Both the position numbers and the translations under genes were made by a program. 64,000 bases of DNA from Acidobacteriota bacterium (GTDB lineage: Bacteria > Acidobacteriota > UBA4820 > DSQY01). Position 1 is the first letter of the stretch. Every line of letters starts with the position of its first letter. The stretch lies in NCBI GenBank assembly GCA_049967655.1, contig JBMFSH010000013.1, positions 1-64,000 of the forward strand, written 5' to 3'. Positions 1-64,000 of this stretch are shown here, piece after piece. The notes beneath the pieces were generated by a model. It ran no database searches, was not told the DNA's origin, and was given only the letters and a program-made list of their open reading frames with translations.

Positions 1-1547
1 GCGTCGGTGAGCTCGACGCCCCGCTTCGTCAGGTAGGTTCCCACGGCGCGGTCCAGCGAGGCCCCGGCCTCCTGGCTGTCGATCTGGGCCTTGAGCAGGC
101 TCGACTGGGCACTGACGAGCTGGTCCTGGTAGGAGAGCACCTCGAAGGAGGTGGAGAGGCCGTTCTCGAACTTCTTTTTCTCCGCGCTGAGCTGTTCCTC
201 CTGGAGCTTGACGGTGAGCTGGGCCGCCGCCACGCGCTTCTGGGCCGCCAGCAGGTTGCGGAGCGCCGAGCGCACCTCGTTGGCCACGGTGAGCTTCTCT
301 TTCTGGAGGGTGATCTCATCGGCGTTCTGCGCCAGGCGGTAGGTCTGGTACTGGTAGTGGGCCGCCCGGTTGCCGATGGGATAACTGAAGGTGAGGCCCA
401 CCAAATAGGACTTGTAGTCCCGCCCCGTCACCTGGCTCCAGGCGTCGCTGAAGGTCTGGTCGACGACCTGGCCCGTGAGGGGGTTCCGGTAATAGCCAGC
501 GGTCCCGTTGTAGATGAGGGAGCCCGTGAGGTTGAGCTGGGGCAAGGTCTGGTTCTTGGCCCAGTGGGTGCCGAGCTTGTCCTTGTCCACCTTGGCTTCG
601 AGCTGGCGTAGCTCGGGGCGGTCCGAGAGGGCCTGCGCGATCAGCTTGCCCTCGGGTGTCTCGTTGGTGGAGACCGCGGGCTCGTCGGTGGGGAGGAAGG
701 TGCGCGACCACTCGGGGCTGTCCTGGGTATACCCCAAGGCCAGCTTCAGAATGTCCTCGCTGTCCCCTACCGATTGCTGGGCCACGATGATGTCCTGTTC
801 TTTGCTCGCCACCTGGGCGTCGGCGGAGACCTGTTCGATGGGGGCCAGCACCCCCACCTGGATCTTCTTCCGGGTCTCCTCCTGAAACTGCTTGGCCAGA
901 TCCATGGCGTGCTCGGCCACCTTGAGGCTTTTGATGGCGTAGACCAGGTTCCAGTAGTCCGTCTCGACCTGGAGCAGCGCGTCCCGGATGGACTGGGCGT
1001 ACTGATACCCGGCCGATTGCCTCGTCAACTTGGCCTGCAGGACCGAAAGACTGGCCACCCTCCTGCCGAAGCCCTGCAGCAAGGGCACCGTGGTGGAGAG
1101 GGTGGCGCTGCTCTGGTAGGCGGGGTTCAGCGTGAAGAAGGCCGAATTGGTCTTCGTTTTGACGTTGTCCCAGGTGAGGGAAAACTGCTCACCCCAGGGG
1201 GTGAGCTGGTTCAGGCCCAGGGTGTAGGCGTCCTGCCGGTTCATGTAGACTCCCAGGCCGCCCTGGAGAATGCTGGAGGCGGGCTGGCGCGAGACCTGGG
1301 AGTTCCAGGCGAGCGAGAGCTGCGGATCGAAGATCCCGTAGGAGCCCTTCAGGCTCGCGTCGGCCTGCTCCTTCGTGATCTTCTGCACCTGAACGTCGTA
1401 GTTCTTCTCGAGGGCGGTCTTCAGCGCCTCCTGAAGAGAGAGCTCCACGGTGCCTCCGGAAGGCTCCCCGGCTTGGAAGGGCGCGCCCCCCCAAACCAGA
1501 CCGAAAACACACGCCGCGATCGCCCATCCGAAGGTCTTCAGCTTCAT
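1..1547 (-). CDS. TolC-family outer membrane efflux protein (3' end runs off the window)
   Basis: Translated by hand because it is absent from the ORF track: MKLKTFGWAIAACVFGLVWG...ELSLQEALKTALEKNYDVQV...SLDRAVGTYLTKRGVELTD. Signal peptide, typical OEP N-terminus, AGGAGG RBS upstream. Confidence 0.85.
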   Translation of the reverse strand, partial: MKLKTFGWAIAACVFGLVWGGAPFQAGEPSGGTVELSLQEALKTALEKNYDVQVQKITKEQADASLKGSYGIFDPQLSLAWNSQVSRQPASSILQGGLGVYMNRQDAYTLGLNQLTPWGEQFSLTWDNVKTKTNSAFFTLNPAYQSSATLSTTVPLLQGFGRRVASLSVLQAKLTRQSAGYQYAQSIRDALLQVETDYWNLVYAIKSLKVAEHAMDLAKQFQEETRKKIQVGVLAPIEQVSADAQVASKEQDIIVAQQSVGDSEDILKLALGYTQDSPEWSRTFLPTDEPAVSTNETPEGKLIAQALSDRPELRQLEAKVDKDKLGTHWAKNQTLPQLNLTGSLIYNGTAGYYRNPLTGQVVDQTFSDAWSQVTGRDYKSYLVGLTFSYPIGNRAAHYQYQTYRLAQNADEITLQKEKLTVANEVRSALRNLLAAQKRVAAAQLTVKLQEEQLSAEKKKFENGLSTSFEVLSYQDQLVSAQSSLLKAQIDSQEAGASLDRAVGTYLTKRGVELTD

Positions 1548-1827
1548 CCCGCCCTCCTGATCTAGAGGCGCCGCTCAATTCGCGATAAAGCACTTACCAT
1601 GCTTCCGGGGTCCCGATGCATTTGCCGGAACCCCTCCCATGCTGCCTACGCATTATGCGTCCAAAAGTTTAGCTTCTTGGCGAAGGTTCGGCCGCCCCGC
1701 TTTCGCCTGTGCCCATATCGTTCAGGAAGCCGCCGGTTCGGCACCTGCGCCTGAAAAGCAAGGCGTCGCTTGGGAGGGCTCTCCTTGGCCCAGACCGGTC
1801 AAGGCGGACTGCTGCCGCGGAGAGAGC

Positions 1828-2244
1828 CTAGCGCAGGAAGAGGCTGTAGGTGAGGACGGCGAATACGAAGCCCGTGAAGAGGGTGTACTTGCAGTTCCGC
1901 TCCACCACCGCGAAGTAGACCATGGAGGAGAGAACCCGCACGTAGGGGGTGATCAGGAGCACCAGGATCCCCAGGCTGATCAGGAGGCGCGGCCGGGCCG
2001 CCCCGGAAAGGGCCGCGTGCACGTCGTGGACTAGGAACTCGTACAAGTTCATGCCGCTGAGCGTGAAGTCGAAGCCCAGGTGCCCCGTGGCCAGGAAGCG
2101 CCAGGCGAGACCCGCCGCAAGGAGCAGACCGGAAAATAGGACGCCGGCCTGGAGGACGTAGCCCACCATCATCTCCATGCGAGCCTGGAGCAGCTGGTCC
2201 CGGGCCCCCTCTTTCTGTTCCAGAAAACAGGCTTTCAGGTTCAT
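1828..2244 (-). CDS. DUF1634-like membrane protein
   Basis: MEMMVGYVLQAGVLFSG...LGILVLLITPYVRV...ERNCKY; three hydrophobic segments; the usual partner downstream of TauE/SafE. Confidence 0.75.
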   Translation of the reverse strand: MNLKACFLEQKEGARDQLLQARMEMMVGYVLQAGVLFSGLLLAAGLAWRFLATGHLGFDFTLSGMNLYEFLVHDVHAALSGAARPRLLISLGILVLLITPYVRVLSSMVYFAVVERNCKYTLFTGFVFAVLTYSLFLR

Positions 2245-2246
2245 GG

Positions 2247-3074
2247 CTACCCCCGAATCCCGCGGATGAGCATTTCCACGCCCAGAATCAGCAGCACGAC
2301 CAGAAAGAATCGGCGAACCGCCATATTGGTGAGCCGAACCAGAACCTTCGTCCCGATGAAGGCTCCAGCACCCACTCCCAGGATCACGGGCGCCGCTAGA
2401 CCCGGGTCGATGTAGCCGGCCGCCAGGTAGACGCTCGTTCCGGCCAGCGCCGTCACGCCGATGATGAGGTTGCTGGTGGTGGTGGAGACCTTGGGAGGAA
2501 GGCCCATGACGAGATCGTGGATCAGCACCTTGAGGGCCCCGGCGCCGATGCCCAGAAGGCCGGCGATGAGTCCGGCCCCGAACATGAGCGGGCCGCCGAA
2601 GTAGGCACGGCCGCCCTCGTAGACGATCTGCTGCTGCTGGGCCTGGTCGTAGTAGCTCCCGCGCAACTCTAGCCAGCGCGAGAAGCGGTCCACTTTGGCG
2701 AGCGGTTTCCACTCCTCCTTGCTCTGGAAGAACAGTGCCACCCAGGTTCCCAAAAGGACGAGGGCAAACATCAGGAAGAGGGGTCGGCGGGAGGAGAGGA
2801 TGGTAATGGCCGCTCCCGTCAGGGCGCCCAGGATCGTGAACATCTCCAGAAACATGCCGACCTTCAGGTTGGTGATGTGGTCGCGTACGTAGGCCGACGC
2901 CGACCCGCTGGAGGTGGCGATGACGGAGACGATGGAGATGGCGATGGCGTGTTTGATGTCCATGCCCACGAGGGTCAGGGCGGGAATGAGCACCACCCCG
3001 CCTCCCATACCGGACATGGCTCCAATGAATCCGGCGACGAGGGAAATCAGAAGCAGCACCCAGAAGGAGACCAT
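2247..3074 (-). CDS. Sulfite exporter TauE/SafE family permease
   Basis: GFIGAMSGMGGGVVLIP and GLLGIGAGALKV...KVSTTTSN repeat halves; multi-TM. Confidence 0.88.
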   Translation of the reverse strand: MVSFWVLLLISLVAGFIGAMSGMGGGVVLIPALTLVGMDIKHAIAISIVSVIATSSGSASAYVRDHITNLKVGMFLEMFTILGALTGAAITILSSRRPLFLMFALVLLGTWVALFFQSKEEWKPLAKVDRFSRWLELRGSYYDQAQQQQIVYEGGRAYFGGPLMFGAGLIAGLLGIGAGALKVLIHDLVMGLPPKVSTTTSNLIIGVTALAGTSVYLAAGYIDPGLAAPVILGVGAGAFIGTKVLVRLTNMAVRRFFLVVLLILGVEMLIRGIRG

Positions 3075-3298
3075 GAGTCCACTACACCTCCTCTAAGACC
3101 GAAGCCCCCCTTCGCTCTCAGCGCCGAGGCCCGGCCTCCGGCGGCGTCCACTCGGTCGTTTCGGAACCCCTTGCCCTGCCCCGTTGTTGCCGGTGGCGGA
3201 AGGGGATGAGAGACAGAATTATGCCATAAAGCGCAGAAAAATGCACCTCTCTGGTGAAAAGGCCGTCGATTGGGCCTTTGGGCCATCGCGAAGGTCGG

Positions 3299-3676
3299 TC
3301 ACGGCTTGCGCATGATGGAATCGAGGATCATGAGAAAAGCGGCCTGCTGGGCCGGCTCCTCCTTGTTGATCACGGCCAGGCAGCGCCCATGCGGGAACAG
3401 GCGGTGAAGATCGTCGGCGTCGCGCCCGCTCGCGATGACCACGCGCCGACGGTCGAGCCCGAGGGCCGCCGCGTGTTCGAGGAGCTTGCGGCCGTCCATC
3501 AGGGGCATCTCCAGGTCCAACATGAGGAGGTGGATATCGGGGCGCAGAGCCCGCAGGGCGCTCAAGGGGTCGGTGTAGGTCTCGATTGCCGCGCGTCCGG
3601 GGTAGCGCGATTCGAGGAACCCCCTCCAGTGGGAGCAGAAGCCTGGGTGGTCATCGACGATGACGATACGCTTCAT
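3299..3676 (-). CDS. Single-domain response regulator (receiver)
   Basis: MKRIVIVDDH...LLMLDLEMPLMDG...VVIASG...VINK. The track ORF's upstream extension runs into the repeat element, so the start was moved to the ATG at 3676. Confidence 0.8.
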   Translation of the reverse strand: MKRIVIVDDHPGFCSHWRGFLESRYPGRAAIETYTDPLSALRALRPDIHLLMLDLEMPLMDGRKLLEHAAALGLDRRRVVIASGRDADDLHRLFPHGRCLAVINKEEPAQQAAFLMILDSIMRKP

Positions 3677-3735
3677 CCTTGCCTCCGACGGCCACTCTAC
3701 CCGCTCGCCCCTCCCTTGACAAGCCGCGCTCTTCT

Positions 3736-3995
3736 CCAAATTGCGCGATGGAAACGCGGGTGGCTTCGGCCAGGTCCTGGACACACGGGGGAAAGGCGTT
3801 TCCTTCTGGACGGGGAGGGCCATTCCCTCCCCGCCCCACGGGCAAAGCCCGATGGGGCCCCACCTCTCCCTTGGTGCCCTCTTCGCCTTCGGCTCGATGG
3901 CCCCCAATCCCTCAGTGGGTGTGGCACCCTTTCCCACTGTGCGTCATCTGTCGCGCCTTCCACGGCTATTCCCCTCCTCCATCGCGGGATTGGGG
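3736..3995 (+). mobile_element. MITE-like dispersed repeat, copy 1
   Basis: Nearly identical to 44461-44725 and to the reverse complement of 34288-34549; imperfect terminal inverted repeats CCAAATTGCGCGATGGA ... TCCATCGCGGGATTGGGG. Confidence 0.8.
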
Positions 3996-4192
3996 TACTC
4001 CCTCGGGCTTGATCTTGCAGGACTTTTCGGCTACACTCACAACCCGACCCGTCGTGAGGCCAGCCCCTCCGGCGGAATCTCCCGACGCGCTAGAGATGCT
4101 TCACCGATCGGGCCCGCAGGGGACGGAGTGCCGGCCGGAAGCGCCGGGCCCGTGGCGGGACGAAGGGCTGGGGCCTTTGAGGAGAAAAGCCT

Positions 4193-6004
4193 GTGCGCCG
4201 AGAAGATCTGAGAAACATCGCCATCATCGCCCACGTGGACCACGGGAAGACCACATTGGTGGATGCCATGCTCTGGCAGTCCGGCATTTTCCGCGCCAAC
4301 CAGGAGGTGGCCGAGCGCGTGATGGACTCCAACGATCTCGAGAGGGAGAAGGGGATCACCATCCTCGCCAAGAACACCTCCGTGGCCTTTCAAGGGGTCA
4401 AGATCAACATCGTGGATACCCCCGGCCACGCCGATTTTGGCGGCGAGGTGGAGCGGGCCCTGACCATGGTGGACGGCGTGCTGCTCCTGGTGGATGCCGC
4501 TGAGGGGCCACTGCCCCAGAGCCGCTTCGTACTCAAAAAGTCCCTGGAGCGGGGGCTGCCCTGCGTCGTGGTGATCAACAAGATCGATCGACAGGACGCC
4601 CGGCCGCAGGAGGTTCTGAACGACATCTTCGACCTCTTCATCGATCTGGAGGCCACGGAGGAGCAGATCGATTTCCCGGTCCTGTACACCAACGCCAGGC
4701 GTGGCACGGCCACGCGCCGTCTGGAGGAGCCCGGTACGAGTTTGCTCCCGCTGTTCGAGACCATCCTCTCCGCCGTGCCCCCGCCCGAGTTCGACGAGGC
4801 GGAGCCGCTGCAGGCCTGGGTCACCAACGTGGACTACAGCGACTACGTGGGCCGCATGGCCCTCTGCCGGGTCATCAACGGCCGCCTGCGCTCCGCCCAG
4901 GAGTGCCTGCTCATGCAGGAGGGCGGACAGGTGAAGGGCAAGGTAACGGCGCTCTACACGTTTCAGGGGCTCGACAGGGTGGAGGCCCAGGAGGTTGGCG
5001 CGGGCGACCTCTGCGCTGTAGCGGGTTTCGCCGAAGTGGGCATCGGCGACACGCTGGCCGATCCGGTGGCCCCCAAGGCCCTTCCCCGCATCCGGGTGGA
5101 TGAGCCCACGCTCTCCATGATCTTCTCGGCCAACACCTCGCCCTTCGCTGGAAAGGAGGGACGCTTCGTGACGGCCCGGCAGATCCGAAACCGGCTGGAG
5201 CGGGAGGCCAAGCGGAACGTGAGCCTGCGCATCCTCTTCCCCGAGACGGGCGACCAGGTGGAGGTCATGGGCAGGGGGGAGCTGCAGCTCGCCATCCTCA
5301 TCGAAACCATGCGCCGAGAGGGGTTCGAGCTCGCCGTCAGCCGTCCCAGGATCATCACCAGGCTGGCTGAGGGCGGGGGCGTCCTGGAGCCCATGGAACT
5401 CGTTCAGGTGGACTGCCCGGAGGAGTTCATGGGGGCCGTGACCCAGCTTCTGGGAACGCGGCGGGGACGCATGCTCAAGCTCACCAACCACGGCTCGGGG
5501 CGGATCCGGATGGAGTGGCGCGTGCCGAGCCGGGGTCTCATCGGATTCAGGACCCGCTTCCTCACGGACACTCGCGGCACGGGGATTATCAACCACCTCT
5601 TCGACGGTTACGAGGCCTGGCAGGGTTCCATCCCCGGGCGGGTGACGGGCGCCCTGGTGGCGGACCGGCCGGGCCGGGCGACGGGGCACGCCATCGAGCA
5701 CCTTCAGGCCCGGGGCGAGTTCTTCATCTCGCCCGGCACCTCCGTCTACGAGGGGATGGTGGTCGGGGAGCACGCCCGCGAGAACGACCTTGACGTGAAC
5801 ATCGTCAAGGAGAAGCACCTCACCAACATGCGCGCCTCCACGGCGGACGACGCCATCAAGCTGGTTCCGCCCCGCGTTCTCGGCCTGGAGCTGTGCCTGG
5901 AGTTCCTCGGCGAGGACGAGCTCCTCGAAGTCACCCCCGACTCGCTCCGCATCCGCAAGAAGGTCCTGAAGGCCCAGGACCGGTACCGGGACAGACCGCA
6001 CTAG
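4193..6004 (+). CDS. typA: Translational GTPase TypA/BipA
   Basis: [37 protein letters not shown]-terminal KHLTNMRAS...EDELLEVTP. Confidence 0.97.
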
Positions 6005-6030
6005 CGAATCGAAGGGAAGACCGCCTCTCT

Positions 6031-6063
6031 CGAAGGCAACGCCCTTTTCATCGCGGAACTTGG
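6031..6063 (-). repeat. Relic end of the MITE-like family
   Basis: Reverse complement CCAAGTTCCGCGATGAAAAGGGCGTTGCCTTCG resembles the element start CCAAATTCCGCGATGGAAACGCGGGTGCCTTCG. Confidence 0.5.
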
Positions 6064-6307
6064 TGGGTGGAGCGGAAGACGCGAAGGGGTGCCGCTGCGG
6101 CGCCCCACCCTCCGCCACGCATCCCTCGCCGCGGCCCCGGAAACGGCGGCGGCCGCCCGATCGGGCGGCCGCTGAAGGGAGGGAATCCCACGCGGGGAGA
6201 AAGGGGTGTTCTCCCCCGGGCGCTGCTGGGAAGGGGGGAAACGGTTCCGCGGGGGGGGCGGTCTGCTTTTCCCCCATCCTGCGGGTCTTTCCCGGGAGTC
6301 GAAGTGC

Positions 6308-7561
6308 CTAGTCCCGATTTTTCCTCAAGAAGGGCGGAGTCTGGTAGATCTCGTAATCCTTGCCGCCCGAGGCTCCTTCGCCCTGTCCGAAGAGCTGCGT
6401 GCCCTTGCCTTTGCCGCCCCTCAGGTAGCCGGTCGGCCCCGGTCCGCCGGCGGGCAGCGCGGAATCCACGCCCGGCACCGATCCGAAGGCGGCGTCCGAA
6501 GCCCCTGCAGCGGCCACCGCCGGCGCGGGGACGGCTAAGGGAGTGCGCTGCTTCATGGGTTTCACCTCGGCCGAGTCGAAGGCAGCGGCCACCACCGTGA
6601 TGCGGAGCTCCTCGCCCAGCTTTTCGTCCAGGCTGGTTCCGAAGAGCACGTTGACGTCCGCGTGAGCCTTGCTCCGCACGTACTCGCAGGCCTCCTTGAC
6701 CTCGCGAAGGCCCAGGCGCCGGTCACCCGTGAAGTTGATCAGGATGGACTTGGCGCCGAGGATGGAGGCATCTTCGAGCAACGGATTCTGAGCGGCCTTC
6801 TCGGCGGCCACGAGGGCCCTGTCCTTGCCGATGGCGGAGCCCATCCCCATGACGGCGCGGCCGCCAGCGGAGAGGACCGTGCGGGCGTCCTCGAAGTCCA
6901 GGTTGATGATGCCCGGACGGGTGATAAGGTCCGAGATGCCCTGGACACCCTGGCGTAGCACGTCGTCCGCCGTCGTGAAGGCCTCCTCCATGGTCACCTC
7001 CTCGGGGAGGTTGGGCAGGAGGTTGTCGTTGGGAATGACGATGAGCGTGGCCGCCGCCTCCATGAGCTGGTCGAGGCCCAGCCGGGCGTTGGTCTCGCGG
7101 CGCTTGCCTTCCCAGGAGAAGGGCCGCGTCACGACGGCCACCGTGAGGGAGCCGGCCTCGGAGGCCAGGCGCGCCACCACGGGAGCCGCGCCCGTTCCCG
7201 TCCCGCCCCCCATGCCGGCGGCGATGAAGACGAGGTCCGCTCCCTGGAGGTGCTCGACGAGAAGGGCCGTGTCCTCGATGGCGGCCTGCTCGCCGCGCTC
7301 GGGGTTCCCGCCCGTCCCCAGGCCCCGCGTGAGCTTCTGACCGATGGCGATCTTCCTGGGGGCCAAGCTTTTCTCCAGGTCCTGGTTGTCCGTGTTCACG
7401 GCGATGAACTCCACCCCCGTGAGCCCCGCGGTGATCATGCGGTTGACGGCGTTTCCCCCGGCGCCGCCCACCCCAATCACCTTGACGCGCACCCGCCTCG
7501 CGCCATCCGCCGATTCTTCATCCTCACTCATGATGAAGCGCAGACCGTTGTTCTGATCCAT
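6308..7561 (-). CDS. ftsZ: Cell division GTPase FtsZ
   Basis: [28 protein letters not shown] tubulin signature, C-terminal TPPFLRK peptide. Confidence 0.98.
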
Positions 7562-7611
7562 CGCAAACCCCCTTTCCGAGTGGGTCGACCTCCGTTTCGC
7601 CGCCGTCCGAT

Positions 7612-8835
7612 TCAGACTATGTCCTTGATCTGGGACAAGAGTTTTCTGAACATTCCGCCTTTCTTCCGGGGACCGCCGCCGCGCGCCTCCAGCTTCGCCC
7701 CGTAGAGCGCCAGCCCCACCGAGGTGGCGAACATGGGTGAGGCCACGATGTTGGTCAGGCCCACCACCTCCATGGGTTCGCCCACCCGGACCTGGTGGTC
7801 GAAGATGCCCTCCGCCACCTCAGGGAGGCCAGTCAGGCCGGCTCCTCCGCCGGTGAGCACGAGTCCCGCGTTGATCGTCTTGTCGAGTCCGGCGCCTCGG
7901 ATCTCCTCGAAGAGGAGCTGGAACAGCTCCTCGGCCCTCGGCTGGAGGATCTCGGCCAGCCTGGAGCGGGGTACCATGCTCGATTTCTTCCCCGCCAACG
8001 CCTGCACCTCCACCATGTCGTCCTCCTGGATGAGGCTGGTGAGGGCGCAGCCGTACTTCTTCTTGAGAATCTCCGCGTCCATGATCCCCGTCTTCAACCC
8101 CACCGCCAGGTCGTTGGTGAAGTGTTCGCCACCGATGGGGATGACGTGGGTGTGCCAGATGGCCCCCTTTTCGAAGACCGAGATGCCCGTGGTGCCGTGG
8201 CCGATGTTCACCAGGGCCACGCCGATCTCCCTTTCGTCGGCCGTCAGCACGTCGTAGGAGTCGGCCATGAGCCCCAGAACGAGCTCGGCCACCTCGATGC
8301 CGCACCGGTTCACCACCGTCGTGAGGTTCTGCAGGCTTGTGATGGAGCCCGTGATGATGTGGACGTTGGCTTCGAGGCGGCTACCGGGCATGCCGAGGGG
8401 CTGGCTGATGCCGTCCTGGTCGTCGACCAGGTACTCCTGGGGAAAGGTGTGGAAGATCTGTTGGTCCGCGGGGAAGCTGATGGTGCGAGAGCCCTCGAGC
8501 ACCCGCTGGACGTCTTCCCTGTTGATGACGCGGTCCCGGTTGGTGACCGCGACCACGCCGCGGCTGTTGAATCCGCGGACGTGGCAGCCTCCCACGCCGA
8601 CGTAGGCCCGCTCGACGGAGTAGCCGGCCATCAGCTCGGCCTCTTCCACGGACGCTTTCACGCAGGCCACCACCTCGTCGAGGCTGGCCACGATGCCGCG
8701 CCGCATGCCTCGGGCGTCGGCCTTCCCAATGCCCGTCACCTCCAGTGCGCCGTCCTGCCGGGCCTTGCCGATGACCGTGGCCACCTTGGAGGTACCGATG
8801 TCAATACCCACCACGTGACCCGCTTCCTTAGCCAT
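7612..8835 (-). CDS. ftsA: Cell division protein FtsA
   Basis: [10 protein letters not shown], actin-like fold motifs, VLTGGGA; lies between ftsQ and ftsZ. Confidence 0.96.
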
Positions 8836-9673
8836 GCTGCGCTCCTCCCTTGTCGTCGCCGGCGGTGGCCGGAGGCGAGCCATCCGAAGTTTCGGGCGGA
8901 CCTAGGACCACCTTGTCCGCCCAGCGGACGTCCAGGGTCCGCCGATCCGGTTCGTAGGCCGCGACCCAATTCTTGGAGGCCAAGAACCTCTGCCATTGAT
9001 TCGGGAAATCGTTGCCGGAGACGATGAGTTTCCAGTGGTCCGAGGTGGTGAGGAGGTACCCTCCTCCGGCGCCCGCAGAGGCGATGGCCGTCACCTGGCC
9101 CGCGAGGCCCAACCGGAGCATCTGCGCGATGAGGTCCTGGACTTGCAGGTCACCGGGGTCCAGGTCGGAGAGCGTGAAGACGCCGGCCACGCCGGGAACG
9201 GCCGGCCATGAGGCCCCCTCGCCGTTGATTTCGAAGACTCCCTGCTTGGCGTTCACCGCGCAGAGCACGTCGCTCTCCTGCGCCTCCACGATGAGGGTGT
9301 CGGGAAGGTGCTTCCGGCACAGGAAGCCCTTCAACCAGGGGAAGGCGCTCAGCCGTTCGGAGACGTCGGAGGGCTTGAGCTCGAGCAGGTTTTGGCCGCG
9401 CAGGTCCCTCAGGGCGTCCAGGAGAGGGGCCGTTTGGTGGTGCCGCAAGCCGACCACCTCGATGTGCTGGACCGAGAAGGCCCGGTCCGAATGGAGGAGG
9501 CTCCAGCAGGTATCGAGGAGCGCCGAGGTGAGGACGATGGCGGCGGTGACCAGCACCAGCCGGGCCATCCGTCTGAGCCAGCGCTTCCGCGCCTTGCTCC
9601 GAAGGGGCGACGGAGGAGGAGCCCAGTCCCTGGCCACGGCCCGGGAGGGGTGAGCTGGGAACCCTCGATTCAT
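8828..9673 (-). CDS. ftsQ: Cell division protein FtsQ/DivIB
   Basis: Basic N-terminus, single TM, POTRA-like FSVQHIEVVG...FPWLK...LPDTLIVE, C-terminal LDVRW; dcw position. Confidence 0.8.
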   Translation of the reverse strand: MNRGFPAHPSRAVARDWAPPPSPLRSKARKRWLRRMARLVLVTAAIVLTSALLDTCWSLLHSDRAFSVQHIEVVGLRHHQTAPLLDALRDLRGQNLLELKPSDVSERLSAFPWLKGFLCRKHLPDTLIVEAQESDVLCAVNAKQGVFEINGEGASWPAVPGVAGVFTLSDLDPGDLQVQDLIAQMLRLGLAGQVTAIASAGAGGGYLLTTSDHWKLIVSGNDFPNQWQRFLASKNWVAAYEPDRRTLDVRWADKVVLGPPETSDGSPPATAGDDKGGAQHG

Positions 9674-11052
9674 GGCCTTCCCTCCATGCCCGCCACGATC
9701 TGTTCGCCGATGTTGGTGATGGTCCCAGCGCCCAGGGTGAGCACCAGGTCCCCGGGCCTGATGAGCGGGAGGACGAACTCGGGTAGCTCCTCGACCGCCG
9801 GACAGAAGTGGACCTGGGTCCGGCCCAGCTCCTTCATGCGGTCCGCCAAGGCCGCCCCCGTCACACCGGCGATGGGGGGCTCGCTGGCGGCGTAGACCTC
9901 GGTCACCACCACCAGGTCGGCCTCCGACAGCACCGATGCGAAGTCCGCGATAAGGGCCGCCAGCCTGGAATAGCGGTGGGGCTGGAAGAGGACCACGAGG
10001 CGGCCCTCTCCGGCGGTCCGCCGGGCCGCCTCGAAGGTGGCCCTGATCTCCGTGGGATGGTGGCCGTAATCGTCGTAGACCCTCACTCCCCCGGCCTCTC
10101 CGCGGAACTGGAACCGGCGGTCCGCGCCCGGGAAGGTGGCGAGGTGCTCCCTTTGGGTCTCCAGCGGCACCTCGAGTTCGTCGCAGACCGCCAGGGCGGC
10201 GAGGGCGTCGAGAACCACGTGCCGGCCGGCTTGGGGCAGCGAGAAGAGGCCTCGATCGCTCCCTCGAACGCTCAGCCTAAAGCGCTCCCCGGGTCCCTCG
10301 GAGGGCGCGCTCTCGGCGAGGAAGTCAGCCGGGGGTCGCAACCCGTAGGTCACCGCGCGTCGTTTGAGGCGCGGCAGGAGCCCCCTGGCGTTGGCGTCGT
10401 CGCTGCAAAGGATGCAGGCCCCGTAGAAGGGCACCTTGTTGGCGAACTGGAGGAAGGCCTCCACCACGTCGGAGAGCGCGGGGTAGCAGTCCACGTGCTC
10501 CCAGTCGATGTTGGTGACCACCGCGAGGGACGGGGAGAGGAGCAGGAAGGAGCGGTCCGATTCGTCCGCCTCAGCCACGAGCAGGTCGCTGTGGCCCAGA
10601 CGGGCGGAGGCGTCCAGGGTGGAAAGGCGACCGCCGATCACCACCGTCGGGTCCATGCCGGCCCCGTGCAGGAGGTGAGAGATCATGGCCGTGACCGTGG
10701 TCTTGCCGTGCGAGCCGGCGACGGCCACGGAGGTCTTCATGCGCATGAGCTCGGCCAGCATCTCGGCCCTCGGGATGACCGGGATGCCCAGCCGGCGGGC
10801 CTCCTCGATCTCCGGGTTCAGGGGTGAGACGGCAGAGGAGTAGACCAGAACTTGGCCGTCGCCGAGGTTTTCGGCGCGGTGGCCCACGGCGATGCGGGCT
10901 CCCCGGGCGGCGAGCCGGCGGGTGACGGGGGACTCCTTGAGGTCTGAGCCGCTCACGGTGAAGCCCATGTTGAGGAGCACCTCGGCGATGCCGCTCATGC
11001 CGATTCCGCCCACTCCCACAAAGTGGACCCGCTGGATTCCGAGGAGCTTCAC
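9670..11052 (-). CDS. murC: UDP-N-acetylmuramate--L-alanine ligase
   Basis: VHFVGVGGIGMSGIA, AGSHGKTT, EADESD, DDYGHHPTEI; GTG start overlaps the murG stop. Confidence 0.96.
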   Translation of the reverse strand: MKLLGIQRVHFVGVGGIGMSGIAEVLLNMGFTVSGSDLKESPVTRRLAARGARIAVGHRAENLGDGQVLVYSSAVSPLNPEIEEARRLGIPVIPRAEMLAELMRMKTSVAVAGSHGKTTVTAMISHLLHGAGMDPTVVIGGRLSTLDASARLGHSDLLVAEADESDRSFLLLSPSLAVVTNIDWEHVDCYPALSDVVEAFLQFANKVPFYGACILCSDDANARGLLPRLKRRAVTYGLRPPADFLAESAPSEGPGERFRLSVRGSDRGLFSLPQAGRHVVLDALAALAVCDELEVPLETQREHLATFPGADRRFQFRGEAGGVRVYDDYGHHPTEIRATFEAARRTAGEGRLVVLFQPHRYSRLAALIADFASVLSEADLVVVTEVYAASEPPIAGVTGAALADRMKELGRTQVHFCPAVEELPEFVLPLIRPGDLVLTLGAGTITNIGEQIVAGMEGRP

Positions 11053-12143
11053 GTCTCCCTCCCGAGACGGAGCAGGAGCTCCGCGATGTCGCCCGCCGCG
11101 TTCGGCCTCGCCAGGGTCACCAGCGCTTGCACCATCCTCCTGCGGACGTCCGGATCGGCCAGGGTGATAAGGGAGGTCATGAGGGAGGCGGAATCCAGAT
11201 CCTGCTGGAGGACGCACAAAGCCCCGCCCATCCTTTCGAGCCCCTGGGCGTTCATGGCCTGGTGGTCTCCGGCCGCTTGCGGGAAGGGGATCAGCAAGGC
11301 GGGGCGGCCCACCATGGCCAGTTCGGCGAGGGTGGTGGCGCCGGCCCTGCACGCCACGGCGTGGCACCAGGCGTACTCCTTCTCCATCTCGAAGAGGAAG
11401 GGCTCCACCCGGGCGGAAAGGCCGGAACGCTCGTACGCGCCGCGCACCTCCGCCAGCTCCTCAGCGCCGGTCTGGTGGACGATCTCGATGCCGCCGGGAA
11501 AGGATTTGAGCTCCGGCAGGAGCTGGACCATGGCGGCGTTGATGGCGTGCGCTCCGCGGCTCCCTCCGAAGACGAGCAGACGGAAGGGCCGCGCGGGCGG
11601 TCTCTCGGCTCCCACTTCGGCCAACTGCGCCCGGACCGGATTACCCAGGAACAGGCCCTTGCCCCCGAAGGAGGCGAGCGTCTGCGGGAAGGCGGTCACG
11701 ACGCGCGCCGCCAGGTGGCCCAGGAGGCGGTTGGCCATGCCCGGACTCACGTTTTGTTCGAGCAGCACCAGCGGAACGCCCGTCAGCCCCGCGGCTAGAG
11801 ACGTGGGAAGTGAGGCGTAGCCCCCGACGCCCAGCACCACGTCGGGGCGGAAGCGCAGGAGGGTCCAGAGGCTGGAGGCCAGGGCGAAGGGGAGGACCAG
11901 CAGGGCGCGAAGCCGCCGGAGGAGGTTAACGCCGGCGAAGCCGTAGACCGCCAGTCCCTTGAAGGAGAAGCCATACCGCGGCGCAAGCGAGGCCTCGATC
12001 CCATAGCGGCCTCCCACGAAGAGGATCTTCGAGGCCGGGGCCTCCTTGAGCACCGCCTGGGCAGCCGCCAGGCCCGGGAAGAAGTGCCCTCCCGTCCCGC
12101 CTCCCGCCACGATCATCCTGAACTCTCCCTTCTCCCGCATCAA
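11049..12143 (-). CDS. murG: Lipid II GlcNAc transferase MurG (start may be 12116)
   Basis: AGGGTGGHFFPG, LLEQN, GNPVR, GGSRGA, RAGATT. Confidence 0.95.
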   Translation of the reverse strand: MMREKGEFRMIVAGGGTGGHFFPGLAAAQAVLKEAPASKILFVGGRYGIEASLAPRYGFSFKGLAVYGFAGVNLLRRLRALLVLPFALASSLWTLLRFRPDVVLGVGGYASLPTSLAAGLTGVPLVLLEQNVSPGMANRLLGHLAARVVTAFPQTLASFGGKGLFLGNPVRAQLAEVGAERPPARPFRLLVFGGSRGAHAINAAMVQLLPELKSFPGGIEIVHQTGAEELAEVRGAYERSGLSARVEPFLFEMEKEYAWCHAVACRAGATTLAELAMVGRPALLIPFPQAAGDHQAMNAQGLERMGGALCVLQQDLDSASLMTSLITLADPDVRRRMVQALVTLARPNAAGDIAELLLRLGRET

Positions 12144-12194
12144 ACGCCGTCCGCCCTTCCCACTCCCGGCCCCATGGGCCCGGTGCCCGACGAG

Positions 12195-13283
12195 CTACTC
12201 GTACTGGCTCACGTTCAGAAGAATCCCGACGCCCGCCATGGTCACCACCAGGTTCGAACCCCCGTAGCTCAGGAGCGGTAACGGGAGTCCCTTGGTGGGC
12301 AGGAGGGTTAGAGTCACCATCATGTGGATGATCGCCTGGAGCACCACCCAAGCCACGATACCCATGGCTAGGAAGGCTCCGAAGGTGTCGGGGGCCGAGC
12401 GCATGGCCCTGAGTCCCCGGTAGCCGAAGAAGAGGAAGCCAAGGAGCACCGCCACGCTGCCGAGAAAGCCCAGCTCCTCGCCGATCATGGAGTAGATGAA
12501 ATCGGTGTGGGGCTCGGGTAGAAAGAGCAGCTTCTGGCTGCTGCCTCCCACCCACTTCCCAATCAGGCCTCCACTGCCCGCGGCGATGAGGGACTGCTGG
12601 GCCTGAAATCCCGCGTGCTGGGGATCGGAGCCAGGATTCATGAAGGTCATGAGCCTCTGCACGCGGTAGGGGCTCGAGAGGGCGAGGACCAGAAAGGCCA
12701 GGAGACCCACGGCGCCCATCGCGCCGAGCCATTTCCAGGGGAGTCCGGCGATGAGCAACACGGAGCCCAGGATGACGCCGAGCACCACCACGGTGCCCAG
12801 GTCGGGCTGGATGAGGATGAGAGCGGCGGCAAAGCCGAAGTAGAGGCCCAGGGGCAGCAGGACCTGGCCCCACTCCTTTCCCTCCCGGACGCGCTTCTCC
12901 AGCATGTAGGCGACGAACAGAACCATGACGAGCTTGGCGGTCTCTGAAGGTTGGATGGTGATGGAGCCGACCTTGATCCAGCGGTGGGAGCCGTTGATGG
13001 CCGGGCTCACCAGGGCGAGAAGGAGCATCAGGATCTCCAGGGCGAGGAGGGAGAGAATGACCTTGCGCTCCTTCCAGAAGGTGTAGGGCACCCGCAGCAT
13101 GGCGAGCATGGCCACCAGGGCGATGGCCGCCCAGATGCACTCCCGGTAGAAGAAGTAGTTCGGGTTCCCCTTCCGCGTGAGGGCCAACACGGCCGAGCTT
13201 GAATAAATCATCACGAGGCCCATGGCGAGGAGCCCGAGGGTGATGACCAGCAGCGATCGGTCGAAGCGCAGGAGGCGGCTCAT
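12195..13283 (-). CDS. ftsW: Peptidoglycan glycosyltransferase FtsW
   Basis: RWI..IQPSE.AK, QPDLGT, LPEPHTDFI, GEELG, PTKGLPLPLLSYGGS. Confidence 0.96.
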   Translation of the reverse strand: MSRLLRFDRSLLVITLGLLAMGLVMIYSSSAVLALTRKGNPNYFFYRECIWAAIALVAMLAMLRVPYTFWKERKVILSLLALEILMLLLALVSPAINGSHRWIKVGSITIQPSETAKLVMVLFVAYMLEKRVREGKEWGQVLLPLGLYFGFAAALILIQPDLGTVVVLGVILGSVLLIAGLPWKWLGAMGAVGLLAFLVLALSSPYRVQRLMTFMNPGSDPQHAGFQAQQSLIAAGSGGLIGKWVGGSSQKLLFLPEPHTDFIYSMIGEELGFLGSVAVLLGFLFFGYRGLRAMRSAPDTFGAFLAMGIVAWVVLQAIIHMMVTLTLLPTKGLPLPLLSYGGSNLVVTMAGVGILLNVSQYE

Positions 13284-14620
13284 GGCGTCATGGCCTCCCG
13301 GACCCAGGCCGTGAACTGTTCCCCCCTGTCTTCGAAGTTGCGGAACTCGTCGAAGGAGGCGCAGGCCGGAGAGAGCACCACGCTATCTCCCGGCGAGGCC
13401 ATGGCCAGGGCTGCGGTCGTGGCCTCGCGAAGGGTGGCGTAGCTCTCCACGGGCAACGCCCCCCTGAAGGCCTGAACCACCTTGTCGCGCGCGGCGCCGA
13501 AGGCGATTACGGCCCGGCAGCACCTCCGCGCCTCAGGAACCAGGCTCGCCCAGTCGGCCCCCTTGTCCTTCCCGCCGAGCAGGAGGATCACGCCCGAGCG
13601 GAAGGCCGTGAGGGCCTTGAGCACGGCGTCCGTGTTGGTGGCCTTGGAGTCGTTGAAGACCGCGGCTCCGTGCACCTCCCCGACCCGTTCGAGCCGGTGG
13701 GGCAGCCCCCTGAACCGGCTGAGGGGCTCGGCGAGCGCCCCCTCCGGAACGCCGGCGCAGCGCGCCGCGAGGCAGGCCGCCAGGGCGTTTTCCAGGTTGT
13801 GCACGCCGGGGAGCGGCAGATCCTTCAAGCGGAAGAGAAGCTCTTGGCCCCCGCTTCGGCGCCAGAGGGCCTGGCCCTCCCGGACGAAGGCGCCCTCGGG
13901 CAGTTCGCCGACGGTGGCGAAGGGCACGTGTATGGAGGAGGTAGCGGCGCCGAAGGCGGCCACGGCCGGATCCGTGGTGGAATAGACCGCAAAGTCCGAT
14001 GGGCCCTGGTTCTGGAAGATCCGGCCCTTGGCGGCCTGGTAGTCCTCGAATCGGGCGTACCGGTCCTGGTGGTCCGGCGTGATGTTGAGGAGGATGGCCA
14101 CGTCCGCCTTGAAGCGCTCCAGGCTTTCGAGCTGGAAGGAGGAGACCTCGAGCACGAACCAGGTCTTCTCGGTGGAGCCATCCACCATCTCGCAGAAGGC
14201 CCGCCCGAGGTTCCCGCCCGTTCGCACGTCGGAGAAATGGGCACCCAGCAGCTTGCCGAGGAGCGTGGTGGTGGTGCTCTTCCCATTGGACCCTGTGACG
14301 GCGGCGATGCGGCCCTTGGCGTGGCGGAAGCCCCACTCGATTTCGCCGATGACGGGGATGCCCCTCTCCAGCGCGGAACGCACCAGCGCCGAGCGGCGGG
14401 GAACGCCCGGCGAGAGGATCAGGCACTCCATCCCCTCCAGGAGCCCGGGTGACTCGCTGCCTCCGTAGAAGACCAGCCCCATCTCCAGAAGCTTCGAGAG
14501 GTCGAGGGCGAGGTCCGCGGTGGTCCGCTGGTCGCACGCGGAGACCTGGTGCCCTTGGCGCAGAGCCAGGTGCGCCGCCCAATAGCCCGAAGTCCCCATG
14601 CCCGCCACGAGAATTCGCAT
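13280..14620 (-). CDS. murD: UDP-N-acetylmuramoyl-L-alanine--D-glutamate ligase
   Basis: MRILVAGMGTSG, TGSNGKSTTT, LEVSSFQLE, NDSKATN, SPACASFDEF. Confidence 0.96.
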   Translation of the reverse strand: MRILVAGMGTSGYWAAHLALRQGHQVSACDQRTTADLALDLSKLLEMGLVFYGGSESPGLLEGMECLILSPGVPRRSALVRSALERGIPVIGEIEWGFRHAKGRIAAVTGSNGKSTTTTLLGKLLGAHFSDVRTGGNLGRAFCEMVDGSTEKTWFVLEVSSFQLESLERFKADVAILLNITPDHQDRYARFEDYQAAKGRIFQNQGPSDFAVYSTTDPAVAAFGAATSSIHVPFATVGELPEGAFVREGQALWRRSGGQELLFRLKDLPLPGVHNLENALAACLAARCAGVPEGALAEPLSRFRGLPHRLERVGEVHGAAVFNDSKATNTDAVLKALTAFRSGVILLLGGKDKGADWASLVPEARRCCRAVIAFGAARDKVVQAFRGALPVESYATLREATTAALAMASPGDSVVLSPACASFDEFRNFEDRGEQFTAWVREAMTP

Positions 14621-14625
14621 CGCCC

Positions 14626-15711
14626 TCACCGTATCTTCAGCGTGGCCAACCCCATCAGTGCGAACAGGATGGCCACGATCCAGAACCGAACGACGACCTG
14701 GGTCTCCGCCCACCCGCCCAGCTCGAAGTGGTGATGCAGGGGCGCGCAGCGAAAAATCCTCTTCTTGCGCGATTTGTAGGAGGCTACCTGGAGGATCACG
14801 GAGATGGCCTCCAAGACGAAGAGCCCTCCGACCACCACGAGGAGGAGCTCCTCCTTGATGATGAGGGCCAGGGTGCCGATGGCCGCCCCGATGGCCAGGG
14901 AGCCCACGTCGCCCATGAAGACCTGAGCGGGATGGGCGTTGAACCAGAGAAAGCCCAGGCTCGCACCCACCAGCGAGGCGGCGAAGACCGTCAGCTCGCC
15001 CGTGTCCTTCACGTAAGGGATGCCGAGGTACCCGGCGATGACCGTGTTGCCCGCCGCGTAGGTGAGGATGGCGTAGGTGGAAGCGGCGATCAGCGTGGAG
15101 CCGATGGCCAGCCCGTCCAGGCCGTCGGTGAGGTTGACGGCGTTGGAGGCCCCCACGATCACGACCACGGCGAAGGGGATGAACCACAGGCCCAGCTGGG
15201 GATGAAGTTCCTTGAAGAAGGGCACCGTCAAAGAGGTGTCGTATAGGCCCGTGGCCTGATACCGGTACAGGAAGAGGGCCACGGCCGCCGCGGCGGCGAT
15301 CTGCAGCATGAACTTCTGCTTGGCGGAGAGGCCCAGGTTTTGGCGCCGCTTCATCTTGAGGAAGTCGTCGGCGAAGCCGATGCCGCCGAAGGCCAGAGTG
15401 GAGAAGAGGAGAGGCCAGAAGAGGGGCGTGTCCAGCCGGATGCAGAGGAGGCTCGAGCACGTGAGGGCGGTGAGGATCAGGAGTCCGCCCATGGTGGGGG
15501 TACCGGCCTTTACCTGGTGGCCCTTGGGTCCCTCCTCCCGGATATACTGCCGCAGGTTCAGCCGCTGGAGGGCGCGGATGAGCATGGGGCCGAAGAGCAG
15601 AGAGATCCCGAGAGCGATGAGAATGGCGAGCGCTCCGCGGAAGGTGATGTAGCGGAAGAGGCGTAGGGCGCCGAGGTGGTCGCGCAGCGAATAAAGAAGC
15701 GCGTAAAGCAT
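14626..15711 (-). CDS. mraY: Phospho-N-acetylmuramoyl-pentapeptide transferase
   Basis: KAGTPTMGG, NAVNLTDGLDGL, FMGDVGSL, APLHHHFE. Confidence 0.97.
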   Translation of the reverse strand: MLYALLYSLRDHLGALRLFRYITFRGALAILIALGISLLFGPMLIRALQRLNLRQYIREEGPKGHQVKAGTPTMGGLLILTALTCSSLLCIRLDTPLFWPLLFSTLAFGGIGFADDFLKMKRRQNLGLSAKQKFMLQIAAAAAVALFLYRYQATGLYDTSLTVPFFKELHPQLGLWFIPFAVVVIVGASNAVNLTDGLDGLAIGSTLIAASTYAILTYAAGNTVIAGYLGIPYVKDTGELTVFAASLVGASLGFLWFNAHPAQVFMGDVGSLAIGAAIGTLALIIKEELLLVVVGGLFVLEAISVILQVASYKSRKKRIFRCAPLHHHFELGGWAETQVVVRFWIVAILFALMGLATLKIR

Positions 15712-17093
15712 CAGGCCTCCCCCCTTCGGCCTGAGAGCCAGGCAACCAACCCGTCCAGTCCGATGCCCCTCGATCCCTTCACCAGGACCCCGTCTCCCGC
15801 CCGGATCTGCCCGTCCAGCCACTCGGCCCCATCCTGCCAGCTCTCCACGTGAAGGCAGGGGCGCCCGCTCGCCGCAAAGGCCTCGGCCATGGCCTCGGCC
15901 TCCTTCCCCCCAACGGCTAGCAGGCAGGCCACCCCCAGATCGGCGGCCCGTGCGCCGACGAGGCGGTGGTGCTCGATGGATTGCACTCCTAGTTCGAGCA
16001 TGGACCCCAATGCCCCGACGACCCGACGCCCCCAGCCCGCGGAGGTCTGGAGTGCCAGCACCACCGCCGCCGGGTTGGCGTTGTAGGAGTCGTCGAAGAG
16101 GAGCACCTGGTCGCGCAGCTGGCGGGCCTGGCCGCGGTGGGGGGCAGCCTTCAGCGAGGCGGCCGCGGCCGCGCATTCCTCGAGGGAAAGCCCGTAGTGG
16201 CGCCCCGCCCTGCAGGCGCCCGCGAAGTTGATGAGGTTGTGGAGGCCGGGCACGGGAAGGAATCCTTCCGCGCTGCCTCGGGAGTCGTGGAGGCGGAAGG
16301 GCGTCCCCTCCGGGCCCGCGCTTCCGGCCGCCTCGATCCAGAGTTCGGCACCGGGCTGTGTGCCGTAGGTGAGGCGGCCCAATTCCTCCGGAATGGCCAT
16401 CTGCGCGAGCAGCGGGTCCGAGGCGTTGACGATGGCGAACCCCCGGGGGTCGGTCCTGCGGAGGACCTTGGCCTTCTCGTCGCGGATCGCCTCGAGGGAG
16501 GGGAAGAACTCCGTGTGTACGGGCTGGATGTTCGTGAAGAGAACGCCCGTGGGAGCGCCCAACGGAGCCAGCGCATCCATCTCCGATGGGTGGCTGATGC
16601 CCATCTCGAGCACCCAAAACCGGGCCTGCATGTCCGCCGCCATGAGCGTTTCGGGGAGGCCCAGCAGGTTGTTCCGATTGCCAGCCGTGGCCGACACCAC
16701 GCCGAGCCGGCCCAGCACGGCGGCCGAGAAATCCTTCGTCGTGGTCTTCCCGCAGGAGCCGACGATGCCGAGCACCTCGCCACGGAACTCGGAGCGGATC
16801 TTGATCGCGAGCGCCTCCAAGGCCCTCTCTACGGAGCGCACGATGAGCAGGCCCGCGTCCTCGGGCAGTTCCACCTCCCGCTCGGCAAGGACGGCGGCCG
16901 CACCCGACCGGATCGCCGCGGCGGCGAAGTCGTGGCCGTCCACGCGCTGGCCCCTCAAGGCGGCGAAGAGGGAAGCGGGGGAGGCGCGCCGGGAGTCCAG
17001 ACACAGGCCGCGAACGGGGTCCTGCCCGGGCCGAACTACCCGCCCTCCGGTGATGCCGGCGATCTCCTCGAGGGTGAAGCTCCTCACCGCCAT
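15711..17093 (-). CDS. murF: UDP-MurNAc-tripeptide--D-Ala-D-Ala ligase
   Basis: DSR, GSCGKTTTK, DDSYNANP, MLELG, LVKGSRG. Confidence 0.95.
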   Translation of the reverse strand: MAVRSFTLEEIAGITGGRVVRPGQDPVRGLCLDSRRASPASLFAALRGQRVDGHDFAAAAIRSGAAAVLAEREVELPEDAGLLIVRSVERALEALAIKIRSEFRGEVLGIVGSCGKTTTKDFSAAVLGRLGVVSATAGNRNNLLGLPETLMAADMQARFWVLEMGISHPSEMDALAPLGAPTGVLFTNIQPVHTEFFPSLEAIRDEKAKVLRRTDPRGFAIVNASDPLLAQMAIPEELGRLTYGTQPGAELWIEAAGSAGPEGTPFRLHDSRGSAEGFLPVPGLHNLINFAGACRAGRHYGLSLEECAAAAASLKAAPHRGQARQLRDQVLLFDDSYNANPAAVVLALQTSAGWGRRVVGALGSMLELGVQSIEHHRLVGARAADLGVACLLAVGGKEAEAMAEAFAASGRPCLHVESWQDGAEWLDGQIRAGDGVLVKGSRGIGLDGLVAWLSGRRGEA

Positions 17094-18577
17094 CCCATCT
17101 CCTGCAAGAGTTCATACAGGACCGTGGGGTCGTGAAAGGGGAGCCTGCGCTCCCCGATGATCTGCTCCCGCTCGTGGCCCTTTCCCGCCACCACCACGAC
17201 GTCACCGGGGCCGGCTTCCGCGAGCGCTTCGCGCATGGCTTGGCGGCGATCCAGCACGGTGCGGACCGACTTGCCCGGCCGGAGCTCGGGCCGAATGCCG
17301 GTTTCCACGTCCCTGGCGATGGCGGCCGGCTCCTCGGTTCTGGGATTGTCGGAGGTGAGAAAGAGGACGTCGCTGAGTCTCGCCGCCACCGCTCCCATGA
17401 GAGGCCTCTTGCTCCGGTCGCGGTCTCCGCCGCACCCGAAGACCGTGATGATGCGCCTGGGTTGAAGCTCCCGCAGGGTCTGGAGGAGGTTCTTCAGGGC
17501 GTCGTCCGTGTGGGCGTAATCCACAAGCAAATGAAAGGGTTGGCCCGCGTCCACCCGCTCGGTGCGGCCCGGCACTCCACGAAGGGAGGCCACTCCCTCG
17601 GAGACTTGCTCCGGCGTGGCGCCGGCGCTCAGCGCGGATGCCGCGGCCACCAGCAAATTTTGAAGGTTGTAGCCGCCGGTCAGCGCGGATCGGACCTCCA
17701 CGCGTCCGAAGGGCGTCGCCAGGGAGGCGCGAATCCCGTTCAGGTCCATCTCAAAGGATTCCGGAAAGACCTGTGCCTGCCGGTCCAGACCGACGGAGAG
17801 AGGATGCTTGTCCCTGATCTCCTCCGCAAGCCTCTGGCCGTAGGAGTCGGCCAGGTTTACGACCGCCGCTCCGTCCTTGGTGAGCAGGTCGAAGAGCGCT
17901 CGCTTGGCCTGGTAGTAGGCCTCCATGGTGTGGTGGAAGTCGAGGTGGTCCCGGGTGAGGTTGGTGAAGGCGGCCACCCGGAAGGGGACGTCCTTCACGC
18001 GCGCCAGGACCAAGGAGTGGGAGGAGACCTCCATGGCGCCGTAGGGAATGCCCCGCTCCTGGAGAAGCCGGATCCAGCGGTGGATCTCGTGAGCCTCCGG
18101 GGTCGTGCGCGCGGCGGGCCGAAGCCCCTCGCCGTCGTCGTATTCGATGGTACCTAGCATCCCGGCCCCTCCGGCCTCCCGGAAGATGCTCCTGAGCAGG
18201 TAGGCCGTGGTGGTCTTGCCGTTGGTGCCCGTGACCCCCACCAGGCGGACCACGCAGTCGGCCGTGCCGTAGAGTGCCGCCGCGGCCGCAGAAAAGGCCT
18301 CGCGGTCCCGGGGGCACACCACCCAGGTCAGATCGGGCGGGATCGGTTCCAGGGGATCTCCGTGGGCCAGGACCACCCGAGCGCCTCGCTCGTAGGCCTC
18401 TCGGGCGAAAGTGCGCCCGTCCCGCTGGAAGCCCTTCAGGGCCACGAAGAGGGTGCCGGGTGCTACTTCGCGAGAGTCGCAGGTGAGGTCGCTCAGCAGG
18501 GCGTCCACCGGGCCGGCCACGCTGGAATGGGGGACCGCGGCCAGGAGGTCGGCGAGGCGCATGGAGGGGGGCCTCAT
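17084..18577 (-). CDS. murE: UDP-MurNAc-dipeptide--diaminopimelate ligase
   Basis: GVTGTNGKTT, MEVSSH, DHLDFH, DYAHT, the DAP-specific DNPR motif, AGKGHE. Confidence 0.96.
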   Translation of the reverse strand: MRPPSMRLADLLAAVPHSSVAGPVDALLSDLTCDSREVAPGTLFVALKGFQRDGRTFAREAYERGARVVLAHGDPLEPIPPDLTWVVCPRDREAFSAAAAALYGTADCVVRLVGVTGTNGKTTTAYLLRSIFREAGGAGMLGTIEYDDGEGLRPAARTTPEAHEIHRWIRLLQERGIPYGAMEVSSHSLVLARVKDVPFRVAAFTNLTRDHLDFHHTMEAYYQAKRALFDLLTKDGAAVVNLADSYGQRLAEEIRDKHPLSVGLDRQAQVFPESFEMDLNGIRASLATPFGRVEVRSALTGGYNLQNLLVAAASALSAGATPEQVSEGVASLRGVPGRTERVDAGQPFHLLVDYAHTDDALKNLLQTLRELQPRRIITVFGCGGDRDRSKRPLMGAVAARLSDVLFLTSDNPRTEEPAAIARDVETGIRPELRPGKSVRTVLDRRQAMREALAEAGPGDVVVVAGKGHEREQIIGERRLPFHDPTVLYELLQEMGWR

Positions 18578-20271
18578 GGGGCACCCTCCATCTGGGCCAA
18601 CTCCACGCTGGGTCGGGGCGCCGGGTAGCTGAGGCGCCTGAGCGTGTAGGCCATGATCTGCGAGAAGGCCGGAGCGGAGACGGAACCCCCGTATATCTTC
18701 CCCACGGGTTCATCCACCATCACGAGCACCACCGCCTTGGGGTTTTCCGCGGGGGCGAACCCAACGAAGTAGGCGATGAAGAGCTTTCTGCCATCAGGGC
18801 TGCGGATGCCGAGCTTCTGCGCGGTCCCCGTCTTGCCCGCCACCGTCACCCCGGGGATGGCGGCCGCCTTGCCCGTGCCCGCGGTCACCACGTCGGTGAG
18901 CATGCCGGTCAAAACCCGGGCCGTTTCGGGCTTCAGGATGCGCTGGAAGGGGGCCTGAGGCGCATCGGCCAGGATGCGCGGGACCACCTTGTAGCCGCCA
19001 GAAGCCACGTCGGCGTAGGCCAGGGCGAGCTGGAGCGGCGTAACGCGGAGCTCCTGCCCGAAGGAGAGAGAGGGGAGCGACAGGAGCGACCACTGGCTGG
19101 GAGGGCGAAGGAGCCCCGGCACCTCCCCGTCCAGGCCCAGGGGCGTCACGGACCCGAAGCCGAAGAGGCGCATGTAGTGGTACATGGTCTCTGCCCCCAC
19201 GGCCATCCCGATCTTCGCCGCGCCGACGTTGGAGGAATGGGCCAGAACCTCCTCCAGCGAGTAGACCGGCTTGACGGGATGTTCGTCGTCGTGGATGGTC
19301 TTTGGCCCCACGGTGAGGGTTCCGTTGCCGACGACCACCGTGTCGTCGGGGCGGAAGCGGCCGGAATCGAGGGCGGCCGACAGGGTGACGATCTTGAAGG
19401 TGCTCCCCGGCTCGTAGGAGTCGGTCACGGCCCGATTCCGCCAGTCCGCCGGCGGGGACTCCCCGGGGGCGTTGGGGTCGAAGGTGGGCGCCACGGCCAT
19501 GGCCAGAATGTCCCCCGTGTGAGGGTCCAGCACGATGACCACGCCGTCCTTGGCCTGGAGCTGGCTCACGGTCTGCTGGAGGACCTCCTGGGCTTCGTAC
19601 TGGATCGGCATGTCGATGGTGATCCGGACCGTGCGGGGAGGAGGATCCACGTCGGACACCGCGTTCACGGGGATCAGCGTGTTGGCCACGGCGTCGCGCA
19701 TGAACTGGAAGCGGCGCGTCCCTCCCTGCAGAACCTTGTTCCACTCGTGCTCAAGGCCCGAGAGGCCACCGTCGGTCCCCATGCACCCGATGAGGTTGCT
19801 GGCGAGATCCTGGTTGGGGTAGTACCGCCCCCACTCGTTCATGAGCGCGCAGCCCTTGTGGCTGGCGCAGAGGGCGCGGGCCTCGTCCATCTGGTCGAAG
19901 GGCAGCTTGCGCGCGATCCAGGTGAAGGTGTGCCGCCGGTCCATCTCCTTCAGAATTTGTTGCGGATCGCGTCCGCTCAAGGCCGCGGCAGACCTGGCCA
20001 GGCCGGCGGGGTCAGCGATCTTCTGGGGGTCAAAGGAGTAGAGGGACGGGCAGCGCACGCTGGCTGCCAACAGGGTGCCGTTCCTGTCCACGATGGAGGC
20101 GCGCGGAAGGTCGATCTCGATCACTTCGCGGGCCTGATTTTGGGCCACCGTCGCGTAGTAGCCTCCCCTGACCAGCTGGAGGTACGCGAGACGAACCGTG
20201 ATGGTGGCAGCCAGAAATCCGACCATGATGGAAAACCACCGGATCCTGGCCGAGAGGCTGTCCCGGCTCAT
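18574..20271 (-). CDS. ftsI: Class B penicillin-binding protein (FtsI/PBP3)
   Basis: EPGSTFK (SxxK), SSN (SxN), KTGT; N-terminal TM; dcw position. Confidence 0.93.
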   Translation of the reverse strand: MSRDSLSARIRWFSIMVGFLAATITVRLAYLQLVRGGYYATVAQNQAREVIEIDLPRASIVDRNGTLLAASVRCPSLYSFDPQKIADPAGLARSAAALSGRDPQQILKEMDRRHTFTWIARKLPFDQMDEARALCASHKGCALMNEWGRYYPNQDLASNLIGCMGTDGGLSGLEHEWNKVLQGGTRRFQFMRDAVANTLIPVNAVSDVDPPPRTVRITIDMPIQYEAQEVLQQTVSQLQAKDGVVIVLDPHTGDILAMAVAPTFDPNAPGESPPADWRNRAVTDSYEPGSTFKIVTLSAALDSGRFRPDDTVVVGNGTLTVGPKTIHDDEHPVKPVYSLEEVLAHSSNVGAAKIGMAVGAETMYHYMRLFGFGSVTPLGLDGEVPGLLRPPSQWSLLSLPSLSFGQELRVTPLQLALAYADVASGGYKVVPRILADAPQAPFQRILKPETARVLTGMLTDVVTAGTGKAAAIPGVTVAGKTGTAQKLGIRSPDGRKLFIAYFVGFAPAENPKAVVLVMVDEPVGKIYGGSVSAPAFSQIMAYTLRRLSYPAPRPSVELAQMEGAP

Positions 20272-20699
20272 CGCGCGCGGCCTCCTCGTGCGTTTCGACT
20301 CGCGGAGAGAGCGTTGAGTCCCCCGGCGTCTGGAGCCTCGGGCGACCTGCCCGTCGCGCCCGCCTGCGGAGGGGCGGGCGGGGGCTGATCCACGGAGCAT
20401 TCCTGAGGGGACTCGCTGACCATTCCGAGCTTCTCCCGGGCCACGGAGTTGATGACGTCGGGGGAGAGCAGGGCCGCCCTCTGGAGGGTCAGGATCTCGT
20501 GCTCGTGCAGCAGCTTCTTGCGGGTCTCCACGAGCCTGGACATTTCGTACTCCTTGGCCACCATGCGGGCCGAAAGGCCCACGTATACGATGAAGGGAGC
20601 GGCAGCCAAAAAGATTAAAGCGGCGATTCGGAGGAACTCTGCCAGGGAGTGCCTGTCGGGTTGCCGGATCGGCTGGTTGCGGATGATGGCCGCCGTCAT
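20268..20699 (-). CDS. ftsL: FtsL-like cell division protein
   Basis: Single TM followed by a coiled coil and ...VAREKLGM; lies between rsmH and ftsI. Confidence 0.7.
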   Translation of the reverse strand: MTAAIIRNQPIRQPDRHSLAEFLRIAALIFLAAAPFIVYVGLSARMVAKEYEMSRLVETRKKLLHEHEILTLQRAALLSPDVINSVAREKLGMVSESPQECSVDQPPPAPPQAGATGRSPEAPDAGGLNALSASRNARGGRAR

Positions 20700-21625
20700 A
20701 GGCGCTCCCCCGCGCGCAGCCGGCCGCTCCGGGAGGCCGGGTTCCTGGCCACCTCCCCTTCCGAAGGACGAAGGGCGCGGCGGTGGACCAGCCTCAGGGT
20801 GGGCTTCCGACCGCACGCGCATACGGGGAGCCGGGGCGGGCAGATGCACCCTTTGGCCAGGCTCCGGAAGGTCTCCTTGACGATGCGGTCCTCCAGGGAG
20901 TGGTAGGCCAGGATCACGATGCGGCCGCCGGAGCAGAGTAGGCCGGCGCAACGCTCGATGGCGGTGCCGAGCCCTTCCAGCTCTCTGTTGACCTGGATCC
21001 TGAGGGCCTGGAACGTGCGCGTGGCGGGATGGATCTTCCCCCTCAAGTGGGGCGGGATGGCCGCGCCGACGATTTCCGCAAGCCTCGCGGCGTCGGTGAT
21101 GGGGGCCTCCAACCGTGCGGCCGATATGGCTCTGGCGATCTTTCGGGCGTGGGGCTCCTCTCCGTATGTCCTCAGCACGCGCATGAGTTCGCCCTCCTCC
21201 GCCCCCGCCAGAAACTCTTCGGCGGACGGACCGGAGGAGGGGTCCATCCGCATGTCGAGCGCCCCACCGTCGTGAAAGCTAAAACCCCGATGAGACCGGA
21301 GTTGTAGCCCGCTCATGCCCAGATCAGCCAGAATGCCGCGCGGAGCCTCCGGAAGCTCGCGGCTCCACGCGTCCACATCCTTAAAATCGGCGTGGACGAA
21401 CCGCATCCGCGGCCCGAAGCGGGCCAGCTGTTCCCGGGCCAGAGCCAGCGCCTGGGGATCGCGGTCCACGCCCAGCACGTTTGCGGAAGGGTTGGCTTCC
21501 AGGACCGCCCGGCTGTGGCCGCCCAGTCCCAGGGTGCAGTCAACGTACCACCCTCCCTCCTCAACCCGGAGGGACTCCACCACCTCCCGGACCATCACCG
21601 GGACGTGGAGGGGTTCCGTTTCCAT
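20696..21625 (-). CDS. rsmH: 16S rRNA m4C1402 methyltransferase
   Basis: HVPVM, DCTLGLGGHS, LDMRMD, HPATRTFQALRI, HSLEDRIVK, NPASRS. Confidence 0.97.
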   Translation of the reverse strand: METEPLHVPVMVREVVESLRVEEGGWYVDCTLGLGGHSRAVLEANPSANVLGVDRDPQALALAREQLARFGPRMRFVHADFKDVDAWSRELPEAPRGILADLGMSGLQLRSHRGFSFHDGGALDMRMDPSSGPSAEEFLAGAEEGELMRVLRTYGEEPHARKIARAISAARLEAPITDAARLAEIVGAAIPPHLRGKIHPATRTFQALRIQVNRELEGLGTAIERCAGLLCSGGRIVILAYHSLEDRIVKETFRSLAKGCICPPRLPVCACGRKPTLRLVHRRALRPSEGEVARNPASRSGRLRAGERL

Positions 21626-22079
21626 GCCTCGCCTCGCGAAGGATGCCGGAAACGAAGCGGATCGTTTCGTCCCCGAGCGGCTCCTTCTCCTGGATCTGCA
21701 TCAGAAGGTCTTCATTCCAAACTTCGAGGAAGCTGGTCGGATGACCCAGGACCACCACGTCCCCGTTCATGCGCGTATGTTTTCTAAGCCTGGAGTGGAT
21801 GAGAACGCGGCCCTGGGGATCGATCTCCTGCTCGTCGCCGTAAAGATCCACGGTGCGAAGAAACTGCTGGACGCGGGGATCATCGCCCCAGTGATTTCGG
21901 CGGAGGGCGTCTTCGATGAGGATCCACTCGGCCAGGGGGTAGAGCCGCATGGACGGGGGACCGTAGGAGGTCAGGAAGACCTTGGGTCCGAATCCCTTGA
22001 GCAGGATTTCGCGAAACTTACTGGGGACCTTGAAGCGCCCCTTCTCGTCGATCCTGGCGTCCGCGCTGCCCCGGAACAT
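21561..22079 (-). CDS. mraZ: Transcriptional regulator MraZ
   Basis: MFRGSADARIDEKGRFKVP and IDPQGRVLI (two AbrB-type DxxGR repeats); first gene of the dcw cluster. Confidence 0.93.
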   Translation of the reverse strand: MFRGSADARIDEKGRFKVPSKFREILLKGFGPKVFLTSYGPPSMRLYPLAEWILIEDALRRNHWGDDPRVQQFLRTVDLYGDEQEIDPQGRVLIHSRLRKHTRMNGDVVVLGHPTSFLEVWNEDLLMQIQEKEPLGDETIRFVSGILREARHGNGTPPRPGDGPGGGGVPPG

Positions 22080-22124
22080 GGCCACCCCTTGTAGAATGGA
22101 CCGGCTGGCTGCTTCGGACTGCCA

Positions 22125-22185
22125 GTCCACTTTAGTCCACTTTGGTCCACATCGCTATCATAGGAGCCGGTTAGCCCCTTGTCAA
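22125..22185 (-). promoter_or_regulatory. dcw promoter with MraZ-type direct repeats
   Basis: Minus strand: TTGACA (22185-22180), 17 bp, TATGAT (22162-22157), then GTGGAC three times at a 10-bp period (22150-22125). Confidence 0.8.
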
Positions 22186-22201
22186 GGGGCGGGGGGAGAT
22201 G

Positions 22202-22229
22202 GGGACAAGGGACAAGGGACAGGGGACAA
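22202..22229 (+). repeat. Heptamer tandem repeat (GGGACAR x4)
   Basis: gggacaa gggacaa gggacag gggacaa. Confidence 0.75.
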
Positions 22230-22360
22230 GTTTCCTACCGGTCCCAGTTTCCTAATTCTCTGTGCCTTGGTGTCTCTGTGGTTCGCTTTTTCAATTCGCC
22301 ATTCCCCCTCCCCCTTGCCTCCCACTGGGCGGCGGGCTACCCTACTGCACCGGAGGAGCC

Positions 22361-23224
22361 ATGCGGGAGCTGCAGCGCAAGCCGGACTGGTTCAAGATCC
22401 ATCGCCTGGCGGTGGGTTCCAGGGCCAGCGAGGTTCTCCAGACCATCGCGCGTAACGACCTTCATACGGTCTGTACGTCGGCCGCCTGCCCCAACAAGGG
22501 TGCCTGCTTCTCCGAGGGAACGGCCACCTTCATGATCCTCGGAGATGTGTGCACCCGCGCCTGCCGCTTTTGCAACATCGACACCGGAAGGCCGCGGGAG
22601 GATTTTCTCGGGGAGCCCGAGCGGGTGGCCGCCGCCGCCGCCGCGATGGGGCTGCGGTTCGTGGTGGTGACTTCGGTCTGCCGGGACGACCTCGCGGACG
22701 AGGGAGCCGGAGCCTTCGCACGGACGCTCCTTGCCCTCAAGGAGCGCATCGCGGGGGTGCGTGTGGAGCTCCTCATTCCGGACTTTTCCGGCCGAATCGA
22801 TTTGCTCCGCACGGTGCTCGAAGCGGGGCCCGACGTTCTGAACCACAACCTGGAGACCGTCGAGCGCCTGACGCCGAGGATCCGATCGAAGGCGCAGTAC
22901 CACCGCTCCCTCGACATCCTGCGGTCGGCCGGAGAGCTGGCCCCGAAGATCCCGCGCAAGAGCGGCCTCATGGTGGGGCTCGGTGAGACCCGCGACGAGC
23001 TCCGCGCCTCCTTTGCCGACCTCGCCTCCGTAGGCGTGGAACGGCTGACCATCGGCCAGTACCTGCAACCCACCCGGCGGCACCACCCGGTCGTGCGCTA
23101 CTATCCGCCCGAGGAGTTTGAAGAGATGAGGACGGAGGCGAAGGCCGCCGGCATCCGGGCGGTTCTCTCCGGCCCGCTGGTGCGCAGTTCCTACCACGCC
23201 GGTACCTTCGTAGAACAGGGTTGA
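22361..23224 (+). CDS. lipA: Lipoyl synthase
   Basis: CTSAACPNKGAC (CX4CX5C), CTRACRFC (radical SAM motif), NHNLETV, GQYLQP, RSSY. Confidence 0.96.
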   Translation: MRELQRKPDWFKIHRLAVGSRASEVLQTIARNDLHTVCTSAACPNKGACFSEGTATFMILGDVCTRACRFCNIDTGRPREDFLGEPERVAAAAAAMGLRFVVVTSVCRDDLADEGAGAFARTLLALKERIAGVRVELLIPDFSGRIDLLRTVLEAGPDVLNHNLETVERLTPRIRSKAQYHRSLDILRSAGELAPKIPRKSGLMVGLGETRDELRASFADLASVGVERLTIGQYLQPTRRHHPVVRYYPPEEFEEMRTEAKAAGIRAVLSGPLVRSSYHAGTFVEQG

Positions 23225-23284
23225 CGGTCGAGATCTGCGCGGGAAATCCCTGCTACAATGAGCCTTCGATTGGGGAGGAGGAGA

Positions 23285-24220
23285 ATGGGGCCCCTTCCTG
23301 TGGAGCAGGCCGTGTCCAGCCAGCCGCTGGAGTCCTGGGACATCTGGCGTTTCAGTGCCTGGGGGCCGTGGTTGTCGGTGCGGCTATTCCACACCGTGAT
23401 CTTCCTACTGGGCGCCTACCTCCTGGACCGGGCCTTGCGCCTGTTGCTCAAGCGGGTGAAGGCCTCCGTGCGGGAGGATGATCCCGTCGTCCGGGGAGAG
23501 CTTGAGCGCCGGGCGGAGACCGTCACCGCCATCCTTGGGCGCGTCGGCCGGTTGGTGCTCTACTTTACGGCCAGTCTCATGATCCTGAACGACTTCCGCG
23601 TGGAGATCGGCCCCATGCTGGCGGGGCTCGGCATCGTGGGCCTGGCAGTGGGTTTCGGAGCCCAGTATCTCGTCCGGGACGTGATCTCAGGCTTCTTCAT
23701 TGTGTTGGAGGATCAGTTTCGGGTGGGTGACGTGGTGAAGGTCGGTAACTTTGCCGGCACGGTCGAACACATTTTTCTGCGGACCACTCAGATCAGGGCG
23801 GCCAACGGCGATTTGCACATCGTCCCGAACGGTCAGATCACTTTGGTGACCAACATGACGCGTCAGTGGTCCCGGGCGGTGCTGGACGTGGGGGTCGGGT
23901 ACGGTTCGAACATCGACCAGGTTTTCGAGGCGCTGCGGGAGACCGGCCGCCAGGTGCAATCGGAGCCGGACCTTGAACCCCATATCAAGGAGCCCTTCGA
24001 CATCGTGGGAGTGACGTCACTGGGCGAGTCGGCCATCACCATCCGCATGTGGGCGAAGGTCGACCCCCTTCAGCAGTGGGCCATCGAAAACGCCCTGAGG
24101 AAGCGGGCCAAGGAGGTCTTCGACGCCCGCGGCATCGAGATCCCCTTCCCCCAGCGCACCCTCAGTTTGGACAAGGCCACCGCCGAACTTCTCCGCACTC
24201 GCCTGAAGGGGGGTGCATGA
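23285..24220 (+). CDS. Small-conductance mechanosensitive channel (MscS family)
   Basis: GLAVGFGAQYLVRDVISGFFI.LEDQFRVGD, IVPNG, IEIPFPQR; GAGGAGG RBS before the ATG at 23285. Confidence 0.92.
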   Translation: MGPLPVEQAVSSQPLESWDIWRFSAWGPWLSVRLFHTVIFLLGAYLLDRALRLLLKRVKASVREDDPVVRGELERRAETVTAILGRVGRLVLYFTASLMILNDFRVEIGPMLAGLGIVGLAVGFGAQYLVRDVISGFFIVLEDQFRVGDVVKVGNFAGTVEHIFLRTTQIRAANGDLHIVPNGQITLVTNMTRQWSRAVLDVGVGYGSNIDQVFEALRETGRQVQSEPDLEPHIKEPFDIVGVTSLGESAITIRMWAKVDPLQQWAIENALRKRAKEVFDARGIEIPFPQRTLSLDKATAELLRTRLKGGA

Positions 24221-24336
24221 GCCTCGACCCCCTGCACTCCAGCCTCTTCCTCGCCGCGCTCGTGGTGGCAGTCATCCACTCCTTTCTGTCCCGTGGTTCG
24301 AACACAACGGGAGAATCGTGCTCGGGGTCCTCCTGA
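24217..24336 (+). pseudogene. Short hydrophobic ORF coupled to the MscS gene, possibly a truncated membrane-protein gene
   Basis: ATGA overlap with the MscS stop; MSLDPLHSSLFLAALVVAVIHSFL, then a stop after 39 aa next to the tRNA terminator. Confidence 0.3.
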
Positions 24337-24391
24337 TGGGGCTGGGTGGATTCGGCTACTTCTTTCACTGAAGGCGGGAGGGCGAAAACGA

Positions 24392-24419
24392 CAAAGCCCG
24401 GCGGTGACGCCGGGCTTTG
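24392..24419 (-). terminator. Intrinsic terminator downstream of tRNA-fMet
   Basis: CAAAGCCCGGCG-GTGA-CGCCGGGCTTTG 12-bp stem; TCGTTTT follows on the minus strand. Confidence 0.75.
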
Positions 24420-24424
24420 CACCT

Positions 24425-24501
24425 TGGTGGCGGGGGAAGGATTTGAACCTTCGACCTCTGGGTTATGAGCCCAGCGAGCTACCGGACTGCTCCACCCCGC
24501 G
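24425..24501 (-). tRNA. tRNA-Met(CAT), initiator type
   Basis: CGCGGGGTGGAGCAGTCCGGTAGCTCGCTGGGCTCATAACCCAGAGGTCGAAGGTTCAAATCCTTCCCCCGCCACCA; unpaired C1, three G-C pairs in the anticodon stem, encoded CCA. Confidence 0.96.
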
Positions 24502-24512
24502 GCAAGAGAACC

Positions 24513-24541
24513 ACTATAGGGGATAGGCCGGTGGCTGTCAA
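24513..24541 (-). promoter_or_regulatory. Sigma70-type promoter of tRNA-fMet
   Basis: TTGACA, 17 bp, TATAGT on the minus strand. Confidence 0.75.
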
Positions 24542-24747
24542 GCCGGCCGTCGCACCTGGTACTGGGGGGAACCGGATTATGAAGGCGATACGCCTCCCAG
24601 GGACTGGGGCAGAAGGCTCGGGAGAGTCGGCGGAAGCGTGAGGATGATTGCGGCGGACGAAAGTCGGGATACATTATTAGTTCATGGCCGGGCGTCGGCA
24701 GACCGGGTGGTCCCACGCGCCGAGGCCGCTTAGAAAGGGGTCCTTGA

Positions 24748-25110
24748 ATGAAGAGAATACCGGTTCTCCTGCTCCCGGTGGCAGCCCTCATGCTGCTGAC
24801 CGTCGGCTTGTTCGCCAACGGAGAGCACGCCAAGGTCGGTCCCGAGAGGTGCAAGATGTGCCACTCGATCCAGTACAACTCCTGGGTCAAGTCGAAGCAC
24901 GCGACCGTGGCCAAGCTCGACTGCGAAGGCTGCCATGGTAATGGCGGCGATTATTGGCACCCGAACATCATGAAGGATCTGCCGAAGGCCAAGGCGGCCG
25001 GGCTCATCCTGCCGACGAAGACCTTCTGCGAGAAGTGCCACGGCAAGAACGGTGTGCCGGCCATGACCGACGCGCTCTTCGCCAAGGTGCACGCACACAA
25101 GGCCAAATAG
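24748..25110 (+). CDS. Small periplasmic triheme cytochrome c
   Basis: Signal peptide and three CXXCH motifs (CKMCH, CEGCH, CEKCH), with extra His residues (SKHA, WHP, VHAH). Confidence 0.88.
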   Translation: MKRIPVLLLPVAALMLLTVGLFANGEHAKVGPERCKMCHSIQYNSWVKSKHATVAKLDCEGCHGNGGDYWHPNIMKDLPKAKAAGLILPTKTFCEKCHGKNGVPAMTDALFAKVHAHKAK

Positions 25111-25137
25111 GCCCTTTCCATTAGTTTGAAAAAGCAA

Positions 25138-25175
25138 GAGGGCCTGGCCGGTGCAAACAAACCGGCCAGGCCCTC
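25138..25175. terminator. Hairpin between convergent genes
   Basis: GAGGGCCTGGCCGGT ... ACCGGCCAGGCCCTC, 15-bp perfect stem. Confidence 0.65.
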
Positions 25176-25201
25176 CCTTCTGTGACTGCTGGGAGAGTGC
25201 T

Positions 25202-26359
25202 TCAGCCCTGCAGGCGTTTTCCGCAACCACTGCAGAACTTGGCTCCCGCCAAGTTCTCGGTGCCGCAGGAGGGACACTTTACGGCGGAGGGCGCCAAGGG
25301 CTTGCCGCAGCCGTTGCAGAAGCGAGCTCCCTGCGGATTCATGGCGTGGCAGCTCGGGCAGACGACCCCCACCGGCGCCATGGGTTTGCCGCAGCTATCG
25401 CAGAACTTGGCCCCGGCCGCGTTGGGCTTCCCGCAGGCCCCGCAGATGACGGCCGTGTTCCCCGAGGCGCCAGCCGAAGTTCCCGCCCCGGCCCCAGCGG
25501 CTGCCGCGCCCGCCTGCTGCATGGCCTGGCCGATCATCCCGGGAATCATCATGCCCATACCGGCGCCCACGCCCAGGCCCATGCCCGCGGATGCCCCGTT
25601 GCCAGCGGGGTTGGCCGCGGCCTCCTCCATGGCCTTGGCCGCCTTGAACTGCATGTAGGCGCCCATGTTCCCGACAGCCGCCATACCGCTGCGCTCATCG
25701 ATGACCTTCTGCACCTCCTCAGGAGGGGTGATGGCGCCGATGAAAAAGTCCACCAGCTCCAGGCCGTACTTCTTGAAGTCCTCGTGGACCCTAGCCTTCA
25801 GGGCCTCGGAGAGTTCGTCGTAGTACTTGGGCAGGTCGAGGACGGTCTTAAGCGTCTCGCCCAGCACGTCGTTCAGGCGGGCCACGATCATATCCTTGGT
25901 GTAGGACTCTACGCCGTCGCTGTTCTGGACCCCCTGGCTCCCCACGAAGGTGTTGAGGAAGAGCACGGGGTCAATGACCTTGGTGGCGAACTTGCCGAAG
26001 GCGCGGAGGCGCACCATCTGGAATTCCGTGTCCCGGAAGAGGACCGGCTCCTTGGTGCCCCATTTCATGTCCGTGAAGACCTTACGGGCCACGTAGTAGA
26101 CATCGGCGCGGAAGGGCGAGGTACCTCCGAAGGGGATGTTGATGAGCTTGGACAGGAGCGGGATGTTGGCCGTGGTCAGGGTGTGACGCCCCGCCAGGAA
26201 GACGTCCAGCGCCCGCCCATCGCGGAAGAAGACTCCCCACTGGCTCTCCTGCACGACGAGCTGGGCGCCCATCTTGATCTCGCCGCCCATCTCGAAGCGG
26301 TGGACCATCTCGCGCCCGGTATCATCCAGCCACTCAATCACCTCAATGGTCTGCGCCAT
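25202..26359 (-). CDS. SPFH/Band 7 domain protein with C-terminal double zinc ribbons (YdjI-like)
   Basis: GAQLVVQESQ..VFFRDG..DVF.AGRHTL.T.NIP, KWGT; GMGLGVGAGMG linker; three Cx2C-x10-Cx2C ribbons. Confidence 0.85.
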   Translation of the reverse strand: MAQTIEVIEWLDDTGREMVHRFEMGGEIKMGAQLVVQESQWGVFFRDGRALDVFLAGRHTLTTANIPLLSKLINIPFGGTSPFRADVYYVARKVFTDMKWGTKEPVLFRDTEFQMVRLRAFGKFATKVIDPVLFLNTFVGSQGVQNSDGVESYTKDMIVARLNDVLGETLKTVLDLPKYYDELSEALKARVHEDFKKYGLELVDFFIGAITPPEEVQKVIDERSGMAAVGNMGAYMQFKAAKAMEEAAANPAGNGASAGMGLGVGAGMGMMIPGMIGQAMQQAGAAAAGAGAGTSAGASGNTAVICGACGKPNAAGAKFCDSCGKPMAPVGVVCPSCHAMNPQGARFCNGCGKPLAPSAVKCPSCGTENLAGAKFCSGCGKRLQG

Positions 26360-26457
26360 GAAACGCTCCTACGTCAAGAAAATCCAGAACTCACATCCGG
26401 GGAAGCGGGCGGAGTGCACCGGACATGGTCCGTGTTCCGCGACGAACGCCCCAACCC

Positions 26458-26952
26458 TCACGCCGGCTTGTCCCAAAGGGCCTTGCGTTCGGCCAGAAGA
26501 TCGTCTAACCCTTGCAGGGCGGCCGTCATGGCTCCCACCGCGTTCGCCGGGTCGCCCGCCGCCTTTTCGAGCGTCTCGACGGCGTCTACGATCTTCATGT
26601 CGTGGGCGTACAAGGCGTCGAGCTGGCTCTCCTGGATCTTCATCTGATCGAAGAGCCCGGAATAGCCGTAGGTGGCGAAGCGGAGAGAGTCGGCCACGCC
26701 GTGGAGCCTCCGGTCCAAAAGCCCGATGGCGTTGAGCCCCTGAAGATCGCCGCGGTTGGTGGTCTCCAGCTTGATGGTCTGCAGCCGCTCTCCCACCCGA
26801 TCCAGGCGGGCGGCGAGGTACTCCCGCAGGCGCTTGTCGCTGGTCCTCCGGTCGTCCCTGGCGCGGTAACCCGAGAGTCCTGGGATGGCATCACCCAGCC
26901 GCTCCAGAAAGTTCTTCTCGCCTCTCTCCATCGATGCCTCCCTGCTGGCCAC
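26458..26952 (-). CDS. Hypothetical helical protein
   Basis: IPGLSGY..RDDRR.SDKRLR...ATYGYSGLFD...LDALYAHD; co-oriented upstream of the SPFH gene. Confidence 0.7.
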   Translation of the reverse strand: MASREASMERGEKNFLERLGDAIPGLSGYRARDDRRTSDKRLREYLAARLDRVGERLQTIKLETTNRGDLQGLNAIGLLDRRLHGVADSLRFATYGYSGLFDQMKIQESQLDALYAHDMKIVDAVETLEKAAGDPANAVGAMTAALQGLDDLLAERKALWDKPA

Positions 26953-26997
26953 CGGCCGGTCTTCGGCGTGGGCCGGCGCACTGAGCCTTCCGGTGGC

Positions 26998-27696
26998 CTA
27001 ATGTCGGTCACCGGCCTTTTTCAAGAGGTGTATGGCCCGGTTGGCGGTCCTGAGCATTTTGATGAGGTCCTTCTCCGTGGTGTACTTGGTCACCTGCAGA
27101 TTGATGACGATCTGGTACCCCGTGTGGCGGATCCGGACCGGCTCGTCGCCGGGCGCCTGCTGGCGGAGGACGCTATCGAGATGCTCATCGCTGACGTAGG
27201 CCTCATCGGTCTCCGCCCCGGCGGTCTCTCGCGCGGTGTCCGGCCTCTGGGGCGCCTGGCTCTCCAGCGTGAGGTTGAGCCCGGCCTCTTCGGCGAGGGT
27301 CTGGAAGATGGGGAAGGCCGAATTGTTCACCCGTTCGCTCAGCTGGTATACCTCCCGGAAACTCTCCTTGAGGACGTCGGTGTCGGAGACGGGAAGACGG
27401 ACCTTCTGAAAAAATTCACCGTAGGCCTTCCGGAGCAGGGCTTCCTGGGCTGGCCGGTCCGGGTTGTCCGGGCTGTAGGCCTGGTGAACTCCCGTCAGCC
27501 GGTCCTGCTCGTCCAGGATGCCCAAAAAGCGTAGGGCCGCCATGGCCGGGTAGGTCCAGTGGGAGGAGAGCCCGCGCTTGTGAAGCTCCTCCCGAGTCAG
27601 GAGGTCGCCCGGGAGGCGCGCCTGGATGTGATCGAGAACCGCCCTAAGGCCCTTGCGGGGAACGTAGGGGGGGGTAGTGACTCCCTTTTTCGTCAT
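26998..27696 (-). CDS. Hypothetical protein, tentatively DUF5343-like
   Basis: N-terminal PPYV, ALRFLGILDE, LRKAY pattern; co-oriented downstream of secA. The family call is from memory only. Confidence 0.55.
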   Translation of the reverse strand: MTKKGVTTPPYVPRKGLRAVLDHIQARLPGDLLTREELHKRGLSSHWTYPAMAALRFLGILDEQDRLTGVHQAYSPDNPDRPAQEALLRKAYGEFFQKVRLPVSDTDVLKESFREVYQLSERVNNSAFPIFQTLAEEAGLNLTLESQAPQRPDTARETAGAETDEAYVSDEHLDSVLRQQAPGDEPVRIRHTGYQIVINLQVTKYTTEKDLIKMLRTANRAIHLLKKAGDRH

Positions 27697-27751
27697 GGCC
27701 GCCTTTCAAACACAAGAACATAGCGAGGCTACCAGCGCAGCGGGCGCCTCG

Positions 27752-30406
27752 TCAAGAGCCGGCACCGCAGCACTTCTTGAATTTCTTGCCGGATCCGCAC
27801 GGACAGGGGTCGTTGCGTCCCACCTTCTTGTCCTTCCGGACCACGGTCTTCCCCGGCTTTTTCTCCTCCTTCTCGGGGGCCGAGTAGGAGTAGCTCTGCT
27901 CCCGCCGGACAACTTTCTTTTCCTCCTGCTGGATGGCGGGTTCCAGGAGGAACAGGTACCGCACGATCTCGTCCTCCACCCGGTCCATCATGGCGGAAAA
28001 GATCTCGAAGCCCTCCCGCTTGTACTCCACGAGGGGGTCGCGCTGGCCGTAGGCCCGAAGACCGATGCCCTCCTTGAGGTGGTCCATGGAGAGCAGGTGG
28101 TCCTTCCACTGGTTGTCGATGACCTGGAGCATGACGATGCGCTCGTATTCGCGCATGAGCTCTGGGGCCAGTCGCTGCTCCTTGGCCTCGTACTTGGCGG
28201 AAACGGCCTTCCAGATGGCGTCGCGGAGCTCCTGCTGCGGCGTTTCCTCGAGGCTCAACGAGAGATCGTCCAGATTCAGCCCGAAGTAGTGCAGGATCTG
28301 GGTCTGAAGCCCCGGGACGTCGGGCTCCGCTTCGGTCGGAAAATACTGCTCCAGGAGCCAGTCCAGGATGGACTCCGCGGTCTCGAAGAGGTAATCGCGA
28401 AGGCCTTCCTTGGCCAGGATCTTTTTCCGAAGCGAGTAGACCGCCTCGCGCTGCTTGTTCATCACGTCGTCGTATTCGAGAAGGTGCTTGCGGATTTCGA
28501 AGTTCCGGGCCTCGACCGAGGTTTGGGCGCGCTCGATGGACTTGGAGACCCACCGGTGTTCGATGGGCACCCCCTCCTCCATCCCCAGCCGCCCCATCAT
28601 GTTCTTGAGCCGGTCGCCGCCGAAGAGGCGCATGAGGTCGTCTTCCAACGATACGTAGAAGCGCGAGGTGCCGGGATCGCCCTGGCGGCCCGCGCGCCCG
28701 CGGAGCTGGTTGTCGATGCGCCTCGATTCGTGGCGCTCCGTACCCAGGATGTGTAGCCCGTTGAGTGACACCACCTCCTGGTGCTCCCGTTCGAACACCT
28801 CCCGGAAGGCGGTGAGCTGCTTGGCGTACTCTTCGGGCTGCGTTTCGGGGTCGGCCTTGGCCCTCGCCTGGCCCTCGGGGTTCCCGCCGAGAAGAATGTC
28901 GGTGCCGCGGCCGGCCATGTTGGTGGCGATGGTGACGGCACCCTTCCGCCCCGCCTGAGCGACGATCTCCGCCTCCTTCTCGTGAAACTTGGCGTTGAGC
29001 ACCACGTGAGGAATGCCCTTCTTCTTGAGGAGCGCGCTCATGCGCTCGCTCTTTTCGATGGAGACCGTGCCCACGAGGACGGGCTGCCCCTTCTCGTGGC
29101 ACTCGGCGATCTCTTCCGCCGCCGCCTCGAACTTTTCTCGTTCGGTTTTGTAAACGAGATCGGGACGGTCCTCACGCACCATCGGCCTGTTGGTCGGGAT
29201 GACCACCACGTCGAGCTTGTAGATCTTGTCGAACTCGGCGGCCTCGGTATCGGCCGTCCCCGTCATGCCCGCCAGCTTCTCGTACAGGCGGAAGTAGTTC
29301 TGGAAGGTGATGGTGGCCAGTGTCTGGTTCTCCTGCTGGATCTTGACGCCCTCCTTGGCCTCGATGGCCTGGTGCAGGCCGTCGCTCCACCGGCGCCCCG
29401 GCATGATGCGCCCGGTGAACTCGTCCACGATGAGGACCTCGCCCTCCTTGACCATGTACTCCACGTCGCGGTGGTAGAGCTTGTGGGCGACCAGGGCCTG
29501 GTTGACGCAGTGCAGGATCTCCATGTTCACGGGATCGTAGAGGTTGGCCACGTTCAGCATCTTCTCACAGCGGGCGACGCCCTCCTCGGTCAGCACCGCG
29601 GTGCGCTGCTTCTCGTCCACGGTGTAGTCCTTTTCCTTTTGAAGGCTGGGGATGATGCTGTTGGCGGCGTAGTACTTGTCCACGCGTTCGTCGGACGGGC
29701 CGGAGATGATGAGGGGCGTGCGCGCCTCGTCGATGAGGATGGAGTCCACCTCGTCCACTAGGGCGAAGTGGTGGCCCCTCTGGACCATGTCCTCCAGCCT
29801 GTACTTCATGTTGTCGCGCAGGTAGTCGAACCCGAACTCGTTGTTCTGGCCGTAGGTGATGTCGCTCCCGTAGGCCATCTGCCGCTCGGCGTTGTCCATC
29901 TCCTGCTGAATGCAGCCCACCGACAGGCCCAGGAACCGGTAGACCTGTCCCATCCAGTCCGCGTCACGCCGCGCCAGGTAGTCGTTTACGGTCACCACGT
30001 GGACGCCGCGCCCCGTGAGCGCGTTGAGGTAGACCGGCAGGACCGCGACGAGGGTCTTTCCTTCGCCGGTTTTCATCTCGGCGATCTTGCCCTGGTGAAG
30101 GACGATGCCGCCGATGATCTGGACATCGAAGGGGCGCATCCCGAGCGCTCTGGCCGACGCCTCCCGGGCCACGGCGAAGGCCTCAGGGAGAAGGTCGTCG
30201 AGGGACTCCTGCTGCGAGTGCCCCTCGCCCAACATGCGATCGAGGCGGGTCTTGAAGTCCGCCGTCTTGCCCCGGAGCTCGTCATCGGAAAGAACGCGGA
30301 GTTTGGGCTCCCATTCATTCACCAGAAAAACCAGGGGCTGGATCGCGCGGATATCGCGATCGTGCTTGGTTCCGAAGACCTTCGCTAGAACCGCGTCAAT
30401 GACCAT
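27752..30406 (-). CDS. secA: Preprotein translocase ATPase SecA
   Basis: [56 protein letters not shown] motif [19 protein letters not shown]. Confidence 0.99.
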
Positions 30407-30485
30407 GAAAAGGTTCTCCCAGAGAGGCGGCTGGCGGGGCGGGGGGAGGTGACATTACCGGGCCTGCGTTTGATGGCAGGGCTTG

Positions 30486-31412
30486 CTAATAAAGCAGGAA
30501 GGGCTTGGGGTTGATGGGCCGGTCGTTCCTGCGGATCTCGTAGTGGAGGTGGGGGCCGGTGCTGTGGCCCGTGGAGCCCACCAGCCCGATCTTCTGCCAG
30601 CGCTTTACCGTTTGGCCGGGCTTCACGAGGATCTTTGAAAGATGTCCATAAACCGACACCAACCCGTTCCCGTGGCTGATTTCGATGCAGTTCCCGTAAC
30701 CGTTTTGCCAGCCCGCCGAGATCACGAGACCCTCGGCCGGCGCCTCGACGGGACTGCCGTAAGGAGCGGCTATGTCGATGCCCGGGTGCAGTTCCGGCTC
30801 CCCGTCGAGTGGGTCCTGGCGCTCGCCGAACCCGGAGGAGATGAATCCCTTGACGGGCCAGATGGACGGTGTATGAGCCATTTGGTTTAGATGGGGCCTC
30901 AGCACTCGGCCCACGTCCTGGGTCTCGTGGTAGACGAGGTTGGCCTGGCTGTTCAAGTCGCGGATGCCGCTCTCGATGGCCTCGATGCGGGGATCAGCCA
31001 GTGGCGCCCTAGGGGAGGGCTGGGGCGCTGATGTATCGGATTCGGGTCCGCCCATGCCCGGCGTGGGCTTGATCTTGAGGTTCTGCTCGCGAGCCAGCGC
31101 CTCCATGCTCGCCAGCTGCTGTTCGCTCTTGCTGAGCCGGTTGCGGGCTTCATCCAGGCGTTTACCGAGCTCCACGAACTGCTTCTTGAGCTGCTTTTCC
31201 TGATGCCTGAGCTCGATGTTGCGGGCCACCAAGTGACCGTGCGAGGCGGCCAGAACGAAGAAGGCTAAGGTCCCGAGGGTCAGGCCGCCCACAATGGTTC
31301 CGGCCAGGAGGAGCCCCCGCCGGATCTGCAACCACTCAACGACGCGGTTGTGGTACTGCTTGCCGTCCTCCCGCAAAACTACCACATGAAAGCGCCGCTT
31401 CCTCTTCATCAT
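30486..31412 (-). CDS. M23 family metallopeptidase with TM and coiled coil
   Basis: TPSIWPVKG, HPGID (HxxxD), YGHLS, STGPHLHYE. Confidence 0.92.
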   Translation of the reverse strand: MMKRKRRFHVVVLREDGKQYHNRVVEWLQIRRGLLLAGTIVGGLTLGTLAFFVLAASHGHLVARNIELRHQEKQLKKQFVELGKRLDEARNRLSKSEQQLASMEALAREQNLKIKPTPGMGGPESDTSAPQPSPRAPLADPRIEAIESGIRDLNSQANLVYHETQDVGRVLRPHLNQMAHTPSIWPVKGFISSGFGERQDPLDGEPELHPGIDIAAPYGSPVEAPAEGLVISAGWQNGYGNCIEISHGNGLVSVYGHLSKILVKPGQTVKRWQKIGLVGSTGHSTGPHLHYEIRRNDRPINPKPFLLY

Positions 31413-31513
31413 TCCGTGATCCTTTTGCCAGGTCCCCCCGGGGATCGGGAAGCTCTATACACCGGGTAACCCTATCATCATCTTTTCAGGCCTGTCAAGT
31501 TCGCGAAGAGCCA

Positions 31514-31542
31514 TTGACGGCAAGGGATTGGGAGCCTACAGT
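31514..31542 (+). promoter_or_regulatory. Promoter of rnpB
   Basis: TTGACG, 17 bp, TACAGT, ending 5 nt before the RNA 5' helix. Confidence 0.7.
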
Positions 31543-31547
31543 TGGGA

Positions 31548-31915
31548 TGGAGGGGACCGGGCAGCCGCTGCGACGAACGGCGCAGAGGAAAGTCCGGACT
31601 CCACAGGGCCGCAAGCCTGCTAACGGCAGGGAGGGGTAACCCTACGGAAAGTGCCACAGAAAACAAACCGCCCGACCGGCTTCGGCCCAGAGGGTAAGGG
31701 TGAAACGGCGGGGTAAGAGCCCACCGCTCTTCCGGTAACGGAAGAGGCACGGTAAACCCCTTGCGGAGCAAGGCCAAATAGGGAGGTGTTCGAGGCTGGC
31801 CCGGCCGAGACCTCCGGGTAGGCTGCTGGAGGCCGCCGGCGACGGCGGTCCCAGAGGAATGGCTGCCACCCTCGGGCGACCGGGGGGACAGAATCCGGCT
31901 TACAGGTCCCCTCCA
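31548..31915 (+). ncRNA. rnpB: RNase P RNA, bacterial type A
   Basis: GAGGAAAGTCCGGACTCC, GGAAAGTGCCACAGAAA, GGGTGAAACGG, GGTAAACCCC..GGAGCAAG, ACAGAATCCGGCTTA; P1 helix TGGAGGGGACC/GGTCCCCTCCA. Confidence 0.97.
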
Positions 31916-31922
31916 GGAAGAT

Positions 31923-32040
31923 GGAAACAGGGAGACGGGGAGACAGGGAAAGGGGGAGAAGCGCGGCTGGATCCACGCGGTTGGCCGACGCGGACCCCGG
32001 CGGTTCCCGGTTTCTCGGTCTCCCTGATTTCCTTTTCCCC
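31923..32040. repeat. Inverted pair of degenerate octamer tandem arrays
   Basis: ggaaacag ggagacgg ggagacag ggaaaggg (31923-31954) and a complementary pyrimidine array at about 32007-32040. Confidence 0.55.
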
Positions 32041-32095
32041 GCCGTGGGTGGCCCAGTGCACCGCTCCTGGTTCGCGACCGTGCTATCCTCGACCC

Positions 32096-32965
32096 ATGAA
32101 GAAGGAACCGGGTGAAGGGCTCTCTCAGCTCGTCCGCGTGGTGGCCCCAGCGGGACCCGTGAACGAGGCGGATCTGGAAGCGGGCATGGGAGTGCTGCGC
32201 GGCATGGGACTCCGCGTCGAGGAATCGCCGCACGTCCGCCTTCGCGTGGGTTACCTGGCCGGATCCGACAAGCTTCGCGCGGGGGACCTCCAGGCGGCGC
32301 TGGACGACCCCGCCGTGGAGGTGGTCTGGTTCGCCCGGGGCGGCTACGGGACGAGCCGGATTCTCGATGGCCTGAATCCCGGCGGCCTGCGGCGACATCC
32401 CAAGACCATCGCGGGATTCTCCGATGCCACCGTCCTGCACGCCTGGGCCCAGCGCGTGCCAGGCGTTCGCCTGCTCTATGCGCCCGGGGTGCAGGAGCTG
32501 GGCCGGCCGGGCGTGTGCGACATGGGCTCCCTCGCCGCGGCGCTCGCAGGGAGTCCCGTGGACGTACCGGCCCAAGGTCCGCCCGCGCCAGCCGGAGCCT
32601 ACCCGGTGGTGGGCGGCTGCCTGAGCCTGCTGTCGGTCCTGGTGGGCACCCCCTGGGAGCCGGCTCTCGCGGAGCGCTGGCTGTTCCTTGAGGATGTGGG
32701 CGAGAGCATGTACCGCCTGGACCGCATGATGACGCATCTGGCGCAGGCCGGCTGGTTCGATCGGGTAGCCGGAATCCTGCTGGGGGGCTTCACGGGCATG
32801 GCCGAGGGCGAGCACCCCGGGCTGGTCACCGAGAGGGCGCGGGAGCTCCTCGGCCCCTCCAAGCCGTTGCTCGACGCGCTTCCCGTGGGCCATCTCAAGG
32901 GGAAGTTCACCCTGCCCCTCGAACGCCCCGCACGGTGGGATGGGACCGCTCTTCGGGTGAGTTAG
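32096..32965 (+). CDS. LD-carboxypeptidase (peptidase S66)
   Basis: VVAPAG, YLAGSD..RA.DL, ARGGYG, GFSDAT, LFLEDVGE, PVGH. Confidence 0.9.
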   Translation: MKKEPGEGLSQLVRVVAPAGPVNEADLEAGMGVLRGMGLRVEESPHVRLRVGYLAGSDKLRAGDLQAALDDPAVEVVWFARGGYGTSRILDGLNPGGLRRHPKTIAGFSDATVLHAWAQRVPGVRLLYAPGVQELGRPGVCDMGSLAAALAGSPVDVPAQGPPAPAGAYPVVGGCLSLLSVLVGTPWEPALAERWLFLEDVGESMYRLDRMMTHLAQAGWFDRVAGILLGGFTGMAEGEHPGLVTERARELLGPSKPLLDALPVGHLKGKFTLPLERPARWDGTALRVS

Positions 32966-33047
32966 TGCCCATCCGGAGAAGCCGTTTCCGCGTGGAGAGT
33001 GGAGTGTGGAAGATGCGGGGAGGAAAGTCCACGCAGAGTCCTTTGGT

Positions 33048-34205
33048 TCAATGGGTGCAGGTGCCGAAGGTGAAGGAGTAGATGCGGGCGCCGGCGGGGG
33101 GTTCCAGCTCCAGCAGGTGGCGGCCGAAGACGTTCCCTCCCACGAGGCGATAAAGGCGGGTGCGGCCCAGCCGCACGAAGGTCACGCCCTTCTGTTCCCG
33201 CACGTCCTCACCGCGAAGGGCTGGCGGCACGGGTTTCCCGTCGAGGAGTACCTCCATCCGGGCCTCCGTACGGTCCTTGCCGGCGTCGGCCACCACGTAG
33301 CATCCCGCCGCGTGATACTGCAGGAGGAGCTTGGAGGAGGGCCCGCCAGCCTGGCAATACTGTCCCCGCGGCTCCCACAGCCCGTCGAGGGCTGGAAGCC
33401 CATCCTCGATTCGGTCGGGGGGCGGAGCGGAAAAGGGGCGGTCGGAGGTGGAGAACCCCGTGGGCGATAGCACCGAGGAGGGAGCACCGCCCGCCCCCCC
33501 CGGCGACTCTTGGGGCACGGGGTGCGCCTGCGCGACGGGGCCGCTGAGGATCCTGGCGTACCCCCCCCGGTTGGAGAGGTGGCCGCGATTCGAGCCCACG
33601 TAAATCTCCGGCGTGGTGAGATAGCAGACGGCTCCGGGCCGGTCGGTCGCGCGGACCGGGGCCATGATGGGCAGATCGGGGCAGGTGCCGCCCTCCCGCA
33701 GGAGCTCTTGGATCTCCTTTTCGGTCCGCCCGTAGCCCCCCTCCCCCACGTGATCGAAGCGGATGACGCCCTTCCGGTCGATGAGGTAGTCGCGGGGCCA
33801 ATAGAGGTTGCCGTAAGCGTTCCAGGTCTTGTACCTGTCGTCGAGCAGGACGGGGTAGGTGATCCCGAAGCGCTTCACTGCGGCTTCCACGTTGGAGGGG
33901 ATGGAGGAGGCCCGGAACTCCGGGGTGTGAACTCCTACAATGACCAGCCCGTAAGGAGCGTAGCGTTTGTACCACTCCTTCAGGTAGGGGAGGGTGCGGA
34001 TGCAGTTGATGCAGGTGTACTCCCAGAAGTCCACCAGGACAACTTTCCCGCGAAGCCCGCGAAGGGTCAGCGGGGGGCTGTTGAGCCACTGGGCCTTGGG
34101 GAACTCGGGTGCAGACTTGCCCACCTCCGCGGGCCGTCCGCTCCAGAAAAGCAGGCCCACCAGCAATGCGGCGGCAACGAGGACGAAGACCCTGAACCCC
34201 TTCAC
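33048..34205 (-). CDS. Exported redoxin resembling the DipZ C-terminal thioredoxin plus beta domain
   Basis: GTG start with AGGAGG; N-terminal TM; WLNSPPLT...VVLVDFWEYTCINC, GVHTPEF, GEGGY, C-terminal YSFTFG. Confidence 0.85.
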   Translation of the reverse strand: MKGFRVFVLVAAALLVGLLFWSGRPAEVGKSAPEFPKAQWLNSPPLTLRGLRGKVVLVDFWEYTCINCIRTLPYLKEWYKRYAPYGLVIVGVHTPEFRASSIPSNVEAAVKRFGITYPVLLDDRYKTWNAYGNLYWPRDYLIDRKGVIRFDHVGEGGYGRTEKEIQELLREGGTCPDLPIMAPVRATDRPGAVCYLTTPEIYVGSNRGHLSNRGGYARILSGPVAQAHPVPQESPGGAGGAPSSVLSPTGFSTSDRPFSAPPPDRIEDGLPALDGLWEPRGQYCQAGGPSSKLLLQYHAAGCYVVADAGKDRTEARMEVLLDGKPVPPALRGEDVREQKGVTFVRLGRTRLYRLVGGNVFGRHLLELEPPAGARIYSFTFGTCTH

Positions 34206-34287
34206 GGCGGCCTCCTGCCCAGACCGGGCGGTAGGAGTTCCAACACTCGGGAGGGGAATTTGTTCCAGCCGCGAGCCACGGGTTAGA

Positions 34288-34549
34288 CCCCAATCCCGCG
34301 ATGGAGGAGGGGAATAGCCGTGGAAGGCGCGACAGATCACGTACAGTGGGAAAGGGTGTCACACCCACTGAGGGATTGGGGGGCCATCGAGCCGAAGGCG
34401 AAGAGGGCGCCAGGGGAGAGGTGGGGCCCCATCGGGCTTTGCCCGTGGGGCGGGAAGGGAATGGCCCTCCCCGTCCAGGAGACAACGTCTTTCCCCCGTA
34501 TACCCGAGCGGTAGCCGAAGGCACCCGCGTTTCCATCGCGGAATTTGGG
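34288..34549 (-). mobile_element. MITE-like dispersed repeat, copy 2 (inverted)
   Basis: Reverse complement of copies 1 and 3; flanks TTAGA / CTAGA (4 of 5 match); abuts the waaA stop codon. Confidence 0.82.
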
Positions 34550-35785
34550 CTAGACCCCGGGCAGGAGGTCGGTGAGCCACTGGGAGGCGCGGGCGACGGC
34601 TCCTTTGTGTTGCTCCGCCGCTTGGAGAGCTTTCTGGCCGCAGGCCTGGGCCAGGGGCGGGTCGGAGAGCAGCGCCGAAACCCTCCAGGCCAGCTCCCTG
34701 ACGTCCGCCGTCCGGAAGGCGCCGCCGGAGGCCAGCAGCCGCTCCGCCTCCTCCCGGAAGTTCTCCGTATGGGGCCCGAAGAGCACCGGGCGGCCCACGA
34801 AGGCGGGTTCCAGCACGTTCTGGCCACCCAGGGGCACCAGGCTACCGCCCACGAAGGCGAGGATCCCCACGGCATAGGCCGGCCAGAGCTCTCCGACCGT
34901 ATCCAGGACCAGGACGTCCCATCCCGGAGCGGGTGCGGTCGTGCGGCGCGCCGCGTCCAGCCCGAAGGCGGCGGAGGCTTCGAGACACTCGGCCACCCGA
35001 TCCAAGTGCCGGGGGGCGAGGATGAGCCGGGCCTGAGGGCAGGTCTCACGCACGGCGGCGTGGGCCTCCAGGACGAGCCGTTCCTCGCCTTCGCGCACCG
35101 ATCCGGCCACCCAGCAAGGCCCAGGCCCGGCGAGGGCGGCCAGCTCGGTCCGGACCTGCTCGAAGGCGGGCGGCAGGGTCAGGTCGTACTTCAGGTTTCC
35201 GTACACCCTGACGCGGTCTGGATGGGCGCCCAGCGTGCGGAACCGCGCCGCGTGCTCCTCGCTCTGGGCCGCCACGTGGACGTCCCTCAGCGCGCCGCTG
35301 TAGAGGGCCCTCAAGCGCACGGTCCGGCGCAGCGCTCGGTCCGAAAGGCGGCCGTTGACGATGAAGACGGGGATGCCGGAGCGTATGGCCTCCCGGAACA
35401 GTTCGGGCCATATCTCGGTCTCCACGAGGACGAGAGCGCGGGGTCTGAGGCGGCGGAGGGCCCTGTGCACGCAGGAGTGGAGATCGAGGGGAAAGGCCTG
35501 CGGGTCCATCTCCGGCGGGCCTTCGCGACGAGCCAGCGCGATCCCGGCTGCGGTGGTGGCCGTGAGGGCCGAGGGCAGGCCTCGCTCCTTCAGCGCCTGG
35601 GCAAAGCGAAGCGCGATTCGGACCTCCCCGACCGAGACGGCTTGAATCCACACGGGGCCGTCCTCTCGATGTCGAAGGAAGCCTAGCCGCTCGGGCAGGC
35701 GTAGAGCCCCCCGCTGGCGCAGGGCGAGGTAGGCGAGCCACAGGGGCGCCGCGAGCAGGGAGAGTAGTCTATACAGCCAGCGCAA
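34550..35785 (-). CDS. waaA: 3-deoxy-D-manno-octulosonic acid (Kdo) transferase
   Basis: WIQAVSVGE, ETEIWP, NGRLS, GNLKYD, APRH, DTVGEL, FVGGSLVPLGGQNVLEP; probable TTG start. Confidence 0.93.
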   Translation of the reverse strand: MRWLYRLLSLLAAPLWLAYLALRQRGALRLPERLGFLRHREDGPVWIQAVSVGEVRIALRFAQALKERGLPSALTATTAAGIALARREGPPEMDPQAFPLDLHSCVHRALRRLRPRALVLVETEIWPELFREAIRSGIPVFIVNGRLSDRALRRTVRLRALYSGALRDVHVAAQSEEHAARFRTLGAHPDRVRVYGNLKYDLTLPPAFEQVRTELAALAGPGPCWVAGSVREGEERLVLEAHAAVRETCPQARLILAPRHLDRVAECLEASAAFGLDAARRTTAPAPGWDVLVLDTVGELWPAYAVGILAFVGGSLVPLGGQNVLEPAFVGRPVLFGPHTENFREEAERLLASGGAFRTADVRELAWRVSALLSDPPLAQACGQKALQAAEQHKGAVARASQWLTDLLPGV

Positions 35786-36584
35786 CCGATTTCCCTTTCG
35801 GGTCGAAGGATGCGGCCATCTCCTCGCCCAGCGCGTTGAGCGCCCAGACCACGAGGAAGATGGCCGCCCCGGGGATGAGCGCGAGGTGGGGCGCCTCCAG
35901 CAGATAGTCGCAGCCCGTGGAGAGCATCTCGCCCCACGAAGGCATGGGCGGCTGGATGCCCAGGCCGAGGAAGGAGAGGCCGGCCTCCGCCAGCAGGACG
36001 CTGGCGGCCCCCGCGGCGGCCTGGACCGCGAGGAGACCAGCGCAGTTGGGCAGGAGGTGGCGGAAGAGCACGCGGGGGAGCCCCGCTCCCGAAGCCAGGC
36101 TTGCCTGGGTGTACTCCCTCTGCCGCAGGGAGAGCGCCATGGAGCGGGCCAGGCGGGCGTAGCCGACCCAGGCCGTGCAGGAGAGGGCCAGGATGAGCGG
36201 CACCACTCCGCGTCCCACGTAAGCCAGGATGGTAATCGCCAGCAGGATGCCCGGCAGGGCCAGGAGCACGTCGGTGAGAAAGACGGTCCCCCTCTCGCAC
36301 CAGCCTCCCAGATAGCCCGAGGCCAGGCCCACGAGGGAACCCAGGCAGAGCGCCAGGAAGAGGCTCGCACTCACCACGCCCAGAGAAACGCGCCCGCCGT
36401 AGCAGAGGCGGGCCAGGACATCCCTCCCCAGGTCGTCGGTGCCCAGTGGGTGTTGCAGGGAAGGGCCCTGAAGACGGGCGGAAAGATTGAGGCTGGCGTA
36501 GGAGCGCGAGATGAACAGGGGCGCGGCGAGGGAGCTCAGGAGCCAGAGCCCCAGGATGAAGAGCACGAGCATCCTCCTAGGCAT
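35769..36584 (-). CDS. Dipeptide/oligopeptide/nickel ABC permease (DppC-like)
   Basis: HPLGTDDLGRD, RHLLPN, EAGLSFLGLG.QPP.PSWG. Confidence 0.92.
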   Translation of the reverse strand: MPRRMLVLFILGLWLLSSLAAPLFISRSYASLNLSARLQGPSLQHPLGTDDLGRDVLARLCYGGRVSLGVVSASLFLALCLGSLVGLASGYLGGWCERGTVFLTDVLLALPGILLAITILAYVGRGVVPLILALSCTAWVGYARLARSMALSLRQREYTQASLASGAGLPRVLFRHLLPNCAGLLAVQAAAGAASVLLAEAGLSFLGLGIQPPMPSWGEMLSTGCDYLLEAPHLALIPGAAIFLVVWALNALGEEMAASFDPKGKSVALAV

Positions 36585-37497
36585 AACGCACCCTCGGATC
36601 GATCCGGGCGTAGAGGAGATCCGTCCCGAGGTTGACGGTCAGCACCGTCGCGGCGAACAGGAGCACCGCTCCCTGGACCACCGGGTAATCCCGCCCCGTG
36701 ATGGCGGTCAGGACCAGCGTTCCGAGGCCGGGCCACCGGAAAATTTTCTCCGTGATGATGGCCCCGGTCAAGACGGCGCCGAACTGGAGGCCCGCCACCG
36801 TGACCACGGGGAGAAGGGCGTTGCGCAAGGCGTGGCGGCGGAAGGCGGTCCCTTCCCCAAGGCCCCTCGCAAGGGCCGCCCGAATGTACTCCCGATGGGA
36901 TTCCTCGCCCACGGAGGTCCGCACGATCCTGACCAGGAGGGCGGCGAGAGGGAGGCCCAGGGCCAGCGAGGGCAGCACGATGCTGCCGGGATCGTCCGCG
37001 CCCGAGACCGGCAGCCAGGGGTATTTGACGGCGAAGGCGAGGATGAGCAGGGGGCCCAGCAAGAAGGAGGGCAGCGAGAAACCGACGCTCGACAAGAGCC
37101 GGGCCACGGCGTCCCACCCGCCGCCCGGTCTGCGGGCCGCCGCCGTCCCCAGGGGCACGGCGATGAGACAGGCCAAGAGCATGGCGCAGCACCCCAGCTC
37201 GAGGGTTCTGGGAAATGCGCCGGCGAGTTCGGCCGAGACGGGGCGTCCGGTACGCAGGGAGCGGCCGAGACGGCCGGTGGCCAGCCCCGCGAGGTAATGG
37301 CCGTACTGGACGGCCAGGGGCCGGTCCAGTCCGAGGGCGTGGCGCATCTCGACCCTGCGCGTCGGCGCGGCGTTCTCTCCCAGCATGATCTCCACCGGAT
37401 CTCCGGGCATGGCGCGATTCAGGAAGAAGACGAGGGTCAGGAGGCCCCAGAGCGTCGGAAAGAAGAGGAGGATGCGCGCCAGAGCGTAACGGCTCAC
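36577..37497 (-). CDS. Dipeptide/oligopeptide/nickel ABC permease (DppB-like)
   Basis: PGDPV, GLDRPLAVQY, ARGL....RHALRNA, TEKIFRWPGLG, RDYPVVQG, DPRVR. Confidence 0.92.
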   Translation of the reverse strand: MSRYALARILLFFPTLWGLLTLVFFLNRAMPGDPVEIMLGENAAPTRRVEMRHALGLDRPLAVQYGHYLAGLATGRLGRSLRTGRPVSAELAGAFPRTLELGCCAMLLACLIAVPLGTAAARRPGGGWDAVARLLSSVGFSLPSFLLGPLLILAFAVKYPWLPVSGADDPGSIVLPSLALGLPLAALLVRIVRTSVGEESHREYIRAALARGLGEGTAFRRHALRNALLPVVTVAGLQFGAVLTGAIITEKIFRWPGLGTLVLTAITGRDYPVVQGAVLLFAATVLTVNLGTDLLYARIDPRVRYA

Positions 37498-37546
37498 GCG
37501 GAGGCCCTCCCGCCTCTGCCCGAGAAACGGCCGGGGCCTCCGCCTC

Positions 37547-37954
37547 TCAGCATGCCTCCGGCTCGCGAGGCGGCGCCAGGAGGCTCGCCGGATTGATGTA
37601 GATGAGGAGGTTGTTGTCCTGTTCGTCCAGGACGGTGAGGTAGAACCCCCTGGCCACGTCGGCTCGGGGCCGAAGCTCCCCGAAGATGGTCTCGCCGTCG
37701 TGAAACGGCACACCCACGAGATTCCTGCCGGTGCCGGTCTCCCACTTGCGGGGAGAGGAGGGCCGGTCGTAGGCCGGGTTGCCCGTGAAGCTCCTCACAA
37801 AGAAGACCGCCTTCAGGCGTTCCAGCGGGACCATCCCGGGCCTCCCCTGCAGATCCACCGTGGGGACCGGATCGCACCCCTCCTCGAAGAGGGGGGCGTA
37901 GGCCCGCTCAATCCGGCCATCCAGGTAGTGGAGAATGATCTTCTTGAGCTCCAA
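37547..37954 (-). CDS. Conserved hypothetical protein
   Basis: Two related halves (IILHYLDG / VPFHDGETIFG), LKAVFFVRSFTG; AGGAGG RBS before a TTG start. Confidence 0.65.
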   Translation of the reverse strand: MELKKIILHYLDGRIERAYAPLFEEGCDPVPTVDLQGRPGMVPLERLKAVFFVRSFTGNPAYDRPSSPRKWETGTGRNLVGVPFHDGETIFGELRPRADVARGFYLTVLDEQDNNLLIYINPASLLAPPREPEAC

Positions 37955-38007
37955 GGCTCCCTCCTGCGGGCACTATACGGTGAGTCGCCGAGAGGTACAA
38001 CCGGGAT

Positions 38008-38049
38008 GATAGATGATAGGTGATGGATGATAGACGAGGGACGGTAGAC
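38008..38049 (+). repeat. Degenerate heptamer tandem repeat
   Basis: gatagat gataggt gatggat gatagac gagggac ggtagac. Confidence 0.6.
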
Positions 38050-38179
38050 GGCGGCCGCCTGTCGGATCCATCCCCCATCTTTCGCTTCGCTCCGGAGGGC
38101 GGACTGTTCCAGGAAATATGGGGACGGCTTCGGTCGGCCGTGGAGAGAAGCCTGCCCGGAATCGCGCTATCCTAACCGC

Positions 38180-39601
38180 ATGACCGAGGAGCGTCCAGCG
38201 GGGGCGCCGTGCTTCCGCCACCCAACCAGGACGGCCCGCCGCAGATGCTACGAGTGCAGGAGACCCATCTGCCCGAGCTGCCAGATCCGGACCGCCGGCC
38301 ACATCTTCTGTTCGCGCCGGTGCGCCCGGCTGACCGGTAGGAAGGAGCGGCTGGACCGTCTGAAGGCGTGGAACCGGACGGCGCTGGGCGGAGTCTGGTT
38401 CCGGATCGTCCTGTTCGGCTGCCTGCTGGCGGGCGGCGGTCTGGCGGTGTGGCTCTCCATGAACGCGGACCGCTTCATGCCCGCGCCGGAGGTGGTGCTT
38501 CCCAAATTCGGGACGGCGCACGAGCGTGAGTTCGACCAAGAGCAAGTGGACTGGGAGTCGCCCGGGTCCATCGTCATCGACGAGCCGGCCAACGGCGCCC
38601 TGGTGACGACGAATACCATCGAGGTCCGGGGGCACGCGCCACCCGAATCTATGGTGGGCCTCTACATGAACGGCCAGCGGGTGAGCGTTCAGCTCTGCAA
38701 GCGGGGTCAGTGGAGCTTCCAGGGGGTGCCGCTCACTCAGGCCCGAAACATCCTCCAAGCCAGGTATTTCGACAACCGGGGCAACTCCTCTTACGGCCCC
38801 GCCGTGCAGGTCGATCTGCGGGCGGCGCCCGCCAGGCTGGAGGCGCCCGCCGAGGCCGTCAACGAAGCGCTGGGCGGCAGCTACAACCTGATCCGGGCCC
38901 CCGAGGGCAACCACGAGGTGCTCCTGACCTTCGACGGCGGCTCCAACGACAGCGCCACCGAGGCCATCCTGGACGATCTCCAGAAGGAGCACGTCCGCGC
39001 CACCTTCTTCCTCACCGGCATGTACATGCGGCACTATCCCGATCTGGTCCGGCGGATCGCGGACGCGGGGTACGTGGTGGGCAACCACACCTTCAGCCAT
39101 CCCCACCTGACGACCTACTCCTTCGATCACCGGCAGGCCACGCTCCCGGGAGTGACGGAGGCCTTCTTGCGCGACCAGCTCCTGAAGGCCGCAGATCTCT
39201 ACAAGATCATCACGGGGAAGACCATGGCACCTTACTGGCGGGCTCCCTTCGGCGAATTCAACTCGGAGATCTTGGGCTGGGCCCACGACGCTGGATTCAG
39301 CGCGGTCTACTGGACCCCGCACCTGGATACCCTGGACTGGGTCGCCTCGCCGGCCGACCCGCTCTTTCACACCCCGCAGCAGATCCTCGCCGGGCTTCTC
39401 AAGAGGGCCGCAACGGCCCCCGGCGGGGTGGACGGAGGCATCGTGCTCATGCACCTGGGCACCGAGCGAAAGGGCGACATGCGGGCGGACGTGATCCTGC
39501 CCACCCTGATCGAGTCCCTCAAGAGGCAGAACTACCGCTTCGTCACGGTGGATCAGGTCTCCTGGGGCGGTTCCGAGGGTTCGAAGCCCAGCCCGCAGTG
39601 A
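38180..39601 (+). CDS. Polysaccharide deacetylase (CE4/NodB) with N-terminal zinc finger, TM and Ig-like domain
   Basis: LTFDGG, ATFF, NHTFSH, RAPFG, DW, IVLMH; N-terminal CFRH..CYEC..ICPSC..FCSRRC. Confidence 0.88.
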   Translation: MTEERPAGAPCFRHPTRTARRRCYECRRPICPSCQIRTAGHIFCSRRCARLTGRKERLDRLKAWNRTALGGVWFRIVLFGCLLAGGGLAVWLSMNADRFMPAPEVVLPKFGTAHEREFDQEQVDWESPGSIVIDEPANGALVTTNTIEVRGHAPPESMVGLYMNGQRVSVQLCKRGQWSFQGVPLTQARNILQARYFDNRGNSSYGPAVQVDLRAAPARLEAPAEAVNEALGGSYNLIRAPEGNHEVLLTFDGGSNDSATEAILDDLQKEHVRATFFLTGMYMRHYPDLVRRIADAGYVVGNHTFSHPHLTTYSFDHRQATLPGVTEAFLRDQLLKAADLYKIITGKTMAPYWRAPFGEFNSEILGWAHDAGFSAVYWTPHLDTLDWVASPADPLFHTPQQILAGLLKRAATAPGGVDGGIVLMHLGTERKGDMRADVILPTLIESLKRQNYRFVTVDQVSWGGSEGSKPSPQ

Positions 39602-39613
39602 AGGCCCGTTATT

Positions 39614-40468
39614 TCAGCGCTTGCCGCTTCGGCGCTTCTTGGGCTTCTTGAGGGGCTGGCCGGGCGCGGCCTGCACGTCGGCCTCGCCCTCCTCTTCTCC
39701 GTCCTCCAGGAGCCGGCCCATCCGCCCCAGCACGATGGGGTAGGCGCCGTCCACCTTTTTGCCGATGTGGATGATCTTGCGCCGCTGGGCCTCGGCGAGA
39801 AAGGCTTTGAACTGGCTGAAGCCGAAGCTCTTTTCGTCGAAGGTGGGGCTGAGCTGGAGCATCTTCTGCTTGAGGTTGGAGGAGTCCACCGAACGATCCT
39901 CGTCCTCGAGCAGGGCGATGGCGCGCTTGAGGATGGCGAAGGCCTTGGGAAGGTCCTTCGGGTCGGTTTCCTTGGTCTCGCCCACCATGCCCTCCGTGGC
40001 CTGAAGAGGATCCACGATGTTCTCGTAGGCGAGGTACTCGTTGCAGTTCTTCATGACCACCGAGGAGGTGGTCTGCCGCATCCCGATGATGACCACCTTC
40101 TTGTTGTAGGCCTGGAGGCGGGAGATGAGGGGCAGGAAGTCGCTGTCCCCGCTGACCACGGCGAAGACGTCGATGTGGTGGTTCGTCAGGCAGGCCTCCA
40201 GCGCATCCACGGCGAGCTGGATGTCGGCGCCGTTCTTGTCGCCTCCGGCGAAGATGGTGGGCCGCTCCACCAGGTCCACGCCGTTTTCGGCCAGGGTTTT
40301 GCGGAACTGGGGGAACTTGGCCCAGTCTCCGTAAGCCTTCTTCAGGATGATGATGCCCCGCTCCCTGAGCGCGTTCAGGACGCGCGTGATGTCCAGCTGC
40401 CCGTTGTCGAAGTCGATGAACAGGGCGATGCGGGGGGTCTGGTCCGTGGGGGTAATTTGCACGTTCAC
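39614..40468 (-). CDS. NYN domain protein with C-terminal OST-HTH/LOTUS domain
   Basis: ALFIDFDN, KAYGDW, KNGADIQLAVDA, SGDSDFLPL; PTFDEKSFGFSQFKAFL. Confidence 0.88.
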   Translation of the reverse strand: MNVQITPTDQTPRIALFIDFDNGQLDITRVLNALRERGIIILKKAYGDWAKFPQFRKTLAENGVDLVERPTIFAGGDKNGADIQLAVDALEACLTNHHIDVFAVVSGDSDFLPLISRLQAYNKKVVIIGMRQTTSSVVMKNCNEYLAYENIVDPLQATEGMVGETKETDPKDLPKAFAILKRAIALLEDEDRSVDSSNLKQKMLQLSPTFDEKSFGFSQFKAFLAEAQRRKIIHIGKKVDGAYPIVLGRMGRLLEDGEEEGEADVQAAPGQPLKKPKKRRSGKR

Positions 40469-40522
40469 CCTCCTTCTTCCCTAAGCATACATTCCGATCA
40501 TCAGAAAATTCAAGGGTTACAG

Positions 40523-40635
40523 CCCCAAATTCCGCGATGGAGCCCTAACGCCTTCGTAAGAGCGCTGCCTCGCCGCGACCCCGGGGGTGAGTCCGGGAGT
40601 GGGGGCAGATTGCCCACAACCGCCCGTCGCGCCTG
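40523..40635 (+). repeat. Diverged or truncated relative of the MITE-like family
   Basis: Starts CCCCAAATTCCGCGATGGAG..GCCTTCG and keeps AGTGGG..CCCAC..GTCGCGCCT; no second terminal repeat seen. Confidence 0.55.
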
Positions 40636-40713
40636 GAGATCCCGGATGGCGATCTTGCCAGGTACCGTGCCCCACCACAAAGGGCTGGAGTGAAGCTGCC
40701 CTGGACTTGAATG

Positions 40714-40920
40714 CTACTCGGCCTTCCGCTTTCCCAGGTTGCAGGTGTTGATGCCCAAAAGGCTGTAGGGCGGGCACCAGCCCAACAGGGCCGTCAGCAG
40801 AGGGATGAGGCCGATGAGCCCCCAGAGGCTCTTGGGTCCCCAGAAGATCAGGCTGATCAAGAAGAGTCCCACGATTCCCCGTACCACTCGCTCAACAGGG
40901 TGAATGTTGACGTTGACCAT
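40714..40920 (-). CDS. DUF2892 (YgaP-like) small membrane protein
   Basis: NI...ER..R...G...WGLIGLIPLLTA..GWCP.Y..LGINTC. Confidence 0.85.
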   Translation of the reverse strand: MVNVNIHPVERVVRGIVGLFLISLIFWGPKSLWGLIGLIPLLTALLGWCPPYSLLGINTCNLGKRKAE

Positions 40921-41038
40921 TGCGTTCGCCTCCTAGTTTTTACAATCGTGATTCCCCCTACTTTATGCCACCAATCGACTTGCGGCGCCAGCGAAGCGGG
41001 GGTACCCTCGCCTTGCAGCCGAGCACGCGGGAGCCGCC

Positions 41039-41722
41039 GTGAAGCAGCCCGTCTACCGAAACCCCCGCTACCAGGAAGCCCTCGAGGAGCAGGTGAGGCT
41101 CGGGAGGGAGCGGCGGGAATCCCCTCTGCCCTCGCCCCTCCGCTGGATCGGCGGGGCGGATGTCTCCTTTCACCTCTACGGCACCACCTTCTGGGGCGGG
41201 GTGGTGGTTTGCGACGCTCGCGAAGGGTTTCGGGTTGTGGAGCGGGCCATCGTGAGGATGGAGGTGGATTTCCCCTACATCCCCGGGTTGCTGGGCTTCC
41301 GGGAGGTTCCGGTCCTGGCGCGCGCCTTCCAGGCCCTCACCCTCAAACCCGAGGCGATCCTGGTGGATGCGCACGGAACCGCGCACCCCAGGATGTTCGG
41401 CTCGGCGGCCCACCTGGGCGTCGTGCTCGGGGTGCCCACGGTGGGCAGCGCCAAGAACCTGCTCTGCGGGAGCTACGACGAACCGCCGCCGCAAAGGGGA
41501 GGGTGGTCGCCGATCCTGCTGGACGGCACGGTCGTCGGCGCGGCCCTGAGGACCCGCCAGCGGGTGCGCCCGGTCTACGTCTCGCCCGGCCACCTCTCGG
41601 ATCTGCCCACCGCCGTCGCGCTCGTGCTCGCCTGCTCCCCCCGCTACCGCCTCCCCGAGCCCATCCGAAAGGCCCACGAGGCGGTGAACGAGGCCCGCCG
41701 GTCCGGTCCGCCCGCTCCCTGA
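41039..41722 (+). CDS. nfi: Endonuclease V
   Basis: GGADVSF, FPYIPGLLGFREVP, VDAHGTAHPR, GSAKN, PVYVSPGH, YRLPEPIRKAH. Confidence 0.94.
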   Translation: MKQPVYRNPRYQEALEEQVRLGRERRESPLPSPLRWIGGADVSFHLYGTTFWGGVVVCDAREGFRVVERAIVRMEVDFPYIPGLLGFREVPVLARAFQALTLKPEAILVDAHGTAHPRMFGSAAHLGVVLGVPTVGSAKNLLCGSYDEPPPQRGGWSPILLDGTVVGAALRTRQRVRPVYVSPGHLSDLPTAVALVLACSPRYRLPEPIRKAHEAVNEARRSGPPAP

Positions 41723-41788
41723 CTCCCCGTTGCCGGAATCGGATCGGAGCCGCCTCGCCGGGAGGGGTCCCGCGGGGGCAGACGGGGG

Positions 41789-42967
41789 TCAGGCTCCCTT
41801 CAACCTGCGGATGGCCTCGGCGATGCGCGCCTCGGAGGAGCCGAAGCTCAGCCGGAGGAAGGTGCCGCGCCGGTCCGGCGGGCGCCCGTCCTCCCGCGGC
41901 ATGCCCCTCAGCAAGAAGGCGGAGCCCGCGACGCCGGCCACGCCCCGGTCCCTCGCGAAGGCCGAGGCCCAGGTGCGGTCATCCTCGATGCCCAGAGCGC
42001 TCACGTCCACCAGGAGGAAGTAGCTGCCGTCGGGATCGCTGGGAATGAAACCGGTTTCGGCTAGGCCGGCGCGCAGCAGGTCGCACCGGCGCCGATAGGA
42101 GGCGGCCATGTCGGTGTAGTAGCTTCCGGGAAGCTTCAGCGCCTCCACCAAAGCCGCCTGAAAGGGGGCCGGCGCGCAGATGGTGAAGAAGTCGTGGGCC
42201 CGGCGGATGCCCTCCATGAGCGGCCTGGGCGCGCAGGCGAAACCGACCCGCCAGCCCGTCACGGCGTAGGTCTTGGAGAAGGAGCCGATGGTCACGGTCC
42301 TTCCCCTCAGGTCGCCCACCGTGGCGGGCGGCACGTGGTGCAGGCCGGGCCGGGTGATGAAGGCGTAGGTCTCATCGGTCACGAGGAGGCAGTCGTGGCG
42401 GCGGAGCAGCTCGGCCAGGGTTTCCAGCTCCTCGATGCGCCAGACCTTGCCCGTGGGATTGGCGGGGGTGTTGAGCACCAGCACCTTGGCCCCGGTGAGC
42501 GCTTCGTCCAGAGCGGCCGGGTCCCAGCGGCCCGTGAAGGGGTCCAGTTCGAGGAGCCTGACCTCGGCCCGCGCCAGCCGGGAGGCGGGGAGATAGTTCT
42601 CGTAGATGGGCTCGGGAACGACGATGGCCTCTCCGGGGGCCAGAAGGGAGAGGAGCGTCGCCATGATCGCCTCGGAGGCGCCGCAGGTGATGACGCACTC
42701 CTCCTCGGCATCGTAGGCGAGCCCCCAGAATTCTCGGAGGTGGCGGGCCAGGGCCGAACGGAGGGCGGGGTCGCCCCACGTCCGGGTGTAGCCGTTCCTG
42801 CCCTCCCGGAGCGCTCGCCGCGCCGCGTCCAGAACGGGTTCGGGGGTGGGGTAGTCGGGGAACCCCTGGGCCAGATTGACCGCGCCGCACTCCTCGGCCA
42901 CGCGCGTCATCTCCCGGATCAGGGATTCGTCCATGTGCGCCACGGCGGGATTCAGGGCTCTCTCCAT
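41789..42967 (-). CDS. Class I/II PLP-dependent aminotransferase
   Basis: NLAQGFPD, NTPANPTGKV, DETY, SFSKTYAVTGWRVG. Confidence 0.93.
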   Translation of the reverse strand: MERALNPAVAHMDESLIREMTRVAEECGAVNLAQGFPDYPTPEPVLDAARRALREGRNGYTRTWGDPALRSALARHLREFWGLAYDAEEECVITCGASEAIMATLLSLLAPGEAIVVPEPIYENYLPASRLARAEVRLLELDPFTGRWDPAALDEALTGAKVLVLNTPANPTGKVWRIEELETLAELLRRHDCLLVTDETYAFITRPGLHHVPPATVGDLRGRTVTIGSFSKTYAVTGWRVGFACAPRPLMEGIRRAHDFFTICAPAPFQAALVEALKLPGSYYTDMAASYRRRCDLLRAGLAETGFIPSDPDGSYFLLVDVSALGIEDDRTWASAFARDRGVAGVAGSAFLLRGMPREDGRPPDRRGTFLRLSFGSSEARIAEAIRRLKGA

Positions 42968-43071
42968 GCCGAGCAGTCTGGCCGGTCGCCTTCTCTCGTG
43001 TCAAGGAGAATAGGGTCTAGAACGGGAGAAAGGCCCGGCTCTCCCTTGCTGCAAGACCACCGCCCGGCCGA

Positions 43072-43407
43072 TGATCCACGGCTTTTGCACAGGCCGAAGG
43101 TGGATGAGGGGCCGCGCCGGGAGATGACTGATGGCGTCGTGCTTCCGAGGCCAGTGGCCGCAACGAATTGATAAACAAAGGTGAATTTTAGGGCCGGATG
43201 GGCGGGCACCGATCGGCGGAGGGGGCTGAAGGAGGCGAGCCGGCCCCCACTTTCCACAGGGAATTCCACAGGCCTGTTCGGGTGGTTGAGAAAGGGAGAC
43301 CTCCCGAGAAGTCCTTCTGGATGAGTTCCTTGTCGAACGAGGCGGCGCCGTTGCGTGCTCGCTATTCACAGAAAACCTGATGCACCGCATGAGCTCTTTG
43401 TGGATTT
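43072..43407. promoter_or_regulatory. Cluster of DnaA-box-like 9-mers
   Basis: TTTTGCACA (43083, exact TTWTNCACA match), CTTTCCACA (43250), CTATTCACA (43362) and several 2-mismatch boxes in a gene-free gap of about 490 bp. Confidence 0.45.
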
Positions 43408-43457
43408 GCCACAACAGTCACGGGCAGATTGAGCGGAAGCTCCAATCCCACGGGGAG

Positions 43458-44396
43458 TCAGCGGGCGGCCAGCCAGTGCAGGACCTGGGGTTCGAGGCCC
43501 CTGGGCGAGGGCTCGCCGAGATCGAGGTCGGGCGGAAAGCCGACGTGGCCTCCGCTGTCTTTCCATCGCACCGACAGGGCGGGCGATGCCTGGTTCACCC
43601 AGGGCTCCACCGACGCCAGCGGGACCATCGGGTCGTTTCTCGACGCCACGAGAAGGGCGGGCACCTCCAGCCTGGGCAGCAGGGGCCAGACGCTGGCCCT
43701 GGCGTAGTAATCGTCCGCTCCAGCGAAGTGGTGCCGCGGGGCGACGGCGAGCTCGTCAAACTCCCGCAGCCGGGAAACGGCCTGAATGGCCTCGGGGGGA
43801 TTGGGAAGCGGCCGCCTGGCGGCCACGGCGTGGTAGGTGTTCTTCAGGGCGGAGAGCAGGTAGGTCCGATAGAGCCACGAGGCGGGGGCGTCGAGGTTGG
43901 CCTGGCAGACCTTCAGGTTGAGCGGCGAGGAGACGGCCGCCACGGCGGCGACGCCGTCACCGGGGTGTTCGGCGGCATAGCGCAGGGCCACGTGGCCCCC
44001 GAGCGAATACCCCAGGACGAGGGCCCGGCGGTACCTGCGGATCTCCGGGCTCCGAATGGCCGCCCGCAGATCGTCGGTGAGGCCGGCGTGGTAGAGGTCC
44101 TCCCCGCTCCGGTCCGCGCCGCGAAGGTTCATCCTCAGGCAGGAAAGCCCCGCCGCCTCGGCGGCCCTGGCGGCCCGAAGCGCGTAGTTGCTCTCGCAGG
44201 AGCCGCCCAGCCCGTGAATGACGATGAGCACCGAGTCGGCTTGGGGCCTTTCCCGCAGGAGGCCCGTGATCTCGACGGAGCCGAAGTCGGGATCGGGAAC
44301 CCGGGTCTTCCAGGGCCTGGCCGGAGGGGCCGGCGAGGGACGAAGGGCGTGATGAAGGCGCGGTGCGATGGTCCAGTAGTGGCCGTTGAGCGACAC
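43458..44396 (-). CDS. Alpha/beta hydrolase (YheT-like)
   Basis: HGLGGS, YHAG.T.DL, GYSLGG nucleophile elbow, NDPMVP, GGHVGF. Confidence 0.9.
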   Translation of the reverse strand: MSLNGHYWTIAPRLHHALRPSPAPPARPWKTRVPDPDFGSVEITGLLRERPQADSVLIVIHGLGGSCESNYALRAARAAEAAGLSCLRMNLRGADRSGEDLYHAGLTDDLRAAIRSPEIRRYRRALVLGYSLGGHVALRYAAEHPGDGVAAVAAVSSPLNLKVCQANLDAPASWLYRTYLLSALKNTYHAVAARRPLPNPPEAIQAVSRLREFDELAVAPRHHFAGADDYYARASVWPLLPRLEVPALLVASRNDPMVPLASVEPWVNQASPALSVRWKDSGGHVGFPPDLDLGEPSPRGLEPQVLHWLAAR

Positions 44397-44460
44397 GATT
44401 GCTCCTCCTCACACCTTATGGTAGCGCGTGGCGGCCGGTTGCACTATCGGCTCCCCTCCG

Positions 44461-44725
44461 CCCAAATTCCGCGATGCAAACGCGGGTGCCTCCGGCCACC
44501 GCACGGGTTCACCGGGGAAAGGCGTTGTCTCCTGGAGGGGGAGGGCCACCATTCCCTCCCCGTCCCCCGGGCAAAGCCCAATGGGGCCCCACCTCTCCCT
44601 TGGCACCCTCTTCGCCTTCGGCTCGACGGCCCCCCAATCCCTCAGTGGGTGTGACACCCTTTCCCACTGGGCGTGTCCTGTCGCGCCTTCCACGGCTATT
44701 CCCCTCCTCCATCGCGGGATTGGGG
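44461..44725 (+). mobile_element. MITE-like dispersed repeat, copy 3
   Basis: Terminal repeats CCCAAATTCCGCGATG / CATCGCGGGATTGGGG; perfect 5-bp flanking duplication CTCCG (44456-44460 and 44726-44730). Confidence 0.85.
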
Positions 44726-46078
44726 CTCCGGGCCCTCGAGCTCGCCCAGGGCGCGCTTCAGATTCGCCCCGGCGATGCGGTACTGAAAATCGGCGTCCAC
44801 CTGCTGGGACTGGGCCCGCGCCAGGTTGGTCTCGGCGTCCAGGAGATCGGTGATGGTGCCGGCTCCCACCTTGTACCGCTCCTCGGCCATCCGCAGGCTC
44901 TCCCGTGCGTCCGCGGTGAGCGCCCTCACGGCGAGGACCGCGTTGTAGGCTTCACGGAGTCCGGCCAGTGCGTTCCAGACCTCCTGGCGGACGGCCAGGG
45001 CGACCTGGTCGCGCCGGTCCTCGGAGCGGCCCAGCTCGGCCCTGGCCTGGGCCAGGGCGTGGCCCCGGGCAAAACCTGTGAAGACGGGAAGCCGGAGCAC
45101 GATCCCGGCGGACCAGTTCTTGTCCTGCGGAAAATAGGTGCTGTCGAGGCGTCCGTAGGAGGCGTCGAGCTCGACGGTAGGCCCATAGGCGCTACGGGCG
45201 GCCCTCACCCTGGCCTTTCCCGCCTCCACCCGCAGCTCCGCGGCCTTGACCTCGGGGCGCCTGGCCTGGGCCTCATGGAGGGCCTGGCCGGCGTCCAGGA
45301 GCGCGGGAGGATGCACCTCCTCCCCCGCGCCCTGGATGGTCAGGGGTGTATCGGGAGAGAGACCCATGGAGGCGGCGAGGGCTCCGCGGGCCACCTCCAC
45401 GCCGCTGGCGGCGTGCACCTCCGCGAGGCGGGCGTTGGCCACTTCCACCCGGGCCCTGAGGACGTCCGCCAGAGGGACGGCGCCCACCGCCTTCCTATCC
45501 TCCGCCAGCCGGAGGTGGTCCTCGCTCCGATCCAGGCTCTGCTTTGCCACGGAGAGGTTGGCCTGTGCCGCCAGCAGGCCGTAGTACGACGACGTGACGT
45601 TGAGCACAAGGTCTTGGGCGTCCTGAGCGCTGGCCGCTGAAGCGGCCTCGCGCGCGGCCTTGGCGCCGGAGACCGCTGCCTTTCTCAGCCCGCTGTCGAA
45701 CAGGGTGTAGCTGCCCTGGAGGTCCAGGCTGTATTGGTTCGTGGGGCCGATGACCGGGGAGATGGGGCCGAACCGGAGGCTCTGGATCGAGTTGGGCAGA
45801 AAGGCGTGGCTCTCCCAGCGGCTGTAACCGGCCTGGAGGCCGAGTTGGGGGTAGTAGGCGGACCGCGTCCCGCCCTCCGACTCTAGGGCGGCCGTCACGC
45901 CGGCCCGAGAGGCTTTGAGGGACGGATTGTTGGCGAGGGCCGTGCGGATGCACGAGTCCAGAGAGAGGGCGGGCGGCGTGTTCGGCGCGGCCCCGGCGGA
46001 AGGAGGAGCGGCCAAGACGGCGGCGGCCAGAACCATCAGCGCTGCGCTCAGCGGGGGGAGGGCGAAGGGCTTGAGCAT
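44696..46078 (-). CDS. TolC-family outer membrane efflux protein
   Basis: Signal peptide, LSLDSCIRTALANNP, two OEP repeats, RYKVGAGTITDLLDA; the stop codon lies inside MITE copy 3. Confidence 0.9.
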   Translation of the reverse strand: MLKPFALPPLSAALMVLAAAVLAAPPSAGAAPNTPPALSLDSCIRTALANNPSLKASRAGVTAALESEGGTRSAYYPQLGLQAGYSRWESHAFLPNSIQSLRFGPISPVIGPTNQYSLDLQGSYTLFDSGLRKAAVSGAKAAREAASAASAQDAQDLVLNVTSSYYGLLAAQANLSVAKQSLDRSEDHLRLAEDRKAVGAVPLADVLRARVEVANARLAEVHAASGVEVARGALAASMGLSPDTPLTIQGAGEEVHPPALLDAGQALHEAQARRPEVKAAELRVEAGKARVRAARSAYGPTVELDASYGRLDSTYFPQDKNWSAGIVLRLPVFTGFARGHALAQARAELGRSEDRRDQVALAVRQEVWNALAGLREAYNAVLAVRALTADARESLRMAEERYKVGAGTITDLLDAETNLARAQSQQVDADFQYRIAGANLKRALGELEGPEPQSRDGGGE

Positions 46079-46090
46079 GGAAGGCTCTCC

Positions 46091-47221
46091 TTAAGCCAGG
46101 GTCTTTCGGAACCGGCTTGAAGCCAAAAGGAGCAGGCCCGTTCCGAGGACCGCCAAGGCGGCCATCTGGGGCCAGAGCACGGAAATCCCGACCCCTTTGA
46201 GGAACACGCCCCGGATGATCACCAGGAAATAGCGGAGGGGATTCAGGTAGGTGAACCACTGCACGACCACCGGCATGTTGGCGATGGGGTAGATGAAGCC
46301 CGACAGCAGGATGGCCGGCTGCATGAAGAAGAAGGCCGTCATCATGGCCTGCTGCTGCGTGCGGCTCACGGTCGAGATGAACAGGCCCACCCCGAGGGTG
46401 CTTATGAGGTAGAGGCCGGTGGAGAGGAAGAGCAGGAGAGGATCGCCCTCGATGGGCACGTGGAACCACAAGACCGCCACGAGGCTGATGAGGATCACGT
46501 CGAGAAAGCCGATGAGGGCGAAGGGGATGGTCTTACCGAGGATGAATTCGAGCCGGCCCATGGGCGTCACCATGATCTGCTCGATGGTCCCGATCTCCTT
46601 CTCGCGCACGATGGCCATGCTGGAGAGGAGGATGGAGACGACCATCACGAGCAGCGCGATGACTCCCGGCACGAAGTAGTCCCGGCTTTCCAGGTTGGGG
46701 TTGAACCAGGCGCGCTCCGCCAGGACCACGGGCGGCGGTGGCGGCGGCTGGCCCGTTCTGAGGAGAAGCTCCTTGGTCAGCACCCGCTCGTTGTAGTCAG
46801 CGGTGATCTGAGCCGCGTACTTGAGGACGAGGCTCGCCGTGTTGGAGTCGGTGCCGTCGAGGAGGATCTGGAGCGGCGCCCGGTGACCGGCGGCGATGGC
46901 GTCGCCGAAGCCCCGATTCAAGCGGAGAACGGTCTTGGCCGTGCCGCGGTCCAGCACATCCCTGACCTGGGCTTCGCTGTGAAGCCGGGCCACCACCTGG
47001 AAGTAGCCCGATCCCACGAAGCGGTCGATCAGATCCCGGCTCTGAGGCGTGTTGTCGAGGTCGTAGACCGCCGTGCGGATGTTGCGCACGTCCGTGGTGA
47101 CGGCGTACCCGAAGATGAGGACCTGCACGATGGGCACGACGACGATCACGGCACGCATCCGAGGGTCCCTGAGGATCTGGATGAACTCCTTCCTGAGTAT
47201 GTGCCTCAACCGTTCCCACAT
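46091..47221 (-). CDS. ABC-2 type permease (YbhR-like)
   Basis: KEFIQILRD, FGYAV..DV, DGTDSN, WFNPNL, REKEIGTIEQ. Confidence 0.92.
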   Translation of the reverse strand: MWERLRHILRKEFIQILRDPRMRAVIVVVPIVQVLIFGYAVTTDVRNIRTAVYDLDNTPQSRDLIDRFVGSGYFQVVARLHSEAQVRDVLDRGTAKTVLRLNRGFGDAIAAGHRAPLQILLDGTDSNTASLVLKYAAQITADYNERVLTKELLLRTGQPPPPPPVVLAERAWFNPNLESRDYFVPGVIALLVMVVSILLSSMAIVREKEIGTIEQIMVTPMGRLEFILGKTIPFALIGFLDVILISLVAVLWFHVPIEGDPLLLFLSTGLYLISTLGVGLFISTVSRTQQQAMMTAFFFMQPAILLSGFIYPIANMPVVVQWFTYLNPLRYFLVIIRGVFLKGVGISVLWPQMAALAVLGTGLLLLASSRFRKTLA

Positions 47222-47228
47222 GGCCGCC

Positions 47229-48365
47229 TCACGCGAGTTTTTTCTGGAAGAGGACCAGGCAGAGGCCCAGCATCAAGGCCGCGAAGGCGAGCAGGAAGAC
47301 GCCCTCGCTCCAGAGCATGGAGGGCCCCACGCCCTTGAGATAGAGACTTCGGAGCAGGAAAATGCAGTAGCGGGCCGGTACCAGGTAGGTCACGAGCTGG
47401 AGAGCCTTGGGCATGTTGGAGATGTCGAACATGAAGCCCGAGAGCAGGTAGGCGGGCAGGAAGGTGGCCGTCACGGCGACCTGGTTCGCGAGGAGCTGGT
47501 TCTTGGCCAGGATGCTGATGAGCATCCCCAGCGAGAGCGCTCCGAGCAGGTAGATGGCCGCCATGACGAAGACCAGGAAAACGCTGCCTCGCAGGGGGAC
47601 GCCGAAGAGGAAGCGCCCGGCCCAGACCGACAGGACCATGTCGAGCATCCCGACGACGAAGTAGGGGACGAGCTTGCCGATCACCAGCTCCGATCCCCTG
47701 AGGGGCGTGGAGATGAGCTGCTCCATGGTCCCCGTTTCCCACTCCCTGGACACCGTGAGCGAGGTGAGGAGGGCGGCGATGAGCATCATGATCACGGCGA
47801 TCAGGCCGGGCACGATGAAGTTTTTGGACTCCATCTCGGTGTTGAACCAGACCCTCGCGCGGACCTCCAGCGGAGGCTCGATGGTGCGGCCAAAAGCCCG
47901 GCTCGCGAAGGCCAGCCGGAGTTGCTGCGAGTAGCCCTGGACCACCGTCTCCGCGTAGCCCATGGCGATGGCCGCCGTGTTGGCGTCGCTGCCGTCGGCG
48001 ATGAGCTGGACCTCCACCGAGCGCCCCGAATCCAGCCATCGCGCGTAGTCGGCGGGGATGACGAGGGCGAGCGTCGTGGTGGTGCGTCGGAGAAGAGCCC
48101 GGTCGATGGCGCCGTAACCGTTCACGCCCCCCTCCACGTCGAAGTAGCGTGATCCCGCGAAGCGGCTCACGAGCTCCCGGCTCTGGGGCGTGTTGCTCTG
48201 GTCCCACACGAGGAGTGGCACGTGGTCCACGTCCAAGGTCAGCGCGTAGCCGAACAGTAGGAGGAGGAGCAGCGGCAAGGCGATGGAGATGCCCAGGGCG
48301 CGGGGATCTCTGAGAACGTGCAGCGTCTCCTTCCGGGCCACGGCCGCGGTTCGGCGGAGGTTCAT
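47229..48365 (-). CDS. ABC-2 type permease (YbhS-like)
   Basis: RKE.LH.LRD, FGYALTLDV, DGSDAN, REWETGTMEQL.STP. Confidence 0.92.
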   Translation of the reverse strand: MNLRRTAAVARKETLHVLRDPRALGISIALPLLLLLLFGYALTLDVDHVPLLVWDQSNTPQSRELVSRFAGSRYFDVEGGVNGYGAIDRALLRRTTTTLALVIPADYARWLDSGRSVEVQLIADGSDANTAAIAMGYAETVVQGYSQQLRLAFASRAFGRTIEPPLEVRARVWFNTEMESKNFIVPGLIAVIMMLIAALLTSLTVSREWETGTMEQLISTPLRGSELVIGKLVPYFVVGMLDMVLSVWAGRFLFGVPLRGSVFLVFVMAAIYLLGALSLGMLISILAKNQLLANQVAVTATFLPAYLLSGFMFDISNMPKALQLVTYLVPARYCIFLLRSLYLKGVGPSMLWSEGVFLLAFAALMLGLCLVLFQKKLA

Positions 48366-49345
48366 TGCGCAAACTCCTGCTGGTTTCCCTCCTCGCGGTC
48401 GTGCTGCTCGATGAGGGAGACGAAGACGTCCTCCAGGCTGGGGGCGATGCGCTCGATTCGCGTGACCGAATAGCCCGCCGATTCGAGGGAGGCCGCCAGC
48501 GGCCCGCCAACGGCCCCGGCGTCCACGGCGATGACGTGAAGGTCCTTCCCGAAGAGGGCGGCCTCCTTCACCCCGGCCACCCCCTCTGCCACCTCCATGG
48601 CCTCCTGCGGCGCGCTGCAGCTCACCTGAAGGACCTGCTCTCGCATGAATCGGTCCTTGAGCTCTCCCGGCGTGCCGACGGCGATGAGCTGGCCGCGGTA
48701 GATCAGCCCCAGGCGGTCGCAGTACTCCGCCTCCTCCATGTAGTGGGTGGTCACGAAGGTGGTCACCCCCGCCCCCGCCAGCTCGTAAATGAGGTCCCAG
48801 AAGCTCCGGCGGCTGACGGGGTCCACGCCCGAGGTGGGCTCGTCCAGGAAGAGCACCGGCGGTTCATGGAGAAGGGCGCAGCCGAGGGAGAGCCGCTGCT
48901 TCCAGCCGCCGGGAAGGAGACCCGTCCGCAGCCGGCGGTGTGGATCGAGGCCGGCCATCTCCAGCACCCAGGCCTTGCGCGCGGCCTTCTTCTCGCGGGG
49001 AATGCGGTAAATGCCGCCGTAAAAATCGATGTTCTCCTCCACCGTCAGATCCTCGTAGAGCGAGAACTTCTGGCTCATGTAGCCGATGTTCTGCTTGATC
49101 GCCTCCGGCTGCGTCTTGATGTCGAAGCCCGCCACCGTCCCCGTGCCGGAGGTGGGCTGGAGCAGCCCGCAGAGCATGCGGATGGTGGTGGACTTCCCGG
49201 CGCCGTTGGGACCCAGGAAGCCGAAGATCTCTCCCTTCGCCACCTCCAGGCTGACGCGGTCCACCGCCACGAAATCGCCGAATCTTCGGCTCAGTTCCTT
49301 GAGCGTGACGGCTGGCGGGAGCTTCCCGGGCAGGTCGCCGTTCAT
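48362..49345 (-). CDS. ABC transporter ATP-binding protein
   Basis: GPNGAGKST, LPGGWKQR, LDEPTSGVDP, TTHYMEEAE. Confidence 0.94.
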   Translation of the reverse strand: MNGDLPGKLPPAVTLKELSRRFGDFVAVDRVSLEVAKGEIFGFLGPNGAGKSTTIRMLCGLLQPTSGTGTVAGFDIKTQPEAIKQNIGYMSQKFSLYEDLTVEENIDFYGGIYRIPREKKAARKAWVLEMAGLDPHRRLRTGLLPGGWKQRLSLGCALLHEPPVLFLDEPTSGVDPVSRRSFWDLIYELAGAGVTTFVTTHYMEEAEYCDRLGLIYRGQLIAVGTPGELKDRFMREQVLQVSCSAPQEAMEVAEGVAGVKEAALFGKDLHVIAVDAGAVGGPLAASLESAGYSVTRIERIAPSLEDVFVSLIEQHDREEGNQQEFAQ

Positions 49346-50280
49346 GCCCCGCCCCCTCCCACGGCGGCTATGAAGACGTCCTCCAGGGACGGCTCGGCCA
49401 CCCGGATTTCGAAGGGGGAGGCGCCGGCCGCGCGAAGGGCGGCCTCTGCGGCGGAGCGGCCTCTCTCGGCGTCCTGGACCAGCAGGTGCACCTTGTCTCC
49501 AAAGACGGCCACCGAGCCGATGGCGGCCTCTTGGAGAACCTTGGAGGACCGCCTGCACTCGCCGCAGCGGATCTCGAGCAGGCTTCCCTTGAGGAGACCC
49601 TTGACGCCGTCGGGCGTGTCGTACGCCAGAAGGCTTCCGTGGTGCATGAGGCCGATGCGATTGCACCGCTCCGCCTCGTCCAGGTAGGCCGTGGAGACGA
49701 AGATCGTGACGCGCTCCTTGAGCAGTTGGTAGAGGATACGCCAGAAGTCCCGGCGGGAGACGGGGTCCACGCCGTTGGTGGGCTCGTCCAAGAAGAGGAC
49801 CCTCGGGGTGTGCACCAGGGCGCAGGCCAGTCCGAGCTTCTGCTTCATGCCGCCGGAGAGGTTGCCAGCCCTCCGGCGCTTGAAGGGGGTCAGGTTACTG
49901 AAGGCGAGCAGGCGCTCCACCTGCTCCCCGCGCCCCTTCCGCGGGACGCCGTAGAGCTCCGCGTAGAAGTGGATGTTCTCCATCACCGTGAGGTCGGGGT
50001 AGAGACCGAAGCGCTGGCTCATGTAGCCGATGCGCTCCTTGACGGCCTCGGGCTCCTTGCGGACATCCAGACCGGTGACGAACACTTCGCCCTCGGTCGG
50101 ATCCAGAATGCCCGTCAGCATCCGCATGGTGGTCGTCTTGCCAGCCCCGTCCGGTCCCACGAGCCCGAAGATCTCGCCCTCGGCGACGGAGAGGGTGAGA
50201 CCGTTGACGGCCGCGAGCTTGCCGAAGGTGCGGGTGAGGCCGACGGTCCGGATGGCGGGCGCCGATTCGTTCTGGTTCAT
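49342..50280 (-). CDS. ABC transporter ATP-binding protein
   Basis: GPDGAGKTT, LSGGMKQKL, LDEPTNGVDP. Confidence 0.94.
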   Translation of the reverse strand: MNQNESAPAIRTVGLTRTFGKLAAVNGLTLSVAEGEIFGLVGPDGAGKTTTMRMLTGILDPTEGEVFVTGLDVRKEPEAVKERIGYMSQRFGLYPDLTVMENIHFYAELYGVPRKGRGEQVERLLAFSNLTPFKRRRAGNLSGGMKQKLGLACALVHTPRVLFLDEPTNGVDPVSRRDFWRILYQLLKERVTIFVSTAYLDEAERCNRIGLMHHGSLLAYDTPDGVKGLLKGSLLEIRCGECRRSSKVLQEAAIGSVAVFGDKVHLLVQDAERGRSAAEAALRAAGASPFEIRVAEPSLEDVFIAAVGGGGA

Positions 50281-50308
50281 GGGTGGCTTGGGCCCTCCGC
50301 GCGGGGCT

Positions 50309-51298
50309 TCACGACGAGCGCCCCACCTCGATCTCCCCATCCGCCGGCATGCCGGGCTTGAGTTCCTGGTTGGGATTGGCGATGTCGATCTTGATTCGGT
50401 AGACGAGCTTGACGCGCTCCCGCTGGGTCTGGACCATCTTCGGCGTGAATTCGGCCTCCGGCGAGATGAAGACGATGCGCCCCTCGTAGACTTTGCCCGG
50501 GTAGCCGTCGGTGGTGACCTTCACCTCCTGCCCGAGCTTGACGCGCCCCAGGTCGGCCTCGTCGACGTAGGCCCGGAGGTAGACCTTCCGGATGTCGCCC
50601 ACCGTCACCACGGGGGCTCCCGCGGCGAGGACCTCGCCGGGCTCGGCGTTTTTGGAGAGGACCACACCCGTGAGCGGAGAGACGGCCGTCGCGTAGCCGA
50701 GCTGGGTCTTCGCCAGATCGAGGGCCTGGTTCGCGGCGTCGAGTTTGGCCCGGGCCTGGTCGATCTGCTCCCGCCGGTAGCCGCTCTTCATGAGAGCGTA
50801 CTGTTCGGCCGCGGCGCGCCGCTGCGCCTGGGCGGACAGAAGGGCGGCGTGGGAAGCGTCGTACTCGCGCGCCGAGATGACCTCCCGCTTGAAGAGGTCC
50901 CGCTGGCGGAGGTCGTCGGCTTTGAGCCGGTTCTCCTCGGCCTCGGCGGCGTCGAGGCGCGCCTTGGCCTGAGCCACGTCCTCCTTGCGGTAGCCGTCCT
51001 GCAGCTCCTTGAGGGCCGCCGCCGCGGCATCCGCGTCGGCCTGCCTCAGGGCCACCTGCTGGTTGAGGTCGGTGGAATCGAGCCGCGCTACCACCTGGCC
51101 CGCCTTCACCGCGTCGCCCTCGTCCACGAGGCGAACGGCCATGCGGCCGGGGATCCGGAAGGAGATCTGCGTCTCGTCGGTTTCGATGTTGCCGGAGACC
51201 CTGATGGCTCCTCCCGCGTCGCCTCGCCCGCAGGAGATCAGTGCCATCAACGCCGCAAGAACGGCTCCGGTGGCCGTGAGAGTGGTTCGTCGGTTCAT
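50309..51298 (-). CDS. HlyD-family membrane fusion protein (YbhG-like), probable lipoprotein
   Basis: LISC lipobox-like motif, SGNIE, VDEGD.VKAGQ, AEFTPK.VQT, LKPGMPA. Confidence 0.9.
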   Translation of the reverse strand: MNRRTTLTATGAVLAALMALISCGRGDAGGAIRVSGNIETDETQISFRIPGRMAVRLVDEGDAVKAGQVVARLDSTDLNQQVALRQADADAAAAALKELQDGYRKEDVAQAKARLDAAEAEENRLKADDLRQRDLFKREVISAREYDASHAALLSAQAQRRAAAEQYALMKSGYRREQIDQARAKLDAANQALDLAKTQLGYATAVSPLTGVVLSKNAEPGEVLAAGAPVVTVGDIRKVYLRAYVDEADLGRVKLGQEVKVTTDGYPGKVYEGRIVFISPEAEFTPKMVQTQRERVKLVYRIKIDIANPNQELKPGMPADGEIEVGRSS

Positions 51299-52020
51299 CG
51301 CGAATTCTCCTTGTGCCGGCGGGGATGGGCCGCGGGACGGACAGGATGCTCCTTCGATGGGGGCGCGCCTGGGCGCGCCGCACCTTTCTCGCAAGGCGGC
51401 TGAACCTTGAGGCCGTTGAGCACCAGGTCCACGACGATCCCGGCGGGCGAGGCCGGTAGAGCGGGAACCCCCTTGACGCCCGCCTTCGCCGCCCTCTCCC
51501 GAAGCCGGCCGGCCATGTGGTGCATCACGGTGCCCACCACGAGCAGGATGTGGAGCGTGACGGGACTGACCTCCCTGAGTCGGCCCTCCCGGACACCCTC
51601 GGAGAGGATCTCCCCCTCCATCTTGAACAGCGCAGCCAGCCTTTCGAAGACCCGCCTGGAGAGATTTCCGCCGCCGGCCGTCAACTCGCGGGCCAGGATC
51701 TGGGGATAGTGGGGATTCTCGCGGACGAGCGCATCGAAGGCCCCTGCCAGGGCGGTGAGCTTCTCCTCCGCGCCGCCGCTCTCGGGCACGCGGCGCCCCA
51801 GCTCGGCGAGGAGCAGGTCCATCCAGCCGAGAAGCACGGCCTCGTAGAGCGCCGACTTGTTACCCGCGTGGTAGTAGAGCATGGCCTTGTTGACGCCGGC
51901 GCGCCGGGCGATTTCGTCTACCCGGGCGCCGGCGAAGCCCGACTCGGCGAATTCCCGGGCGGCGGCTTTAAGGATGCTCGTCCTGGCGTCTTTCTTGGGG
52001 AAGTGTTCGGCACCAGCCAT
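51295..52020 (-). CDS. TetR/AcrR family transcriptional regulator
   Basis: ILKAAAREFAESGFAGARVDEIARRAGVNKAMLYYH HTH; first gene of the efflux operon. Confidence 0.92.
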   Translation of the reverse strand: MAGAEHFPKKDARTSILKAAAREFAESGFAGARVDEIARRAGVNKAMLYYHAGNKSALYEAVLLGWMDLLLAELGRRVPESGGAEEKLTALAGAFDALVRENPHYPQILARELTAGGGNLSRRVFERLAALFKMEGEILSEGVREGRLREVSPVTLHILLVVGTVMHHMAGRLRERAAKAGVKGVPALPASPAGIVVDLVLNGLKVQPPCEKGAARPGAPPSKEHPVRPAAHPRRHKENSR

Positions 52021-52044
52021 GATCGCCGCTCCAGAAGGGCACGC

Positions 52045-52108
52045 TAGTTCAACTGACCAGTTGAACTAACTGTTTGGTTAATATAGTCCACCCGAACGTA
52101 GGTGTCAA
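52045..52108 (-). promoter_or_regulatory. Efflux operon promoter and probable TetR operator
   Basis: TTGACA, 17 bp, TATATT on the minus strand; perfect palindrome TAGTTCAACT-GACC-AGTTGAACTA at 52045-52068. Confidence 0.8.
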
Positions 52109-52375
52109 GCGGGGAACGAACCCCCATTCGGCTGCGGGGGCTCAACCCGCTTGCGGGACGCGCATCGCCGCGACGGGCGTGCCCCCGGAGCCACGGCCGG
52201 CGTCCCGAAGGCGCCCCCGTCGTGTTTGGCGGCGCGGGCTGGGCGGGCTCCTGCCGGCCGCGCCGCGAGGAGGTTACCGCGCTCACCGGAGGGGGAGCCC
52301 GACCTCTCCCCGCCGCCGTGCCGCTCGCGCTATACTGCCGTCCCCCGCTCAGGAGGAGCGCACCGGGAGGCGACT

Positions 52376-53455
52376 GTGGGCCGAAGGGCATATCTGATGG
52401 GGCAAAAGGCCGCCGGACGAAGGCTGGCCGCGGTGTGGCCGGCGCGCTATCCGGTGGAGCTGCTCTGGGCCCACGGGATCTGCGCCGGCGAGGTGTGGGA
52501 TCCGCCGGGCGAAGTGGGGCTGACCTCCGCCCACCTCCAGAGTTTCGTCTGCCCCGTGGTCAAAAGGGGGCTGGGTTTCCATCTCTCCGGGGCTCTCGTC
52601 CCCGTGGACCTCTTCCTATTCCCCCACACCTGCGACAGTCTCCAGAACCTCTCATCGCTGGTGAAGGATCTGCTCCGCGAAGAAAAGCCGTGCCTTGCGT
52701 GGTATCCGCCGCGAGACTCGGGCCCGCAGGCGCTGGCCTACGCCGAAAGCCAGCTGGAAAGCCTTTCCCGGGCGCTCGACCGGGCGACGGGGCCCATGCG
52801 GGATGGGGCGCTGGAGGAGGCCGTGGCGTGGGGAATGCGACGAGATGGCCTCTTGCGGGACCTTTACCGCTTGCGGGCGGAAGGCAGGCTGCGCGCCACC
52901 GCCGCCGAGTTCTACGAGGCCGTCCGCTCCTGCGAGTATCTCTGGCCGGAGGAGGCGCTGGCCCGACTGGAGGACTTCCTGGGTGAGCGCCGCGCCGAGC
53001 AGCCCCTGAAGGAGGGGGTGCCCATCCTCCTCTCCGGCGTGCTGCCCGCCCCGGCTTCGCTCCTGCGGTGGCTGGACGGGCAAGGAATACGGATCGCCGA
53101 GGACGACCTGATCGCGTGCGGCCGCAGGGTCCTTCGAGAGCCCCTGGAATCGCCGACCGATCCGTGGGCGGCCCTGGCCCGGCGCCAGCTCGCCTGGCCC
53201 CCCTGCTCCACCGCCGGCTCGCCCCTTCCGGAGCGCATCGCCTTCCTGCGCCGCCTGGTGGAGCGCTCGGGCGCCCGAGGCGTGGTCTTTCTGACCATGA
53301 AGTTCTGCGAGCCCGAGGGCTTCGAGCGGCCAGCCCTCGTCGAAGCCTTGCGCGCGGAGGGGGTGCCCCTCCTCCAGGTGGAGAGCGAGCTGGAGCCCGA
53401 ACCGCCCGCCTCGCTCGTGACGAGGATCCAAGCCTTCCTGGAGTCGATTCCATGA
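52376..53455 (+). CDS. 2-hydroxyacyl-CoA dehydratase subunit (HgdB/FldC-like)
   Basis: PVELLWAHG, HLQSFVC, HTCDS, DDL..CGR, KFCEP; GTG start with GGGAGG (alternative ATG at 52397). Confidence 0.8.
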   Translation: MGRRAYLMGQKAAGRRLAAVWPARYPVELLWAHGICAGEVWDPPGEVGLTSAHLQSFVCPVVKRGLGFHLSGALVPVDLFLFPHTCDSLQNLSSLVKDLLREEKPCLAWYPPRDSGPQALAYAESQLESLSRALDRATGPMRDGALEEAVAWGMRRDGLLRDLYRLRAEGRLRATAAEFYEAVRSCEYLWPEEALARLEDFLGERRAEQPLKEGVPILLSGVLPAPASLLRWLDGQGIRIAEDDLIACGRRVLREPLESPTDPWAALARRQLAWPPCSTAGSPLPERIAFLRRLVERSGARGVVFLTMKFCEPEGFERPALVEALRAEGVPLLQVESELEPEPPASLVTRIQAFLESIP

Positions 53456-54765
53456 AACCCTGGTCGGATCTGCGCTTCGCCTTCATGAAAGGGGCGGGGC
53501 TGGACTGGATGACGCGCCTCTCGTCGGGACCCCGGCGTCCGCCGGTGCCCCGGGAGCCCTTCTTCGGGCCTCCGCTTGAGAGCCGGCACGAGCTGCGCCG
53601 CATCATGACCCGGCACTACGGGCTGGCCCGGTACGTCAAGGGGGTGCGGCCCGTGGCGTGGGTCACGAGCGGGGCGCCCGTGGAGCTGCTCAGGGCCTTC
53701 GGCTGCTACACCCTGTATCCGGAGAACCACTCGGCGGTCTGCGGCGCCCGCCGGATGGGCCCCGAGCTCTGCGAGGTGGCCGAGGATGCCGGATACTCCC
53801 TGGACCTCTGCTCCTACGCCAAGGTCGACCTCGGCCACGCCCTCTCGGGCAGAACCCCGGTGGGGAAGCTGCCGGCGCCCGACCTGCTCTTCTGCACCAA
53901 CAACATCTGCCAGACCGTCCTCTACTGGTTCAAGGCCCTGGCTCACCACTACCGCATCCCGCTCCTCCTCGTGGACACGCCCTACGTCCACGGCGAGCCG
54001 GACGAGGCTGCCCTGCGGTACGTGGCTGATCAGCTCAAGGCCATCGTGCCCGAGCTGGAGCGCATCACCCGTACCGATTTCAGGGAGGAGCGCTTCCGGG
54101 AGGTTCTCCTCTCCTCCCGCAGAAGCGCCGCGCTGTGGGGCGAGGTGCTCTCCACGCTCCAGGCGAGGCCAACCCCCATGACCCTCTTCGACGCCTTCGT
54201 CCACCTCGCCCCGGTGGTGGCCCTTCGCGGCCTCCCCGTCTGCGAGCGCTACTACGAGGGGCTCCTCGGGGAGCTGAAGGAGCGGGTGGAGAGGGGCGTG
54301 GCGGCGGTGCCGGGAGAGCGCCACCGGCTCCTGTGGGACAACATCGCCGTGTGGTTTGCCCTCAATCCTCTCTCCCGGCTCTTCGCCGAGAACGGCTGCG
54401 CCCTGGTGGCGGGCACCTACACGCACGCCTGGGCCGAGCCCGCTGTGCGCATCGACGAGAAGGATCCATGGGGTTCGCTTGCCCGCGCCTACGGCCTCAT
54501 CTTTCTCAACCGGGATCTCGAGAACAGGCTGAATCTGATGGAGCAGATCGCAAGGGATTTCTCCGTGGACGGGCTCGTGCTCCACTCCGCCCGTTCCTGC
54601 AAACCTTACTCCCTCGGGCAATACGGCATTCAGCGCGCCCTGGAGGAGCGGCTGGGCGTGCGGAGCGTGGTGCTGGAGGCGGACATGACGGACTTCAGGA
54701 GCTGGGCCGAGGCGGCGGCGCGCACCCGGCTGATGGCCTTCATCGAATCCCTGGAGGCGGCGTGA
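53452..54765 (+). CDS. 2-hydroxyacyl-CoA dehydratase subunit (HgdA/FldB-like)
   Basis: YPENH, GYSLDLCSYAK, NNICQTV..W, RLLWDNI, RSCKPYSLGQ, EADMTD. Confidence 0.85.
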   Translation: MKPWSDLRFAFMKGAGLDWMTRLSSGPRRPPVPREPFFGPPLESRHELRRIMTRHYGLARYVKGVRPVAWVTSGAPVELLRAFGCYTLYPENHSAVCGARRMGPELCEVAEDAGYSLDLCSYAKVDLGHALSGRTPVGKLPAPDLLFCTNNICQTVLYWFKALAHHYRIPLLLVDTPYVHGEPDEAALRYVADQLKAIVPELERITRTDFREERFREVLLSSRRSAALWGEVLSTLQARPTPMTLFDAFVHLAPVVALRGLPVCERYYEGLLGELKERVERGVAAVPGERHRLLWDNIAVWFALNPLSRLFAENGCALVAGTYTHAWAEPAVRIDEKDPWGSLARAYGLIFLNRDLENRLNLMEQIARDFSVDGLVLHSARSCKPYSLGQYGIQRALEERLGVRSVVLEADMTDFRSWAEAAARTRLMAFIESLEAA

Positions 54766-55559
54766 TGGCCTCCCTCTACGGCGGTCTGGACGTGGGCTCC
54801 ATGACGGCCAAGGCGGTGGTCCTGGACGCTGAGGGGCGGCTGCTGGGCTGGGGGATGGCCGAGACCACGCCCCAGCTCGCCGCCTGCGGGCGGGAGGCGC
54901 TCGATGGGGCCCTCTCCGCGGCGGGGGCGAGGAACGAAGATCTGGCGTTCGTGGTGGGCACCGGCTACGGGCGCGAGGCCCTCCCCTTCGTCCAGAAGCG
55001 GGTGACGGAGATTACCTGCCACGCCCGGGGGGCCTGCGCCCTCTTTCCGGGTGCCGCCCTGGTGGTGGACGTGGGGGGGCAGGACAGCAAGGCGATCCGG
55101 CTGGACGCCTCGGGCCGGGTGCTCGCCTTCGCCATGAACGACAAGTGCGCCGCGGGCACGGGCCGGTTCCTCAACGCCATGGCCGCGACGCTCCGCACGG
55201 GCATCGAGGGGCTCGGCCCCGCGGGGAGCAACAGCACGCGCGAGCTGGCCATGTCCTCCACCTGCACGGTCTTCGCCGAGAGCGAGGTCATCTCGCTCAT
55301 CGCCCGTGGCGAGGCGGTGCCCGACATCGCCCACGCGGTCCACCGCGCCATGGCCAAGCGGCTCGCCGGGCTGGTCCGCCAGGCGGGCGTGGGGGAGCCG
55401 GCCGTCTTCACGGGAGGGGGGGCGCTCAACGTGGATCTGGTCCGGTGCCTGGAGGAGTTCCTCGGCGTCTCCTTCCGGATCCCCGATCGCCCCCAGCTCA
55501 CCGGCGCTCTGGGGGCGGCCCACCTGGCCAGGGAGGCGACGCCGCTCCGCCCTCTCTGA
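54765..55559 (+). CDS. ATP-dependent dehydratase activator (HgdC/BadF-G/BcrA-D family)
   Basis: GLDVGSMTAK, TGYGR, TEITCH, DVGGQDSK, MNDKCAAGTGRF, CTVFAESEVI. Confidence 0.92.
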   Translation: MASLYGGLDVGSMTAKAVVLDAEGRLLGWGMAETTPQLAACGREALDGALSAAGARNEDLAFVVGTGYGREALPFVQKRVTEITCHARGACALFPGAALVVDVGGQDSKAIRLDASGRVLAFAMNDKCAAGTGRFLNAMAATLRTGIEGLGPAGSNSTRELAMSSTCTVFAESEVISLIARGEAVPDIAHAVHRAMAKRLAGLVRQAGVGEPAVFTGGGALNVDLVRCLEEFLGVSFRIPDRPQLTGALGAAHLAREATPLRPL

Positions 55560-55684
55560 AACCCTTGCCCGTGCGGCGGGCGTATACTCACGAGTGGCCG
55601 ACGTGCACCCGGTGGGCCTGGGTGCGTGCCGGCCTGGGGCTCGGAATGCGGGAACACAGGCAGACTGTGAAAGGGAGGTAGCGC

Positions 55685-57595
55685 ATGAAGTGCACCGTAA
55701 CGTCTCTGATGGCCGCGGCCGTGGCGTCCCTCTTCTTGGCGGGGGCGACCGTCCAAGCTATGGACCGATCCAAGATACCCGACCAGGACAAATGGGACCT
55801 TTCGGACCTCTATCCGACGGACGACGCCTGGGAGTCGGCCAAGAAGGACCTCGAAAAGCGGCTCCCCGAGGTGGCCCGGTACAAGGGCAAGCTGGGCAGC
55901 TCCCCGAAGGAGCTGCTGGGCTGCATGAGCCTCCTCTTCGACCTGAAGAAGGAGTTCACTCGCCTGGCCACCTACGCCTCTCAGAAATCGGATCTCGACG
56001 TCCGGGACGCCCACGCCATGGAGATGAGACAGTCCCTGGACCCCCTCGGCGCGGAGTTCGGCGCCAAGACGGCCTGGGTGGATCCGGAGATCCTGGAGAT
56101 CCCCAGCGCCAAGATCGAGGCCTTTTTGAAGGAGGAGCCCGGTCTTGCGATCTACAAGCCGGTCATCGTGGAGATCGTCCGCCTCAAGCCGCACACGCTC
56201 TCGCCGGCCGAGGAGAAGATCATGGCCGATGCCTCGCTGGTGTCGGGAACGCCGGATTCCATCTACAGCGTCTTTTCGGATGCCGACAACCCGAGGGCCA
56301 CGGTCACCCTCAGCGACGGCGCGACGGTCAAGCTGGACGCTTCGGCCTACACCAAATACCGGGCCGTGGCCAACCGCTGGGACCGCGAGGCCGTCTTCCA
56401 GGCCTTCTTCGGCAACCTGGACCAGTTCAAGGGCACCTACGGCGCCCTGCTCAACGGCGAGGTGGACAAGGACCTCTTCTTCGCCAAGGCCCGCAACTAC
56501 AAAGACTGCCTCAGCTCGGCCCTGGACGGGCCCAACATCCCCACGGTGGTCTACACCAACCTCCTCAAGAACGTCCACAAGAATCTGCCCACCCTCTGGC
56601 GCTACCTCAAGCTGCGCCAGCGGATCATGGGGCTGGACCAGCTCCGCTACTCGGACCTCTACGCGCCCATCGTCAAAGAGGTGGACGAGAAGTACACGGC
56701 GGACCAGGCCAAGGACCTCGTCCTGAAGGCTGTGGCGCCTTTAGGCCAGGACTACGTGGAGGTTCTGAAGAACGGGTACGCGCATCGCTGGGTTGACTTC
56801 TATCCCTCGCCGGGCAAGCACAGCGGCGCCTACAGCAACGGCGCGGCCTACGAGGTCCACCCCTTCATGCTTCTCAATTTCAACGGCAGCTACGAGGACG
56901 TCTCGACCCTGGCCCACGAGTCGGGCCACACCATGCACAGCTACTACTCCAACAAGACCCAGCCCTTCCCCACGAGCGACTACACCATCTTCGTGGCCGA
57001 GGTGGCGAGCACCTGCAACGAGAACCTTCTCATGGACTACATGCTCAAGCACACCGACAGCGACGCCATGAAGCTCTTCCTCCTGGGAAGCTACGTGGAC
57101 AACATCCGCCAGACGCTCTTCCGGCAGGCGCAGTTCGCCGAGTTCGAGCTGAAGATCCACCAGATGGTGGAGAGCGGCCAGCCGCTCACGGGCGAGAACC
57201 TCAACAAAACCTACGCCGGCATCATCGACGAGTACTACGGCGTGCCGCAGGGGATCACCCACATCAACCCGGTCTGCTACTCCGAGTGGGCCTTCATCCC
57301 GCACTTCTACTACAACTTCTACGTCTACAGCTACGCCACCTCCATCACCGCCTCCACGGCCATCTCGCAGATGATCATAGAGGGCAAGCCGGACGCCGTG
57401 AAGGACTACCGGAGGTTCCTGACCCTCGGCAACTCGCTGCCGCCGGTGGAGGAGCTCAAGGTGGCCGGCGTCGACATGACCACCGATGCCCCCTTCGACA
57501 TCACCATGAAGGCCATGAACAGGGCGATGGACCAGATGGAAGCCATTCTCAACAAGATGGACGCCCAGAAGAAGGCCGCACCGGCCGGCAAATAG
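55685..57595 (+). CDS. pepF: Oligoendopeptidase F (M3B) with signal peptide
   Basis: KWDLSDLY, GKHSGAYS, LAHESGH (HExxH), FVAEVAS..NE, IPHFY.NFYVY.YA. Confidence 0.93.
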   Translation: MKCTVTSLMAAAVASLFLAGATVQAMDRSKIPDQDKWDLSDLYPTDDAWESAKKDLEKRLPEVARYKGKLGSSPKELLGCMSLLFDLKKEFTRLATYASQKSDLDVRDAHAMEMRQSLDPLGAEFGAKTAWVDPEILEIPSAKIEAFLKEEPGLAIYKPVIVEIVRLKPHTLSPAEEKIMADASLVSGTPDSIYSVFSDADNPRATVTLSDGATVKLDASAYTKYRAVANRWDREAVFQAFFGNLDQFKGTYGALLNGEVDKDLFFAKARNYKDCLSSALDGPNIPTVVYTNLLKNVHKNLPTLWRYLKLRQRIMGLDQLRYSDLYAPIVKEVDEKYTADQAKDLVLKAVAPLGQDYVEVLKNGYAHRWVDFYPSPGKHSGAYSNGAAYEVHPFMLLNFNGSYEDVSTLAHESGHTMHSYYSNKTQPFPTSDYTIFVAEVASTCNENLLMDYMLKHTDSDAMKLFLLGSYVDNIRQTLFRQAQFAEFELKIHQMVESGQPLTGENLNKTYAGIIDEYYGVPQGITHINPVCYSEWAFIPHFYYNFYVYSYATSITASTAISQMIIEGKPDAVKDYRRFLTLGNSLPPVEELKVAGVDMTTDAPFDITMKAMNRAMDQMEAILNKMDAQKKAAPAGK

Positions 57596-57616
57596 CGCAA
57601 GCCAACCGGAGACGCG

Positions 57617-57646
57617 ACGGGGGGCCGTGAGGCCCCCCGTTCGTTT
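57617..57646 (+). terminator. Intrinsic terminator after pepF
   Basis: ACGGGGGGCC-GTGA-GGCCCCCCGT followed by TCGTTT. Confidence 0.7.
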
Positions 57647-57680
57647 CCGGGCTTCAGCCGGGCGCGGTTGCGGTCGGTCC

Positions 57681-57782
57681 TCAGGGCAAATCGAAGTAGC
57701 CGGCGAAGGAGAAGCTGTGATAGGTGTCGAGCCAGCCGTGGTCGAAGTGGCCGCGGTCGCTGGCCCTGCGTATCGTCAACAT
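57681..57782 (-). pseudogene. Truncated pirin (YhhW-like) gene, 33-aa remnant
   Basis: Hand translation [33 protein letters not shown], which matches the pirin N-terminal RG..HGWL...HSFSF..Y.D motif; GGGAGG RBS. Confidence 0.8.
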
Positions 57783-57829
57783 GCCGTCCTCCCGGCGGGC
57801 GGTTTGGCGGAGCCCGCCGCTGGAAAGGG

Positions 57830-58270
57830 TCAAAGATCCAGGGGCTCGATGGTGGCCACGGCCGAAGGGTCATTCCGCCACACGGCGGGGTCCGCGTCCA
57901 CGTACAGTTCGACCTCGATGCCGTCGGGGTCGGTCACGTAGAGCGCCTGGCTCACCCGATGGTCGCTCGCGCCCAGGATGGGGACGCCGTGTCTTTCGAG
58001 GTGATCCCGCCAAGCGCGCAGCTCCTCCATGCCGTCGCCCACCTTGAAGGCCACGTGGTAAAGGCCCACGGAGCGGGGGTGGGGCGAAGGCGCCTCCGCC
58101 CCCACCTCCTGCAGGGCCAGGTCATGATGGTTCTCGCCCAGAGAGAAGAAGACCATCCGGCCTCCATAGCGCGCCACCTCCTTGAGGCCGAGTACCTCCC
58201 CGTAGAAGCGGACCGAGCGCTCCAATTCTCGGACCCTCAGGACCACGTGGCCGAGCCGCTTGACGCGCAT
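57830..58270 (-). CDS. VOC/glyoxalase family protein
   Basis: [43 protein letters not shown]. Confidence 0.9.
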
Positions 58271-58299
58271 GCTTCACCTCGCCCCTTTCTCGCTCCCCG

Positions 58300-58914
58300 T
58301 CACTTGGCGCACAGCCTGCTGGCGATCTCAGCCACGTGTTTGCCCTGGAATCGGGCGATGGCCAGCTCGTTCTCGCTGGGCTGGCGCTGGCCCTGGCCGC
58401 CCGTGATCGTGGAGGCCCCGTAGGGCGATCCGCCGGTGATCTCGTCGAGGGTCATTTGCCGGGCCTCGGAGTAGGGGACGCCCACCACCATCATGCCGTG
58501 GTGCAGAAGCGTGGTGTGGAAGCTCAGGATCGTGCTCTCCTGGCCGCCGTGCTGGGTGGCCGTGGCCGTGAAGACGCCGCCCACCTTGCCGATGAGGGCG
58601 CCCTTGGCCCAGAGGCCGCCGGTCTGGTCGAGGAAGTTGCGCATCTGGGCGCACATGCTTCCGAAGCGCGTGGGAGCGCCGAAGAGGATGGCGTCGGCCT
58701 CGGCGAGCTGATCAGGGGCGATGACCGGGACGTGGGCGAAGCTCTTGCGGGCCGCCGTCGCGCCGCTCTTCTCCAGGACCTCCGGGGGGACGAGCTCGGG
58801 GACCTGGAAGAGCTTCACTTCGGCTCCGGGAACCTGCCTCGCCCCTTCGGCCACGGCCTCGGCCATCTTGTAGATGTGTCCGTACATGCTGTAGAAAACG
58901 ACGTAAGCTTTCAT
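58300..58914 (-). CDS. wrbA: NAD(P)H:quinone oxidoreductase WrbA
   Basis: [43 protein letters not shown]. Confidence 0.95.
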
Positions 58915-58936
58915 GAGACACCTCCTGGTTTTTGGT

Positions 58937-59425
58937 TCACTCCTTTAGGGGCTCGGTGCCGCCCGTGTGCTGCCTCACGCCCAGGCCGAGGGAACGGCAG
59001 AGGGCGCGCAGGTTCTCCTGTTCTCGCGGCGAGAGTACGGCCATCTCGTCCACGATGAGGGCCAGGTGCTCCCTGAAGACGCGCTCGATGAGGCGCCGGC
59101 CCTCGGAGGTGAGGCTCACCGTGACGTAGCGGCGGTCCGATCCGTCCCGGTCGCGGCGGACCAGGCCCTGCCTCTCCAAGTTGTCCACGACGAGGGTGAT
59201 GTTGCCCCCGCTCCTGAGCAGCTTGCTCCCCAGATCGCGCTGGCAGAGCGGGCCCAAATGGAGCAGGGCCTCCAGAGCCCCGAACTGGGTCATGGTCAGA
59301 CCCTTGCCCGCCAGATCGCGGGCCAGACGGGCGGAGAGCGACTCCCCGGCCCGCATGAGCGTGATGAAGGCGTTCAGCGCCCTCTTCTCCTCCTCGGTGC
59401 CTCGGTAGTGCGTCCCCATGACCAC
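58937..59425 (-). CDS. MarR family transcriptional regulator (start may be 59419)
   Basis: [42 protein letters not shown]. Confidence 0.92.
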
Positions 59426-59437
59426 CTCGCCATAAGA

Positions 59438-59460
59438 TCACATCAAACCGTTCGATGTGA
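59438..59460. promoter_or_regulatory. Probable MarR operator
   Basis: TCACATCAAA-CCG-TTCGATGTGA, a 9-of-10 inverted repeat just upstream of marR. Confidence 0.6.
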
Positions 59461-59614
59461 AACTATATTCCCCGCCCGCACGCCACGCCGGTCCAGCCCG
59501 GCGAGCCGCGCGCCGGGGCACCGCACCACGCCGATGAGCCCCCGCCCAGCCGTGATAGAATCAGCCCGCAATCGCGGGAAATGGTCAGCCGATCGGCTGT
59601 ATGGTGGGTCTGGC

Positions 59615-60292
59615 ATGAGAAGAGATGAGGTTGCCAAGGGGCGGGGACGGGGAAAATCGCTTCCCGCTTTGGCGGCCGGCGCGGCGGTGCTCTGCCTGCT
59701 GCTCGGGGCGGCAGGAGCCCGCGCGCTGAAAGGGTGCCCCACCCACCCCGCCGGCCTGGCCGTGCCGCGAGGAGATCTCCCCGGCCTACCCAACTTCGCC
59801 CGGGTCTCCGACGGGCTCTACCGGGGCGCCCAGCCCACGCGGGAAGGGTTCGAGGGCCTGAAAGCCATGGGGGTCCGAACGGTCATCAACCTTCGGAACC
59901 ACCACAGCGATGCCCCCCTTTTGGCGGACCTGGGCTTTCGGTACGTGGAGATTCCGTGCGACGCTTGGCGCATGGAGGACGCCCCGGTGGTCCTCTTCCT
60001 GAAGCTGGCCACCGACGAGGCCTGCCAGCCGGTCTTTGTGCACTGCCAGCACGGTTCCGACCGCACCGGGATCATGGTTGCGGCCTACCGCGTGGTGGTT
60101 CAGGATTGGGACCCCTCGCTGGCGGAAGCGGAGTTGCCGAACTTCGGCTTTCACCCGGTCTTTCTGAACCTCAGTCGCTACGTCGCGGGCCTGGATGGGG
60201 CCAGTTTGCGCGCACAGGTGCGGGAGATGCCCGATCCGATGATTCCCGCCGGGCCTCGGCTCGCCCAACCGGCCCCCGGAGGCTTACCATGA
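59615..60292 (+). CDS. Cys-based protein-tyrosine/dual-specificity phosphatase with N-terminal signal or anchor
   Basis: NFARV...LYRGAQP, VRTVINLR, VFVHCQHGSDRTG (HCx5R); hydrophobic N-terminus. Confidence 0.88.
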   Translation: MRRDEVAKGRGRGKSLPALAAGAAVLCLLLGAAGARALKGCPTHPAGLAVPRGDLPGLPNFARVSDGLYRGAQPTREGFEGLKAMGVRTVINLRNHHSDAPLLADLGFRYVEIPCDAWRMEDAPVVLFLKLATDEACQPVFVHCQHGSDRTGIMVAAYRVVVQDWDPSLAEAELPNFGFHPVFLNLSRYVAGLDGASLRAQVREMPDPMIPAGPRLAQPAPGGLP

Positions 60293-60738
60293 GGCACAGG
60301 AGCCGAGGTTCCACGACCTTCCCCGCCCTGATTTGGCTGCTGGCCCTGTTGGCGGTGGTGCTGTGCCTGCCCCTGCTCTTCCTGGGGGCGATCTTCGTCC
60401 TCTCGGCCTTCCACCCCGACGCGGTGGCGCAGGGCAAGAGCCTCCCCAGGGCGGCGATCGGTGGAATCCTCCTGCTGGGAGGCCTGCTGCTGGTTGCTCT
60501 GGCCGTGGTCCTCGCCCGCAATGCCATGCGGGACAACGGCCGGCCGGGGGATCTCTCCGGTGGCGTGGCCGGGGGGCAGGAGCCGCCGGGAGAGATCCAT
60601 CTCAAGGCGCTCAACTGCCCGCACTGCGGCGGCCAGGTGGATGCCTCCACGGCGCGCCTGAATCCCGAGGGGACGCTCACCCTCACCTGCCCCTACTGCA
60701 AGGGCTCCTTCCTGATCCAGGAGGAGCCAAAGTGGTGA
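60289..60738 (+). CDS. Two-TM membrane protein with C-terminal zinc ribbon
   Basis: Two hydrophobic helices, then CPHCGG...CPYCKG...EEPKW; ATGA overlap with the phosphatase gene. Confidence 0.75.
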   Translation: MRHRSRGSTTFPALIWLLALLAVVLCLPLLFLGAIFVLSAFHPDAVAQGKSLPRAAIGGILLLGGLLLVALAVVLARNAMRDNGRPGDLSGGVAGGQEPPGEIHLKALNCPHCGGQVDASTARLNPEGTLTLTCPYCKGSFLIQEEPKW

Positions 60739-60869
60739 TCGCGGCGAAGCCGCGATCACCATCCCGAGGGCTTCCTCAAAGGCAGTCCCCGGAGGGATCG
60801 GGTGGTTCTCGAGGAGATTGATGGGCGAAAGCGCGGCGAAGGCCGCCCGCTTCGGAGGGAGAAAGGATC

Positions 60870-62408
60870 ATGAAGAGACTGTTCGTGGCCTTGGTGGCCG
60901 TGGCGGTGGGCCTCTCCGTCCTGGCCGATTACCGGTTCGAGGTGCCGCAGAACCGCAGCGTCGTCGAAGTGAATCGCGATGCCTCCATCACCATTCGGTA
61001 CGCCATCACCTTCCGGAATCAGGGACAGCCGATCGACGTCATCGACGTGGGCCTCCCCGACGGCCAGTACGATCTGAAGGGGGTGAAGGCGGACCTGGAC
61101 GGGGCGCCCCTGACGGATATCCGGCCCTCTTCCTACCTCCAGTACGGGGTGGAGGTCCACCTAGGCGAGAGGGCCATTGCCGCGGGCTCCGAGGGGACGC
61201 TGCACCTCTCGGCCGTGGCCAAGAACAGGGTGTTCCCCGACAGCAAGGACCCCTCCTACGCCAGCCTTGAATTCAGCCCCACTTGGTACGGCTCGCAGTA
61301 CACCTCGGGGACCACTCTCCTGGTCTGCAGCTTCATCTTCCCGGAAGGCGTGGGGCCTGACGATCCCCGTTACCACGGTAGGCCTTTCACCTCGGCCCGG
61401 GTGGAGCAGGGCCGGGTCATCTACACGTGGGACCGGCCGAACGCCTCTCCCTCTCGCCAATACACCTTCGGGGCATCGTTCCCGGCCAAGGTCATGGAGC
61501 GTCTGGCCGCCGTTCCGAAGGGGCCGGGGCCGGCAGCCGCGATAGCGGCGGCCATGGGGACGCTCATCCTCGGCGCCTTGCCCTGCGTCTTCGTGGTCGC
61601 CTTCTTCGGCCTCTTCATCCTGGTGATCGTCCAGTCCCGGCGCCGGCGCCTCCAGTACCTGCCGCCCAGCATCGGGATGGAGGGAGTGGAGGTGCGGAGG
61701 GGGCTGACGGTGCCCGAGGTGGCCGTCCTCATGGAGGAGCCCGTGGACAAGGTGATGGCCCTCCTCCTCTTCGGAATGATCCGCAAGAACCTCGTGAAGG
61801 TCGTGGGGCGATCGCCCCTGAAGCTGGAGCTGGTACCCGGGGAGTCCCCGGCCGCGGACTACGAGCAGGCCTTCGCCAAGGCCGTTCAGGACGACGGACG
61901 AATCAGCGAGAAGGAGGCGGTGGCGGTCCTGACGGATCTCATCAAGCGGGTCCAAGAGAAGATGAAGGGCTTCAGCCGGAAGAAGAGCGTCCTCTACTAC
62001 CAAGAGATCATGAGGAAGGCGTGGGAGCAGGTGGGGAGCCAGGACTACGCCCAGGCCTTCGAGTGGATGCTCCTGGACCGTGAGTTCGGTCAGCGGGCCG
62101 CCCAGCGTTTCGGGAGCAACCCCATGCCGCTCCCCGTCTGGTGGGTGCCCCTGTACACCGGCCAGACGGCCGGCGCTACGGTAGGTGGGGCGCCCGCTCC
62201 GAGCCCCGTGGCGGCGGCCAACACCGTTGTGACGGGGCTGGAGGGGTTCGCCCACGACCTGGTGAACAGCGTCCCCGGCCTCGCCACCCAGGTCACCGAG
62301 CGGACGAATCCCGTGCCGCAGTCTTCGGGGAGCGCTTCGGGAGGCGGCTGTGCCTGTGCGTGCGCTTGCGCCGGCTGCGCCTGCGCCTGCGCGGGAGGCG
62401 GAAGATGA
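60870..62408 (+). CDS. Membrane protein (DUF2207-like exported domain) with a C-terminal Cys/Ala repeat tail
   Basis: Signal peptide, beta-rich domain, TM segment followed by RRRR, helical domain, end SGGGCACACACAGCACACAGGGR*. Confidence 0.85.
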   Translation: MKRLFVALVAVAVGLSVLADYRFEVPQNRSVVEVNRDASITIRYAITFRNQGQPIDVIDVGLPDGQYDLKGVKADLDGAPLTDIRPSSYLQYGVEVHLGERAIAAGSEGTLHLSAVAKNRVFPDSKDPSYASLEFSPTWYGSQYTSGTTLLVCSFIFPEGVGPDDPRYHGRPFTSARVEQGRVIYTWDRPNASPSRQYTFGASFPAKVMERLAAVPKGPGPAAAIAAAMGTLILGALPCVFVVAFFGLFILVIVQSRRRRLQYLPPSIGMEGVEVRRGLTVPEVAVLMEEPVDKVMALLLFGMIRKNLVKVVGRSPLKLELVPGESPAADYEQAFAKAVQDDGRISEKEAVAVLTDLIKRVQEKMKGFSRKKSVLYYQEIMRKAWEQVGSQDYAQAFEWMLLDREFGQRAAQRFGSNPMPLPVWWVPLYTGQTAGATVGGAPAPSPVAAANTVVTGLEGFAHDLVNSVPGLATQVTERTNPVPQSSGSASGGGCACACACAGCACACAGGGR

Positions 62409-62469
62409 ACGGCCCGAAGGGAAATAGGCTCGACCTGGTGCTCGGCAGTGAGGCCAAAGGGAGGATGCC

Positions 62470-63816
62470 ATGGGGCTGAGAGACCTCTTCAGGAGAACCG
62501 AGCGGGTCAAGGCGGGACTCTACCCGGGAACCCTCGTCGTGGAGGGGACCGCCCACCGGATTCACCTCCGGGTCGAGCCCTCGGGAGCCGGGATCCTCAC
62601 CCTCGACGCCAGCCGGATCCTCCACCTGAACCCCACCGCGGCGGAGATGGTGAAGCACCTGGTGGACGGGTTGAGCGAGCCCGAGACGGTGGAACTCATG
62701 GCCCGGCGCTATCGCGTGAAGCGCGCCGTATTGGAGCCGGACCTCTCGCGCATCCTCCAGGCGGTGCGCACGCTCTCCGCCACGGACCAGGTCTGTCCCC
62801 TGTCGGACCTGGGGATCGAGCTCATCGAACCCTTCTCAACCGCCATGAGCGCCCCGCTGCGCATGGACTTGGCCCTCACCTACCGCTGCCAGAACCGGTG
62901 CAGCCACTGCTACAACCAGGAGTTCAGGGAGGTCTCCGAGCTGGACACGGCAGGCTGGAGGCGGGTGCTGGAGGCCTGCGAGTCGGCGGGAATCCCGCAC
63001 GTGGTCTTCACGGGAGGCGAGCCCACGCTCCGCGACGACCTTCCCGTGCTGGTGGCCTACGCGGGAGAACTGGGGCTGGTCACGGGCCTCAACACCAACG
63101 GGCGGCGCCTGCGGGACGCCGCCTACACGGGGGCGCTTCGGGAGGCCGGTCTGGATCACGTCCAGATCACCCTGGAGTCGGCCGATCCAAGCCTCCACAA
63201 CGCCCTGACTCGATCCGACTCCTTCGAGGAGACCCTGGCCGGGCTCCGCGAGTCCAAGGCTTCGGGCCTCTTCACCCTGACCAACACCACGCTCACGCGG
63301 GTCAACCTGCCCGGCATCGAAAATCTCGTGGACCTGGTGGCCGCCGAGGGTCTCGGCACCTTCGCCGTCAACGGGATGATCTACTCGGGCAAGGGCAAGA
63401 GCTCGGGCATCGACCTCACCTCGCGGGAGGTCGTCCCCGTTCTGGAGACGCTGGCCCGGCTGGCCCGCGAAAAGGGTCTCCGCTTCGTCTGGTACACCCC
63501 GACGCGGTACTGCGAGCTGAACCCCGTGGAGATGGCGCTCGGCGTCAAGCAGTGCACGGCGGCCCGATTGAGCATGGCGGTCGAGCCGGACGGAACGGTC
63601 ATTCCCTGCCAATCCTATTACGAAGGCGTAGGCAACCTTCTGACCGATTCATGGGAGTCCATCTGGAACCACCCCCTCTGCCTCAAGCTCCGTCAGCCCC
63701 AGAAGCCCCTGCCCGAGTGCGAGGCCTGCGAGCACCTCAGCCTCTGCGGGGGCGGGTGTCCGCTGGAGGCTGCGCACCAGAAGCTGACCTGCCGCGAGGT
63801 GGCGAGCGGGGGGTGA
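62470..63816 (+). CDS. Radical SAM/SPASM protein with N-terminal PqqD/RRE-like domain
   Basis: LHLNPTAAEMV..L.DG...ET...MA.RY.V (PqqD-like); CQNRCSHC; FTGGEP; NTNG; SPASM C..IPC..GNL..CEAC-x5-C-GGG-C. Confidence 0.92.
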   Translation: MGLRDLFRRTERVKAGLYPGTLVVEGTAHRIHLRVEPSGAGILTLDASRILHLNPTAAEMVKHLVDGLSEPETVELMARRYRVKRAVLEPDLSRILQAVRTLSATDQVCPLSDLGIELIEPFSTAMSAPLRMDLALTYRCQNRCSHCYNQEFREVSELDTAGWRRVLEACESAGIPHVVFTGGEPTLRDDLPVLVAYAGELGLVTGLNTNGRRLRDAAYTGALREAGLDHVQITLESADPSLHNALTRSDSFEETLAGLRESKASGLFTLTNTTLTRVNLPGIENLVDLVAAEGLGTFAVNGMIYSGKGKSSGIDLTSREVVPVLETLARLAREKGLRFVWYTPTRYCELNPVEMALGVKQCTAARLSMAVEPDGTVIPCQSYYEGVGNLLTDSWESIWNHPLCLKLRQPQKPLPECEACEHLSLCGGGCPLEAAHQKLTCREVASGG

Positions 63817-63976
63817 GGGAGCCGCCGCAGGGCGAAGGGGAGCGGGGGAACGGGGAGGTTCCCCCGCGCGCAGGGCATCCCGCGCAAGGGCCGGGAGGAG
63901 CAGCGAGCCGGCGAAGCCGGTGAAGCGCCGAGGAGGGCCGGCCGAGGCCCTCCTCGGGGAGCGCCAGTGGCGCGAC

Positions 63977-64000
63977 GCGGGGGCGGGTGTCCGCTGGAGG
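63977..64000 (+). repeat. Exact 24-bp copy of 63746-63769, cut by the window edge
   Basis: GCGGGGGCGGGTGTCCGCTGGAGG at both positions. Confidence 0.8.

What the first reader, a model, noticed from the sequence alone, without database searches (positions are those of the whole stretch)
59615..63816. Candidate new RiPP-like system: an RRE-radical SAM/SPASM enzyme beside a membrane protein with a CACACACAGCACAC tail
Seen: four co-oriented genes, namely a phosphatase, a 2-TM zinc-ribbon protein, a 512-aa membrane protein ending GGG-CACACACAGCACAC-AGGGR, and a radical SAM enzyme with CX3CX2C, a full SPASM cysteine set and an N-terminal PqqD-like region. I see no Cys-rich short precursor ORF, transporter or peptidase adjacent within the window. 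Known: RRE plus SPASM enzymes (PqqD/E, AlbA, CteB, MftB/C types) bind and modify ribosomal peptides, often forming Cys thioether crosslinks (sactipeptides, ranthipeptides). Inference: the substrate is the 7-Cys tail of the adjacent full-length membrane protein, i.e. RiPP chemistry applied to a membrane protein, or a precursor carried on one. I know of no characterised example, but I could not search the literature.
Basis: partly seen in the sequence, partly recalled or inferred. Interest (0 to 1): 0.88.

Follow-up and report, generated by a model that had tools for sequence, protein, structure and literature searches.

The report
Radical-SAM cassette for a Cys-Ala membrane-protein tail
A membrane protein ending in an almost unchanging Cys-Ala string is encoded with a peptide-modifying radical SAM enzyme and a small zinc-ribbon membrane protein in many anaerobic bacteria, which points to an undescribed modification of a whole membrane protein.

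Summary
Window 60289-63816 holds a three-gene cassette: a 2-TM zinc-ribbon protein ending ...EEPKW, a 512-aa single-pass membrane protein ending GGG-CACACACAGCACACAGGGR, and a PqqD(RRE)-radical SAM-SPASM enzyme. The phosphatase (59615-60292) is a lineage-specific neighbour, not part of the unit.

The tail is kept in 118 of the 120 best relatives, which go down to 33% identity, while synonymous codons vary at every position.

The membrane protein and the enzyme co-occur almost perfectly. In a 401-genome Acidobacteriota sample, 44 of 46 genomes with the membrane protein had the enzyme on the same contig; the other two genes sit at or near contig ends. In a 251-genome Chloroflexota sample it was 21 of 21, against 0 of 230 genomes without the membrane protein. 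Where the genes are unlinked, the genome still holds the enzyme (7 of 7 tested).

Enzyme relatives in other cassette layouts also sit beside (Cys-Ala)n-tailed proteins, in some cases without the zinc-ribbon gene. I found no conserved short precursor, protease or exporter.

Best reading (0.6): the enzyme modifies the cytoplasmic tail on the full-length protein, most plausibly with thioether crosslinks.

No paper or curated family describes the cassette. The nearest precedents are CrpC/CrpA (2026) and TIGR04222/MNIO tails (2025). This scan has noted the same cassette before on other DNA.

The parts
59615..60292 (+). Dual-specificity/tyrosine phosphatase-like protein with an N-terminal hydrophobic segment. 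It is a neighbour only, not a conserved part of the cassette.
   Evidence: Pfam PTP-NADK 5.7e-17 and Y_phosphatase2 8.1e-12. tblastn finds it beside the cassette in only 1 of 80 related loci, L005. Its stop overlaps the next gene's ATG.
60289..60738 (+). Small membrane protein (149 aa): two TM segments, then a cytoplasmic zinc ribbon (C110-x2-C113 ... C134-P-Y-C137) and a C-terminus ending in invariant E-x-P-K-W. This is the conserved third component.
   Evidence: An ORF family upstream of the tail gene in 73 of 80 loci. By motif it is present in 72 of 80. Invariant C110, C113, C134, C137, E145, P147, K148, W149. Only sub-threshold zinc-ribbon hits in Pfam and NCBIfam.
60870..62408 (+). Tail-bearing single-pass membrane protein (512 aa): signal peptide, outer beta-sandwich, one TM helix, cytoplasmic domain, leader-like segment, Gly/Ser spacer and (Cys-Ala)n tail.
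   Evidence: No Pfam or NCBIfam family. More than 2,202 relatives. AF2 model with mean pLDDT 82.9.
60936..61484 (+). Extracytoplasmic beta-sandwich domain (residues 23-205).
   Evidence: AF2 pLDDT mostly above 95. Foldseek matches the N-domains of OST1/ribophorin I and M1 aminopeptidases, E 3e-9 to 1e-7 over about 205 columns.
61530..61655 (+). Single TM helix (residues 221-262) followed by RRRR, which places the C-terminal half in the cytoplasm.
   Evidence: Hydropathy, AF2 helices 221-235 and 237-262, read as one TM helix, and the positive-inside rule (inference).
61710..62159 (+). Cytoplasmic alpha/beta domain (residues 281-430), weakly GOLPH3/Vps74-like.
   Evidence: AF2 of the C-terminal half: pLDDT 80.2, pTM 0.77. 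VIA-align: GOLPH3 Z 7.1 (151 aligned, rmsd 4.0), Vps74 Z 5.4, next row 3.3. Foldseek gave nothing at E<=0.001.
62205..62318 (+). Leader-like conserved segment before the tail (residues 446-483): two helices, then V-T-x-x-T-N-P-x-P. Candidate docking site for the RRE.
   Evidence: Conserved columns E458, V475, T476, T479, N480, P481, P483. Helices 446-467 and 471-479. The docking role is inferred.
62349..62405 (+). The tail CACACACAGCACACAGGGR (residues 494-512): 4+3 Cys alternating with Ala around an Ala-Gly hinge. Presumed substrate.
   Evidence: 17 of its 19 positions are invariant and the other two (A501, C500 region) at least 90% conserved across the alignments. 118 of the 120 best hits carry a tail. 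Synonymous codons vary freely. The model shows it disordered, pLDDT below 50.
62470..63816 (+). Radical SAM/SPASM enzyme with an N-terminal PqqD-like RRE (448 aa), with no TM segment or signal peptide.
   Evidence: Pfam. No NCBIfam equivalog reaches its cut-off; the best is PqqE at 118.6 against 381 bits. Nearest solved structures are PqqE 6c8v (4.6e-21), SkfB 6efn (3.8e-15) and SuiB 5v1q.
62599..62766 (+). PqqD-like RRE (residues 44-99).
   Evidence: PF05402, 28.1 bits against a cut-off of 23.4. R30, H32, L33, R34 and D91 are invariant.
62887..62910 (+). CX3CX2C radical SAM cluster motif (C140, C144, C147).
   Evidence: Invariant in 51 sequences. Present in 72 of 75 rows labelled first-copy enzymes.
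63553..63792 (+). SPASM domain with the full 7-Cys motif (C362, C380, C417, C420, C426, C430, C441).
   Evidence: PF13186 2e-9. Motif read; the cysteines are invariant or nearly so.
63746..63864 (+). First copy of a 119-nt perfect direct repeat covering the last 71 nt of the enzyme gene (stop included) and 48 nt beyond it. The second copy lies at contig positions 63977-64095, mostly outside the window.
   Evidence: A diverged duplication (111 nt, 78%, spacing 236) also exists in relative L005, so it is not an assembly artefact of this genome alone.

Best explanation
A conserved three-component system matures a membrane protein rather than a free peptide.

The 512-aa protein inserts with its beta-sandwich outside and its C-terminal half in the cytoplasm. 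The cytoplasmic RRE-radical SAM-SPASM enzyme recognises the conserved segment just before the tail (helices plus VTxxTNPxP). It takes the flexible Gly/Ser spacer and the (Cys-Ala)n tail into its active site and uses 5'-deoxyadenosyl radical chemistry on it. The most plausible product is a set of Cys thioether (sactionine- or ranthionine-type) crosslinks to neighbouring Ala or Gly carbons, which would turn the tail into a rigid polycyclic element. The zinc-ribbon membrane protein acts as a membrane-side partner (tether or chaperone) for enzyme or tail.

Shown: the genes, motifs, predicted topology and folds, extreme conservation at the peptide level, and near-perfect co-occurrence.

Inferred: docking through the RRE, that the tail is the substrate, the thioether chemistry, and the role of the zinc-ribbon protein.
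For: 1. The enzyme has every sequence feature of an RRE-dependent rSAM/SPASM peptide maturase.

2. The tail is the most conserved part of its protein. It is kept in 118 of 120 relatives, while every codon position varies synonymously.

3. Linkage. Of 80 loci, 62 have the enzyme within 1.5 kb downstream on the same strand and 6 have it upstream. All 7 tested genomes with unlinked genes still hold an ortholog of 410-474 bits.

4. Phyletic pattern.
- Acidobacteriota sample: 46 of 401 genomes have the membrane protein and 44 of them have the enzyme on the same contig. The other two genes lie at or near contig ends.
- Chloroflexota sample: 21 of 251 have the membrane protein and all 21 have the enzyme adjacent. 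None of the other 230 has the first-copy enzyme.

5. The enzyme follows the tail across other layouts.
- One layout is znr-rSAM-dead rSAM-membrane protein with a 3+4 or 2+4 tail (four loci, L085, L086, L089, L090).
- Another is rSAM plus one to three tail proteins of 312-341 aa ending CACACVSCACACACAGGGG..., in genomes where no zinc-ribbon homolog was found.

6. Enzymes of 3+4-type loci from two phyla form one clade (local support 98) instead of grouping by phylum.

7. The protein's C-terminus has a RiPP-like layout: conserved recognition segment, variable Gly/Ser spacer, invariant core. Both the tail and the enzyme are predicted to be cytoplasmic.

8. Precedent: CrpC, an RRE-rSAM-SPASM enzyme, installs thioethers on the 28.8 kDa Cys-rich protein CrpA (PMC13692751; abstract and sections 8 and 14 read).
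Against: - There is no biochemical, proteomic or expression evidence.
- Binding of the enzyme to the tail could not be modelled, so docking is untested.
- The tail has none of the usual ranthionine acceptors (Asp, Glu, Asn, Thr, Gln). Only Ala, Gly and Arg are available, so the chemistry may be something else.
- By sequence the enzyme is nearer to PqqE, NirJ and MftC than to known sactisynthases: 118.6 bits to PqqE against 69.5 to StsB and 64.8 to SkfB in NCBIfam.
- The zinc-ribbon protein also has an invariant C-terminus and co-occurs genome-wide (5 of 5), so it could be a substrate or co-substrate.
- The 80 loci were found partly with a tail-derived seed pattern, which biases them towards tail carriers. 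This does not bias them towards enzyme presence.
- Related genomes are not independent samples.
Confidence: 0.6

Rival explanations
1. The tail is a metal- or iron-sulfur-binding site (metallothionein-like CxC array, or a 4+3 Cys cluster scaffold). The radical SAM enzyme builds or remodels an inorganic or organometallic centre on it instead of crosslinking the peptide.
For: - There are seven Cys in CxC spacing, all on one face if the tail is extended, and the Ala-Gly hinge allows a hairpin (sequence).
- The 4+3 split mirrors the 7-Cys ligand set of a SPASM domain (analogy only).
- Published analogues are tied to metals. CrpA is upregulated on pyrite (PMC13692751, section 8), and MNIO-modified bufferins chelate copper (PMC12452194, abstract).
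- The invariant Ala residues could serve packing rather than act as acceptors.
Against: - The enzyme carries an RRE, a domain known for binding peptides.
- The number of Cys varies among relatives (2+4, 3+3, 3+4, 4+3, 5+3, and six without a hinge), which a precise cluster site would tolerate poorly.
- No metal transport or cluster-assembly genes are conserved in the cassette.
Confidence: 0.18
2. The enzyme's substrate, or a co-substrate, is the invariant C-terminus of the zinc-ribbon protein (...YQxxEEPKW). One possibility is a Lys-Trp type crosslink. The Cys-Ala-tailed protein would then be a partner or regulator.
For: - E145, P147, K148 and W149 are invariant in 48 sequences.
- The gene is in the cassette in 72-73 of 80 loci.
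- In the six upstream-type loci of the 80, and in three of the four fetched loci of that layout (the fourth has a 267-bp gap), the zinc-ribbon gene lies within about 210 bp upstream of the enzyme gene or overlaps it.
- It is still present in 5 of 5 genomes where the genes are dispersed.
- Lys-Trp crosslinking by rSAM/SPASM enzymes is known chemistry (streptide; recalled, not checked here).
Against: - Enzyme relatives of 285-309 bits in G046, G133 and G060 occur in genomes where no zinc-ribbon homolog was found. G046 gave only a 23-bit hit, and G060 is about 80% complete. G046 and G133 do have Cys-Ala-tailed proteins next to the enzyme; the G060 locus was not fetched.
- The tail is longer, more invariant and laid out like a leader plus core.
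Confidence: 0.08
3. The genes are functionally linked, but the enzyme acts on something else, such as a lipid or small molecule at the membrane. The two membrane proteins would only recruit or regulate it.
For: - No modification has been observed.
- The enzyme shows weak sequence similarity to lipid-acting rSAM enzymes: GDGT-MAS 7tol at 1.2e-9 and Tes at 49.8 bits.
- The cytoplasmic domain is weakly like the lipid-binding GOLPH3 fold (Z 7.1).
Against: - The fused RRE and the full SPASM motif are typical of peptide maturases.
- The enzyme tracks the (Cys-Ala)n tail across carriers with different N-terminal parts.
- The similarities to lipid enzymes cover only the shared rSAM core.
Confidence: 0.08

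Closest known systems
CrpC/CrpA of Methanococcus voltae (PMC13692751, 2026; abstract and sections 8 and 14 read)
   Same: An RRE-radical SAM-SPASM enzyme is encoded beside a Cys-rich protein larger than a peptide and modifies it (ranthionine thioethers were shown). The Cys residues are in the C-terminal part, behind a leader-like region. The biological role is unknown.
   Different: - CrpA is a soluble 28.8 kDa protein with ten 17-residue repeats containing C-x-x-Q/D. Here the target is one short (Cys-Ala)n tail with no Asp or Gln acceptors, on an integral membrane protein.
- A zinc-ribbon membrane protein is the third partner here.
- The CrpC family model (TIGR04463) is not among the 25 best NCBIfam rows for this enzyme.
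- The paper's main text contains neither 'membrane' nor 'tail'.
RRE-fused sactipeptide and ranthipeptide maturases (SkfB 6efn, CteB/SCIFF, AlbA, StsB; PMC10288494, abstract and section 7 read)
   Same: Same domain order (RRE, rSAM core, SPASM or twitch) and a Cys-rich substrate encoded in the cluster. SkfB is the second-best solved match (3.8e-15).
   Different: - Those substrates are short precursor peptides with a cleavable leader, usually accompanied by protease or exporter genes. None is conserved here.
- Scores to their NCBIfam models are far below cut-off: StsB 69.5 against 625, SkfB 64.8 against 300.
TIGR04222 membrane proteins with Cys/Gly/Ser-rich C-terminal tails, linked to MNIO (DUF692) enzymes (PMC12452194, 2025; passages read)
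   Same: The idea is the same: a full-length membrane protein whose low-complexity, Cys-bearing C-terminal tail is the proposed substrate of a RiPP-type enzyme encoded nearby.
   Different: - A different enzyme superfamily (MNIO, not radical SAM) and a different carrier family. There was no TIGR04222 hit here.
- Those tails are predicted to be periplasmic and vary in sequence, and the association is looser: a third of the genomes lack MNIO.
- Here the tail is cytoplasmic and invariant, and the association is near-perfect.
PqqE/PqqD and MftC/MftB (cofactor-forming rSAM/SPASM systems)
   Same: These are the closest by sequence: PqqE 6c8v at 4.6e-21 and TIGR02109 at 118.6 bits. They use a PqqD-type RRE and act on an invariant core near a C-terminus to make a cofactor (the cofactor point is recalled).
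   Different: Scores are far below the equivalog cut-offs (118.6 against 381; MftC 94.2 against 265). There is no PqqA- or MftA-like peptide and no other pathway genes.
DUF2207 membrane proteins (PF09972/PF20990)
   Same: Similar overall build: signal peptide, outer beta-rich domain, TM segment and a Gly-rich C-terminal tail (recalled). Some relatives are named DUF2207 by their sources, and the ESM Atlas gives DUF2207 as a lead.
   Different: The window protein has no Pfam hit even at E<=10. Only 3 of 50 relatives match DUF2207_C, and weakly. Ordinary DUF2207 tails have no Cys-Ala array and no partner radical SAM enzyme (recalled).
anSME and QhpD (rSAM/SPASM enzymes acting on proteins; recalled)
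   Same: SPASM enzymes that modify Cys in a protein rather than in a RiPP.
   Different: The tail has no sulfatase C/S-x-P-x-R motif and there is no amine dehydrogenase context. Neither enzyme was compared directly here.

Membership tests
RRE-dependent radical SAM/SPASM peptide maturases | CX3CX2C motif for the SAM-binding [4Fe-4S] cluster | tested here: met
   C140, C144 and C147 are present and invariant in 51 sequences.
RRE-dependent radical SAM/SPASM peptide maturases | C-terminal SPASM domain with the 7-Cys motif | tested here: met
   PF13186 2e-9. C362-x12-G-x4-C380, C417-x2-C-x5-C-x3-C430 and C441, read and conserved.
RRE-dependent radical SAM/SPASM peptide maturases | PqqD-like RiPP recognition element | tested here: met
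   PF05402 at residues 44-99, 28.1 bits against a gathering cut-off of 23.4.
RRE-dependent radical SAM/SPASM peptide maturases | Substrate is a short precursor peptide with a leader, usually with protease or exporter genes | tested here: not met
   No conserved short same-strand ORF, protease or transporter in 80 loci. The gap between the tail gene and the enzyme gene in the window is 61 bp.
RRE-dependent radical SAM/SPASM peptide maturases | Demonstrated modification (thioether or other) of the substrate | not testable with these tools
   Needs anaerobic co-expression and mass spectrometry.
PqqE (TIGR02109) | Score at or above the equivalog cut-off | tested here: not met
   118.6 bits against 381.35.
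Mycofactocin maturase MftC (TIGR03962) | Score at or above the equivalog cut-off | tested here: not met
   94.2 bits against 265.
Sactisynthases SkfB (TIGR04403) and StsB (NF045574) | Score at or above the model cut-off | tested here: not met
   64.8 against 300 and 69.5 against 625.
CrpC family (TIGR04463) | Match to the family model | tested here: inconclusive
   It is not among the 25 rows shown out of 64 NCBIfam matches, so any score is below 49.8 bits. The row itself was not seen.
DUF2207 (PF09972 / PF20990) | Pfam match at the gathering threshold | tested here: not met
   No hit at E<=10 for the window protein. 3 of 50 relatives hit DUF2207_C, best E 5.7e-4. The Atlas gives it only as a lead.
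TIGR04222 membrane proteins with MNIO partner | Match to TIGR04222 | tested here: not met
   No NCBIfam family at E<=0.01 for the membrane protein.
TIGR04222 membrane proteins with MNIO partner | MNIO (DUF692) gene nearby | not tested
   No dedicated search was made. None of the scanned neighbours is an MNIO.

The most novel reading that the evidence does not exclude
The enzyme converts the invariant (Cys-Ala)n tail into a new protein-derived cofactor tethered to the inner face of the membrane. This could be a thioether/thiolate ladder, possibly holding a metal-sulfur centre. The receptor-like membrane protein would then carry a built-in redox or metal site. The system is shared by anaerobic bacteria whose records name at least six phyla or candidate phyla, and by at least one archaeon.
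Probability: 0.2. Interest if true: 0.95.

Novelty: new variant of a known kind. Interest (0 to 1): 0.78.

Why it matters
RiPP-type radical SAM chemistry is studied almost entirely on small secreted peptides. Here the same enzyme architecture appears to be dedicated to the cytoplasmic tail of a full-length membrane protein.

- The tail is invariant across proteins that are otherwise only 33-40% identical.
- It occurs in Acidobacteriota, Chloroflexota, Cloacimonadota, Zixibacteria, Edwardsbacteria, Coatesbacteria, a deltaproteobacterium and a Thermoplasmatota archaeon (record titles).
- The system is common in the samples searched: 46 of 401 and 21 of 251 genomes.
- No curated family or paper that I could find describes it.

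Working out the chemistry would probably reveal either a new crosslink topology or a new protein-bound cofactor. It would also give a first functional handle on a large group of unannotated Gly-rich-tailed membrane proteins. At least one carrier record comes from a named strain, Bellilinea caldifistulae GOMI-1 (L060), so direct proteomic tests should be feasible.

Tried and rejected
- Complex prediction (enzyme, residues 436-512 of the tail protein, three [4Fe-4S] and SAM): the queue was full on five hand-ins and the tool was then declared unavailable. Nothing was folded, so enzyme-tail docking is untested.
- Sequencing runs: no RNA holder was listed. Ten DNA rows hold part of the stretch, the best share being 0.33.
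- Fused forms of the zinc-ribbon protein ('longer'): one hit, P0241, which looks like a read-through of the zinc-ribbon gene into the membrane-protein gene on a single contig. I do not take it as evidence.
- Foldseek of the cytoplasmic half against the PDB: nothing at E<=0.001. The GOLPH3/Vps74 match from VIA-align (Z 7.1 and 5.4) is a middling lead only.
- Pfam and NCBIfam gave no family for the membrane protein and none above cut-off for the zinc-ribbon protein.
- My first scans of the zinc-ribbon gene used a reference one base out of frame. The 'znr' results of those calls are void and were redone.
- The phosphatase as a fourth component: rejected, since it was found in 1 of 80 loci.
- A separate conserved precursor ORF: none found.
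- Literature searches that found nothing relevant:
  - the tail string;
  - DUF2207 with 'radical SAM';
  - a five-term rSAM/membrane/RRE query;
  - Cys-Ala repeat phrases (three unrelated nucleic-acid papers);
  - rSAM, SPASM, transmembrane and 'cysteine-rich C-terminal';
  - DUF2207 alone (nine papers, listing only, none on this cassette).
  - Supplements of PMC13692751 and PMC10288494 were not opened. Their datasets of rSAM-associated Cys-rich proteins and RRE-associated rSAM enzymes could include this family.
- Catalytic-site proximity profiling (PMC10288494, section 7) could not be applied, because the reference residue tables are in figures and supplements.

Full report
**What is in the window**

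Four co-oriented genes occupy 59615-63816.

- Phosphatase, 59615-60292. It carries PTP/DSP Pfam domains (PTP-NADK 5.7e-17).
- Zinc-ribbon protein, 60289-60738. This 149-aa protein starts at an ATG that overlaps the phosphatase stop codon (ATGA). It has two hydrophobic segments, a CPHC...CPYC zinc ribbon, and ends in EEPKW.
- Membrane protein, 60870-62408. It is 512 aa long and ends GGG-CACACACAGCACACAGGGR.
- Radical SAM enzyme, 62470-63816.
  - Pfam: Radical_SAM 1.9e-24, SPASM 2e-9, and PqqD at residues 44-99 (28.1 bits, above the 23.4 cut-off).
  - CX3CX2C is at C140/C144/C147.
  - The canonical SPASM motif is complete: C362-x12-G-x4-C380; C417-x2-C-x5-C-x3-C430; C441.
  - No NCBIfam equivalog comes near its cut-off. 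The best is PqqE at 118.6 against 381 bits.
  - By sequence the nearest solved structures are PqqE (6c8v, 4.6e-21), SkfB (6efn, 3.8e-15) and SuiB (5v1q).

My first family scans of the zinc-ribbon gene were one base out of frame. They were repeated correctly and gave only sub-threshold zinc-ribbon matches.

**The tail is conserved at the peptide level**

- The membrane protein has more than 2,202 relatives at E<=0.001 among 8,000 scored candidates.
- Of the 120 best, which go down to 33% identity, 118 end in a (Cys-Ala)n...AGGGR tail. The two exceptions are a record named partial and a 303-aa fragment.
- In the alignments, 17 of the 19 tail positions are invariant and the other two are at least 90% conserved, while mean column identity is 45%.
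- In 58 loci with the identical tail, every position uses 2 to 6 synonymous codons and all three stop codons occur. Selection therefore acts on the peptide, not on the DNA.
- Variants exist: 3+3 Cys (5 proteins), 5+3 (15 of 80 loci), 3+4 (6 of 80), and an unbroken run of six Cys in a Thermoplasmatota archaeon (1 of 80). A 2+4 tail occurs in one separately fetched locus (L089).
- Before the tail lies a conserved segment (helices, then VTxxTNPxP) and then a variable Gly/Ser spacer. This is the leader-spacer-core layout of a RiPP precursor, but at the end of a large protein.

**Linkage to the enzyme**

Eighty related loci were fetched from species-representative genomes. One of the seed patterns was taken from the tail, so this set is biased towards tail carriers. 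It is not biased towards having the enzyme. The 80 loci divide as follows:

| Position of the enzyme gene | Loci |
|---|---|
| Within 1.5 kb downstream, same strand | 62 |
| Upstream in the locus | 6 |
| Undetermined: contig ends less than 1.5 kb after the tail gene | 3 |
| None in the locus | 9 |

Seven of the nine genomes in the last group were searched whole, and all seven hold an ortholog elsewhere (410-474 bits). L050 and L052 were not tested.

Two genome samples chosen without regard to the tail give the same picture.

- Acidobacteriota sample, 401 genomes.
  - 46 have the membrane protein.
  - 44 of these have the enzyme on the same contig.
  - The other two (G104, G312) have the gene at or near a contig end.
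- Chloroflexota sample, 251 genomes.
  - 21 have the membrane protein.
  - All 21 have the enzyme adjacent, at 506 bits or more.
  - None of the other 230 genomes has it. G628 has only a paralog-like frame with two stops.

**A third conserved gene**

- Clustering all ORFs around the tail gene showed a small same-strand gene upstream in 73 of 80 loci. It is the zinc-ribbon membrane protein.
- Its invariant residues are C110, C113, C134, C137, E145, P147, K148 and W149.
- In five genomes where the tail gene stands alone, the zinc-ribbon gene is still present elsewhere (5 of 5, 135-153 bits).
- The phosphatase was found beside the cassette in only 1 of 80 loci, so it is not part of the system.
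- No conserved short ORF, protease or transporter appeared.
- The DNA after the enzyme gene is not conserved even in a relative with a 96% identical enzyme, apart from a duplicated piece of the gene's 3' end.

**Other layouts tie the enzyme to the tail**

- Three enzyme-positive genomes in the Acidobacteriota sample lacked the membrane protein (G046, G060, G133).
- In G046 and G133 the enzyme sits beside one to three tandem genes for proteins of 312-341 aa that end ...CACACVSCACACACAGGGGAGC.... In the G133 locus a TPM-domain gene and a LemA-family gene follow; in G046 a TPM-domain gene does.
- No zinc-ribbon homolog was found in G133 or G060, and only a 23-bit hit in G046. G060 is about 80% complete, and its locus was not fetched.
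- A further layout is zinc-ribbon gene, enzyme, a second paralog, then a membrane protein with a 3+4 tail (2+4 in one locus). It occurs in both Acidobacteriota and Chloroflexota.
- In a FastTree of 112 enzyme sequences, the enzymes of this layout from both phyla form one clade (local support 98). The 4+3 and 5+3 types are intermixed.
- All 37 second paralogs lack CX3CX2C. The window's genome has only the intact enzyme.

The constant pairing across all layouts is therefore enzyme plus (Cys-Ala)n tail.

**Structure and topology**

- The AF2 model (mean pLDDT 82.9) shows a signal helix, a confident beta-sandwich (residues 23-205), one long TM helix (221-262), a cytoplasmic alpha/beta domain (281-430), two helices (446-479) and a disordered tail.
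- The RRRR after the TM helix and the absence of any TM segment or signal peptide in the enzyme put tail and enzyme in the same compartment. This is an inference.
- The outer domain resembles the N-domains of OST1/ribophorin I and M1 aminopeptidases (Foldseek E 3e-9, about 205 columns).
- The cytoplasmic half (pTM 0.77) has no Foldseek match at E<=0.001. It has a middling GOLPH3/Vps74 match by VIA-align (Z 7.1 and 5.4, next row 3.3).

**Mechanism**

The best-supported reading is that the RRE docks on the conserved pre-tail segment and the enzyme modifies the tail on the full-length protein.

Thioether crosslinking is the most plausible chemistry. This rests on the domain architecture and on the CrpC/CrpA precedent (PMC13692751). 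However, the tail offers only Ala, Gly and Arg as acceptors, and the enzyme is closer in sequence to PqqE, NirJ and MftC than to known sactisynthases. The chemistry is therefore open.

If the Ala-Gly hinge forms a turn, all the Cys would lie on one face of a hairpin and all the Ala on the other. That geometry fits either a crosslink ladder or a metal-thiolate site. This is my inference from the sequence.

Rivals are a metal or cluster scaffold, the zinc-ribbon C-terminus as substrate, and an indirect link with no enzyme-substrate relation. Complex prediction, the one computational test of docking, was not available.

**Comparison with what is known, and novelty**

- No Pfam or NCBIfam model covers the membrane protein, and none covers the zinc-ribbon protein or the enzyme clade above its cut-off.
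- Six literature searches found no description of the cassette.
- The concept has two recent neighbours. CrpC/CrpA is an rSAM/SPASM enzyme that crosslinks a Cys-rich soluble protein. TIGR04222 membrane-protein tails have been proposed as MNIO substrates (PMC12452194).
- I therefore class this as a new variant of a known kind: a real, widespread and uncharacterised system.
- Earlier notes of this scan describe the same cassette on other genomes. I found the zinc-ribbon partner before reading those notes, and I tested their main claims myself (co-occurrence, the dead paralog). The notes gave me the leads to the three papers.

Noticed in passing
window 63746-63864, and contig positions 63977-64095 (L004 4747-4865 and 4978-5096): A perfect 119-nt direct repeat, spaced 231 nt, duplicates the last 71 nt of the radical SAM gene (stop included) plus 48 nt beyond it. 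The second copy encodes the enzyme's last 23 residues at 96% identity inside a 76-codon open frame. Relative L005 has a diverged version (111 nt, 78%, spacing 236), so the duplication is old. Its meaning is unknown.
   Followed up: partly
window 60289-60292: The phosphatase stop and the zinc-ribbon gene's start overlap (ATGA), which suggests translational coupling. Yet the phosphatase is found beside the cassette only in the closest relative.
   Followed up: partly
window 55685-57595 (+): An M3 oligoendopeptidase F-like protein with a signal-like N-terminus (Peptidase_M3 1.4e-67) lies 2 kb upstream of the cassette, beyond three opposite-strand genes. It did not appear among the neighbour-gene families shared by the related loci.
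   Followed up: partly
window 57830-59425 (-): A minus-strand trio of MarR regulator, flavodoxin-like FMN reductase (WrbA-like) and glyoxalase-family protein. It looks like a small redox or stress unit divergent from the cassette.
   Followed up: no
L004 5537-6010 (contig 64536-65009, outside the window): A 157-aa ORF with CPNCGG...CTYC, a second zinc-ribbon-like protein downstream of the enzyme. It has no Pfam family and was not compared with the cassette's zinc-ribbon protein.
   Followed up: no
L004 6160-13000 (outside the window): Downstream genes: BacA/UppP, a class I methyltransferase, an ArsR-type regulator and an SBF/ACR3-type permease. After these come frames that by eye look like ArsD and a duplicated ArsA ATPase (names recalled, not scanned).
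   Followed up: partly
L060 13125-14267 and 27 other Chloroflexota loci; L018, L020-L023, L026, L085, L089, L090: A second radical SAM paralog in the cassette lacks CX3CX2C in 37 of 37 cases. It keeps PqqD and part of the Radical_SAM fold in L060, and a SPASM match in L085. This looks like a 'dead' partner enzyme, and it is absent from the window's genome.
   Followed up: partly
L018, L020-L023, L037: Each of these loci holds two genes ending in the Cys-Ala tail.
   Followed up: no
L087 (G046) and L088 (G133): Proteins of 312-341 aa with a CACACVSCACACACAGGGGAGC... tail, extended in L087 by a C-x2-C ending, lie next to an enzyme relative. There are three tandem copies in L087. A TPM-domain gene follows in both, and a LemA-family gene in L088.
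   Followed up: partly
L009, L014, L039, L079: In these loci the enzyme gene is split into two to four frames in the tblastn matches; in L079 the zinc-ribbon gene is split as well. This may be assembly error or real decay, which was not resolved.
   Followed up: no

Follow-up and report, generated by a model that had tools for sequence, protein, structure and literature searches.

Organization of the locus

The window, a stretch of 64,000 nucleotides from an Acidobacteriota bacterium (GCA_049967655.1, contig JBMFSH010000013.1, positions 1 to 64,000), carries three genes of interest, all on the same strand (Table 1). Gene Z encodes a small membrane protein whose two hydrophobic segments are followed, in the C-terminal part, by CPHC...CPYC, which resembles a zinc ribbon, and by a conserved terminal ...EEPKW (consensus C..CG...CPYCg..YQltEePKW), for which Pfam and NCBIfam hold no family. 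Gene A encodes a membrane protein that ends in alternating cysteines and alanines. Gene B, a putative radical SAM enzyme, starts 62 nt downstream of A, with a GGGAGG ribosome-binding site ahead of its ATG. A class-I methyltransferase gene, M, lies about 2.2 kb downstream, outside the window.

Across the neighbourhoods of 80 loci, the only recurring genes are Z, A, B or its paralogue B2, and M, with a methyltransferase present in the conserved neighbourhood of 45. The ars operon that follows downstream was considered as a part of the system and rejected, since it is no recurrent feature of the 80 loci. B2 is a catalytically dead paralogue of B, found in Anaerolineae including Bellilinea. A search of sequencing runs matched no RNA runs, and among DNA runs the share of matching words was at most 0.33.

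Table 1. Coordinates of genes, domains and motifs in the window.
Feature	Position	Strand	Basis or remark
Gene Z (149-aa small membrane protein)	60289..60738	+	translation; homologue directly upstream of A in 70/80 loci
Gene A (tail-bearing membrane protein, 512 aa, whole ORF and stop)	60870..62408	+	ORF translation
Signal-peptide-like N-terminus of A (MKR, hydrophobic core, VLA|DY)	60870..60926	+	hydropathy 1-23; AF2 helix 2-18
Extracytoplasmic beta-sandwich domain (residues 23-205), predicted	60936..61484	+	AF2, pLDDT 88-98, all-beta
Single TM helix (residues 221-261), predicted	61530..61652	+	Kyte-Doolittle peak 2.98 over 221-258; AF2 continuous helix
RRRR (residues 257-260), C-terminal side of TM helix	61638-61649	+	sequence
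Cytoplasmic domain (residues 262-485), predicted: YLPP juxtamembrane motif, winged-helix-like unit, helical bundle	61653..62324	+	
T-N-P-x-P motif (residues 479-483), 11 residues ahead of first Cys	62304..62318	+	conservation
Ser/Gly linker QSSGSASGGG	62319..62348	+	sequence; varies in length and residues among homologues
Cys/Ala core CACACACA-G-CACACA (residues 494-508; 7 Cys, 7 Ala, 1 Gly)	62349..62393	+	
Terminal GGGR and stop codon	62394..62408	+	G509-R512 invariant, 73 aligned sequences
Gene B (448-aa PqqD/RRE - radical SAM - SPASM)	62470..63816	+	Pfam
PqqD domain of B (residues 44-99)	62599-62766	+	PF05402 28.1 vs cut-off 23.4
Radical SAM core of B	62875-63324	+	PF04055 87.2 vs cut-off 29.5
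SPASM of B	63553-63732	+	PF13186 38 vs cut-off 21.5

Sequence and conservation of the Cys/Ala tail

The protein encoded by gene A ends in SGSASGGG-CACACACA-G-CACACA-GGGR, in which GGG (residues 491-493), CACACACA (494-501), G502, CACACA (503-508) and GGGR (509-512) follow one another, with QSSGSAS upstream. The layout given in the initial annotation, of four and three cysteines split by one glycine, with GGG on each side and a Ser/Gly linker ahead, is what the open reading frame encodes. AF2 assigns a pLDDT below 50 to residues 486-512, leaving the tail disordered in the model. The DNA of this region (62340-62408) reads gga ggc ggc tgt gcc tgt gcg tgc gct tgc gcc ggc, continuing tgc gcc tgc gcc tgc gcg gga ggc gga aga tga. 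Cysteine is thus encoded by TGT twice and TGC five times, and alanine by GCC four times, GCG twice and GCT once. Because the Cys and Ala codons are mixed, the tail DNA is not a pure hexamer repeat, as had been noted earlier from the same codon series. In a six-frame translation (6.28 million residues) of the genome, which comprises 3,139,375 bases (3.14 Mb) at 66.7% GC, this tail is the sole run of at least three CA or AC units. From composition, 0.05 occurrences of (CA)3 would be expected, and for the full pattern of 7 Cys and 7 Ala the figure is about 9e-13; chance is ruled out as the origin of the motif.

From 8000 scored candidates, 2202 homologues of A were retained at E ≤ 1e-3 (90% clustering). 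The tail is present in 118 of the 120 best, at identities of 33-97%; the two tail-less sequences, P0063 (marked 'partial' by its source) and P0095 (303 aa, with 56% of the query matched), both end elsewhere. It is also in frame in 78 of the 80 genome loci, the exceptions being a frameshifted copy (L010) and an N-masked one (L071). Comparison of homologous tails, a check proposed at the outset, did not turn up the variation or absence among orthologs that would have spoken against selection on the protein.

Among 89 tails from 81 DNA sources, every DNA version is distinct, with both Cys codons used at every Cys position and all four Ala codons at every Ala position. Sixty of these tails are canonical, meaning exactly of the CACACACA-G-CACACA form, and they show no residue difference across the 19-residue tail in several bacterial phyla; the archaeal copy has a variant form. 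A general pattern for tail-bearing proteins is (C[AVS])n-CACACAGGG; the number of upstream Cx units ranges from 2 to 6 or more. The motif is conserved in Acidobacteriota, Chloroflexota, Cloacimonadota and one Thermoplasmatota archaeon. In 73 aligned sequences, C496-A508 are invariant, and the alanines of the tail are fixed to the same degree as the cysteines. Since the same protein tail recurs across phyla in 89 differing DNA versions, selection at the protein level, which the initial annotation had suspected, is strongly supported, and it is extreme. The opposite explanation, that the Cys/Ala run is a functionless slipped repeat or a mis-called frame, could draw on the GC-rich local DNA, in which TGC/GCC-like hexamers could slip, and on the frameshifted L010 copy. 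Its probability is close to nil: it is already refuted by the DNA versions, distinct in 89 of 89 cases and all specifying a tail of this type, and by the single occurrence of the motif in the genome. Conservation from bacterial phyla to the Thermoplasmatota archaeon also speaks against it.

Ahead of the linker, T476, T479 and P481 do not vary in 73 sequences, in which N480 and P483 reach at least 90% conservation. TNPxP is a candidate recognition element that may be bound by the RRE of an enzyme partner.

Architecture and topology of the tail-bearing protein

Protein A has two hydrophobic segments (1-23 and 221-258). The first belongs to an N-terminus, MKRLFVALVAVAVGLSVLA|DY, with a putative cleavage site and the same n/h/c signal-peptide pattern in relatives of A. 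Directly after the TM helix stands a conserved [RK]3-x2-YLPP, and R/K-rich linkers occupy the same place in shorter relatives described below. In 73 sequences, the 15 residues that follow the helix contain on average 3.5 K or R, compared with 2.4 ahead of it; 44 sequences have more after the helix and 16 have equal numbers. The signal peptide, TM segment and RRRR that had been named initially are all present, and a signal peptide with one long TM helix and a basic cluster predicts a tail inside the cell. Based on hydropathy, charge counts and the AF2 model, including its helix 221-261, an N-out/C-in single-pass topology with a cytoplasmic tail is therefore predicted with high confidence. The cytoplasmic location first proposed for the tail, which would place it in one compartment with the radical SAM enzyme, agrees with this prediction, and none of the computed lines of topology places the tail in the periplasm.

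No Pfam or NCBIfam family was found for A, with zero Pfam families at E ≤ 0.01. The ectodomain resembles the N-terminal beta-sandwich of M1 aminopeptidases/LTA4H (Foldseek E about 1e-8). Foldseek with the whole model of A returned matches in the ectodomain only, and the cytoplasmic domain was therefore folded separately, giving a pLDDT of 81.4 and a pTM of 0.79. The best structural matches of this domain (262-485) are GOLPH3 (3kn1_A, Z 7.0, 149 residues aligned) and Vps74 (2zih_A, Z 6.3, 161 aligned), at 8-11% identity, followed by a next match at Z 3.8. GOLPH3 and Vps74 are membrane-proximal adaptors. With Z below 8, the likeness is a fold lead rather than membership; it concerns the cytoplasmic domain alone, which has no sequence-family match to this GPP34 fold.

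Some homologues of A are labelled DUF2207 by their sources, and the membrane proteins of that name share with A a signal peptide, an extracytoplasmic domain, a TM helix and a Gly-rich C-terminal region. The Pfam DUF2207 models (PF09972/PF20990) do not match A itself, and among 73 relatives DUF2207_C matches three (best E 5.7e-4) and DUF2207 one (E 0.0086), all weakly. An Atlas search placed a DUF2207_C-type cluster at 0.88, below the counting level and a lead only. In the literature searched, no radical SAM link was found reported for DUF2207.

The radical SAM enzyme and its linkage to the tail

Protein B has a CxxxCxxC motif (C140/C144/C147) and seven further cysteines in the SPASM region (348, 362, 380, 417, 420, 426 and 430), all invariant in 35 sequences. 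With the motif present and the SPASM and predicted PqqD-like RRE above the Pfam cut-offs, as is the radical SAM core, its sequence assigns B to the radical SAM/SPASM peptide-maturase type. None of the named NCBIfam radical SAM equivalogs (PqqE, SkfB, StsB, GeoRSP, ACGX, SbtM, mycofactocin and others) reaches its cut-off. The best score is that of PqqE (TIGR02109, 118.6 against a cut-off of 381.35), with ACGX at 71.2 against 400 and SkfB at 64.8 against 300. B scores about equally for PqqE, which forms a C-C bond, for NirJ/AhbD-type haem enzymes, for the pseudo-SAM family and for sactisynthases. The SkfB, StsB and AlbA models likewise stay below cut-off with B, and the B-like genes of the short-form loci discussed below reach no named equivalog either. 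The nearest solved structures are PqqE (6c8v, 78.4 bits) and then SkfB (6efn, 58.9 bits). A predicted complex of B with A residues 440-512, three 4Fe-4S clusters and SAM, run without controls, scored 0.03 (mark 0.32) and is read as 'no answer', neutral as to the pairing.

In 61 of 80 loci B starts within 400 bp downstream of A, in the same orientation. One locus has it at 809 bp and six have it upstream in the locus; three loci stop before any downstream gene could show. In the other nine, B is absent within at least 2.7 kb of A, and in all nine an orthologue is found elsewhere in the genome (E 1e-122 to 1e-142). Among 301 sampled Acidobacteriota genomes, A occurs in 38, of which 37 also encode B (E ≤ 1e-80); in the sole exception, A is cut by a contig end. 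Four genomes have B at this threshold with no A match, and all four encode a tail protein no more than 1.7 kb from B. In G008 this is a divergent A; in G051, G065 and G138 it is a short form of about 320 aa. As a control, 11 of 12 weaker B-like matches (E 1e-50 to 1e-68) were searched with up to 5 kb of flank each, and none of the 11 has a tract of at least three Cx units in an open frame.

The short forms consist of a signal peptide, a homologous ectodomain, a TM helix, a Gly/Arg linker and CACACVSCACACACAGGG..., and number 427 representatives at 50% clustering. Their ectodomain is homologous to that of A with an hhalign probability of 99.8% (E 5e-29, 204 columns); the cytoplasmic domain and the TNPxP motif are missing. 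The tail is followed by GGG[RGA], then AGC and 20-40 further residues, and in many short forms both AGC and CPxC occur after the tail. The strictly alternating Cys pattern is kept across the superfamily. A short form adjoins a B-like gene in three of three genomes and three of three metagenome loci, six loci in all, of which the three metagenome loci were confirmed with the first alignment sequence. The tail thus appears to follow B even where the cytoplasmic domain has been lost.

In a quick tree, the seven B proteins beside '3+4' tails, from Chloroflexota and one Acidobacteriota genome, form one clade (SH-aLRT 100), and the three short-form B proteins form a separate one, so that by this quick tree tail type appears to track enzyme clade. 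Inheritance of the tail with B despite change in the rest of the protein, together with its absence beside the 11 weaker relatives, suggests that tail and B are an enzyme-substrate pair, a relation that can be considered quite probable.

Proposed function and alternatives

In the proposed mechanism, A would be a single-pass membrane protein with a beta-sandwich outside and a helical domain inside, whose flexible Ser/Gly linker would offer the C-terminal CACACACA-G-CACACA-GGGR to the cytoplasm. B, with its PqqD-type recognition domain, radical SAM core and SPASM, would bind the C-terminal region of A and modify the Cys/Ala core while it is still attached, so that an entire membrane protein would be matured in a RiPP-like manner. 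On the strength of linkage and conservation, the tail would serve B as an in-cis substrate in the cytoplasm, with a probability of about 0.6 that does not depend on the chemistry. Z, as a zinc-ribbon membrane protein, and M, as a methyltransferase, may be accessory parts. Against the substrate reading stand the nine of 80 loci in which A and B lie apart, and the absence from short forms of the proposed recognition motif TNPxP.

The chemistry itself can be proposed tentatively, at somewhat below even odds. The likeliest form would be thioethers (sactionine- or ranthionine-type) from Cys sulfur to carbon on the alanines, which would make a stiff ladder or hairpin out of a flexible tail rich in thiols. 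Alanine is a known thioether acceptor in sactipeptides. Other modifications by B, such as epimerisation of every second residue, Cys-to-formylglycine-type oxidation or C-methylation, would suit the fact that B reaches no family cut-off, which leaves its reaction class unfixed, and that SPASM enzymes catalyse many reactions. The strict two-residue period, kept across the superfamily, would suit epimerisation in particular, and a radical SAM epimerase, EpeE, exists. Such chemistries are nevertheless improbable, as none of them requires seven invariant cysteines, and the Cys-rich cores found so far beside RRE-SPASM enzymes, including that of CrpA discussed below (PMC13692751), have been thioether substrates.

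A different use of the tail was raised by the initial annotation, which had set a metallothionein-like or Fe-S/metal-binding site, or a sulfur donor, against a modified core. The tail would then serve unmodified as a metal- or Fe-S-binding site or as a persulfide/sulfur carrier. To the radical SAM enzyme it would be a donor of clusters or of sulfur, a scaffold, an electron conduit, or the base on which a metallocluster is assembled. Seven invariant cysteines with CxC spacing on a flexible, predicted cytoplasmic tether are consistent with this, and invariant Cx-repeat cysteines fit a metal or cluster site, in which a fixed small spacer could reflect a packing need. Further points in its favour are the conserved four-Cys zinc ribbon in neighbour Z and the AGC and CPxC after many short-form tails. 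An Fe-S enzyme that strictly co-occurs with the tail could be its dedicated partner just as well as act on it as a substrate. Spacer residues in pure metal sites are expected to drift, as in metallothioneins, whereas none of the 60 canonical tails departs from alanine, though four Ala codons are used. The PqqD/RRE peptide-binding domain of B is moreover typical of peptide-acting enzymes, and a varying number of Cx units suits a repeat substrate over a defined cluster site. With alanine as invariant as cysteine, the tail co-inherited with an RRE radical SAM/SPASM enzyme and no such tail near the 11 weaker relatives, a tail that works unmodified is not favoured and seems unlikely, although a modified tail could still bind metal.

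It is also conceivable, but has a low probability, that A is an oversized precursor whose tail is modified by B, methylated by M and cut off to give a small natural product of the RiPP kind or a redox cofactor. Such a route, starting from the ends of precursor peptides, leads to PQQ and mycofactocin, and the mycofactocin core is C-terminal, as is the core here. PqqE and the mycofactocin maturase are among the NCBIfam matches of B, and a methyltransferase is nearby in 45 of 80 loci. However, no conserved protease or exporter was found in the 80 neighbourhoods, and ectodomain, TM helix and tail stay together in long and short forms, which argues that the tail works anchored. Among the 120 listed of 486 shorter tail matches, no free short precursor was found; in all 120 the tail is preceded by A-type sequence, and they resemble C-terminal fragments of such proteins.

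Returning to an anchored tail modified by B, a more speculative extension, itself doubtful, is that the tail gives rise to a protein-tethered cofactor or structure of a new kind. This might be a poly-thioether ladder or a metal-sulfur centre at the inner face of the membrane, made with the help of the methyltransferase, the zinc-ribbon partner and, in Anaerolineae, the dead paralogue. Connected by one TM helix to the conserved outside domain, it would constitute a new transmembrane redox, metal or signalling device, common, if real, to many anaerobic bacterial phyla and some archaea.

Relation to known systems

Radical SAM/SPASM enzymes with recognition domains are known as makers of small peptide natural products, and to our knowledge there are few cases in which such enzymes modify whole proteins. 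The maturases of sactipeptides and ranthipeptides (SkfB and, as general background, AlbA, CteB and PapB) resemble B in their N-terminal RRE, CxxxCxxC motif and auxiliary clusters, predicted for B from its sequence, and in acting on Cys-rich cores. Their substrates differ: these are free peptides, some 30-60 residues long, which undergo cleavage and export, whereas the core here sits on membrane proteins of 512 or about 320 aa. PqqE, with PqqD and PqqA, is the best sequence match, and the PqqD domain is fused in B; unlike the system here, PqqE joins Glu to Tyr by a C-C bond within a short peptide, and neither residue occurs in the tail.

A closer parallel is CrpC of Methanococcus voltae, an RRE-rSAM-SPASM enzyme that installs thioethers (ranthionine) on the 28.8-kDa Cys-rich protein CrpA (PMC13692751). 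Three of its seven SPASM cysteines are reported to ligate AuxI, leaving one iron free for a substrate cysteine (PMC13692751). CrpC and CrpA resemble B and A in combining an RRE, radical SAM and SPASM enzyme with seven SPASM cysteines and a Cys-rich protein encoded alongside, and CrpA resembles A in having C-terminal cysteines in repeats and in being a protein rather than a short peptide (PMC13692751). CrpA is described there as soluble, with ten 17-residue repeats carrying a C-x-x-Q/D motif and an N-terminal leader-like region (PMC13692751), whereas A is a membrane protein with a 15-residue Cys-Ala alternation at its very end, in which the only acceptor would be Ala or Gly. CrpC belongs to TIGR04463, a family absent from the 25 best of the 64 NCBIfam matches of B. 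The biological role of CrpA is given as unknown and metal binding is suspected by the authors (PMC13692751), a suspicion that would also suit an unmodified metal-binding tail in A.

No description of this tail family was found in the literature searched, and Supplemental Data set 1 of PMC13692751, a list of RS-associated Cys-rich proteins, could in principle include members. The radical SAM partner most likely modifies the Cys-Ala tail in an undescribed way. This would concern a large family, with more than 2,200 long-form matches and 427 short-form representatives, for which Pfam and NCBIfam have no model. The modification would be new to the biology of uncultured anaerobes and may yield a new protein-derived cofactor. 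With a short, defined substrate and a single enzyme, the pairing is directly testable, and two cultured species among the loci, Bellilinea caldifistulae GOMI-1 and Thermoanaerobaculum aquaticum, offer an entry.

A conserved Cys/Ala tail under protein-level selection

The flagged bases are the final 23 codons of the gene for a 512-residue membrane protein (A), whose C-terminus reads QSSGSAS-GGG-CACACACA-G-CACACA-GGGR. As in the initial annotation, the codons are mixed (Cys, two TGT and five TGC; Ala, four GCC, two GCG and one GCT), and because of this mixture the DNA is not a pure repeat. Nor is the tail a chance product. In a six-frame translation of the entire 3.14-Mb genome (66.7% GC), it is the sole occurrence of at least three CA or AC pairs in a row, while composition predicts 0.05 such runs and approximately 9e-13 occurrences of the full tail pattern.

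A word-seeded search, in which 8000 candidates were scored, returned 2202 homologues of A at E<=1e-3. The tail ends 118 of the best 120 (33-97% identity); the other two are P0063, named 'partial' in its source, and P0095, a 303-residue protein covering only 56% of the query. The 80 A loci collected derive from Acidobacteriota, many Anaerolineae, including the cultured Bellilinea caldifistulae GOMI-1, Thermoanaerobaculum aquaticum, Cloacimonadota, Zixibacteria, Edwardsbacteria, Coatesbacteria, deltaproteobacterial MAGs and one Thermoplasmatota archaeon. In 78 of these the frame reads into the tail, the exceptions being L010 (frameshift) and L071 (N-masked). The 81 sources yielded 89 tails on six-frame scanning, comprising the canonical CACACACAGCACACAGGGR (60), five CA before the Gly (16), a 3+4 form (11), a 2+4 form (one) and an archaeal (CA)6 without the central Gly. 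No two of the 89 DNA versions are identical, and across the 60 canonical tails each position uses both Cys, all four Ala, all four Gly or six Arg codons. In the protein, C496-R512 shows no variation across 73 aligned sequences, in which T476, T479 and P481 of a TNPxP motif, 11 residues ahead of the first Cys, are also invariant. The sole substitution seen among the homologues compared replaces the Ala before the central Gly with Thr (P0096). The retention of the tail in 118 of 120 homologues, together with the differences among all 89 DNA versions and the use of all synonymous codons, bears out the earlier proposal of selection at the protein level.

In two deltaproteobacterial MAG loci, frameshifts split A (L010) or the neighboring enzyme gene, B (L005 and L010), the cause being either errors in sequencing or decay of the genes.

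Topology and domains of A

Hydropathy reveals two hydrophobic segments in A, residues 1-23 and 221-258. The first is built like a signal peptide, with n, h and c regions (MKR...VLA/DY), and relatives share this build. An AlphaFold2 model from the 73-sequence alignment (mean pLDDT 84.8) gave the domain limits tabulated below. RRRR (257-260) sits within a conserved [RK]3-x-x-Y-L-P-P motif, and across the 73 sequences K+R averages 3.5 per 15 residues after the helix versus 2.4 before it, being higher after the helix in 44 and equal in 16. From the signal-peptide-like start, single transmembrane helix and basic cluster, the tail is predicted to be cytoplasmic, as first suggested, and the ectodomain extracytoplasmic, an outcome that is the same with or without cleavage of the signal peptide.

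By Foldseek (E ~1e-8), the ectodomain is similar in structure to the N-terminal beta-sandwich of M1 aminopeptidases/LTA4H. The cytoplasmic domain, folded separately (pLDDT 81.4, pTM 0.79), most closely matches GOLPH3 (Z 7.0, 149 aligned) and Vps74 (Z 6.3), with the next match at 3.8; this modeled resemblance is a lead and no family assignment. Searches of A against Pfam and NCBIfam gave no matching family. DUF2207, the label of A relatives in some databases, matches only weakly (C-terminal model in 3/73 sequences, N-terminal model in 1/73). The DUF2207 papers listed reportedly deal with other matters, one study being of a Streptococcus mutans stress phenotype. Literature searches found no description of the tail motif, of alternating Cys with radical SAM enzymes, or of a link between DUF2207 and radical SAM.

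Two further features were observed. Many relatives have a Pro-Cys pair midway along the transmembrane helix (consensus PCxxxxxF), and P0064, P0070, P0073 and P0080 (765-771 aa) carry approximately 250 extra residues ahead of the helix (at ~455-485), implying an enlarged or duplicated ectodomain with an unchanged tail.

Features of the A locus and related loci (C13, contig JBMFSH010000013.1; L083, the same locus)
Feature	Sequence	Position	Remarks
A	C13	60870-62408 (+)	512 aa
Beta-sandwich	A	residues 23-205	AlphaFold2
Single continuous helix	A	residues 221-261	AlphaFold2
Pro-Cys, P237-C238	C13	61578-61583	mid-helix
Helical domain	A	up to residue 479	AlphaFold2
Disordered tail	A	from residue 486	AlphaFold2, pLDDT <50
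B	C13	62470-63816 (+)	448 aa; start 62 nt downstream of A
119-nt repeat, first copy	C13	63746-63864	L083 3747-3865
119-nt repeat, second copy	C13	63977-64000, on to 64095	L083 3978-4096; crosses window end
M	C13	65990-66691	past window end
Arsenic-resistance-like row	C13	~66865-73490	L083 6866-13491; beyond window
B2	L056	9014-10279	
B2	L037	9032-10201	
B2	L062	9040-10212	
B2	L073	3598-4812	
Split A	L010	6420-7616	frameshifts
Split B	L010	7603-8969	
Split B	L005		
Three short forms	L091	3013-6050 (-)	tandem

Linkage of the tail to a radical SAM enzyme

Clustering of all ORFs in the 80 A loci revealed four recurring families: A (80/80), a small zinc-ribbon-like membrane protein, Z, of 149 residues in the window (70/80), the PqqD/RRE-radical SAM-SPASM enzyme B (68/80) and a class-I methyltransferase, M (45/80). 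The usual order is Z-A-B-(B2)-M, where B2 is a second B-like gene. In 61 loci B starts at most 400 bp downstream of A, in one it starts 809 bp downstream, and no terminator-like site was seen on the + strand between A and B in the window. Six loci, of the 3+4 tail group, have B upstream; this group (L090, from genome G008; L014, L016-L019 and L022) carries two A paralogues. Three loci stop too early to show the downstream gene and nine lack B over at least 2.7 kb, with a B orthologue elsewhere in the genome in all nine (44-50% identity, E 1e-122 to 1e-142).

Among 301 sampled Acidobacteriota genomes, A is present in 38 and a B-like gene in 53 at E<=1e-50 or 41 at E<=1e-80. At the latter threshold, B occurs in 37 of the 38 A-positive genomes, the exception being G109, where a contig end cuts A. 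Four genomes have B at this level without an A match: G008 encodes a divergent 3+4 A, and G051, G065 and G138 encode proteins of ~320 residues beside B. As a specificity control, flanks of up to 5 kb were searched around 11 of the 12 weaker B-like matches (E 1e-50 to 1e-68; G079, a contig-end fragment, omitted), and in none of them (0/11) did any open frame of 60 aa or more contain a (Cx)>=3 tract.

A quick maximum-likelihood tree was built from 63 B proteins (rows without CxxxCxxC or under 400 aa left out). The seven adjoining 3+4 tails group in a single clade (SH-aLRT 100) and the three short-form enzymes in a separate one. This suggests that tail type and enzyme clade are inherited jointly, falling short of proof because relatives share labels. 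The 3+4 clade contains both Chloroflexota and one Acidobacteriota genome, G008, which suggests that the cassette as a whole has passed between phyla.

Short forms

The short forms, relatives of ~320 residues without the cytoplasmic domain of A, consist of a signal peptide, ectodomain, transmembrane helix and Gly/Arg-rich linker followed by ...CACACVSCACACACAGGGGAGC...; G051 encodes three in tandem. The ectodomains of A and the short forms are homologous (hhalign 99.8%, E 5e-29, 204 columns). With one short form as query, HMMER run in full against 1.84 billion representatives gave 427 matches at E<=1e-3; a (Cx)>=3 tract is present in 123 of the best 150, and many of the others look incomplete. 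The common core is CACACA(C)AGGG-x-AGC, then 20-40 further residues; judged by sequence, the long-form tail is this motif ending at GGGR. A metagenome scan confirmed only three short-form loci, each with a B-like gene directly upstream. Neither the short forms nor their enzymes had a matching model in NCBIfam. In L091, three tandem paralogues directly follow one B-like gene, each ending ...CACACVSCACACACAGGGGAGCSKK..HSCP[LV]CS.

Enzyme B and proposed modification of the tail

B exceeds the Pfam cut-offs for PqqD (28.1 vs 23.4), Radical_SAM (87.2 vs 29.5) and SPASM (38 vs 21.5). Its scores against NCBIfam equivalogs all stay far below cut-off; PqqE ranks first (118.6 vs 381), followed by pseudo-SAM, NirJ2 and GeoRSP. 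Among solved structures, PqqE (78 bits) is closest, followed by the sactisynthase SkfB (59 bits). C140/C144/C147 and seven further Cys within 348-430 are invariant in 35 orthologues. B2, which follows B in Anaerolineae, retains the PqqD part; as it lacks CxxxCxxC and has one to six Cys, with one to three in L037, L056, L062 and L073, it is read as a catalytically dead paralogue and may serve as a chaperone or scaffold. M best matches the DVU_1556 family in NCBIfam, under cut-off; in the window's genome it follows a UppP-like gene and is 90% identical to M of the closest locus.

The tail would share its compartment with B, an enzyme bearing a peptide-recognition domain, which would modify it in cis on the intact membrane protein. 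We give this reading a probability of about three in four because of the predicted shared compartment, the inheritance of the tail with B even after loss of the cytoplasmic domain, and the fixation of Ala as firmly as Cys. To our knowledge, Cys-rich cores adjoining RRE-SPASM enzymes have up to now proved to be substrates for thioether formation. By analogy, thioether formation onto Ala is a tentative choice of chemistry, less likely than not, and epimerisation or another reaction on the tail may take its place. The closest precedent for B is CrpC, an enzyme that introduces ranthionine links into CrpA, a protein of 28.8 kDa; the SPASM domain of CrpC has seven Cys, three of them on AuxI (PMC13692751), comparable to the seven invariant Cys within 348-430 of B. 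With or without modification, the tail may also bind a metal or cluster. Its release as a small product seems less likely, because no conserved protease or exporter occurs in the 80 loci and no free precursor among the 120 matches listed, of 486, in a search for shorter tail-bearing proteins. RiPP-type maturation by radical SAM enzymes is known; its proposed application to the tail of a membrane protein would be new.

Downstream region

Beyond the window lies a row of arsenic-resistance-like genes, read by eye from translations as ArsR-like, ACR3-like permease, ArsD-like, ArsA-like, ArsC-like and ArsM-like, with no recurrence in the 80 related loci. At the end of B, the final 71 nt of the radical SAM gene and 48 nt downstream recur as a perfect direct repeat of 119 nt, spaced by 231 nt, which may reflect either duplication in tandem or an artefact of assembly.
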